A DNA stretch of 5,666 nt from a virus (lineage: Duplodnaviria; Heunggongvirae; Uroviricota; Caudoviricetes), in IMG/VR virus record IMGVR_UViG_2778261420_000014, one strand, 5' to 3'. This document shows positions 1 to 5,666 of the stretch, piece after piece. The translations under genes and the position numbers were made by a program. The notes beneath the pieces are model-generated. The model saw only the letters and a list, made by a program, of their open reading frames with translations. It had not been told where the DNA came from and did no database searches. How positions within the stretch are numbered: the first letter of the stretch is position 1; each line of letters opens with the position of its first letter.

Positions 1-59
1 TGGCGGCCTCAGTCCGGAACAATTTGAAAACAAGAACCTCGCTTAGGCCTGTGTCCATA

Positions 60-365
60 TTACGTGGGTAGGATCAAATCAGACTTATCACGGTTACATA
101 GCCCCAGTGCTGATAGCAGACTTACATTCAAACTAAGACTATCCCCATAAGTCAGAGGATTGGGTATAACTGGCTGTGGAGTTTCAGCGAGCAGGTTCGC
201 CGGTAACGGTATCGTTGGAACCTGCACGTATACTGTCCGCGTACTTCCGCAACCGGTCAGCAGCGACATCAGGCACAGGGCGTGAAGCGCAATCATCTTC
301 CGCAACAGCCACTTTGATATCTTCCTGGGTTCTCTGTGACTCCAGTGCGATCTGCTGTTTTGCAT
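60..365 (-). CDS. Rz1: o-spanin (Rz1-type outer-membrane lipoprotein), overlapped with Rz in the +1 frame
   Basis: Open frame 60..527 (-) is out of frame with Rz. It contains a lipobox L-T-G-C preceded by a hydrophobic stretch (MIALHALCLMSLL) and followed by a Pro-rich region (VQVPTIPLP...PQPVIPNP), typical of Rz1. ATG at 365-363 has GGAGG 9 nt upstream; alternative ATG starts at 296 and 269 would give shorter signal peptides. The frame runs 124 nt past the Rz stop. Confidence 0.5.
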   Translation of the reverse strand: MQNSRSHWSHREPRKISKWLLRKMIALHALCLMSLLTGCGSTRTVYVQVPTIPLPANLLAETPQPVIPNPLTYGDSLSLNVSLLSALGLCNRDKSDLILPT

Positions 366-576
366 GCTGGTTAGCCTCCAAAACTGTATTGACGATTTGC
401 ATTGATTGCAGGACGTTATTGGTAATGGCAGTTGCTGATTCAGCATTTTGTACAGCCTCATCAGCACGTTTCTTTTCGTACTGATATTTGCTGTAGTAGT
501 AGTTGGCTGACCAGATGAAAGAACCAATGGCAGTAACGAAAAAAGCAGCGATAATCAGCTTATAACTCAACTTCAT
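184..576 (-). CDS. Rz: i-spanin (Rz-type inner-membrane spanin subunit)
   Basis: 130 aa with an N-terminal TM segment (LIIAAFFVTAIGSFIW), then a charged, helix-prone periplasmic domain with a Cys near the C-terminus. Start overlaps the 3' end of the endolysin gene; GGTGGGGTGG purine-rich SD-like sequence lies just upstream of the ATG. Position directly after the endolysin and the out-of-frame lipoprotein ORF match spanin architecture. Confidence 0.7.
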   Translation of the reverse strand: MKLSYKLIIAAFFVTAIGSFIWSANYYYSKYQYEKKRADEAVQNAESATAITNNVLQSMQIVNTVLEANQHAKQQIALESQRTQEDIKVAVAEDDCASRPVPDVAADRLRKYADSIRAGSNDTVTGEPAR

Positions 577-1036
577 TTACCACCCCACCAGCCTCTTTAA
601 ATCGGGCAATCAGGTCACCGATTTTATGTTCATACTGACCGTAACCTGCGCCCGGCAGTGAAGCCCAGATATTGCTGCAACGATCGATAGCCTGACGGAT
701 ATCACCGCGATCAATCATCGGTAAAGCGCCACGCTCTTTAATCTGCTGCAATGCCACTGCGTCCTGGCTTTTGGGGGAGAAGTCTTTCAGACCAAGCTGT
801 TTACGGTAAGCATCCCACCATCGGGAAAGAATCTGGTAGCGTCCAGCAGCCGTTGATTTAAGTTTTGGGTTTAGCGTGACAAGTTTGCGAGGGTGGTCGG
901 AGTAATCAGTGAAGAGTTCACCACCGACAATAACGTCATAACCGTGGTTACATGTCGGTTGCCGTCCATTATCCGTTCCTTCTGACCATGCCACCATATC
1001 GAGGAAAGCTTTACGCTGGGAATTTAGTACCTGCAT
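560..1036 (-). CDS. R: Endolysin, lambda R-type lytic transglycosylase
   Basis: 158 aa, the same length as lambda R, and matching it at most positions along the whole protein as I recall it (e.g. QRKAFLDM.AWSEGTDNGRQ, HGYDVIVGGELFTDYSDHPRKLVTLNPKLKST, RWWDAYRKQLGLKDFSPKSQDAVALQQIKERGALPMIDRGDIRQAIDRCSNIWASLPGAGYGQ), including the AWSEGT segment that holds the catalytic Glu. Strong SD AAGGAG about 8 nt upstream of ATG 1036. Confidence 0.95.
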   Translation of the reverse strand: MQVLNSQRKAFLDMVAWSEGTDNGRQPTCNHGYDVIVGGELFTDYSDHPRKLVTLNPKLKSTAAGRYQILSRWWDAYRKQLGLKDFSPKSQDAVALQQIKERGALPMIDRGDIRQAIDRCSNIWASLPGAGYGQYEHKIGDLIARFKEAGGVVNEVEL

Positions 1037-1039
1037 AAA

Positions 1040-1375
1040 TTACTCCTTAGAGCCACCAAACTTGTTACCGATTACTCTCATTGCAGCCCCACGAATTGCA
1101 TCGACCCCGATCAGCCCCACCCCACCACCAATGGCAACAGAAAGCGATTTAGGCCATCCGACATACTCAAGCGCGGATGCAAAGGTCAGCGTCAGAGCGC
1201 CACAGAGCAAAATTTCGAGTGTTTTTCGTTTCCAGCCGCCACCACCACCAAAATAGGCAATACGCAAACCAGCCATAACAATCGACATAATCACTGCGCC
1301 CAGCGGCGTATCTCCACGCCACCAGCTCTGGAACAACTCCAGCCAGTCCGGCCAGGTATTTGGGTTATGAGGCAT
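1040..1375 (-). CDS. Holin (three predicted TM segments, lambda S-like topology)
   Basis: Sits immediately upstream of the endolysin; its TAA stop is 3 nt before the R ATG. Three hydrophobic segments (LGAVIMSIVMAGLRIAYF; TLEILLCGALTLTFASALEYVGW; LSVAIGGGVGLIGVDAI) and a charged C-terminus. Called from ATG 1375, giving 111 aa; the ORF track's longer form begins at a GTG (1447) and would run through the terminator hairpin at 1429-1445, so it is judged an over-extension. Confidence 0.75.
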   Translation of the reverse strand: MPHNPNTWPDWLELFQSWWRGDTPLGAVIMSIVMAGLRIAYFGGGGGWKRKTLEILLCGALTLTFASALEYVGWPKSLSVAIGGGVGLIGVDAIRGAAMRVIGNKFGGSKE

Positions 1376-1417
1376 TTCGTCATCTCTCACCTCGCGATTA
1401 TTTGCGGGTGCTGTGTT

Positions 1418-1445
1418 GGAAATAAAAAGGCCACGCAACGTGGCC
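1418..1445 (-). terminator. Rho-independent terminator between methyltransferase and holin (minus strand)
   Basis: Perfect 7-bp GC-rich inverted repeat GGCCACG-caa-CGTGGCC (1429-1445). On the minus-strand transcript it is followed directly by UUUUUAUUUCC (complement of 1418-1428). It lies 8 nt after the methyltransferase stop and about 40 nt before the holin ATG. Confidence 0.65.
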
Positions 1446-1452
1446 ACCAGAA

Positions 1453-2505
1453 TTATTTCCCCACCAGTTCACTTACCTCTTTCACTGTCTGGTTAAACCG
1501 ATCTGACTCAAGCTCAACACCTAACGCCCGACGCCCCAGCTCCATTGCTGCTTTTATTGTGGAACCAGATCCCATAAAAAAATCAGCAACCAGATCACCT
1601 GGTCGACTACTGGCATTGATTATTTGCCGGAGCATATCCGCCGGTTTCTCACACGGATGTTTACCCGGGTAGAACTGAACGGGTTTATGCGTCCAGACAT
1701 CGGTATAAGGCACGGAGACTGATACGGAGAAATAGCGCCGGAGAGATTTAAACTCATCCAGCAATTCAGAATATTTGCGATTCAGTGAATCATAAGATGC
1801 CACCAGCTGGTGGTGTGGTTGTTCCAGTTGTTGTTTCTGAAACTTCTCTGCCGCTATACGGGAAAAAAGTGCCTGCAACTTCCGGTAGTCAGCCTCATTC
1901 GGCAACTGCCACTGACTGGCACCAAACCAGTGGGAAACCATGTTTTTCTTACCAGTGGCTTCGGCAATCTGTTTTGCCGTTATACCCAGTTCGGCACGTG
2001 CATCCCTGAAATACGATATCAGCGGTGCCATTATGTGCTGTTTGAGTTCCCTTTCTTTTTCCGCATAGCCGTCACTTTTGCCGCGATATGGCCCCTGGTA
2101 ATGTTCAGCAAACAGAACGCGCTCTGTGGCAGGAAAATATGCGCGCAGACTTTCTTTATTACACCCATTCCAACGTCCGGACGGCTTCGCCCAGATGATA
2201 TGGTTAAGCACGTTGAAACGTTCACGCATCATGATCTCAATATCAGATGCCAGGCGATGCCCACAGAACAGGTAAAGGCTTCCGGCAGGTTTCAACACCC
2301 GCCAGAACTGGGCCAGACAGTGGTCCAGCCACTTAAGGTAATCTTCGTCCCCTTTCCACTGATTGTCCCAACCGTTGGGTTTCACCTTGAAGTAAGGCGG
2401 ATCGGTAACAATCAGGTCAATGGAATCATCAGGCAGGGACTGAATAAAATGCAGGCAATCAGCGTTGATTAAATCAACACTGTTTATTTTTACAGTATTT
2501 TTCAT
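1453..2505 (-). CDS. Orphan DNA methyltransferase, beta-class N6-adenine/N4-cytosine amino-methyltransferase (PF01555-like)
   Basis: 350 aa. N-terminal DPPY motif (DLIVTDPPYF, motif IV) and C-terminal FxGxG SAM-binding motif (DFFMGSGST, motif I), with HPCEKP between; the IV-before-I order defines the beta group. No adjacent restriction endonuclease gene in the window. Confidence 0.9.
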   Translation of the reverse strand: MKNTVKINSVDLINADCLHFIQSLPDDSIDLIVTDPPYFKVKPNGWDNQWKGDEDYLKWLDHCLAQFWRVLKPAGSLYLFCGHRLASDIEIMMRERFNVLNHIIWAKPSGRWNGCNKESLRAYFPATERVLFAEHYQGPYRGKSDGYAEKERELKQHIMAPLISYFRDARAELGITAKQIAEATGKKNMVSHWFGASQWQLPNEADYRKLQALFSRIAAEKFQKQQLEQPHHQLVASYDSLNRKYSELLDEFKSLRRYFSVSVSVPYTDVWTHKPVQFYPGKHPCEKPADMLRQIINASSRPGDLVADFFMGSGSTIKAAMELGRRALGVELESDRFNQTVKEVSELVGK

Positions 2506-2654
2506 GGATCAGTAAGCGTAACTCTGGTAGGCTCACTCTGCTTTTGCGCTAAAGCAGTGGGCCGTGGTTCGCTTGTGACCAGTAGGCATGAGCGAATGGC
2601 TGGCAGGTGCTACCAACACCCACCAGCCGCCCATTTTCACAAATTAAAAGCCCT

Positions 2655-2873
2655 TCATTGCTGAAGGCGTCTGTAACAGCCGAACTGGTAATCTACCAGC
2701 CCCGCCATAACCAGCTGGGTCAGTATTAACTGACAGCGTTCGCGTGAAAGGTATGTGTTTTGTGCAATCTCCCCGACTGTTGCCGGTTCGATGCTTAATT
2801 CATTAAAAACAACTTTCGCCGTTTCTGTCATATCTTGCTGTTTTAGCATGTCTTTTTCCCTTCTGGTTAACAT
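2655..2873 (-). CDS. Small hypothetical protein with a possible helix-turn-helix / winged-helix segment
   Basis: 72-aa ORF; the segment TVGEIAQNTYLSRERCQLILTQLVMAGLV looks like an HTH recognition region. The likelier start is the internal ATG at 2849 (64 aa), which has AAGGGAAAAAG about 8 nt upstream; ATG 2873 lacks a clear SD. Function is inferred only. Confidence 0.5.
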   Translation of the reverse strand: MLTRREKDMLKQQDMTETAKVVFNELSIEPATVGEIAQNTYLSRERCQLILTQLVMAGLVDYQFGCYRRLQQ

Positions 2874-2971
2874 GACATACCAATAACTCTTGTCTAAAAA
2901 GCCAGCAAGATAAAAAGTCAGTATTCACGACCACCAGCGTGTTTACCGTACTGCTCTTGGTTTACAGGTAC

Positions 2972-2996
2972 AAAAAAACCGCTCGACGGCGGGTTT
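2972..2996 (-). terminator. Candidate intrinsic terminator upstream of the minus-strand gene block
   Basis: Minus-strand RNA would fold as AAAC-CCGC / GCGG-UUU (4 GC pairs plus 3 A-U pairs with one bulged residue, 6-nt loop) followed by a U7 tract (complement of A-run 2972-2978). The short GC stem keeps confidence modest. Confidence 0.35.
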
Positions 2997-3041
2997 AAGC
3001 TGTGTGGCGAAGTAACCACTCTTAACAGATTATGATAGTTT

Positions 3042-3079
3042 TTGCGTACGCGTTAGTAATTTATTATGCTCTTTACAAT
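3042..3079 (+). promoter_or_regulatory. Candidate sigma70-type promoter region for the plus-strand two-gene cassette
   Basis: AT-rich region directly upstream of the cassette. Weak hexamer candidates: TTGCGT (3042-3047), a 17-nt spacer, then TATGCT (3065-3070); alternative -10-like TATTAT (3062-3067) and TACAAT (3074-3079). None is close to consensus; exact placement is uncertain. Confidence 0.2.
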
Positions 3080-3094
3080 TGTTAGCTTAACCGC

Positions 3095-4261
3095 ATGGAA
3101 TTGACCAAAAAAATGAGCAAAGCAAGCATACGCCACGTAATCGTTCATGAGCTCTTAAAAGAATCTAATAAAGACTTCGATCACTCCAAACCATACAATC
3201 TTCGTGATACAGAACTAGATAAAACAAATGATATAGTAAAAAAATTAGTAGACGGTGTTATTGATTTGTATGGTTCAAAAGGGAACTCAGCGCATTATGG
3301 TGTTTTTATTAAAAATAAAACAAAGCAAGGCCCTATACCAGAACTATTTCATAAATACTCTTTAGTTCAACAATCTGTTTCAAGTGATTTCATTGAATTA
3401 TCGAAGGAAGTTATGAAACAAATGTATAAATCTGCTCAAGAGCAGATTTGGGCTTCTGGAGGATATGTTGTTTTTACTGATTATATTTTATCTGGTTTCC
3501 GTTATCTATTGGTTACAATGATCAAAAAAACTAATGGCGTAACTATTAGTGAAAATTTAGAGCCAGAGGAAATGATTCACTTAGAACTTGGTAATATTAA
3601 CCAAGCAGCAAAAATAAATTTCAGATATTATGAAGAATACCAAAAAGCAGATGACTTAAAAAAAACAGACTTAAGTTATCTAAGCTTTATAAGCAAAACT
3701 ACGGGACAGTCAGCGGCAGCATATTTTATAGCAGCATTAGGATGTGACAAGGGGATTGCTTCAGCAGGTGCAACCCGTAAGTTACCAGATGAAATAAGGC
3801 GTTTCTTTAAGAAAGAACCTCTTTTAAAAAATCAAGCAGAGTCATTTAGAAATGATGTTATCAAATACTTAGAAAAGCAATTTGACAACGAGCACTCTGC
3901 AAGGCTTTCTGATATCGAATCGCTTGCTTCAGGCCATATGTCCGATTTAAAAGAGGAAGAAAAAACAGAACTTGTTGATAAATTAATGAAACACCTCAAT
4001 AGTGAGGAAGTCAGAATCCCATCAGAGTTCGTAATCAATAAAAACTCCTTAGATAAAATCCGCAATGTGATATATAAAACCCCATCATTGAGCTTTCACT
4101 TCGACAAGGATTTACTCGGTGTCACAACTGATGCTAAAATATATTATGATGACGAAAACCAAAGCCTAACATTTAATAATTTGCCTGTTGAAGCATTAAC
4201 TAAGATAAGAAGAGCGTTGAAAGAAACTGATAACCCGAGTAATGAAGAAGATAAAGAATGA
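3095..4261 (+). CDS. NdpA/YejK-like nucleoid-associated protein homolog (PF04245-like), divergent
   Basis: 388-aa ORF. Segments parallel remembered E. coli YejK motifs along the whole length: [10 protein letters not shown] vs [44 protein letters not shown] vs [60 protein letters not shown] vs [24 protein letters not shown]; C-terminal [12 protein letters not shown]...LTFNNLP vs LTINFDAMLLG...LTIKGTPP. The true start may be ATG 3113 (MSKASIRHV...), which aligns with the YejK N-terminus. Stop overlaps the next start (ATGA at 4258-4261). Confidence 0.8.
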   Translation: [388 protein letters not shown]

Positions 4262-5484
4262 ATGATTTTAGTATAATAGTTAATCTGTATAGATTATCAA
4301 GCTATCCTCATTTTGACGGGGCTAAGTTTTCTGCGCGTATAGCTTATAATGCAGACGTAAAATCATTGTTCAAAAGAATTTTGAACCCTACTTTTCAAGC
4401 TGGTACAGCTGACGAAATAGAGGTGGATGGTCATTTAATTTATGATTATGAAGACTTTCCTGAAAAGGGAAATTTTCTTACATACTCGTTTAAAATTTCA
4501 CAAGGAAGTGCGAATCGTTTTTATAAAAATAAAAACGAGTTTGTAAAAATAAACACGCTCAAGAAAGGCATAATGCCAGAATATTTCTATATTATAGAGG
4601 ATGATTTCTATTCATTAGAAACACCAAAACCTTCTTATATCCAAAAAATTGAGGACATTTGTGAGCTAATCAATGCTCTTTCCATGCTTGCTCATTTCCA
4701 TGATATAAAAAAAGATAGCAAAGGTACATTTTATCGTTTAGTCTTTATTTTAAACTCAGAGTCTAAATCTTCTTCTGCTGTAATTGAAACAAATATTACA
4801 GAAGAAATTTTTAATGATAAAACAGTAAATACTCAGTTAGTTAAAACATTAGTAAGTAGTGAAGCTACTACTGATGCCCATCACATTGAAAAGATTAACA
4901 CTTTCAGAAACACAGTTATTGAGTATGTTAATAAAAATGGAAATTCCTTTGTCGAGTTAATTAACAAGTGGGATTTCATATGCGAACTTTATACGAACAA
5001 CTTAGCTGCTTATATGTCGGCATTTTCTTTTCATAAAGCAAGGAAAGAAGTTGTTGATGCTGAACTCGATTACTCAGAAAAACTGTCAAAAATAATTTCA
5101 GAAATTTCTAACAAAGCTCTTGCAATACCTATTTCACTAGCTGGTTCAATTGCTATTTTCAAATTAACAACAAAAACTGATTGGATTATTGCTTTAATTG
5201 GATTGATTATCACAGCAATAATAACATCTGCAATGATTGTGTCACAAAAAAAACAACTCGCTCGTATTTCACACTCTAAAGAAATACTTTTTGGACAATT
5301 AAGATATAGAATAAAGGATGACACCAGCGATCTTAAAGAGAGCTTAGAAGAGGCTATTAAAAAATTAAATGACAATGAGGATTTTTGTCATAAGGTGCTT
5401 GACAGTTTATTATCACTAGCATGGATGCCTACATTCATAGGCATCATCGGTATTTTATTTAAATTAATGCCAAATATTACTTGA
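4258..5484 (+). CDS. Hypothetical membrane protein: ~285-aa N-terminal domain of unknown function plus three C-terminal TM helices
   Basis: 408-aa ORF overlapping the upstream gene by ATGA. Predicted TM segments: ALAIPISLAGSIAIFKL (~aa 287-303), WIIALIGLIITAIITSAMIVS (~aa 309-329) and LLSLAWMPTFIGIIGILFKLM (~aa 383-404), with a charged ~50-aa linker between TM2 and TM3. No recognisable catalytic motif in the N-terminal domain. Confidence 0.8.
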   Translation: MNDFSIIVNLYRLSSYPHFDGAKFSARIAYNADVKSLFKRILNPTFQAGTADEIEVDGHLIYDYEDFPEKGNFLTYSFKISQGSANRFYKNKNEFVKINTLKKGIMPEYFYIIEDDFYSLETPKPSYIQKIEDICELINALSMLAHFHDIKKDSKGTFYRLVFILNSESKSSSAVIETNITEEIFNDKTVNTQLVKTLVSSEATTDAHHIEKINTFRNTVIEYVNKNGNSFVELINKWDFICELYTNNLAAYMSAFSFHKARKEVVDAELDYSEKLSKIISEISNKALAIPISLAGSIAIFKLTTKTDWIIALIGLIITAIITSAMIVSQKKQLARISHSKEILFGQLRYRIKDDTSDLKESLEEAIKKLNDNEDFCHKVLDSLLSLAWMPTFIGIIGILFKLMPNIT

Positions 5485-5666
5485 GCATGTACATAACCCC
5501 ATTAATGAAACCTAACGCAGTCTGCAATTGCTTCCGGATTGTTCCATCTGAGCATCTGCGTCTCTTCGCAATAGAACGCAGTGAAATACTGGATTTGCCC
5601 CTATATTTCCAGACACCTGTTATCACTTAACCCATTACTGGCCTGCTGCCGCAGATATTCCCGTGG

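Follow-up and report, generated by a model that had tools for sequence, protein, structure and literature searches.

An M.EcoGII-family adenine methyltransferase gene behind a conserved structured leader in the late-operon slot of lambdoid prophages

Introduction

The closest described systems are M.EcoGII (GenBank EGT69837.1) and M.EcoGI from Escherichia coli O104:H4 C227-11. They share with the gene analysed here the beta-class order of motifs, a length of 349–350 amino acids, a prophage location, Q179 in a recognition domain predicted to be helical, and the lack of a partner endonuclease. The prototype of this family is sold as a commercial enzyme. A published AlphaFold model of the family contains a four-helix recognition domain with a helix-turn-helix and a flexible charged linker. 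The nearest site-specific relative, M.PflMI, is only 27% identical to M.EcoGII, and the charged linker is absent from it (PMC11551740). The reconstructed ancestor Anc291 reportedly acts on both DNA and RNA, and neither for it nor for SUPREM was an RNA sequence motif found. Adenine methyltransferases have also been expressed from natural homologues that fall between the nodes Anc291 and Anc289.

As to physiology, M.EcoGI and M.EcoGII were found to be silent in the lysogen and harmful when constitutively expressed (PMC5778455). Heavily methylated plasmid DNA transformed E. coli with an efficiency 4–5 orders of magnitude lower (Murray et al., PMC5778455), and the enzyme of phage 1720a-02 was described in the same work as very similar to M.EcoGII (PMC5778455). 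Non-specific activity, silence in the lysogen, and toxicity are taken here from this literature on the family. The methyltransferase is not mentioned in the phage 1720a-02 'bully phage' paper, the Pas sRNA preprint, or the StxS paper. Genes equivalent to orf48 of phage SfV (NP_599080.1) are carried by phages cdtI, mEp460, Ayreon, and phiP27. Other phage methyltransferases such as the Dam enzymes of T4 and P1 are likewise orphan and thought to shield phage DNA from restriction. Phage Dam-type enzymes are of other classes and act at short motifs.

We analysed a stretch of 5,666 nucleotides from a tailed phage (IMG/VR record IMGVR_UViG_2778261420_000014), called the window in the following, in which an earlier note had seen an orphan methyltransferase gene upstream of a lysis cassette. 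The features of the window are collected in Table 1.

Table 1. Features assigned in the window, with strand and the basis of each assignment
Feature	Position	Strand	Basis
IS3 end truncating the o-spanin gene Rz1	1..77	.	100% matches to 'IS3-like element IS3 family transposase'
Rz1 o-spanin, embedded in Rz, C-terminus altered by IS3	60-296	(-)	translations
Rz i-spanin	184..576	(-)	phrog_214; translations
Endolysin, lambda R-like, GH104	560..1036	(-)	phrog_90; PGAP annotation
Lambda-family holin S	1040..1375	(-)	TIGR01594, E 1.4e-36; PGAP coordinates in YF-1
Intrinsic terminator between methyltransferase stop and holin start	1429..1445	(-)	hairpin scan, z -2.8
M.EcoGII-family beta-class N6-adenine DNA methyltransferase, 350 aa	1453..2505	(-)	intact ORF, PF01555, family identities
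SAM-binding motif I FMGSG, aa 310-314	1564..1578	(-)	alignment of 36 homologues
Predicted target-recognition domain, aa 160-237, helical with HTH	1795..2028	(-)	limits from PMC11551740
Catalytic motif IV DPPY, aa 35-38	2392..2403	(-)	invariant across 36 homologues
Conserved structured 5' leader of the methyltransferase mRNA, 140 nt	2506..2645	(-)	conservation, covariation, covariance model
Terminator-like hairpin at the winged-helix gene stop, directly 5' of the leader	2652..2667	(-)	weak, z -1.1
Stand-alone winged-helix protein, 64 aa	2655..2849	(-)	ORF, AAGGGA Shine-Dalgarno, fold
Block of putative late promoter, short leader transcript, and tR'-like terminator (hairpin 2978-2990)	2970..3066	(-)	homology, synteny; promoter inferred
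AT-rich two-gene insertion between Q stop and late-promoter block	3067..5476	(+)	profile searches, synteny
NA37/YejK-like protein	3095 or 3113 to 4261	(+)	PF04245, E 2.3e-50
408-aa partner of the NA37/YejK-like protein	4258-5484	(+)	ORF
C-terminal remnant (~37 codons) of a PF06530-type Q antiterminator	5477..5589	(-)	comparison with YF-1 Q
IS3-family element end, inserted in Q	5590..5666	.	100% matches to 'IS3 family transposase' loci

Identity and predicted specificity of the methyltransferase

The methyltransferase gene is a single open reading frame without interruption. It lies on the minus strand, which the earlier note had left out. Its product matched the Pfam family PF01555 (N6_N4_Mtase) over residues 29–341 with an E value of 1.9e-42; at 146 bits, where the cut-off is 26.7, the match is far beyond chance. 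Motif IV precedes motif I with the recognition domain between them, which is the beta-class order, and within motif I the 36 homologues all agree at F310, G312, S313, and G314 and nearly all at M311. The original assignment as an orphan beta-class amino-methyltransferase was thus borne out, and so was the claim that a cognate restriction enzyme is missing, as neither the list of open reading frames nor profile searches revealed a restriction endonuclease-like ORF in the window. The intact relatives in SfV and E. coli YF-1 also have no adjacent restriction endonuclease, only terminase-associated HNH genes. The enzyme is probably dimeric and SAM-dependent. As a protein it is ordinary, and its family is already known: a gene of the M.EcoGII family was present in 2720 of 5426 complete E. 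coli genomes, which is about half, with up to 8 copies per genome.

The window protein is 98% identical to SfV orf48, with which it also shares the gene order, and 81% identical to the phage 1720a-02 methyltransferase. Compared with M.EcoGII, 281 of 350 residues agree overall (~81%), 60 of 78 in the recognition domain (77%), and 17/25 and 16/22 in the linkers; these values are approximate because the M.EcoGII reference was machine-read from a supplementary PDF with a few obvious reading errors. The overall figure fits the 81% found for the enzyme of phage 1720a-02. About 19% of the residues thus differ from M.EcoGII, and unlike the latter the window allele belongs to an SfV/mEp460 sub-branch that is closer to Anc291, to which it is 88% identical. 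Reconstructed ancestors down to ~70% identity with the window protein were reported to be active on DNA and RNA.

A search of the PDB found no deposited structure of M.EcoGII. With the methyltransferase sequence it returned partial matches to the core only, namely an unnamed 'Methyltransferase' (8urk/9c3u), RsrI, MboIIA, and CcrM. An AF2 model from a shallow alignment reached a pLDDT of 65 overall and stayed below 50 in residues 99–152 and 251–287. Within this low-confidence model the helices of the recognition domain appeared at 146–173, 177–184, 190–194, and 204–223, where they were expected. The domain carries Q179, the residue reported for the DNA-preferring clade (PMC11551740), and not E179.

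From the homology to M.EcoGII we predict that the enzyme modifies adenine in any context: the helical recognition domain would bind nucleic acid without reading its sequence, so that no surrounding motif would be needed. The earlier note had held that target specificity cannot be read from the sequence, which appears too cautious given the close agreement with M.EcoGII and Anc291. A sequence-specific orphan enzyme that guards against one particular restriction system is very improbable. Such an enzyme would fit the RefSeq/PGAP name 'site-specific DNA-methyltransferase', the weak similarity to YhdJ, CcrM, RsrI, and 8urk/9c3u, and the 18 of 78 recognition-domain residues that are unlike those of M.EcoGII. 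However, the RefSeq name is generic, and the site-specific beta-class enzymes M.PflMI, M.RsrI, M1.MboII, CcrM, and YhdJ have the catalytic core and motifs in common with the window enzyme and match nowhere over residues 115–280. The NCBIfam models for CcrM (NF050803, 68 bits against a cut-off of 830) and YhdJ (NF008572, 109 bits against 292) scored far under their curated cut-offs with core-only coverage, and identity with either equivalog was rejected. Moreover, 81% identity to a non-specific enzyme stands against 27% between M.EcoGII and its closest site-specific relative, and neither the DNA and RNA activity of the ancestors nor the lack of an RNA motif for Anc291 and SUPREM speaks for a defined target site. 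The YF-1 prophage additionally carries a Dam-like 'phage N-6-adenine-methyltransferase' in its early region, whereas the window enzyme is predicted to be late and non-specific.

Position in the late operon

The methyltransferase is phage-borne and followed by holin, endolysin, and Rz genes, which agrees with the placement upstream of the lysis cassette that had been proposed. Eighty related phage loci were surveyed and upstream DNA was fetched for 78 of them. The order Q antiterminator, late promoter/terminator block, small winged-helix gene, methyltransferase, terminator, and lysis genes was found in 76/78 loci. In SfV the order is Q, terminator, orf47, orf48, terminator, S, R, Rz, and E. coli YF-1 shows the same order with an intact Q. 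The YF-1 prophage lies at 3.763–3.780 Mb of NZ_CP161809.1. The parts of a lambdoid Q-dependent late operon are therefore present by synteny in SfV, YF-1, and these 76 loci, and in the window Q is truncated. Downstream, a lambda-type holin and endolysin were found in 27/80 loci; one other locus that was inspected (L027) has a phage-21-type lysis cassette.

The block at 2970-3066 is homologous to phage 1720a-02 sequence that begins at the Q stop codon. It occurred in all 36 loci with a PF06530-type Q and in none of the 34 with a PF03589-type Q. In SfV a lambda-type Q (PF03589) lies directly upstream, whereas in the window Q is of the PF06530 type, is cut by an insertion sequence, and is separated by a 2.4-kb insertion. 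The SfV annotation has a terminator at the place equivalent to window 2978-2990. Position and conservation point to a late promoter within the block. A consensus scan found no sigma-70-like promoter in 2505-3070(-), where an atypical promoter is possible; the number of sites was no higher than in shuffled sequence, with no call at the expected late promoter.

The claim that terminator-like structures flank the gene was confirmed. The one at 1445-1429(-) is strong, with a stem of 7 bp of which 6 are GC, followed by TTTTTATTT; it is conserved in 79/80 loci and annotated as a terminator in SfV. The hairpin at 2667-2652(-) is weaker and overlaps the small ORF at its stop codon, and loci with other upstream genes have their own hairpin with a T-run at this place. 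A third terminator-like hairpin, 2990-2978(-), lies upstream of the small ORF. Following the general pR'/tR' logic of late operons (PMC7547250), these hairpins around the methyltransferase would be terminators that are read through by Q-modified polymerase.

The two-gene island between Q and the promoter block is also carried by one other surveyed locus (L020). Its proteins showed weak, below-cut-off matches to the NCBIfam anti-phage proteins DS1_1 and DS1_2, PADLOC gave no match for either of the two island proteins, and 'DS-1' could not be traced in the literature.

The winged-helix gene and the structured leader

The small HTH-like ORF that had been noticed in front of the methyltransferase was substantiated, as its product is predicted to adopt a canonical winged helix (pLDDT 88.6). 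The start at 2849 is the most likely one, with the Shine-Dalgarno sequence AAGGGA; an alternative reading of 72 amino acids from 2873 has none. No match was obtained in a PDB sequence search, and a fold search gave generic matches to IclR, ArsR, MarR, and Z-alpha. The wing signature of Z-alpha domains is Pro-Pro-x-Trp; a Z-alpha reading was rejected, as the wing appears to lack this signature. The slot upstream of the leader is most often filled by this gene, yet the gene is replaceable: other genes take its place in 13/35 Klebsiella-type loci, where leader and methyltransferase stay. For this reason a role as a controller-protein-like partner of the methyltransferase was downgraded.

Between this gene and the methyltransferase lies a conserved RNA element that is not catalogued, and this element is the new point of the present analysis. 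Its DNA identity is 88%, compared with 74% for the methyltransferase coding sequence. Three helices were delineated. Hairpin P2 is formed by 2619-2628 and 2598-2608, and hairpin P4 by 2551-2556 and 2539-2544. In the long-range helix P5, 2571-2580 is paired with 2507-2517, a stretch of 11 nt just in front of the AUG. No Shine-Dalgarno sequence precedes the methyltransferase AUG in the leader. Compensatory base-pair changes occur across Enterobacterales, with 15 pairs showing double changes against 6.5+/-1.4 in shuffles (0/500); they are seen only with species-level diversity, and among close homologues there was no covariation. G-U pairs are tolerated on the sense strand, as in a transcribed structured RNA. 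The covariance model matched only the leader site in each locus, with 83–161 bits. In Rfam 15, cmscan of 2506-2645 gave no match at E <= 1. A scan of the whole window gave one chance-level match, which lies elsewhere. A 33-aa ORF from a conserved AUG at 2634 was discarded, as codon 8 is an in-frame TAG in the majority of homologues and the substitutions mostly change the amino acid.

Lacking a Shine-Dalgarno sequence and pairing the bases before the AUG, the leader probably holds translation of the toxic enzyme low, a function we infer from its structure. Tentatively, it may represent a previously undescribed cis-regulatory RNA specific to M.EcoGII-family genes across Enterobacterales that gates translation through sequestered pre-AUG bases, perhaps in response to a late-phase factor or to a metabolite, for instance SAM or SAH.

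These results also bear on the earlier suggestion of a self-contained transcription unit, which was not supported: no promoter was found in 2505-3070(-), and many phages carry the gene at one constant place within their Q-antiterminated late operon. A moron that brings its own promoter and terminator and is active in the lysogen, where it reprogrammes host gene expression epigenetically, might explain the hairpins on both sides, the small protein of DNA-binding type upstream, and the high conservation of the 150 nt upstream. However, the coding strand has no promoter-like site there, the conserved region behaves as structured RNA, the winged-helix gene is replaceable, and M.EcoGI and M.EcoGII leave no trace in the lysogen methylome and slow growth when expressed constitutively, which makes a moron extremely unlikely. 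The late-operon reading is preferred.

State of the copy in the window

Two IS3-family elements have cut genes of this prophage. The Q gene was cut by an IS3-family element at 5589/5590: the Q of YF-1 has 114 amino acids, and the window sequence diverges from it at 5590 and runs into an in-frame stop. The inserted end gave 100% matches in 3113 E. coli genomes and is presumably IS2-like. At the other end of the window, Rz1 was cut by IS3 at about position 77, and its last 17 amino acids are replaced by 4 from the junction. That insertion sequences have cost this copy its regulator had been missed in the earlier note.

In view of these elements in Q and Rz1, the window copy most likely persists as an intact but silent passenger of a decaying prophage, barring a compatible Q in trans. 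Lambda Q is trans-acting by nature. A PF06530-type Q from another prophage of the same genome could therefore keep this copy expressed, and the block 2970-3066 and every part from there to the holin are intact. The up to 8 family copies per E. coli genome suggest, by proxy, several lambdoid prophages, each of which should supply a Q. Against such expression, Q proteins are promoter-specific, and the IS/Q junction was not found in a species-representative genome collection. We consider continued expression in trans doubtful and a silent copy the better reading.

Biological role and implications

The earlier note had offered two roles, protection from host restriction and altered host gene regulation. 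The latter is unlikely, since M.EcoGI and M.EcoGII stay silent in a lysogen and do harm if constitutive (PMC5778455). Protection is the most likely role, and the following course is proposed for intact relatives. The late promoter would be constitutively active and its transcripts would end just downstream at 2978-2990, so that the methyltransferase would not be made in the lysogen; its position behind tR' and the lack of a promoter-like site of its own agree with this. After induction, Q would let RNA polymerase pass this terminator, the winged-helix hairpin, and the terminator behind the methyltransferase and go on through the genes for holin, endolysin, and spanins. At this stage, shortly before packaging, the enzyme would modify replicating phage DNA, and progeny would gain a generic protection against restriction that is blocked by N6-methyladenine, as with Type I, Type III, and many Type II systems. 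Q-dependent late expression thus likely gives progeny DNA broad restriction protection.

No report of heavily adenine-methylated virion DNA from such phages was found in the accessible literature. Ordinary restriction enzymes have served to map the DNA of SfV-like phages, which speaks against near-complete methylation, and the transformation loss of heavily methylated plasmid DNA implies that full methylation could harm the phage. The main substrate in vivo might instead be RNA or single-stranded DNA, such as transcripts and replication intermediates late in infection, as M.EcoGII methylates single-stranded DNA almost as well as double-stranded DNA and also acts on RNA. Its rate on RNA is, however, ~100-fold under that on DNA (0.12 versus 11.1; SUPREM supplement) and the window protein has the Q179 of the DNA-preferring clade, so a main substrate other than duplex phage DNA appears most improbable. 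Duplex phage DNA remains the preferred substrate. As a whole, we regard as probable the account of a non-specific M.EcoGII-family enzyme in a Q-dependent late operon that protects progeny, is limited in translation by its leader, and is silenced in this copy by insertion sequences.

The conflict between the public annotation as 'site-specific' and a homology that points to non-specific activity matters for predicting methylomes and restriction barriers from genomes. How phages hold back a dangerous enzyme until late is suggested by its fixed slot behind tR', the flanking terminators, and the conserved, covarying leader. The leader itself is a testable RNA element absent from Rfam. Should it act as a regulatory switch, it would add a new element to the known phage RNAs and might serve as a tool where toxic genes must be expressed under tight control.

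The methyltransferase and its family

The minus strand of the window carries a run of lambda-type late genes, and the methyltransferase gene lying among them is real and intact but of a known kind. Residues 29–341 of its product match Pfam PF01555 (N6_N4_Mtase; E 1.9e-42), and because motif IV precedes motif I, the order is that of the beta class, as the earlier note had read from the DPPY and FxGxG motifs. Both DPPY and FMGSG are kept in an alignment of 36 homologues. The absence of a cognate restriction enzyme was also borne out, since no ORF of the window resembles a restriction endonuclease; HNH genes adjoining the terminase are the only nuclease-type genes of the intact relatives, phage SfV and the prophage of E. 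coli YF-1.

Features of the window and of the methyltransferase (nucleotide positions in the window; aa, residues of the methyltransferase)
Feature	Position	Strand	Remarks
End of IS3	1–77
Terminator-like hairpin, strong	1445–1429	minus	between methyltransferase and holin
Methyltransferase ORF	1453–2505	minus	uninterrupted, 350 aa
DPPY, catalytic motif IV	aa 35–38
FMGSG, SAM motif I	aa 310–314
Leader	2506–2645	minus	140 nt directly 5' of the methyltransferase AUG
Helix P5	2571–2580 with 2507–2517		compensatory changes in three pairs
Hairpin P2	2619–2628 with 2598–2608		compensatory changes in 9/10 pairs
Terminator-like hairpin, weak	2667–2652	minus	upstream side of methyltransferase
Small ORF upstream of methyltransferase	likely start ATG 2849	minus	AAGGGA Shine-Dalgarno; RefSeq start
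Putative late promoter/terminator block	2970–3066	minus	97 nt; ends in terminator 2978–2990
Third terminator-like hairpin	2990–2978	minus	upstream of small ORF
AT-rich insertion	3067–5476	plus (opposite strand)	2.4 kb; between Q stop 5477 and promoter block 3066; two genes
NA37/YejK-like nucleoid-associated protein	in 3067–5476		PF04245, E 2.3e-50
Partner protein	in 3067–5476		408 aa
End of IS3-family element	5590–5666		100% matches annotated 'IS3 family transposase', 3113 genomes

By megablast against phage records, window 115–2995 is 94% identical to Shigella phage SfV, and the methyltransferase with its upstream region was also found in phages cdtI, mEp460, Ayreon, phiP27, 1720a-02, and several Stx2 phages. 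The protein shares 98% identity with SfV orf48, 81% with the enzyme of phage 1720a-02, 88% with the reconstructed ancestor Anc291 and about 70% with SUPREM. Identity to M.EcoGII is approximately 281/350 overall and approximately 60/78 in the recognition domain (aa 160–237), both values being approximate because the reference sequence, machine-read from Supplementary Table S1 of the SUPREM paper (PMC11551740), has a few obvious errors. M.EcoGII, encoded by a prophage and 349 aa long, methylates adenines whatever the surrounding sequence (Murray et al., PMC5778455). In the SUPREM paper, the closest site-specific relative, M.PflMI, is placed at 27% identity, all ancestors tested down to the SUPREM node methylated DNA and RNA, profiling, done on two of them (Anc291 and SUPREM), revealed no RNA sequence motif, and all genes of the family lay in phage-derived regions (PMC11551740). 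The window enzyme carries Q179, the residue reported there for the DNA-preferring clade. It scored far below the cut-offs of the curated models for YhdJ (109 bits, cut-off 292) and CcrM (68 bits, cut-off 830), and a structure model was too poor to contribute. On these identities, the literature on the ancestors and the sub-cut-off scores of the site-specific models, the enzyme is assigned by sequence to the M.EcoGII family and is predicted to methylate adenine non-specifically. Target specificity had been considered unreadable from the sequence; the prediction from identity to the non-specific M.EcoGII family is that there is none.

At least one copy of the family is present in 2720 of 5426 complete E. 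coli genomes, about half, with up to eight in some. The RefSeq label of the family is 'site-specific DNA-methyltransferase', yet its characterised member is non-specific. Outside the window, the early region of the YF-1 prophage (14297–14950 of L003, the prophage locus) encodes another such enzyme, a Dam-like 'phage N-6-adenine-methyltransferase', and this phage type therefore has two adenine methyltransferases with different expression times.

Position in the late operon and probable control

In SfV, the annotated order is Q, terminator, orf47, orf48 (the methyltransferase), terminator, S, R, and Rz/Rz1. The same order is found in E. coli YF-1, which is 100% identical to window 78–5589 within a complete P27/HK97-type prophage. 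Among 80 viral contigs with a methyltransferase 97–99% identical, 70 have a Q gene upstream, the winged-helix gene precedes the methyltransferase in 76 of the 78 with enough upstream DNA, and the terminator 3' of the methyltransferase is kept in 79. The lysis cassette downstream is of the lambda S type in 27/80, and a phage-21-type pinholin with a SAR endolysin was found in the one other locus inspected (L027). The 77-nt terminator-bearing spacer between methyltransferase and holin (1376–1452, minus) is conserved with the methyltransferase module in 79/80 loci, even where the downstream lysis cassette is of another type. Pas, prophage sRNAs, have been reported adjoining holin genes; no tie to this spacer is established.

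Two unrelated Q families occur at the surveyed loci, PF06530 (as in YF-1 and 1720a-02) and PF03589 (as in SfV). The block at 2970–3066 accompanied a PF06530 Q in 36/36 loci and a PF03589 Q in 0/34, as one would expect if it held a Q-specific late promoter together with the tR' terminator. A sigma-70 scan called no promoter on the minus strand of 2505–3070; we therefore only infer the late promoter, and of a private methyltransferase promoter there is no sign. Lambdoid late promoters are always active, and their transcripts stop at tR' without Q (PMC7547250). The conserved, transcript-like block (minus strand) reads GTTAAGAGTGGTTACTTCGCCACACAGCTTAAACCCGCC...TTTTTTT and matches no Rfam family. 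If lambda 6S RNA and StxS are a guide, it could give a constitutive short RNA in lysogens.

M.EcoGI and M.EcoGII are silent in the lysogen and harmful if constitutively expressed, and it was proposed that induction turns them on to overcome host restriction (Murray et al., PMC5778455). The locus anatomy fits this proposal, and the broad reading of the earlier note, an orphan methyltransferase serving a phage against restriction, is retained. Terminator-like structures do bracket the gene, as the earlier note had said, but the self-contained transcription unit it drew from them gives way to a late-operon gene, given the lack of a sigma-70 call and the Q-linked synteny. The anatomy, like the silence of both characterised enzymes in the lysogen, likewise argues against the suggested host gene regulation during lysogeny.

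Variable slots

The small ORF reported before the methyltransferase is present and encodes a canonical stand-alone winged helix (2655–2849, minus; phrog_331); ATG 2873 is a less likely start than ATG 2849. Two alleles of it, sharing about 49% identity, stand beside methyltransferases that are 98–99% identical, and in some Klebsiella-type phages it is replaced by unrelated proteins of 299, 220, 110, and 134 aa, each ending in its own terminator. This position is a second variable slot.

The other slot lies between Q and the promoter block, where 36/36 viral loci with a PF06530 Q (among L004–L083) have 0.6–1.9 kb of varied DNA, whereas in phage 1720a-02 the equivalent of the block begins directly at the Q stop codon; the gap therefore resembles an insertion hotspot for cargo. 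Both proteins of the island found there weakly match the NCBIfam anti-phage models DS1_1/DS1_2 (about 100 bits; cut-offs 330 and 315), and PADLOC gave no match for them. The island is possibly a divergent, prophage-borne defence system.

Insertion sequences and state of this copy

The match to YF-1 is confined to 78–5589, and both window ends are IS3-family ends, IS3 on the left and on the right an element that we take to be IS2-like. The right-hand junction lies inside Q, which has 114 aa in YF-1 and of which the window retains the last ~37 codons after an in-frame stop; at the left-hand junction, four unrelated residues take the place of the final 17 of the Rz1 o-spanin. Everything from the promoter/terminator block through Rz is intact. 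The 5.5 kb of phage DNA between the two IS ends are either a remnant bracketed by insertion sequences or a prophage interrupted twice, and the IS/Q junction had no match in a species-representative genome collection. This copy has lost its activator Q to an IS element, which corrects the earlier note. With its own Q lost, the methyltransferase should be kept off behind tR', though a compatible Q of another prophage could act on the locus in trans.

A conserved leader RNA

The predicted fold of the 150 nt from the winged-helix gene to the methyltransferase is unusually stable (-58.3 kcal/mol, z -3.2), and no Shine-Dalgarno sequence stands ahead of the AUG at 2505. Between Klebsiella-type phage loci and the window, the last 132 nt of the leader are 88% identical and the coding sequence 74%. 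The leader persists where other genes stand in for the winged-helix gene, each with its own hairpin and T-run directly ahead of it, and lies directly 5' of the start codon in 61 of about 80 loci (one genome per species), from Escherichia to Providencia, Morganella, Yersinia, Lonsdalea, and Rosenbergiella. In the complete E. coli genomes, leader and coding sequence are near-equal in number (4569 places in 2760 genomes and 4139 in 2720). Rfam 15 holds no match to the leader. An ORF from a conserved AUG inside it was rejected, as this ORF is not conserved.

In a covariation test on 56 sequences, both sides had changed in 15 of 30 proposed pairs, compared with 6.5 ± 1.4 in shuffles (0/500 reached 15), and sliding the 3' partners by 1–3 columns left just 4–7 such pairs. 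Compensatory changes of this kind are spread over Enterobacterales. The paired fraction is inflated because the structure was proposed from the same sequences; the double-change counts are less affected by this circularity. The many G-U pairs on the minus strand point to a sense-strand RNA and not to a palindrome at the DNA level. The covariance model derived from these aligned sequences matched only at the leader position of each locus (83–161 bits); Photorhabdus gave a weak match of 76 nt, and Xenorhabdus none.

Helix P5 pairs the 11 nt just 5' of the AUG. As to function, we infer a cis-acting RNA, the leader being read as limiting or timing translation of a toxic enzyme, and this conserved RNA is the only part of the locus that may be new.

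Follow-up and report, generated by a model that had tools for sequence, protein, structure and literature searches.

Two anti-phage systems based on nucleoid-associated proteins have recently been described. DS-1 (working id D390; WP_000355468.1 and WP_000150292.1) is a validated defence system of E. coli: cloned by itself, it conferred phage protection on this host (DefensePredictor, Science 2026, PMC13092281). Type II PANGU (Pag2A and Pag2B) associates a YejK-like nucleoid-associated protein (NAP) with a partner carrying a C-terminal transmembrane domain; PANGU was found in E. coli, requires both genes, acts by abortive infection and is escaped by T4 through denA (bioRxiv 10.64898/2026.04.06.716658). 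What such defences detect seems to be injury to the host chromosome, and not a phage molecule.

We compared these systems to a locus found in the window, i.e., the whole stretch of 5,666 nucleotides that was analyzed (Table 1). The segment from approximately 3067 to 5484 likely represents a two-gene anti-phage cassette (probability of roughly 0.78) that is DS-1-like, presents the architecture of type II PANGU and would be expressed from its own promoter. It is carried as cargo by a lambdoid prophage (SfV/P27-like), in the slot between the antiterminator gene Q and the probable Q-binding site.

Table 1. Coordinates of the features identified or predicted in the window.
Feature	Positions	Strand	Evidence and remarks
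IS3 terminal 77 bases	1-77		Contig end; cuts the prophage just past the spanin genes
Rz/i-spanin-like lysis gene (DUF2570)	184-576	-	Pfam PF10828, E = 1.3e-5; DUF2570 in YF-1
Endolysin (glycoside hydrolase family 104 / lambda R-like)	560-1036	-	ORF and YF-1 annotation
Lambda-family holin	1040-1447	-	Pfam PF05106, E = 4.6e-27; 1040-1375 with the start annotated in YF-1
Orphan N6/N4 DNA methyltransferase	1453-2505	-	Late-operon gene; Pfam PF01555, E = 1.9e-42; PADLOC MTase_II, E = 4.4e-152
Small winged-helix ORF (phrog_331)	2655-2873	-	First gene past the late terminator; PHROGs, E = 1.4e-34
Promoter-proximal intrinsic terminator (tR'-like)	2971-2990	-	Stem 2990-2978 then T-run; terminator scan
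Candidate late promoter	3019-3032	-	-10 TAATCT (3032-3027), then invariant block G-n-TAAGAG
Invariant 16-mer TTTTGCGTACGCGTTA with palindrome GCGTACGC	3040-3055		Invariant in 12 loci; candidate Q-binding element
Candidate cassette promoter	3042-3070	+	-35 TTGCGT (3042-3047), 17-nt spacer, -10 TATGCT (3065-3070)
NA37 gene	3113-4261	+	YejK/NA37-family nucleoid-associated protein, 382 aa; predicted sensor
ORF2	4258-5484	+	408-aa partner; N-terminal alpha/beta domain, long helices, three hydrophobic segments; predicted membrane effector
Q 3' end	5477-5589	-	Last ~37 codons; convergent with ORF2, 8-nt overlap with its end; IS-truncated
IS3-family (IS2-like) terminus	5590-5666		Last 77 bases; interrupts Q; contig end

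The first protein of the cassette matches the NA37 family across 349 residues (Pfam PF04245, E = 2.3e-50). It also matches the NCBIfam model of YejK, under its cutoff (E = 6.6e-39), and the YejK structure 9be2_A of the PDB (E = 5e-15). An alternative in-frame ATG is found upstream at position 3095 and would yield a protein of 388 aa; the ATG at 3113 is the start used in the homologues and in the annotation of E. coli YF-1. The start of ORF2 overlaps the stop codon of the NA37 gene by 4 nt (ATGA, 4258-4261), forming a two-gene operon with NA37 first. The hydrophobic segments of ORF2, located by hydropathy at about residues 287-303, 307-330 and 381-405, form helices in the structure predicted by AF2 (pLDDT 85). 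The N-terminal domain (residues 1-285) is only mildly acidic, with a pI of 5.5, and the net charge of the whole protein is -5. Searches of Pfam, fold and PDB profiles revealed no recognisable enzymatic domain in ORF2: the fold search returned generic helical bundles only and the family profile matched YbgF among PDB sequences at chance level only. ORF2 itself was reported as a predicted defence gene by DefensePredictor, with a machine-learning score of 13.05 log-odds (4258..5484 of NZ_NORX01000078.1; PMC13092281). Neither of the two proteins was matched by PADLOC v2; the system is later than that library.

We then evaluated the relatedness of both proteins to DS-1 using its two equivalog models (NCBIfam NF053868 and NF053869). 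The NA37 protein scored 99.1 bits against DS1_1_antiphage (E = 2.6e-28), short of the curated cutoff of 330 bits, and ORF2 scored 100 bits against DS1_2_antiphage (E = 1.5e-28), short of the curated cutoff of 315 bits. By BLASTP, the NA37 protein matched DS-1A and ORF2 matched DS-1B with E-values of 8e-11 each (22% identity for ORF2), and hhalign aligned the ORF2 family to DS-1B over residues 88-318 with a probability of 96.7%. Judging from these scores, the pair is homologous to both DS-1 partners, yet its members are not DS-1 equivalogs.

The rest of the window presents, as read from the sequence, the layout of a lambdoid Q-dependent late module: Q, a candidate late promoter, a terminator and then the holin, endolysin and spanin genes. 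The lysis region of SfV shares 93.6% nucleotide identity with the window, in support of the endolysin assignment, and a rho-independent terminator is annotated at the SfV site equivalent to 2971-2990, which is conserved across loci. The small winged-helix ORF, which spans 2655-2849 when the start annotated in YF-1 is used, presents weak matches to TrmB/MarR. As initially described, the cargo is opposite in strand to the late genes: the plus strand carries the two ORFs of the island and the minus strand carries Q, the methylase and the lysis genes.

The first-pass annotation had also reported no long ORF after the cassette and hence no late activator (Q-type) where it would be expected without the insertion, but the 3' end of Q was found adjoining the cassette. 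Positions 5477-5626 of the minus strand match Phage_antitermQ (Pfam PF06530, E = 5e-7; profile positions 78-113 of 118) and positions 5477-5589 match the end of the intact 114-aa Q gene of E. coli YF-1 (its 3' part) at 100% identity. The Q ORF appears short because it is interrupted by a multicopy IS3-family terminus. This terminus recurs at 100% identity as many as 39 times in a single genome, in copies annotated as "IS3 family transposase", and the match begins at the end of the element in strain 300709. At the opposite end of the window, the first 77 bases match at 100% thousands of copies annotated as "IS3-like element IS3 family transposase" and homology to YF-1 begins at base 78. The prophage is crippled in its source genome, with one IS cutting Q and IS3 cutting the far lysis end, and the cassette is intact. 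A contig that ends in an IS element may therefore give the false impression that Q is missing, which can serve as a lesson for annotation.

The drop in GC-content that first drew attention to this segment is real. The GC-content is 48.3% for positions 1-3070, 32.1% for 3071-5484 and 46.7% for 5485-5666, and the island differs significantly from the flanks outside the IS sequences (chi-square = 144; P = 3.6e-33). The GC-content at third codon positions is 0.27 and 0.24 for the two genes of the island and 0.45-0.52 for the flanking genes. H-NS may silence AT-rich DNA, a possibility that we counted against the proposed explanation. Maximum-likelihood change points in GC-content were placed at ~3010 and ~5515; the edges of the segment are located more precisely by homology than by composition. 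On the left, similarity to phages with another cargo or without cargo ends at ~3067-3070. On the right, at 5476-5484, the stop codon of ORF2 (TGA, 5482-5484) overlaps the minus-strand stop codon of Q (TAA, 5477-5479). No empty site carrying the window's allele of Q was found in 5426 complete genomes of E. coli using a chimeric query of Q and the late promoter, and the junctions were therefore defined relative to phages with other Q alleles. Alignment to related prophages, as had been proposed, thus provided both edges, but no target-site duplication: neither duplication nor terminal repeats were found at 3067 and 5484. Likewise, terminal inverted repeats were absent from the island edges and no recombinase was found among the ORFs of the window.

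The cassette is located between the stop codon of Q and the palindrome beside the late promoter. In related prophages, the same junction harbors a KAP NTPase (PADLOC PDC-S20, E = 9e-177), a 1050-aa metallophosphoesterase (PDC-S60, E = 2.5e-97; DS-8-like), a relative of PD-Lambda-1, three unannotated cassettes, or nothing. Seven different cargos were observed in the slot and three of them match defence models: PD-Lambda-1, which is validated, and the candidates PDC-S20 and PDC-S60. Most of the cargos (7 of the 8 seen) are oriented opposite to the late genes. The suggestion that the cassette occupies a cargo hotspot is therefore well founded, since the cargo is polymorphic, but this hotspot lies upstream of the late promoter and is not the classical stx slot downstream of it. 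A literature search for a described cargo hotspot between Q and the late promoter returned nothing specific.

Positions 3040-3055 are candidates for an element common to two divergent promoters. Among 12 loci from 9 genera, T3032, A3031, T3027 and the block CTCTTAnCA are invariant, and the pattern TAnnnT of the late promoter -10 was found in all 40 distinct regions. The palindrome varies with the type of Q (GCGTACGC, GCGGACCGC and GGAATTCC for three Q types) independently of the cargo and of the winged-helix ORF, and it probably represents the Q-binding site. We also considered that it could be the operator of the small winged-helix protein and rejected this candidate: the protein is identical in two loci with different palindromes, and it is Q that differs there.

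On the cassette side, TAnnnT was found exactly 17 nt past TTGCG[T/G] in 34 of the 40 distinct regions, whereas any other single spacing occurred in at most five of the 40. A consensus promoter scan of positions 2500-3300 at its own threshold did not call the cassette promoter and promoter-like sites in YF-1 were as numerous as expected by chance; the call is based on comparative conservation for these reasons. Every cargo of the slot appears to plug into the same conserved -35 and palindrome. From a sigma-70 promoter of its own, with the -35 inside the conserved palindrome and the -10 at the edge of the cargo, the cassette would be transcribed in the direction leading away from the late promoter. 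With such a divergent promoter, lysogens would be expected to express the cassette without the need for Q. It is therefore plausible that the cargo is independent of late-gene antitermination, as had been proposed initially.

We further analyzed the distribution of the cassette and the compositional break was weighed against two other explanations. A misjoined contig is vanishingly improbable: both ends of the window consist of an IS repeat of exactly 77 bases, which is typical of a break in the assembly graph, but bases 78-5589 are collinear with the complete chromosome of YF-1 at 100% (97-99% with others) and the cassette is found with the same flanks in 30 of the 5426 complete genomes of E. 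coli with at least 99.5% identity. The rarity of the cassette in E. coli, the sharp discontinuity in GC-content and the polymorphism of the site could all be expected from an island newly acquired from an AT-rich donor and dropped into an otherwise intact late-control region, a reading suggested by the abrupt island of the first-pass annotation. We consider this very improbable. Orthologous cassettes occupy the same junction, beside a Q of the same type, in some ten genera of Enterobacterales, including Klebsiella, Pectobacterium, Edwardsiella, Ewingella, Pantoea, Xenorhabdus, Providencia, Proteus and Shigella, with protein identities of 33-76%. Their GC-content is always low (29-37%) regardless of the GC-content of the flanks (37-58%), which indicates that the AT-richness is intrinsic and has long been maintained. 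The lack of target-site duplication, of terminal repeats and of an empty site with the window's Q allele also argues against a recent insertion. More broadly, cassettes composed of NA37 and an effector adjoin the same Q type in 82 of the 83 loci from viral contigs (48/48 for the family of the window and 34/35 for DS-1) and in 15 of the 16 loci examined elsewhere, which represent some ten genera. On these comparisons, the cassette is an old and mobile accessory module of this phage lineage and not a fresh insertion.

The defence phenotype of the window's subfamily is predicted, and so are its sensing and effector functions; the mechanism that we propose is drawn from homology and from the PANGU preprint. 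The YejK-like protein would coat the nucleoid and would be released when an infecting phage degrades the host DNA. Once free, it would activate the membrane protein by binding to its N-terminal domain, and the infection would be aborted.

A role other than defence was also considered: the NA37 protein might structure or silence prophage or host DNA and the membrane protein might act in superinfection exclusion or in the timing of lysis. Plasmid-borne NdpA and H-NS-like proteins structure or silence DNA, NA37 shares its fold with the housekeeping protein YejK and the lack of a recognisable enzymatic domain in ORF2 is compatible with such a role, as is the tight linkage to Q, which could reflect a function in the phage's own regulation. 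However, both partners are homologous to those of DS-1, which suffice for protection in E. coli, and the defence conferred by type II PANGU needs both genes. Moreover, the slot otherwise holds genes that match models of defence systems, and numerous phages with this type of Q do without the cassette, which is therefore dispensable for the phage. These results make a non-defence cargo improbable and favor an anti-phage function of the cassette.

It is also conceivable, albeit rather unlikely, that the cassette is wired into the Q switch instead of merely lying beside Q, which would provide a built-in self-immunity switch to a prophage-borne abortive infection (Abi) system. The cassette promoter has its -35 within the palindrome that is specific to the Q type and is arranged back-to-back with the late promoter. 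The last gene of the cassette overlaps the stop codon of Q without a terminator, an arrangement kept in both deeply diverged families (DS-1 and that of the window), and a GC hairpin is present at that end in other cargos of the same slot. Upon induction, binding of Q and/or readthrough from Q into the antisense strand of the cassette would shut off the Abi system, which might otherwise be triggered when the prophage itself enters the lytic cycle. During lysogeny, transcription of the cassette antisense into Q would damp the leaky expression of Q. A precedent for the antisense control of prophage defences is provided by the Tai/Ati "noncontiguous operon" of phage phi80, whose defence gene is expressed constitutively in the orientation opposite to that of the late genes (He et al. 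2024, PMC11364771); the level of this defence gene falls once Q drives late transcription (PMC11364771). This system differs in that it is located upstream of the packaging genes and its proteins are unrelated to those of the cassette. Should the convergent overlap with Q prove regulatory, one could better understand how suicide-type defences spare the lytic cycle of their own prophage.

The slot itself can be compared to two known locations of accessory genes. The classical "moron" position of lambdoid phages is between pR'/tR' and the lysis genes, as for stx in 933W and P27, and phiP27 indeed carries stx there. Both positions hold accessory cargo beside the late control region of lambdoid prophages, but cargo in the classical position follows the late promoter, shares the late strand and depends on Q, whereas cargo in the slot of the window lies upstream of that promoter, mostly in the opposite orientation, and is presumably independent of Q. 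A hotspot described in 2022 (PMC9122126) is similarly a fixed slot of temperate phages with conserved flanking genes and interchangeable defence systems, although it belongs to another phage family and to another slot. Unlike this hotspot, the slot of the window separates the regulator Q from its probable DNA target and the promoter of the cargo appears to share the conserved control element. This location between Q and its probable binding site is found in lambdoid prophages of many Enterobacterales, and its three unannotated cassettes could be mined for further systems.

The similarity to type II PANGU is one of architecture, assessed from the published description: both are bicistronic and encode a YejK-like NAP together with a partner whose transmembrane domain is C-terminal. 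The gap of less than 40 bp used as a criterion between the genes accommodates the ATGA overlap of the window, and the proposed nucleoid-bound sensor, membrane effector and abortive infection fit its anatomy. In contrast to the mildly acidic N-terminal domain of ORF2, that of Pag2B is described as a strongly acidic DNA mimic (DMK) that binds the NAP. The preprint searched near defence islands and makes no mention of prophages or of a location adjacent to Q.

The genes of DS-1 follow the same order as those of the window, a YejK/NA37 protein and then a protein of ~400 aa with C-terminal hydrophobic helices (as in the DS-1 locus L034), and DS-1 is also AT-rich (about 35% GC). A convergent Q of the same type adjoins DS-1 in 34 of 35 loci from viral contigs, the stop codon of DS-1 overlaps Q and the same layout of palindrome and promoter is found upstream. 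Nevertheless, the proteins share only 22-25% identity and those of the window score about one third of the equivalog cutoffs. DS-1A starts with MDITCLECG...CDKCG, an N-terminal zinc ribbon (CxxC...CxxC), and its NA37 domain begins at residue 42; the NA37 protein of the window possesses neither Cys pairs nor zinc ribbon and its NA37 domain begins at residue 16 of the long ORF. Finally, the defence function of DS-1 is validated by experiment, whereas that of the window's subfamily is predicted. The cassette thus adds a divergent, predicted subfamily to the newly described defences based on nucleoid-associated proteins, DS-1 and PANGU.

The GC-content of the window falls from about 0.45-0.53 to 0.27-0.39 across roughly 3000-5500 and recovers beyond (sliding-window profile), confirming the drop described in the first-pass annotation: it is 48.3% at 1-3070, 32.1% at 3071-5484 and 46.7% at 5485-5666. 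This discontinuity is real and far above chance (island versus non-IS flanks; P = 3.6e-33; chi-square 144), with breaks near 3010 and 5515 in a two-change-point likelihood fit. The same contrast was observed for GC3 (0.27 and 0.24 for the island genes versus 0.45-0.52 for the flanking genes). The island consists of two plus-strand ORFs, whereas the phage genes to its left (all minus strand) and the late-gene antiterminator Q lie on the minus strand, so that the cargo is indeed on the opposite strand, as had been proposed.

Features of the window and of related loci (locus rows use the coordinates of each locus)
Feature	Position	Strand	Remark
IS3 end	1-77
Rz-like DUF2570 gene	184-576	-
Endolysin gene	560-1036	-
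Lambda-family holin gene	1040-1447	-
N6/N4 DNA methyltransferase gene	1453-2505	-
Small winged-helix ORF	2655-2873	-
Intrinsic terminator	2990-2978	-
Candidate -10, window cassette	3065-3070		TATGCT
Candidate -10, DS-1 cargo			TGaTAGAAT
Candidate -10, 6409 cargo			TATAAT
ORF1, NA37 gene	3095/3113-4261	+
ORF2, predicted effector gene	4258-5484	+
Q, C-terminal part	5477-5626	-	Pfam Phage_antitermQ, E 5e-7
End of IS3-family element	5590-5666		up to 39 copies per genome
Cargo stop-Q stop gap, window/YF-1	5477-5484		-8 nt
Same, Pectobacterium L011	7224-7230		+5 nt
Same, Edwardsiella L013	7218-7221		-4 nt
Same, Klebsiella P7641 L015	6179-6182		-4 nt
Same, DS-1 locus L034	6195-6215		-21 nt

ORF1 encodes a full-length YejK/NA37 nucleoid-associated protein (PF04245, E 2.3e-50; E 5e-15 to the PDB YejK entry 9be2_A). 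Because its score is below the yejK equivalog cutoff, it is a paralogue. The longest ORF begins at 3095; the ATG at 3113 is the start used in homologues and in the RefSeq annotation, and the stretch just 5' of this ATG, ATGGAnnnGAAC-AAAAAATG, is kept across several genera. No Pfam domain was found in ORF2, a member of phrog_5023. It has a mildly acidic N-terminal domain (pI 5.5) and three hydrophobic segments close to its C-terminus, and a confident AF2 model (pLDDT 85) presents an alpha/beta domain (residues 1-200) followed by long helices. This ORF has already been flagged as a defence gene in a published prediction table: WP_016159279.1 in DefensePredictor Table S10 maps to 4258..5484(+) of NZ_NORX01000078.1, exactly the coordinates of ORF2; this contig is almost certainly the window itself.

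The earlier claim that neither a long ORF nor Q follows the cassette was incorrect, since a Phage_antitermQ match lies directly to the right of the island. Positions 78-5589 match the complete genome of E. coli YF-1 at 100%, and Q is intact there (114 aa, at the equivalent of 5477-5821). A stretch of exactly 77 bases at each end of the window is multicopy IS sequence unmatched in YF-1, and the IS termini at both ends indicate that the contig broke in repeats. The right-hand element resembles IS2. In the source genome, Q is thus interrupted by an IS and the far end of the lysis/spanin region is cut by IS3; the prophage is probably defective, with its defence cassette still intact. The methyltransferase (PADLOC MTase_II, 4e-152) is an orphan without nuclease partner. 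Its gene is the first large one of the late operon, is kept in SfV, cdtI, P27 and Stx phages, and presumably provides a late-expressed anti-restriction function.

Among phages with the same left flank, similarity ends at 2995-3070, and the slot between the Q stop and the late promoter holds various cargos or none, which bears out the suggested hotspot. The slot is empty in SfV (unrelated Q type, without the palindrome block described below) and in 1720a-02 (where about 20 nt separate the Q stop and the palindrome). It holds genes of 313 and 147 aa in cdtI, a 308-aa gene in mEp460_4F5, a KAP NTPase in CUPF06 (PADLOC PDC-S20, 9e-177), a 1050-aa metallophosphoesterase in 6409 (PDC-S60, 2.5e-97; DS8-like, 2.8e-50) and, on the late strand, the PD-Lambda-1-like L22 in phiP27 (2e-89). 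Counting the window cassette, seven of eight cargos are oriented away from the late promoter. These comparisons show a cargo hotspot with precise borders, and we found no description in the literature of a slot that separates Q from the site it probably binds. The proposed search for a target-site duplication revealed neither direct nor inverted repeats flanking the cassette; cargos are presumably exchanged through recombination in the conserved flanks.

A recent insertion, as implied by the first-pass annotation, is not what the distribution of the cassette indicates. Homologues of ORF2 fall into 59 clusters; all matches with an organism name belong to Enterobacterales. Across contexts from Pectobacterium, Edwardsiella, Klebsiella phage P7641, Shigella, Ewingella, Pantoea, Xenorhabdus, Providencia and Proteus, the order NA37, ORF2 and convergent Q of the same type was observed in 15 of 16 loci, the exception being a decayed symbiont locus. 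In IMG/VR contigs, linkage to Q was found at 48/48 loci of the window family and at 34/35 of DS-1 itself. Identity to the window proteins ranges across loci over 42-82% (NA37), 33-65% (ORF2) and 54-87% (Q). The GC-content of the cassette is 29-37% irrespective of that of its flanks (37-58%); its AT-richness is therefore intrinsic and maintained. The cassette has long travelled with the Q type of YF-1, diverging faster than Q. It is rare within E. coli (30 of 5426 complete genomes; at least 99.5% identity, chromosomal, single copy), and the Q allele of the window was beside an empty site in none of the 5426.

Shigella flexneri SFBU0723 (CP182557.1) carries two diverged copies (L016 and L019), each beside its own Q, with ORF2 53% and 44% identical to that of the window; the second is possibly decaying, since its NA37 match is only partial (173 aa). 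In E. coli 268.2 (NZ_CP059947.1, 1161494-1166458; matches H25 and H90) the cassette match is in two pieces with an IS1 family transposase annotated beneath it, which suggests that an IS1 copy inserted into or next to the cassette and that the cassette is thus occasionally inactivated. The Edwardsiella piscicida prophage with an NA37 cassette also harbors a BrnT/BrnA toxin-antitoxin pair (L013, 10792-11308) on the opposite strand inside the early region, a further divergently oriented accessory module.

We aligned the control region of twelve loci from nine genera. The 16-mer TTTTGCGTACGCGTTA (3040-3055), which contains the palindrome GCGTACGC, the block CTCTTAnCA (3019-3027) and TA at 3031-3032 are invariant across all twelve. 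Read on the minus strand, TAnnnT (3032-3027) and G-n-TAAGAG are followed about 30 nt on by the terminator, which is how a late promoter under Q control and its early terminator are arranged. Among E. coli loci, the palindrome is GCGTACGC where Q is at least 85% identical to YF-1 Q, GCGGACCGC where it is about 54% identical, and GGAATTCC in phiP27 (45%). These three versions of the palindrome, which lies upstream of the late promoter, track three Q protein types (window 3040-3055 and its equivalents in loci L002, L005, L006 and L009). GCGTACGC is common to four different cargos, and the small winged-helix protein is identical in two loci with differing palindromes. Since the palindrome varies with Q type and not with cargo or winged-helix protein, it is probably the element that PF06530-type Q proteins bind in an allele-specific manner. 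In 34 of 40 distinct regions, TAnnnT follows TTGCG[T/G] on the plus strand at a spacing of exactly 17 nt; no other spacing occurs in more than 5 of the 40. The comparison provides good evidence for a cargo promoter arranged back-to-back with the late one, with a -35 inside the conserved element and a -10 at the edge of the cargo. A small hairpin (3006-3021; minus strand GTGG-TTACTTCG-CCAC), kept in most E. coli-type loci, falls between late promoter and terminator, where the initial transcribed region is predicted, and may be part of a Q-loading or pause signal.

The effector stop of NA37/effector cassettes overlaps or almost touches the Q stop, and no terminator was found around this junction in YF-1. 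With such stops and no terminator, Q and cassette transcripts must overlap in antisense. In other cargos of the slot, a GC hairpin lies either right between the cargo and Q or close to one end of a longer spacer. The antisense overlap may be regulatory; phi80 offers a precedent, in that the level of a defence protein encoded divergently falls when Q is expressed (PMC11364771). We found no earlier description of the promoter architecture common to the cargos or of an overlap with Q that lacks a terminator; together with the slot, these make the locus of moderate interest.

The cassette belongs, as a divergent member, to a kind of defence system that was described recently and has experimental support; for its own subfamily, defence function, mechanism and expression in the lysogen are what we infer. 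Both proteins match the NCBIfam models DS1_1_antiphage and DS1_2_antiphage (about 1e-28), well under the equivalog cutoffs. DS-1, which consists of two genes, has been validated in E. coli, and its YejK domain is cited as newly implicated in defence (PMC13092281). Its proteins are 24% and 22% identical to those of the window (pairwise BLASTP, E 8e-11 each), and DS-1B aligns with the ORF2-family profile at 96.7% probability (residues 88-318); DS-1A has an N-terminal zinc ribbon, which is absent from the window NA37 protein. PANGU operons pair a YejK-like nucleoid-associated protein (NAP) with an effector, which is a transmembrane protein in type II, where both genes are required and protection is abortive (bioRxiv 10.64898/2026.04.06.716658, a 2026 preprint). 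On infection the NAP moves off the nucleoid and onto the N-terminal domain of the effector, and T4 escapes through mutation of denA (endonuclease II) (same preprint). The window cassette has the architecture of type II PANGU, a likeness drawn from the description of that architecture.

Follow-up and report, generated by a model that had tools for sequence, protein, structure and literature searches.

A predicted two-gene anti-phage cassette of lambdoid prophages, distantly related to DS-1 and type II PANGU

Introduction

Anti-phage defence built on YejK-like nucleoid proteins has just been described by two groups. DefensePredictor system 1 (DS-1, working ID D390) is a validated anti-phage system consisting of a YejK-like protein and a partner, first posted on bioRxiv in January 2025 and then published in Science in 2026 (DefensePredictor paper). 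Its two proteins, DS-1A (WP_000355468.1) and DS-1B (WP_000150292.1), are represented by the NCBIfam models NF053868 (DS1_1_antiphage) and NF053869 (DS1_2_antiphage). Cloned alone in MG1655, DS-1 restricts unrelated lytic phages, with plating reductions (-log EOP) of 7.6 for Bas1, 2.7 for Bas26, 1.7 for both Bas3 and T3, and 1.0 for T5. Type II PANGU (Pag2A plus Pag2B; Cluster 2 of NAP operons), posted in April 2026, likewise combines a YejK-like protein with a partner whose acidic domain is N-terminal and whose transmembrane (TM) region is C-terminal (bioRxiv 10.64898/2026.04.06.716658). In its E. coli example, PANGU-Ecu, both genes are needed, neither is toxic alone, the phenotype is abortive, and T4 escapes via denA mutations (10.64898/2026.04.06.716658). 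Pag2A-GFP moves off the nucleoid upon infection and the N-terminal domain of Pag2B binds Pag2A with a KD of 19 nM; how Pag2B is activated and acts is left undetermined in the preprint (10.64898/2026.04.06.716658).

This membrane-effector branch, comprising DS-1 and type II PANGU, is the least understood. Here we analyse one of its apparent relatives, a gene pair on a 5,666-nucleotide stretch of viral DNA (the window; IMG/VR record IMGVR_UViG_2778261420_000014). A sequence-only reading had put the pair forward as undescribed, a claim that has to be dropped: DS-1 has been published, NCBIfam holds models for both proteins, type II PANGU is available as a preprint, and the second gene itself appears in Table S10 of the DefensePredictor study as a predicted defence gene (WP_016159279.1, NZ_NORX01000078.1, 4258..5484, plus strand; log-odds 13.05). 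The pair is not a new kind of system. What is new is an intact, widespread second subfamily, 22–24% identical to DS-1; a set of residues conserved across the family, in a helix at 245-293 that includes K286 and P291 and adjoins the first TM segment; an N-terminal domain of the partner that has no relative among solved structures; and the finding that both subfamilies occupy one precise lambdoid slot, from Q to the probable late promoter. Because the genes are at present labelled 'nucleoid-associated protein' and 'hypothetical protein', these findings should be useful for annotation, and also for comparative experiments.

A translationally overlapping, invariant gene pair

Two intact genes make up the cassette: gene A (3113..4261, plus strand) and gene B (4258..5484, plus strand). 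They are joined by the ATGA stop/start overlap seen in the sequence-only reading, the ATG of gene B overlapping the TGA of gene A by 4 bp at 4258-4261. The operon is AT-rich, as that reading had also noted, with a GC content of 0.29-0.37 across the pair versus 0.47-0.54 in the flanking phage genes. Away from the home locus the two genes stay together. A gene A homologue lies immediately upstream of gene B, on the same strand, in 11/11 genome loci and 48/48 viral (IMG/VR) loci, the two genes of 47 of the latter lying within 120 bp, the distance criterion applied. Pairing was found in all 59 related loci tested and is kept also in the most divergent metagenomic relative and on a Pseudomonas conjugative plasmid. 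Moreover, the identities of A and B to the window's proteins correlate across 30 loci (r = 0.96). The association is far beyond chance. Conservation of both ORFs reaches down to ∼31–45% identity, and the two are always found together.

Among complete E. coli genomes ∼0.5% carry the cassette, and the exact gene B protein occurs on 533 contigs. Distant homologous pairs reside on Pseudomonas conjugative plasmids, one of them 2 kb from a NACHT-domain gene. Megablast of the window against phage genomes matched only the IS end and flank fragments described below, and a protein search identified one isolated phage with a relative, Klebsiella phage P7641 (48% identical). The uropathogenic strain UPEC85 carries a variant of the cassette, which is no proof that PANGU-Ecu is the same cassette.

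Gene A is a YejK-like protein

Although the longest ORF of gene A in the ORF list spans 3095-4261 (plus strand), translation most likely starts at the ATG at 3113, giving a protein of 382 aa. PGAP calls the start at 3113, and the aligned homologues all open with M-x4-I-x-H-V-I-V-H-E-L. Several have an in-frame stop just upstream, and the six-codon extension (3095-3112) is not conserved among them.

The kinship of gene A with YejK is clear over its whole length. Pfam NA37 matched the entire protein (E 2.3e-50), and residues 5-366 matched the solved structure of E. coli YejK (PDB 9be2; E 5e-15), which bears out the earlier description of gene A as an NdpA/YejK-like DNA-binding protein. The NCBIfam YejK model scored 134 bits, missing the equivalog cut-off of 341 bits (NF001557). 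DS1_1_antiphage (NF053868) scored 99.1 bits (E 2.6e-28; residues 64-360 against positions 78-367 of a 369-position profile), below its curated cut-off of 330 bits. Judged by these profile scores, gene A is a homologue of DS-1A and not an equivalog. Since it scores higher with the housekeeping YejK model (134 bits) than with that of DS-1A (99 bits), the two NAPs may have been recruited separately. Gene A is predicted to be the DNA-bound sensor of the pair, the counterpart of DS-1A and Pag2A. In PHROGs it matched phrog_3767 (E 2.6e-98), which is filed under 'DNA, RNA and nucleotide metabolism'.

Gene B is a predicted membrane effector

The 408-aa product of gene B corresponds to DS-1B and Pag2B and is predicted to be the membrane effector. 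DS1_2_antiphage (NF053869) scored 100 bits (E 1.5e-28; residues 86-397 against positions 31-336 of 337), below the curated cut-off of 315 bits, so that on profile evidence gene B, too, is a homologue of its DS-1 counterpart and not an equivalog. It also matched phrog_5023 (E 7.5e-139). No Pfam family scored above threshold against gene B; DUF4456 was rejected at 14.5 bits, under its cut-off of 27.5. Matches to the gene B family form 993 clusters at 50% identity (E ≤ 1e-3), and most of the 150 best matches listed are 400–430 aa long and align over nearly their full length.

The protein divides into a soluble part and a hydrophobic part. The N-terminal domain (residues 1-236; 4258..4965, plus strand) is soluble and has an alpha/beta make-up. 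By analogy to Pag2B and its 'DMK' domain, gene A is proposed to dock there. The region 1-285 is mildly acidic (pI 5.46, net charge -8), close to DS-1B. The N-terminal domain has no relative among solved PDB structures; a PDB sequence search with the gene B profile gave a single match, the YbgF coiled-coil at E ∼0.05, which was discarded, and Foldseek against viral structures returned no match at E ≤ 1e-3. Beyond this domain, Kyte-Doolittle profiles (19-residue window) peaked at 287-305 (1.6), 307-329 (2.76) and 380-403 (1.9, up to 1.94), and an AlphaFold2 model with a pLDDT of 85.7 placed helices at 289-302, 306-351 and 390-403. Together, hydropathy and model predict a helical hairpin, TM1-TM2, at residues ∼287-330 (5116..5247, plus strand), ∼50 cytoplasmic residues in helical form, and a final TM helix at ∼381-403 (5398..5466, plus strand), in which W389 and P391 are conserved. 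Gene B had earlier been described as C-terminally membrane-anchored. The hydrophobic C-terminal helices agree with that description, which needs extending by the additional hairpin.

Conservation across the family is highest at residues 245-293, a stretch followed by the predicted hairpin, and among 103 diverse members P291 is conserved in 100%, K286 in 98%, and Y252 and F256 in 92%. H146, H148, D149 and K170 vary little or not at all within the close subfamily; the broad family does not conserve the H-x-H-D motif.

A fixed slot between Q and the probable late promoter

The cassette resides in a lambdoid prophage whose late genes are on the minus strand, the flanking genes encoding a DNA methylase, a lambda-type holin, an endolysin and a DUF2570 spanin. 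The pair is transcribed opposite to these phage genes, just as the sequence-only reading had stated. In an intact copy (CP161809) it lies between the antiterminator Q and the methylase/lysis genes. The Q edge of the slot is present in the window as a 3′ fragment of the Q gene (5477..5589, minus strand, from the CP161809 annotation), which is convergent with gene B, the two ends overlapping by 8 bp. A convergent Q homologue is found just downstream of gene B in 48/48 viral loci. Beyond 5589 the window is no longer homologous to intact prophages: its final 77 bases (5590..5666) match transposase-annotated DNA at 97–100%. They belong to the end of an IS element (InsD/transposase-annotated matches) that interrupts Q, within which the contig ends and which is outside the system. 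This cut of Q in the home genome leaves the cassette itself unaffected.

The other edge is a conserved phage-backbone element (2993..3066, minus strand). It is 84–92% identical over 47–72 nt in four loci (L018, L021, L023 and L024), DS-1-type ones included; an 18-nt core is kept in L016, and a 14-mer is found upstream of gene A in 42/48 IMG/VR loci. In cassette-free prophages of 15 E. coli genomes the element comes directly after the Q stop codon. These empty sites were found in blastn mode with a shorter chimeric query; megablast with a chimera of Q, the element and the downstream ORF returned none. The element was also considered as a part of the cassette, for example an operator, and this was rejected: it adjoins Q where there is no cassette and is common to cassettes that have no mutual DNA similarity. 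Most likely it is pR′, the late promoter, together with a Q-utilisation site and a leader. A terminator scan placed a hairpin with a T-run after it (2972..2994, minus strand), a probable tR′ terminator with equivalents in L021, L023, L024 and an empty site (L074). The leader/terminator region folded no better than its shuffles (z = -0.57).

Between this element and gene A lie 46 non-conserved base pairs (3067..3112, plus strand), which differ between loci while the adjoining element is common. As read from the sequence, they presumably hold the promoter and leader of the cassette, with TACAAT at 3074-3079. A consensus promoter scan gave 11 sites versus 11.6 expected from shuffles, and hence no excess, and Rfam gave no match to the window at E ≤ 0.1.

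Lying between Q and the probable late promoter, the cassette is upstream of the late transcript, not inside it. The earlier placement 'inside a prophage late region' has to be refined accordingly. Low GC, inversion relative to the late genes and a site outside the probable late transcript are features of a moron. The position is a prophage hotspot, a fixed and near-exclusive one beside Q and the lysis genes of lambdoid prophages. It is shared by DS-1-type cassettes: those in Klebsiella and Enterobacter prophages (L023 and L024), 86–87% identical to DS-1B, are likewise inverted between antitermQ and holin/lysozyme genes.

Proposed function and alternatives

We consider it likely that the two genes form a defence cassette, carried by the prophage, that acts by abortive infection in the manner of DS-1 and type II PANGU. 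The sequence-only reading had guessed at a moron with a sensor and a membrane effector acting in abortive infection; homology to the validated DS-1 and the type II PANGU architecture both favour that guess. Following the literature on these relatives, the gene A protein would sit on chromosomal DNA in an uninfected cell, apart from gene B, which would be held in the inner membrane by its hydrophobic hairpin and C-terminal helix. An incoming lytic phage that degrades the host chromosome would release gene A, and the freed protein would bind gene B at its N-terminal domain, which is soluble and mildly acidic. Binding would turn gene B on, ending the cell's support of phage growth, most likely through lost membrane integrity. 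The cassette would have its own promoter and is sited between the Q gene and the late promoter, an arrangement that would allow expression in the lysogen and let Q-dependent late transcription bypass the cassette.

The fixed location could also be read to mean that the pair works for the prophage itself. In replication, packaging or the timing of lysis, contact between A and B might tether DNA of the phage or the host to the membrane; alternatively, the pair might be a factor for maintaining lysogeny or for exclusion, with a specificity for related lambdoid phages. The DNA binding of YejK-type proteins, the predicted membrane location of gene B, the almost exclusive occurrence at one lambdoid position, by Q and the lysis genes, and the PHROGs category of gene A are in keeping with such a role. 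However, related prophages that share the Q gene and the element do without the cassette, which is thus dispensable for the phage; its AT-richness, its inverted orientation and its place outside the probable late transcript also speak against such a role. The distant pairs on Pseudomonas conjugative plasmids, with a NACHT-domain gene near one of them, and the restriction of unrelated lytic phages by DS-1 alone in MG1655 further make this reading unlikely. A toxin-antitoxin or addiction module, in which gene B is a membrane toxin and gene A its antidote and the prophage is stabilised, also seems unlikely. An ATGA-coupled operon of a soluble and a membrane protein, the tightly correlated divergence of A and B, and the toxin-antitoxin modules at this and neighbouring prophage positions (for example BrnT/BrnA in L018) would all suit it. 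Yet in the type II PANGU example neither gene is toxic alone and both are required, which its authors took to argue against a classical toxin-antitoxin system (10.64898/2026.04.06.716658), and gene A, the supposed antidote, has 382 aa and a complete YejK fold, unlike a small labile antitoxin.

Shared ancestry need not mean shared workings. A defence cassette of common descent might be set off by something else, for instance a phage protein or phage DNA to which gene A binds, or the N-terminal domain of gene B might have an activity of its own. Identity to DS-1 is only 22–24%, that domain has no known fold relative, and H146, H148, D149 and K170 are near-invariant in the close subfamily. The reported phage ranges also differ, DS-1 acting on Bas1, Bas26 and T3 and PANGU-Ecu on T4, so the trigger may not be universal. 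Nonetheless, the H-x-H-D motif is not a feature of the broad family, gene B lines up with DS-1B in overall architecture, and conservation peaks in the helix next to TM1, which suits a membrane-gating role better than an enzyme. We therefore regard different workings as improbable and retain the abortive-infection cassette of DS-1 and type II PANGU kind as the preferred reading.

Comparison with known systems

Among the described systems, DS-1 is related to the pair by sequence. In both, a YejK-like gene comes first and a partner of ∼400 aa follows, adjacent and on one strand, with sizes of 382 and 408 aa here and 391 and 404 aa in DS-1. Most of gene B aligns collinearly with DS-1B, and the gene B family profile matched DS-1B at 59.5 bits (profile positions 88-387). 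Both partners score highly in DefensePredictor, and close DS-1B relatives occupy the identical prophage slot, equally inverted. However, BLASTP identity is only 24% for A (E 6e-11) and 22% for B (E 8e-11), and the NCBIfam scores reach about a third of the equivalog cut-offs. At its N terminus DS-1A carries a zinc ribbon (CxxC...CxxC) for which gene A has no equivalent, the DS-1 genes are 2 bp apart whereas those here overlap by 4 bp, and the hydrophobic segments of gene B are stronger than those of DS-1B.

The likeness to type II PANGU is one of architecture, as described in the preprint. The core gene encodes a YejK-like NAP (NA37 and 9be2 for gene A), the operon is bicistronic with genes <40 bp apart (here overlapping), and hydropathy and AlphaFold2 models of gene B point to the same partner design, a soluble N-terminal domain followed by a C-terminal TM region. 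There is also an E. coli example, with the nucleoid-bound sensor, membrane effector and abortive outcome that the sequence-only reading had guessed. The differences lie in setting and charge: the preprint stresses linkage to defence islands and its text does not contain the word 'prophage' (10.64898/2026.04.06.716658), whereas the cassette here is in a prophage hotspot, and the acidity of the gene B N-terminal domain is modest (pI 5.46). Type I PANGU (Pag1A plus the GRel toxSAS Pag1B) shares the proposed principle of a YejK-like NAP sensor that binds a DNA-mimicking effector domain. Its effector, however, is a soluble alarmone-synthetase toxin and not a membrane protein, and gene B matches no Pfam family above threshold.

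Chromosomal YejK (NdpA) aligns with gene A over its full length and belongs to the same NA37 fold family. In contrast to it, gene A is prophage-borne, AT-rich and always paired with gene B; it is a YejK paralogue recruited to the cassette, not the housekeeping protein. RexAB and Kiwa are two-gene systems as well, with a soluble and a membrane component and an abortive or exclusion phenotype. They have no sequence relationship to the pair and differ from it in domains and, as the sequence-only reading had held, in gene order. That reading had also failed to recognise the pair as a named system, and PADLOC-DB v2.0.0 (2023), which collects models of known and candidate defence systems, gave no credible match to it: gene B had none, and the sole match of gene A, DrmC (E 0.049), was at chance level. 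The pair is thus a divergent second subfamily of the DS-1 and type II PANGU kind, with a predicted defence function.

An inverted gene pair at the edge of the late operon

The stretch carries two plus-strand genes: gene A, which encodes a YejK/NA37 protein and whose longest open reading frame spans 3095-4261, and its partner, gene B, at 4258-5484. The stop codon of A overlaps the start codon of B as ATGA. The GC content is 0.29-0.37 across the pair versus 0.47-0.54 in the adjoining genes, and to its left the minus strand encodes a DNA methylase, a lambda-family holin, an endolysin and a DUF2570 spanin. An intact lambdoid prophage in E. coli YF-1 (CP161809), whose integration site adjoins tRNA-Thr and proA, holds the pair between the antiterminator gene Q and the methylase, lysis and head genes, on the strand opposite to theirs. 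A sequence-only reading had described an AT-rich, ATGA-overlapping, prophage-borne pair running against the phage genes, and the reading frames, base composition and intact copy confirm this. The likeliest start of gene A is 3113 rather than 3095, because the N-termini of its homologues all read M-x4-I-x-H-V-I-V-H-E-L, several homologues have an in-frame stop immediately 5′ of this start, the six-codon extension is not conserved, and PGAP also places the start at 3113.

The first genes of the late operon, both on the minus strand, encode a 72-aa protein (2655-2873) with weak, sub-threshold winged-helix matches (TrmB, DprA_WH, MarR_2) and a 350-aa N6/N4 DNA methyltransferase (1453-2505) with a weak HTH_3 match mid-protein. 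The cargo at this first position varies among loci, as with an Endonuclease_NS gene in Pectobacterium. At the other end, homology with intact prophages stops at 5589, and the final 77 bases (5590-5666) match DNA annotated as InsD/transposase at 97-100%. Q is thus interrupted by an insertion sequence in this genome, with the contig ending inside it, and the prophage may be unable to turn on its late genes.

Features of the two proteins

Gene A encodes a full-length YejK/NA37 protein (Pfam, E 2.3e-50; phrog_3767, E 2.6e-98), and its residues 5-366 match the solved E. coli YejK structure 9be2 (E 5e-15). It also matches NCBIfam NF053868, ‘DS1_1_antiphage, nucleoid-associated anti-phage protein’ (E 2.6e-28), at 99 bits, well under the equivalog cut-off of 330. 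Gene B matches phrog_5023 (E 7.5e-139) and nearly the whole profile of NF053869, ‘DS1_2_antiphage’ (E 1.5e-28), at 100 bits, again well under its cut-off of 315. These NCBIfam matches are the decisive evidence on what the proteins are. Searches of Pfam and PDB returned no family and no sequence relative, respectively, for gene B.

The membrane topology of B proved less simple than the C-terminal anchor first proposed. A hydrophobic helix is indeed predicted at the C-terminus (residues ∼381-403), and hydropathy and an AF2 model place a further hydrophobic hairpin at ∼287-330, with a helical stretch of ∼50 residues between the two. The full-length model is confident (pLDDT 85.7). After an N-terminal alpha/beta part and a helical bundle comes a long helix (238-287) that leads directly into the hairpin, and then a cytoplasmic helical arm and the terminal helix. 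The N-domain has no known fold among PDB structures. With a pI of 5.46 and a net charge of −8, residues 1-285 are mildly acidic, as is the equivalent part of DS-1B, the second protein of the validated two-gene anti-phage system DS-1. Across 103 diverse family members, the most conserved positions are P291 (100%), K286 (98%), L141 (96%), Y252 and F256 (92% each), and K260 and F163 (90% each). Most of these (K286, P291, Y252, F256 and K260) lie in the helix abutting the first hydrophobic segment, and conservation of an H-x-H-D motif is confined to the close subfamily; B therefore looks more like a gated membrane effector than an enzyme.

Conservation of the pairing

An A relative lies directly upstream of a B relative, on the same strand, at 11 of 11 loci from species-representative genomes of Shigella, Ewingella, Pantoea, Xenorhabdus, Pectobacterium, Providencia and Proteus, at 33-53% identity. 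The same holds for all 48 IMG/VR viral contigs (47 under a strict <120 bp criterion), for the most divergent metagenomic relative (31% identity) and for Klebsiella phage P7641. The pairing is also kept on the Pseudomonas putida conjugative MOBF plasmid p716811-VIM (locus L022, 6858-13418; B at 25% identity), so the family is not restricted to prophages or Enterobacterales. This plasmid carries VIM, with a NACHT-domain gene 2 kb from the pair and an MvaT/MvaU gene nearby. Across 30 loci, the identity of A to the window tracks that of B (r = 0.96), which would be the pattern of interacting partners moving together. Pairing and correlated divergence are shown here, as are homology, domain layout and genomic slot.

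In Shigella flexneri SFBU0723 (L005, ∼6860-9180) and the stink-bug symbiont Pantoea sp. Eser (L012, ∼6864-9089), both cassette genes align only piecewise and in different frames. These copies look decayed, or may reflect sequencing errors.

A hotspot flanked by Q and the likely late promoter

Head and lysis modules differ among the Pectobacterium, Edwardsiella and Klebsiella-phage loci, and in every one of them the cassette sits inverted between Q and the lysis genes. A variant in the uropathogenic E. coli strain UPEC85 (CM137000; L025, 1584-3955) occupies the same slot beside different lysis genes (essD, rrrD), so the cassette moves between lysis modules. Cassettes 86-87% identical to DS-1B fill this slot in Klebsiella and Enterobacter prophages (L023, 8754-11224; L024, 8823-11224), so two subfamilies with 22-24% mutual identity alternate at one hotspot.

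Just upstream of A, on the minus strand, locus comparison delineates a non-coding element of ∼70 nt (2993-3066), after which come a hairpin and a T-run (2972-2994). The element is 84-92% conserved among loci whose cassettes share no DNA similarity; of the 48 viral loci, 42 contain a 14-mer from it and all have a convergent Q downstream of B. The element also occurs at comparison loci L016, L018, L021, L023, L024 and L074. Fifteen E. coli genomes carry the element and terminator immediately 3′ of the Q stop codon with the cassette absent. In cassette-free E. coli Combat2C1 (CP019243; L074), two toxin genes come next (2893-4179), for a scabin-related ADP-ribosyltransferase and a subtilase-family AB5 toxin B subunit, and the holins lie beyond them. 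Stx phages carry stx at the matching position. We infer that the element and hairpin are probably the late promoter pR′, with its Q-utilisation (qut) site and terminator tR′, which would make the cassette an insertion precisely at the Q/pR′ junction and leave it outside the late transcript. Its own promoter would then fall within the non-conserved stretch of 46 bases that precedes gene A. A promoter scan of the window was uninformative and Rfam gave no match there.

Besides the cassette, the Edwardsiella prophage (L018) encodes the toxin-antitoxin pair BrnT/BrnA in the early region and, close to the prophage end, an AbiH-family gene (14792-15308 and 20693-21221), and so combines several candidate defence genes.

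Possible mechanism and relation to known systems

Type II PANGU, defined in an April 2026 preprint (10.64898/2026.04.06.716658), pairs a YejK-like Pag2A with Pag2B, in which an acidic ‘DNA-mimicking’ domain occupies the N-terminal part and a transmembrane domain the C-terminal part; its likeness to A and B lies in this described architecture. For an E. coli example, the preprint reports that the N-domain binds Pag2A with a KD of 19 nM, that Pag2A-GFP departs the nucleoid upon infection, that infection is aborted, and that T4 escapes through denA (EndoII) mutations.

By homology and architecture, the most likely mechanism is that A would sit on the nucleoid, be set free when an invading phage degrades the chromosome and dock onto the B N-domain, whereupon B would compromise the membrane and infection would abort. 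Defence activity, trigger, A-B binding and abortive outcome are all carried over from relatives. That the pair is a defence cassette we consider quite likely; the specific trigger and docking steps have roughly even odds. Less likely, a system of the same ancestry might respond to a different trigger, or the pair could be a phage-intrinsic tether between DNA and membrane or a toxin-antitoxin module; for the PANGU example, protection is reported to need both genes and neither alone to be toxic.

The defence reading draws further on DS-1, which the DefensePredictor paper (PMC13092281, Science 2026; bioRxiv January 2025) places first among its 42 validated systems. In DS-1 (working ID D390), the 391-aa YejK/NA37 protein WP_000355468.1, which carries an N-terminal zinc ribbon, precedes the 404-aa WP_000150292.1. 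Cloned in MG1655 under its native promoter, it reduced plating (−log EOP) of Bas1 by 7.6, Bas26 by 2.7, Bas3 and T3 by 1.7 and T5 by 1.0, and gave small plaques for T7 and SECphi27. Table S10 of that paper gives WP_016159279.1 (NZ_NORX01000078.1, 4258..5484, +) a log-odds of 13.05 and the label ‘predicted novel defense gene’. Its coordinates match gene B, and the window is very probably that contig, with this gene already flagged by the published predictor.

BLASTP aligns A with DS-1A at 24% identity over 224 residues (E 6e-11) and B with DS-1B at 22% over 223 (E 8e-11), and DS-1B aligns at positions 88-387 of a profile made from the close relatives of B (59.5 bits). Word-seeded searches with B and with DS-1B recover separate Enterobacterales protein sets. 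Among 1.84 billion representatives, a HMMER search with the B profile matched 993 clusters at E<=1e-3 (197 at E<=1e-30), and most of the best 150 of these are 400-430 aa long and matched end to end. Together, the low identity, separate search sets and 993 clusters make this a distinct subfamily within a large family. Unlike DS-1A, A is without a zinc ribbon; the DS-1 genes lie 2 bp apart, whereas A and B overlap by 4 bp, and the hydrophobic segments are stronger in B than in DS-1B.

The pair had looked undescribed because PADLOC-DB v2.0.0 (2023) contains no match to it; the NCBIfam families, DS-1 and type II PANGU establish that this kind of system is already known and named. The novelty is accordingly modest: a divergent subfamily and its conserved core, a B N-domain without a known fold, and a hotspot, precisely placed between Q and what is probably the late promoter, that this subfamily shares with that of DS-1.

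Follow-up and report, generated by a model that had tools for sequence, protein, structure and literature searches.

DS-1 is a validated anti-phage pair made up of DS-1A (WP_000355468.1) and DS-1B (WP_000150292.1) (DefensePredictor, Science 2026, PMC13092281). Plating was reduced by 7.6 logs for Bas1, 2.7 logs for Bas26, 1.7 logs for Bas3 and T3, and 1.0 log for T5 (PMC13092281, Table S7). No mechanism for DS-1 was given in the main text of PMC13092281. The PANGU systems are defined by a YejK-like nucleoid-associated protein (NAP) gene that is bicistronic (<40 bp apart) with a non-NAP partner, and Type II PANGU is composed of the NAP Pag2A and the transmembrane effector Pag2B (bioRxiv 10.64898/2026.04.06.716658). 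Both genes are required, with abortive infection as the phenotype. No toxicity came from either gene by itself or from the two together, and the authors do not regard PANGU as a classical TA system. T4 escapes by denA (EndoII) mutations; Pag2A-GFP leaves the nucleoid upon infection; and the KD of Pag2A for the Pag2B cytoplasmic domain is 19 nM. In the PANGU model, the NAP resides on the nucleoid of the host, is freed by phage degradation of host DNA and then engages the membrane effector. How the freed NAP activates the effector is still unknown according to the authors. An E. coli ("upec") example, PANGU-Ecu, was tested, and the family is widely distributed (bioRxiv 10.64898/2026.04.06.716658).

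In this study, a stretch of 5,666 nucleotides from a Caudoviricetes record (IMGVR_UViG_2778261420_000014), called the window below, was compared with these systems. An intact open reading frame of 388 aa is located at 3095..4261 (+). It matched the NA37 family PF04245 with an E-value of 2.3e-50 and 172.3 bits against the 24.6-bit Pfam cutoff, and the match covered profile positions 1-321 of 325 and protein residues 16-364. By phmmer, residues 5-366 of the NA37 protein were aligned with residues 7-331 of E. coli YejK 9BE2 (E=5e-15), and phrog_3767 was matched with E=2.5e-98. The preliminary description of this DNA had taken the protein for an NdpA/YejK homolog throughout its N- and C-terminal regions. 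The PF04245 match agrees with that and speaks against the reading that the motif parallels were coincidental. The score against the NCBIfam YejK equivalog model NF001557 was 134 bits, well below the cutoff of 341 bits. Orthology to YejK was therefore rejected, and the protein was treated as a homolog only. The NA37 protein is a full-length but highly diverged YejK-family member carried by a lambda-like prophage, and the strong divergence had been described correctly.

The start of the gene was examined by comparison with homologs. PGAP calls a 382-aa form starting at window position 3113 (annotation in NZ_CP161809). Nine of 12 diverse homologs have their start behind an A-rich leader, exactly 8 codons ahead of the conserved VIVHEL motif, which corresponds to 3113. 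No counterpart of ATG 3095, 14 codons ahead of the motif, was found in the 11 homologs examined. Judged from these alignments, 3095 is probably spurious as an alternative start, consistent with the earlier preference for ATG 3113. The NA37/YejK-like NAP gene is accordingly placed at 3113..4261 (+), encoding 382 aa, and its product is the presumed sensor (DS-1A/Pag2A-like).

The three-dimensional structure of the NA37 protein was predicted with AlphaFold2 (pLDDT 84). YejK 9BE2 was the sole significant PDB match of the model (Foldseek E=4e-16, probability 1.00, 20% identity), so the structural comparison also supported the family assignment. The global TM-score against 9BE2 was just 0.45-0.51, probably because the domain orientation differs. 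In the model, strands 117-126/129-138 form an N-domain hairpin arm as in the two-domain YejK fold, and strands 318-322/327-331/343-346/351-354 with helix 359-372 form C-terminal beta-hairpins and a terminal helix. The N-arm hairpin, the C-terminal beta-hairpins and the terminal helix are predicted counterparts of the YejK dimerisation elements. E. coli YejK/NdpA (9BE2, PMC11229321) and the NA37 protein belong to one Pfam family with the two-domain fold from end to end, at 20% identity. The pore residues R173/R176/K177 of YejK, which mediate its DNA binding together with R276/R280/K284, were aligned with T/Q/S (phmmer; chain numbering is native +3), and R276/R280/K284 with K310/D314/N318, with K315 and R317 adjoining, one position off. 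Other conserved basic residues in the NA37 protein are K16, R31, K138, K213, K322, and K332. Since the basic pore residues of YejK are poorly conserved by alignment, DNA clamping by the NA37 protein is assumed. YejK is a stand-alone core gene, whereas the NA37 gene of the window is low-GC prophage cargo with an obligate partner.

The partner gene is located at 4258..5484 (+) and encodes 408 aa, the presumed membrane effector (DS-1B/Pag2B-like). Its start shares 4 nt (ATGA, 4258-4261) with the stop codon of the NA37 gene, and this overlap suggests translational coupling. The NCBIfam model DS1_2_antiphage (NF053869) matched the partner with E=1.5e-28 and 100 bits against a cutoff of 315 bits, aligning partner residues 86-397 with profile positions 31-336 of 337. 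The partner also matched phrog_5023 (E=7.5e-139). It had no match in Pfam and no significant relative among solved structures. An exhaustive HMM search gave 1,013 representatives of the partner family at E<=1e-3, and a profile search added a Stutzerimonas/Pseudomonas branch among the matches listed.

The AlphaFold2 model of the partner (pLDDT 86) showed a cytoplasmic alpha/beta-plus-helical domain followed by three C-terminal hydrophobic helices. The helices are encoded at 5116..5460 (+), at about aa 287-305, 310-328, and 383-401, with a charged linker of about 55 aa separating them. All three were present in 6/6 orthologs from different genera by Kyte-Doolittle scan, and the AlphaFold2 helices agree with the scan. 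Residues 1-185 are mildly acidic, with a net charge of -5 and a pI of 5.4; the net charge of this region was -5 to -8 in five of the six orthologs scored and -1 in the sixth. The cytoplasmic domain contains invariant His, Asp, Lys, Arg, and Glu residues. From their conservation, these residues could have a role other than DNA mimicry, and the effector could do more than form a passive pore.

The two genes were found together in every context surveyed. The NA37 gene was upstream of the partner on the same strand in 71/71 related loci, and the genes were directly adjacent in about 65 of them, the remainder being truncated or interrupted. Sampling from the NA37 side gave the same pairing in 7/7 contexts. 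The pairing was constant across Enterobacterales, Pseudomonas, Vibrio, and MAG loci, and the pair was found outside prophages too. The NA37 gene opens an obligate unit of two genes. It had been considered alone in the preliminary description; the view of a mobile NdpA/YejK homolog stands, but the gene does not stand alone.

The window pair resembles DS-1 in its organization. Both are two-gene operons from E. coli in which a gene for an NA37/YejK-domain protein is followed by one for a partner of about 400 aa. The NA37 protein matched the DS1_1 model NF053868 over residues 64-360 with E=2.6e-28 and 99.1 bits, against a cutoff of 330 bits. In BLASTP, it was 24% identical to DS-1A (E=6e-11), and the partner was 22% identical to DS-1B (E=8e-11). 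The family HMMs spanned most of DS-1A (67 bits) and of DS-1B (HMM positions 88-387 of 405). Since both proteins score far below the DS-1 equivalog cutoffs, the function is carried over at about 23% identity. DS-1A has an N-terminal zinc ribbon (a CxxC...CxxC segment) ahead of an NA37 domain at aa 42-382, whereas the NA37 protein of the window lacks the ribbon and starts 8 residues ahead of the NA37 core motif. The hydrophobic segments of DS-1B are weaker than those of the window partner.

No model in PADLOC-DB 2023 matched the NA37 protein or the partner; such systems were described after that release. The DefensePredictor supplement lists the partner gene as WP_016159279.1 (NZ_NORX01000078.1, 4258-5484 +) with a log-odds of 13.05 and a 382-aa NA37 protein with a log-odds of 10.3 as predicted defence genes (PMC13092281). 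In that work, DS-1 itself was tested against phage, and the window genes appear in the predictions table only. The novelty is smaller than the preliminary description assumed, DS-1 having already been validated and the partner gene already listed as a predicted defence gene (PMC13092281). The window pair matches a two-gene defence type first reported in 2025-2026 and is not a new discovery.

The window pair also has the architecture of Type II PANGU, a bicistronic NAP gene and partner; this likeness was drawn from the published description of PANGU. In the window partner as in Pag2B, a cytoplasmic domain at the N-terminus is followed by a transmembrane domain at the C-terminus. The "DMK" domain of Pag2B, a DNA mimic that binds the NAP, is described as strongly acidic, whereas the cytoplasmic domain of the window partner is mildly so. 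The wide distribution of Type II PANGU fits the size of the partner family counted here. The PANGU preprint looked near defence islands and the word "prophage" occurs 0 times in it, whereas the window pair is prophage-borne. The phage spectra reported for DS-1 and PANGU-Ecu differ, so the trigger may not be uniform.

The NA37 gene is most probably the first gene of a prophage-borne two-gene anti-phage (abortive infection) cassette of the DS-1/Type II PANGU kind, with a probability of about 0.7. If the PANGU model applies, an NA37 dimer would clamp non-specifically on long chromosomal DNA in the lysogen and would thereby be kept from its partner. A superinfecting lytic phage that degrades the host chromosome would free the NA37 protein, which would then bind the membrane partner through the latter's cytoplasmic domain. 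Membrane integrity or cell viability would be compromised by the partner, and the infected cell would yield no phage. The lysogen population and the prophage would survive through the loss of the infected cell. Because a lambdoid phage does not degrade host DNA, induction of the cassette's own prophage need not trigger the system. The earlier guess of an invading-DNA sensor or a nucleoid-targeting factor runs in the right direction as to a defence-type sensor tied to the nucleoid; invading DNA is not what is sensed in the published PANGU model.

RexA/RexB of lambda, a two-gene system that causes abortive infection and is expressed in the lysogen from a lambdoid prophage, combines a cytoplasmic sensor tied to phage DNA metabolism with a multi-pass membrane effector. 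It is encoded in the immunity region, not in a Q slot. The likeness between RexAB and the window cassette is a functional analogy, and no sequence or fold relationship is known between them. If the window pair works like its relatives, common prophages of E. coli, Salmonella, Shigella, and other enterobacteria would guard their hosts by sensing chromosome loss. Such a guard would detect the loss of the host chromosome, not a phage molecule, which would matter for host-range prediction in phage therapy. The pair would also offer a natural prophage-borne subfamily in which the step from release of a nucleoid protein to activation of a membrane effector could be studied. What is now understood of NAP-based immunity would be extended, not changed.

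The low GC content of the cassette was evident. Between about 3000 and 5500, GC was 0.29-0.35, compared with 0.47-0.51 further left, in agreement with the AT-rich mobile cassette described earlier. The pair is cargo of 30-35% GC in a lambdoid prophage of about 50% GC, on the strand opposite the late operon. On the right, the 3' part of a Q antiterminator gene lies at 5477..5666 (-) (PGAP in NZ_CP161809) and runs past the window end. It is convergent with the partner gene, with an 8-nt overlap, and in almost every Enterobacterales locus the partner gene has a Q HMM match abutting it. On the left, a phage backbone block that is not part of the cassette lies at 2975..3070 (-). It consists of a terminator-like hairpin with a T-run at 2978-2990 (-) and a conserved element of about 75 nt. 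The block is labelled by TTTGCGTACGCGTTA and is conserved beside the cassette across genera. A 17-nt core, TTTGCGTACGC[GA]TTA, precedes the NA37 start by 59-88 nt in all complete loci from Enterobacterales and was not found in the other loci. The block is probably the pR'/qut/tR' unit of a PF06530-type Q protein. The Enterobacterales pair sits in a fixed cargo slot, with the Q gene on one side and the probable Q promoter/qut block on the other.

A candidate cassette promoter was located at 3042..3070 (+), at the junction of phage backbone and cargo. It has a -35-like TTGCGT at 3042-3047, a 17-nt spacer, and a -10-like TATGCT at 3065-3070, and it is weak, with 8/12 consensus positions. Across 12 genera, TTGCGT was invariant and a -10-like hexamer TAnnnT (TAnnCT in most homologs) was kept at constant spacing. 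In a consensus promoter scan, promoter-like sites were no commoner than in shuffled sequence, and the candidate at 3042-3070 was not called. From its conserved position and spacing, this element may serve as the cassette promoter.

Several other functions were weighed against abortive infection. The pair might act in superinfection exclusion, in which the partner would keep the DNA of incoming phages out or stop them at an early membrane step, the NA37 protein would bind or trap incoming DNA, and the cell would survive. Many prophage exclusion proteins are membrane proteins, as the partner is predicted to be; the cassette is a moron of the prophage and is expressed from the strand opposite the late operon; and the invading-DNA sensor of the preliminary description agrees with this function. 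Exclusion is nevertheless unlikely. The related Type II PANGU system aborts infection, and the mutations by which T4 escapes lie in its host-DNA nuclease, not in an entry function; DS-1 hits unrelated phages with different receptors and injection routes. NdpA2 of the ICE PAPI-1 in Pseudomonas aeruginosa offers a different precedent, being another NA37-family protein on a mobile element. It acts with the transcription factor TprA against MvaT repression and boosts ICE transfer >1000-fold (PMC8565334). By analogy, the NA37 protein could be a regulator or architectural protein of its element, tuning how far the AT-rich prophage DNA is silenced or when its late genes are expressed, and the partner would have an unrelated or accessory role. 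In every Enterobacterales locus the cassette adjoins both Q and the putative pR'/qut block, a position that would suit such a role. NdpA2 has no membrane partner, and no defence role is reported for it. The window pairing with a membrane protein is invariant, both genes are co-homologous to a validated defence pair, and in the Pseudomonas, Vibrio, and MAG loci neither a Q gene nor a qut block accompanies the pair. A regulatory function is on this evidence quite improbable.

An overlapping two-gene operon that encodes a membrane protein and adjoins the lysis cassette could also be a TA-like addiction module or a prophage lysis/lysogeny accessory, with a membrane toxin or holin-like factor restrained by the NA37 protein. 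There is little to be expected of this proposal: the related PANGU genes are not toxic singly or paired, the cassette lies outside the late/lysis operon on the opposite strand, and the pair is not confined to prophages. The shared Pfam family and fold would also suit a surplus or decaying duplicate of housekeeping YejK that has no function of its own. That reading is effectively refuted by conservation and invariant pairing. The gene is intact, and across many genera its identity is 45-86% and numerous residues are invariant; its partner is always the same; its GC content is foreign to the host; and its score lies far below the YejK equivalog cutoff.

A functional link between the cassette and Q was considered and set aside. 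The same backbone flanks two other cargos, and in other prophages the junction is occupied by PDC-S42, a candidate defence gene of PADLOC (E=1.7e-53), or by other cargo. Because different cargos occur in one slot and the pair is found without Q outside Enterobacterales, the link to Q looks like a matter of position, not of function. The cassette may belong to a set of interchangeable defence cargos in an undescribed hotspot of lambdoid prophages, between a PF06530-type Q gene and its pR'/qut; this proposal is speculative and is put forward with considerable doubt. If recombination parted Q from its qut site, the late genes could no longer be activated, and cargo in the slot would thereby be locked genetically to the Q module and would hitchhike with it across genera. 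The promoter that the cargo appears to use belongs to the backbone and overlaps pR' physically, on the opposite strand. Given this overlap and the convergence with Q, the defence genes could be strongly expressed in the lysogen. Once the prophage turns lytic, expression could be shut off by promoter occlusion and antisense read-through. The fixed Q/qut slot could be a practical place for mining further defence genes.

The cassette is also carried by strain UPEC85. The similarity of this strain name to the "E. coli upec" label of PANGU-Ecu is just a coincidence of names.

The intact ORF at 3095-4261 (+), the NA37 gene, matched positions 1-321 of the 325 in the Pfam profile PF04245 (NA37, YejK/NdpA family) with 172 bits, against a threshold of 24.6 bits. 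The solved E. coli YejK structure 9BE2 aligned with residues 5-366 of the NA37 protein (E=5e-15). The AlphaFold2 model of the protein, with 35 homologs as input, had a pLDDT of 84.4, and its sole significant PDB match was also 9BE2 (Foldseek E=4e-16, probability 1.0, 20% identity). The preliminary description of a full-length NdpA/YejK homolog was thus borne out by profile, sequence and fold. The protein, a member of phrog_3767, was rejected as a YejK ortholog because its score with the NCBIfam equivalog model was 134 bits against a cutoff of 341. The start codon annotated by PGAP was at 3113, giving a product of 382 aa. Of 12 homologs drawn from different genera, 9 had a start codon exactly 8 codons ahead of the conserved VIVHEL motif, after an A-rich leader; a counterpart of ATG 3095, 14 codons ahead of the motif, was found in none of the 11 homologs examined. 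The doubt raised earlier over ATG 3095 was therefore justified.

The 408-aa ORF at 4258-5484 (+), the partner gene, starts on the stop codon of the NA37 gene (ATGA overlap). When loci were sampled from the NA37 side (E. coli, Pectobacterium, Edwardsiella, Salmonella, a second E. coli prophage type, and Proteus), a partner homolog of 405-410 aa was directly downstream every time. Sampling from the partner side with a profile retrieved 23 loci in species-representative genomes plus 38 in IMG/VR. A scripted HMM census placed an NA37 gene upstream of the partner, in the same orientation, at all 71 loci; the two were rarely non-adjacent, and then the locus was truncated or interrupted. The NA37 component was the more conserved, with 45-76% identity versus 33-52% for the partner at the same loci. 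An exhaustive HMM search for the partner family gave 1,013 cluster representatives at E<=1e-3, almost all of full length. The unit is the pair of NA37 and partner genes.

Both proteins matched NCBIfam models of DS-1, a two-gene E. coli transcription unit that protects MG1655 (DefensePredictor; bioRxiv 2025, Science 2026, PMC13092281). DS1_1_antiphage ("nucleoid-associated anti-phage protein") matched the NA37 protein with E=2.6e-28, and DS1_2_antiphage matched the partner with E=1.5e-28, both well under the equivalog cutoff. DS-1 consists of WP_000355468.1 (DS-1A, zinc ribbon and NA37 domain) and WP_000150292.1 (DS-1B), and the same study lists the "YejK nucleoid-associated domain" as newly validated for defence. 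Protection in its screen was 7.6 logs for Bas1, 2.7 for Bas26, 1.7 for Bas3 and T3, and 1.0 for T5 (PMC13092281). Compared directly with the window pair, DS-1A was 24% identical to the NA37 protein and DS-1B 22% identical to the partner. HMMs from the window family covered most of DS-1A (67 bits) and DS-1B (58 bits, HMM positions 88-387 of 405). DS-1A carries a zinc ribbon, whereas the window NA37 protein is without it. Judged by these identities and alignments, the window pair is a distinct subfamily co-homologous with DS-1. The DefensePredictor E. coli prediction table contains WP_016159279.1 (NZ_NORX01000078.1, 4258..5484 +, log-odds 13.05), the exact coordinates of the window partner gene, and also a 382-aa NA37 protein (log-odds 10.3). 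The cassette had therefore already been predicted to be defensive, and it is absent from the units tested in that study. It belongs to a kind described in 2025-2026, and is not a new kind.

A mechanism has been reported for PANGU, in which a YejK-like NAP binds long chromosomal DNA non-specifically (bioRxiv April 2026, 10.64898/2026.04.06.716658). Once T4 degrades the host genome, the NAP is freed, then binds and activates the effector; T4 escapes via denA/EndoII mutations. The Type II PANGU effector, Pag2B, combines a C-terminal TM domain with an acidic domain at its N-terminus, to which the NAP binds with a KD of 19 nM. The system acts by abortive infection, and both genes are required (10.64898/2026.04.06.716658). 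The window cassette has the same architecture, and the PANGU model was therefore taken for it. A PANGU-type mechanism is most likely: by analogy, the NA37 protein would clamp DNA, degradation of the host genome would release it, and the released protein would activate the membrane partner. The basic pore residues used by YejK for DNA binding were mostly not conserved in the alignment with 9BE2, which calls for caution on the mechanism. The original proposal of an invading-DNA sensor or nucleoid-targeting factor was close in direction and differed from the published mechanism.

The partner, a member of phrog_5023, had no match in Pfam or PADLOC. Its AlphaFold2 model was confident (pLDDT 86) and showed an N-terminal alpha/beta domain (residues ~1-185), a helical region with a helix of ~50 residues, a hydrophobic helical hairpin (~287-328) and, after a charged linker, a hydrophobic helix at the C-terminus (~383-401). 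All three hydrophobic segments were kept in six orthologs from different genera, and the cytoplasmic part was mildly acidic. Among 37 homologs, with identity down to ~28%, H146, D149, K170, H208, R217 and E222 of the cytoplasmic domain were invariant, and H148 and K151 were nearly so (motif AHFHDIK). These residues, within 146-222, could belong to a site for catalysis or for binding of a ligand or the NAP.

Four other roles were weighed for the cassette. It might serve superinfection exclusion, have an NdpA2-like regulatory role, be a TA or lysis accessory, or simply supply a redundant copy of YejK. All four are less likely than the PANGU-type mechanism, because the NA37 gene is invariably paired with a membrane protein, the pair also occurs outside prophages, and both proteins are co-homologous with the validated defence pair DS-1.

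The GC content of the window dropped from ~0.50 to 0.29-0.35 between ~3000 and ~5500, so "AT-rich cassette" was accurate. The left half is the late region (-) of a lambdoid prophage, with an Rz-like gene, a GH104 endolysin and a lambda-family holin. Directly upstream of the holin gene is an N6/N4 DNA methyltransferase (1453-2505, -; Pfam 146 bits, PADLOC MTase_II 504 bits). No restriction enzyme was found beside it in the window. It has the appearance of an orphan phage methylase that is expressed late, presumably to counter restriction. At the right end, PGAP annotates the 3' part of a Q antiterminator gene of PF06530 type (-), and the pair (+) lies between the late region and Q. Similarity to the SfV, mEp460 and cdtI phage records stopped at ~2995-3070; the low-GC pair is therefore cargo. 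The pair was present in 30 of 5,426 complete E. coli genomes at 99.6-99.9% identity.

The slot of the pair was constant in Enterobacterales; as far as could be found, a fixed Q/qut slot is not in published papers. At all enterobacterial loci but one, a PF06530-type Q adjoined the partner 3' end convergently (gap -2 to 98 nt). On the NA37 side, a non-coding block of ~75 nt was kept across 12 genera. Its 17-nt core, TTTGCGTACGC[GA]TTA, was 59-88 nt upstream of the NA37 start at every complete enterobacterial locus, and at none of the Pseudomonas, Vibrio and MAG loci. Read on the - strand, the block leads into a terminator-like hairpin and T-run (2978-2990). This backbone block (window 2975-3070; core TTTGCGTACGCGTTA) was near-identical in phage cdtI (L002, 3409-3519) and in an E. 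coli metagenome contig (L009, 1130-1240), and probably serves the PF06530-type Q as its pR'/qut/tR' unit.

Between Q and the late operon, this block bordered three different + strand cargos. The cdtI cargo was orf54 (DUF6731, 313 aa) and orf53 (147 aa) at 3580-4968; that of the metagenome contig (1292-2806) was a 292-aa match to the PADLOC candidate PDC-S42 (E=1.7e-53) followed by ORFs of 81 and 128 aa. The backbone flanking these two cargos matched that of the window almost base for base, and homology stopped at ~3065-3070 of the window. Because a common backbone surrounds differing cargos, the slot resembles a hotspot for cargo or defence genes between Q and a presumed cis site. Such a position would account for the spread of the cassette together with this Q allele through different genera. 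A -35-like TTGCGT and a -10-like TATGCT (TAnnnT across genera) were conserved at the junction of backbone and cargo, and could, speculatively, form a cargo promoter overlapping the - strand promoter.

The partner gene converges with Q, and their 3' ends overlapped by 8 nt (5477-5484). As the search for a terminator-like site between the two gave nothing, early transcription via Q would enter the cassette antisense. The first ORF past the tR'-like terminator encodes 72 aa (2655-2873, -; phrog_331, E=1.4e-34), with weak winged-helix similarity (TrmB, DprA_WH, MarR, E~1e-3). On a Proteus mirabilis chromosome (L011, 6001-8800), the pair adjoined icd and cold-shock genes with no recognisable prophage. 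A qut-like block and a Q-like ORF (E=4.5e-41, without a gene call) remained there, so the locus is probably a prophage remnant keeping the cassette. The Salmonella variant of the pair was very common, with its NA37 protein on 895 contigs. At two Salmonella enterica loci (L007 and L008, 5321-5884), a DUF6037 gene (+) lay just past the conserved block on the late-operon side of the pair; it may represent a second moron inserted at this junction.

Follow-up and report, generated by a model that had tools for sequence, protein, structure and literature searches.

The window, that is, the whole stretch of 5,666 nucleotides that was analysed, contains a two-gene cassette belonging to a lambdoid prophage, in which it is flanked by the Q antiterminator gene and the lysis genes and runs on the opposite strand. 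The main features of the locus are the following.

2974-3062, minus strand: conserved block common to prophages with other cassettes, with a terminator and a weak promoter-like site
3063-3094, plus strand: left edge of the variable cassette, a short upstream region (homology to prophages with other cassettes ends at about 3062)
3095-4261, plus strand: gene 1, encoding a YejK/NA37-type nucleoid-associated protein (Pfam, NCBIfam and PDB matches)
4258-5484, plus strand: gene 2, encoding a candidate membrane-anchored effector (open reading frame, NCBIfam, BLASTP, PHROGs, RefSeq)
5477-5666, minus strand: 3' part of the Q antiterminator gene (RefSeq annotation of an identical locus)

With a GC content of 30-35 %, the cassette is poorer in GC than the phage genes on either side of it (46-52 %). 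It was found in 30 of 5426 complete E. coli genomes and is also carried by the isolated Klebsiella phage P7641. On its downstream side, gene 2 and the Q gene converge, with an overlap of 8 bp at the stop codon of gene 2, such that gene 2 ends inside the 3' end of Q and no terminator separates the two. A Q homologue is likewise convergent just downstream in all of the 12 non-E. coli enterobacterial arrangements with intact genes except one (L019), and, judged by position, in Klebsiella phage P7641.

On the upstream side, the block at 2974-3062 shows 90-92 % identity to two related prophages (L032 and L034) and falls within a 78 %-identical alignment to a third (L033), the cassettes themselves being different. 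A minus-strand intrinsic terminator-like site is seen at 2978-2990, and from its sequence the block probably represents the PR'/tR' unit of late promoter and terminator acted on by Q. The short region between this block and gene 1 would hold or share the promoter of the cassette; no strong sigma-70 match was detected in 3063-3094. In related prophages the same site holds other cassettes, which end with a hairpin of their own ahead of Q, and one of these occupants is the PADLOC candidate PDC-M53. Alternative cassettes, some of them defence candidates, are exchanged between Q and the late genes in this lambdoid prophage family, at a site that may yield further systems.

Gene 1 encodes 388 residues from the ATG at 3095 or 382 residues from the ATG at 3113; both starts are present in RefSeq and the latter is the likelier one. 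Its product matches the Pfam family NA37 (PF04245) over almost the entire profile (positions 1-321 of 325; E=2.3e-50, 172.3 bits against a gathering threshold of 24.6). The NCBIfam model for YejK is matched with 134 bits, below its equivalog cut-off of 341, and the structure of YejK in the PDB (9be2_A) is detected with an E-value of 4.6e-15. The ATG of gene 2 overlaps the TGA of gene 1 as ATGA (4258-4261), by which gene 2 appears to be translationally coupled to gene 1. This pairing was found to be conserved, with an NA37 gene directly 5' of the gene 2 homologue at every examined locus with enough upstream DNA, covering Salmonella, Shigella, Pectobacterium, Edwardsiella, Ewingella, Pantoea, Xenorhabdus, Providencia, Proteus and metagenome loci. 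Amongst four remote family members, three have NA37 directly upstream and the contig of the fourth stops within an unassigned ORF, 584 bp upstream. The sequence identities of the two genes also co-vary (r=0.95, n=13).

The open reading frame of gene 2, which the first-pass annotation had placed at 4258-5484 on the plus strand, is genuine; it starts with ATG and encodes 408 residues. The protein is identical to RefSeq WP_016159279.1 and belongs to phrog_5023, annotated as 'unknown function' (PHROGs, E=7.5e-139). WP_016159279.1 is listed as a 'predicted novel defense gene' with a log-odds of 13.05 in Table S10 of the DefensePredictor paper, where it is placed in a separate cluster from DS-1B, a protein discussed below (PMC13092281). 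A search with the family profile recovered 1007 cluster representatives (clustered at 50 % identity) at E<=1e-3; since nearly all of them are about 400-430 residues long and match the profile end to end, the architecture of gene 2 appears to be conserved far more than expected by chance. A contig scan with peptide patterns detected only 11 close loci, because these patterns suit the enterobacterial subfamily only. Neither of the cassette proteins was matched in PADLOC 2023, and the family is therefore considered younger than that library.

Within gene 2, the following regions, all on the plus strand, were delineated using a confident AF2 model (pLDDT 86), hydropathy and conservation.

4258-4965, plus strand: alpha/beta and helical domain, residues 1-236, predicted to be cytoplasmic, with no known fold
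4966-5115, plus strand: juxtamembrane helix, residues 237-286 (a single helix, 238-286, in the AF2 model)
5116-5244, plus strand: hydrophobic helical hairpin, residues 287-329, comprising TM1 (287-303), the loop TTKTD and TM2 (309-329)
5245-5397, plus strand: charged linker, residues 330-380, helical and predicted to be cytoplasmic, containing the A8 tract
5398-5466, plus strand: C-terminal hydrophobic segment TM3, residues 381-403, with a W-x-P kink, followed by a 5-residue tail

That the soluble N-terminal region carries no assignable motif, as noted earlier from the sequence, was borne out: no Pfam family was recognized above threshold and PADLOC 2023 returned nothing. A Pfam match of gene 2 to DUF4456 was sub-threshold and was dismissed as noise, and the YbgF coiled coils, the best PDB sequence match of the family profile (E about 0.06), were rejected. 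Structural comparison, which had been suggested as a way to place the protein, yielded no significant Foldseek match at E<=1e-3 for the whole model, and the N-terminal domain alone matched no solved structure; its fold is predicted with confidence and is apparently new. Residues 1-236 are presumed to constitute a docking domain for the nucleoid protein, as a counterpart of the 'DMK' domain of Pag2B, the membrane component of the PANGU system described below. Residues 1-286 have a net charge of -7 and a pI of 5.6 (family mean -11 and 5.2; DS-1B -9), an acidity which is mild, within the usual range of cytoplasmic proteins and not distinctive for a DNA mimic.

Three TM helices had been proposed for the C-terminal part, and these fared unequally on hydropathy and insertion scales. 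Kyte-Doolittle peaks over 19 residues are 1.61 (287-305), 2.76 (310-328) and 1.94 (383-401), and the insertion energies of the three segments are +4.5, -3.4 and +1.0 kcal/mol, respectively, on an approximate Hessa-type scale. Residues 309-329 form a clear TM helix and residues 381-403 a probable one, while 287-303 is marginal and would need to form a hairpin with the second segment in order to insert. All three segments are retained in 35 relatives and are helical in the AF2 model, which has helices at 289-302 and 306-351 and breaks the TM3 helix at P391, a residue conserved in 96 %. The linker is indeed charged, as had been described, with 21 charged residues in 330-380 (10 acidic and 11 basic; net charge of 0 to +6 across the family). 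Counts of flanking Lys/Arg residues, 10 inside versus 2 outside, fit an N-in topology, which would put the N-terminal domain and the basic linker in the cytoplasm.

The juxtamembrane helix, which carries an aromatic-rich motif (W238, Y252, F256, F258 and K260), is the best conserved part of the family, with 68 % identity in the close subfamily and 41 % amongst 136 remote representatives, as against 22-27 % for the other regions. K286, P291 and Q330 are each conserved in at least 94 % of the remote representatives. These residues, together with P391 and the aromatic juxtamembrane helix, are almost universally conserved and offer direct targets for mutagenesis.

Two experimentally studied systems guide the functional interpretation of this pair. 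DS-1 (system D390 of DefensePredictor) consists of DS-1A (WP_000355468.1; NCBIfam NF053868), a YejK-domain protein, and DS-1B (WP_000150292.1; NF053869), a protein with a TM region, and was reported in 2026 to shield E. coli from phages, reducing plating by 7.6 logs for Bas1 and by 1.7-2.7 logs for Bas26, Bas3 and T3, with T5 weakly affected (PMC13092281). Gene 2 matches the NCBIfam model NF053869 (DS1_2_antiphage) with an E-value of 1.5e-28 and 100 bits, where the equivalog cut-off of 315 is not reached, and the alignment extends over residues 86-397 of gene 2 and positions 31-336 of the 337 in the profile. Gene 1 behaves similarly with DS1_1_antiphage (E about 1e-28, 99 bits; the equivalog cut-off of 330 is not reached). 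In direct BLASTP comparisons, gene 2 shares 22 % identity with DS-1B over 223 residues (E=8e-11), and gene 1 shares 24 % identity with DS-1A (E=8e-11), in an alignment that begins at residue 89 of DS-1A. The family profile aligns to DS-1B with 59.7 bits over positions 88-387, so that homology covers most of the protein. On the basis of these alignments, the pair in the window is considered to be a distant relative of DS-1, with both proteins appearing homologous.

The second is type II PANGU, a bicistronic system that comprises a YejK-like protein, Pag2A, and Pag2B, which has an N-terminal soluble and a C-terminal TM domain (bioRxiv 10.64898/2026.04.06.716658). In the same study, Pag2A is released from the nucleoid upon infection with T4 and associates with the N-terminal domain of Pag2B at a KD of 19 nM; both genes are required, neither is toxic alone, and growth arrest at high multiplicity with falling phage titres indicates an abortive pattern. 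T4 escapes through denA, and T5 is resistant to PANGU (bioRxiv 10.64898/2026.04.06.716658).

Considering the anatomy, the conserved pairing, the DS-1 homology and the location at a prophage hotspot, all of which were observed directly for the pair in the window, it is likely that the prophage carries a two-gene anti-phage system, with the gene 2 product as its membrane-anchored effector and the YejK-like product of gene 1 as its presumed sensor. Related or analogous systems have been shown to protect, to depend on both genes, and to involve relocation of the nucleoid protein and its tight binding to the N-terminal domain of the partner; from these we infer the defence role of this subfamily, its trigger and the membrane as its target. 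The initial suggestion of a membrane effector gated by its upstream partner is thereby supported by homology to DS-1 and by analogy with PANGU; the accompanying suggestion of switching by slippage in A-runs is not supported, as discussed below.

In the proposed mechanism, the nucleoid protein of a healthy lysogen would reside on chromosomal DNA, and the gene 2 product would be anchored in the inner membrane, its N-terminal 286 residues facing the cytoplasm. A superinfecting phage that degrades or remodels the host chromosome would free the nucleoid protein, which could then bind the N-terminal domain of the gene 2 product. The resulting change, transmitted via the juxtamembrane helix, would cause the hairpin and the C-terminal helix to perturb the membrane, either depolarising it or forming pores, and the infected cell would cease to support phage growth, i.e. 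abortive infection.

A more specific and rather unlikely version is that the membrane module is a new gated pore which responds to docking of the nucleoid protein, with the placement at Q perhaps also tying defence to the state of the prophage. Here, the long helices may form a bundle resembling ClyA or the CorA funnel, in which the hairpin (287-329) and the kinked segment (381-403) may rearrange or oligomerise only once the freed nucleoid protein docks on the structurally novel N-terminal domain. Lying between Q and the late promoter and reading through into Q, the cassette may be kept from being set off by the prophage's own lytic cycle.

Other explanations were weighed against the effector reading. 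The pair may not kill at all, the membrane protein instead blocking DNA entry or another early step (superinfection exclusion) with the nucleoid protein as an accessory or regulator, which we regard as improbable. Prophage exclusion proteins are often small proteins of the inner membrane, and gene 2, which codes for a membrane protein, is carried by a prophage and expressed in the orientation opposing that of the phage's own genes. However, the tested type II PANGU system is abortive and dependent on both genes, and a large conserved cytoplasmic domain with strict coupling to a DNA-binding protein would not be expected in an entry blocker.

To a comparably small degree, it is conceivable that the N-terminal domain is an enzyme, the hydrophobic segments being merely an anchor, and that toxicity is catalytic rather than a consequence of membrane damage. 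In the alignment of 35 subfamily sequences, H146-x-H148-D149-x-K151, H208 and E222 are invariant or nearly so, in a domain whose confident and apparently new fold would accommodate such a proposal. Nevertheless, amongst the 136 remote representatives only H208 is kept in more than 80 %, with D149 at 71 % and H146 and H148 below 60 %, and DS-1B reads D-H-H-N at the HxHD position; on these two comparisons HxHD was rejected as a family-wide catalytic site. Further, no enzyme in Pfam, NCBIfam or the PDB was matched, and conservation peaks at the membrane boundaries and in the juxtamembrane helix rather than at a catalytic-looking site.

Less probable again is that the cassette serves the prophage itself, either as an addiction (toxin-antitoxin) module or as a regulator of the lysis-lysogeny decision, for example through antisense transcription into Q. 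The terminator-less end of gene 2 inside Q, the position of the cassette between Q and the presumed late promoter and its tight linkage to one Q family in many genera are in line with such a role. On the other hand, remote members keep the NA37 pairing without the Q context, beside an integrase or a ParE/transposase remnant, the other cassettes at the site have their own hairpin before Q, and the lack of toxicity of the single genes in the tested relatives speaks against a classical toxin-antitoxin pair.

The A8 tract from which phase variation had been proposed is present at 5246-5253, and encodes QKKQ within a locally conserved SQKKQL motif. Codon usage suffices to account for it, with one A-run of at least 8 observed in gene 2 as against 0.56 expected from synonymous-codon shuffles (P=0.56). 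A slip of +1 or -1 would give products of 340 or 347 residues, stopping before the last hydrophobic segment; no relatives of these sizes were present among 59 clusters. Across orthologues the length is always 8 where the tract is present, and seven intact orthologues are devoid of it. Two length variants of 1 bp were checked in E. coli genomes; both map 5' of gene 1, and neither alters the length of a coding sequence. The inactivating events seen were an IS1 insertion and deletion of a G outside any A-run. Phase variation through A-runs is thus largely refuted by these observations, and a contingency locus toggled by slippage is a highly improbable account of gene 2.

Returning to the effector reading, the pair can be compared with known proteins and systems. 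Chromosomal YejK (NdpA) has the same full-length NA37 fold family as gene 1, whereas gene 1 is phage-borne, low in GC and operonic with a membrane protein. CorA-type channels and ClyA-type alpha-pore-forming toxins resemble gene 2 in shape only, through a soluble domain, very long helices and a hydrophobic helical hairpin; Foldseek detected no significant structural similarity of the model to pores or channels (none at E<=1e-3). A CorA metal-ion channel was rejected, as there was no significant fold match and the loop of the gene 2 hairpin is TTKTD, where CorA has the motif GMN.

DS-1 and the pair in the window are both two-gene operons found in E. coli, with a YejK/NA37 protein encoded first and a protein of about 400 residues with a C-terminal TM region second, and both second genes have a DefensePredictor log-odds of about 13. 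However, DS-1A has an N-terminal zinc ribbon (CxxC...CxxC), whereas gene 1 has no ribbon and no cysteine pair. The hydrophobic segments are weaker in DS-1B (maximum Kyte-Doolittle value of 1.56, against 2.76 in gene 2), in which residues 269-404 are annotated as the TM region. The HxHD motif of the gene 2 subfamily is not common to DS-1B, and the gene 2 subfamily occupies a fixed prophage site beside Q. With TM segments clearer than those of DS-1B, the cassette constitutes a natural prophage-borne subfamily in which to ask how a membrane effector kills, and a confident model with an N-terminal domain unlike any solved structure is a further asset for addressing the killing step.

The plan of type II PANGU is likewise found in the window's pair, a two-gene operon of a YejK-like protein and a partner with a predicted C-terminal TM domain, and this link rests on architecture, compared by description. 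Pag2B is reported to be an acidic 'DNA-mimic', whereas the acidity of its counterpart here is weak (net charge -7), and prophages, a word absent from the text of the PANGU preprint (bioRxiv 10.64898/2026.04.06.716658), are the setting of the present cassette, a prophage moron. As the phage spectra of DS-1 and type II PANGU differ, the trigger may differ between subfamilies. By analogy, the logic proposed for PANGU, with a nucleoid protein that senses damage to the host genome and a membrane protein as the effector, is at present the best model of how the window's pair would work. With DS-1 and PANGU published in 2026, the cassette is no longer a new kind of system and does not represent a new principle; it would join a group of defence systems, described only in that year, in which a nucleoid-associated protein acts as a sentinel of chromosome integrity.

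The window (5666 bases) is a portion of a lambdoid prophage, the whole of which is visible in E. coli YF-1, at a locus with 99.9% identity, where it is integrated next to tRNA-Thr and proA and where the gene 2 product is WP_016159279.1 in RefSeq. The ORF of gene 2, its length (408 aa) and its coordinates agree with the first-pass annotation.

Genes of the window
184-576, minus strand: Rz-like spanin gene
560-1036, minus strand: lysozyme gene
1040-1447, minus strand: lambda-type holin gene
1453-2505, minus strand: N6/N4 DNA methyltransferase gene (Pfam N6_N4_Mtase; PADLOC MTase_II PDLC03265, E=4e-152)
2655-2873, minus strand: small winged-helix ORF of 72 aa (weak TrmB/MarR-type matches; phrog_331, "unknown function")
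3095-4261, plus strand: gene 1 (Pfam NA37/YejK, E=2.3e-50)
4258-5484, plus strand: gene 2
Window end, minus strand: 3' part of the Q antiterminator gene, inside which the window ends; its stop overlaps that of gene 2

The stop of gene 1 and the start of gene 2 overlap as ATGA, and the GC content drops from 46-52% to 30-35% starting at about 3063, where the cassette formed by these two genes begins. Where gene 1 starts is ambiguous: RefSeq puts the start at 3095 (388 aa) in one genome and at 3113 (382 aa) in others, and alignments to orthologues start around residue 3-12; its runs of at least seven A are in slight excess (4 observed, 2.1 in synonymous shuffles, P=0.04). Elsewhere in the window, a 155-aa ORF (60-527, minus) overlaps the Rz-like gene in a different frame and contains a lipobox-like LLTGC; it resembles an embedded gene for an Rz1-type outer-membrane spanin, and a short 'peptidase' is annotated there in RefSeq. 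The phage-borne orphan methyltransferase, for which no restriction partner was found within the window, has the presumed late promoter on one side and the holin gene on the other, and the winged-helix ORF is directly downstream of the presumed late terminator.

The cassette keeps one address in the enterobacterial subfamily, on the plus strand with the Q gene on one side and the lysis genes on the other, and the isolated Klebsiella phage P7641 shows the same layout. Related prophages of E. coli, which share its Q family and neighbours, hold other cassettes of 2-3 genes on the same strand at this site (L032 3230-4957, L033 3469-4930 and L034 3326-4940, equivalent to 3063-5490 of the window), comprising a TIGR04255 protein with two hypotheticals, two hypotheticals (O104:H4), and the PADLOC candidate defence system PDC-M53, with A and B matched. 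Since homology to these prophages ends at about 3062 and picks up again inside Q, the site is one where accessory cassettes are exchanged, some of them at least being defence candidates. The block at 2974-3062 (minus) is 78-92% identical across prophages with different cassettes and holds an intrinsic terminator (2978-2990, minus) followed by a T-run, with a weak TTACTA / 16 nt / TATCAT promoter-like site before the terminator. Judging from these elements, the block resembles a late promoter and terminator pair controlled by Q, in which case the cassette would stand between Q and its target. At the other end, the convergent stop codons of gene 2 and Q overlap by 8 bp (5477-5484) and no terminator was found between the genes there, so that cassette transcripts may run antisense into Q; in L032-L034 the alternative cassettes have a hairpin at their end, ahead of Q. 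The final codons of Q vary among prophages carrying different cassettes.

A word-indexed search with gene 2 returned 59 clusters at 90% identity (31-100% identical, nearly all of 400-416 aa), whose named members are all Enterobacterales, and an exhaustive profile search extended these to 1007 cluster representatives at E<=1e-3 (567 at E<=1e-10) of about 400-430 aa, aligned end to end. An NA37 gene lies directly upstream in all 15 close-subfamily loci scanned outside E. coli (from Salmonella, Shigella, Pectobacterium, Edwardsiella, Ewingella, Pantoea, Xenorhabdus, Providencia and Proteus), likewise in a metagenomic outlier, and in three of four remote representatives, the fourth contig breaking off within an unassigned ORF 584 bp upstream. 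For the two genes, identity to the window pair co-varies (Pearson 0.95, n=13), gene 1 being better conserved in every case, by 14.5 points on average. The cassette is present in 30 of 5426 complete E. coli genomes.

The description of the N-terminal 286 residues as lacking an assignable family holds, as Pfam gave only a sub-threshold match for gene 2 and PADLOC 2023 gave none; PHROGs places the gene in phrog_5023, "unknown function". The three transmembrane helices proposed for the C-terminus are of unequal standing, the second being clear, the third probable and the first marginal.

Hydrophobic segments of the gene 2 protein (Kyte-Doolittle 19-residue mean; insertion energy, a rough figure from an approximate Hessa-type scale)
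287-303: 1.61; about +4.5 kcal/mol; marginal alone
309-329: 2.76; about -3.4 kcal/mol; unambiguous
381-403: 1.94; about +1.0 kcal/mol; probable

For 287-303, insertion would require a hairpin with 309-329. All three are kept in an alignment of 35 relatives, from which a confident AF2 model was obtained (pLDDT 86.2). It consists of an alpha/beta domain (1-185), a small helical part (193-236), a 49-residue helix (238-286), a short helix (289-302), a 46-residue helix (306-351), a helix at 358-388 and, after a proline kink, a final helix (390-403). The flanking stretches carry 10 Lys/Arg on the side of the N-terminal domain versus 2 on the opposite side, counts which fit a predicted cytoplasmic location for this domain and for the 330-380 linker.

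Across 136 remote representatives (21-40% identical to the gene 2 protein), residues kept in at least 90% include K286, P291 and S293 around the start of the first hydrophobic segment, Q330 just past the second, P391 within the third, the aromatics W238, Y252, F256 and F258 in the long pre-membrane helix, and core hydrophobics of the N-terminal domain. By region, conservation peaks in the juxtamembrane helix (237-286), at 68% in the close subfamily and at 41% in the remote set versus 22-27% elsewhere.

Gene 2 probably encodes the membrane effector of a prophage-borne abortive-infection defence, with the nucleoid protein of gene 1 as its sensor. A superinfecting phage that damages the host chromosome would set the sensor free; the freed sensor would dock on the cytoplasmic N-terminal domain of the effector, and the conserved juxtamembrane helix would pass the change on to the hydrophobic hairpin and C-terminal helix, which would compromise the membrane. 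This last, specific step is about half as probable as the role itself. The observations made here concern anatomy, conservation, pairing in the loci examined, DS-1 homology and residence at the prophage swap site; protection by the window's subfamily, the phages targeted, the trigger and the membrane as target are inferred.

Amongst four alternatives, non-abortive exclusion at the membrane is the likeliest. An enzymatic N-terminal domain comes second; its candidate motif, H146-x-H148-D149, is invariant locally but is kept neither in the 136 remote representatives nor in DS-1B, the partner protein of the validated E. coli DS-1 pair, which argues against a common catalytic centre. Third is an addiction or regulatory role serving the prophage.

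A phase-variable locus, the least likely of the four, follows from the suggestion that the A8 run at 5246-5253 permits on/off slippage. The run is present as claimed (CAA-AAA-AAA-CAA, coding Q-K-K-Q inside an SQKKQL motif after the second hydrophobic segment), but runs of at least eight A in gene 2 are at chance level (1 observed versus 0.56 expected from synonymous-codon shuffling, P=0.56). Its length is 8 in E. coli, Salmonella and one Pectobacterium, and in Shigella, Ewingella, Xenorhabdus, Providencia, Proteus and another Pectobacterium it is broken by interrupted codons with ORFs intact. No relatives of 340 or 347 aa, as expected from a slip, occur among the 59 clusters, and the 1-bp length differences of the two E. 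coli variants that were checked both map ahead of gene 1, leaving the two coding lengths unaltered. The switching proposal was therefore rejected. The inactivations that were seen are signs of cassette decay: IS1 has inserted into gene 2 in E. coli 268.2 (L004 1881-2578), copies in Shigella flexneri and a Pantoea insect symbiont are frameshifted (L017, L024), and in one Edwardsiella strain gene 1 is cut short by the loss of a single G that does not belong to an A-run (L009, about 5852).

Systems of the kind favoured here, a sensor paired with a membrane effector, have been known since 2026 from two independent reports (PMC13092281; 10.64898/2026.04.06.716658). DS-1, among the 42 validated systems of the DefensePredictor study, pairs the zinc-finger/YejK protein DS-1A (WP_000355468.1) with DS-1B (WP_000150292.1, 404 aa, residues 269-404 marked transmembrane by the authors), and lowers plating by 7.6 logs for Bas1 and by 1.7-2.7 logs for Bas26, Bas3 and T3 (PMC13092281). 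Gene 2 matches NCBIfam NF053869 "DS1_2_antiphage" (E=1.5e-28, 100 bits; equivalog cut-off 315) and gene 1 matches NF053868 "DS1_1_antiphage" (E=2.6e-28, 99 bits; cut-off 330). Directly compared, gene 2 is 22% identical to DS-1B over 223 residues and gene 1 is 24% identical to DS-1A over 224 residues (E=8e-11 for both), and the match of the window-subfamily profile to DS-1B runs from midway along the N-terminal domain through the last helix. With scores far under the cut-offs, the pair is thus a distant homologue of DS-1 rather than an orthologue. The gene 2 protein itself is already in a published list of predicted defence genes, Table S10 giving WP_016159279.1 at NZ_NORX01000078.1, 4258..5484 + (PMC13092281). 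As gene 2 has the same coordinates here, the window can be equated almost certainly with this E. coli contig.

Type II PANGU, described in a bioRxiv preprint of April 2026, pairs the YejK-like Pag2A with Pag2B, whose N-terminal domain is acidic and "DNA-mimicking" and whose C-terminal domain is TM (10.64898/2026.04.06.716658). In the tested E. coli example both genes are required, neither is toxic alone, the phenotype is abortive, and T4 escapes via mutations in denA (endonuclease II); GFP-tagged Pag2A departs the nucleoid upon infection, and the isolated N-terminal domain of Pag2B binds Pag2A with a KD of 19 nM (10.64898/2026.04.06.716658). Protection, the need for two genes, sensor relocation and binding of the sensor to the effector N-terminal domain have accordingly been demonstrated by others in relatives or analogues. 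The comparison with PANGU was made by description, and the window pair could be anything from the tested system itself, through a member of its subfamily, to a cousin. From validated DS-1 the window pair stands apart as a predicted defence subfamily, at 22-24% identity, with a distinctive prophage address and with the zinc ribbon of DS-1A missing from gene 1.
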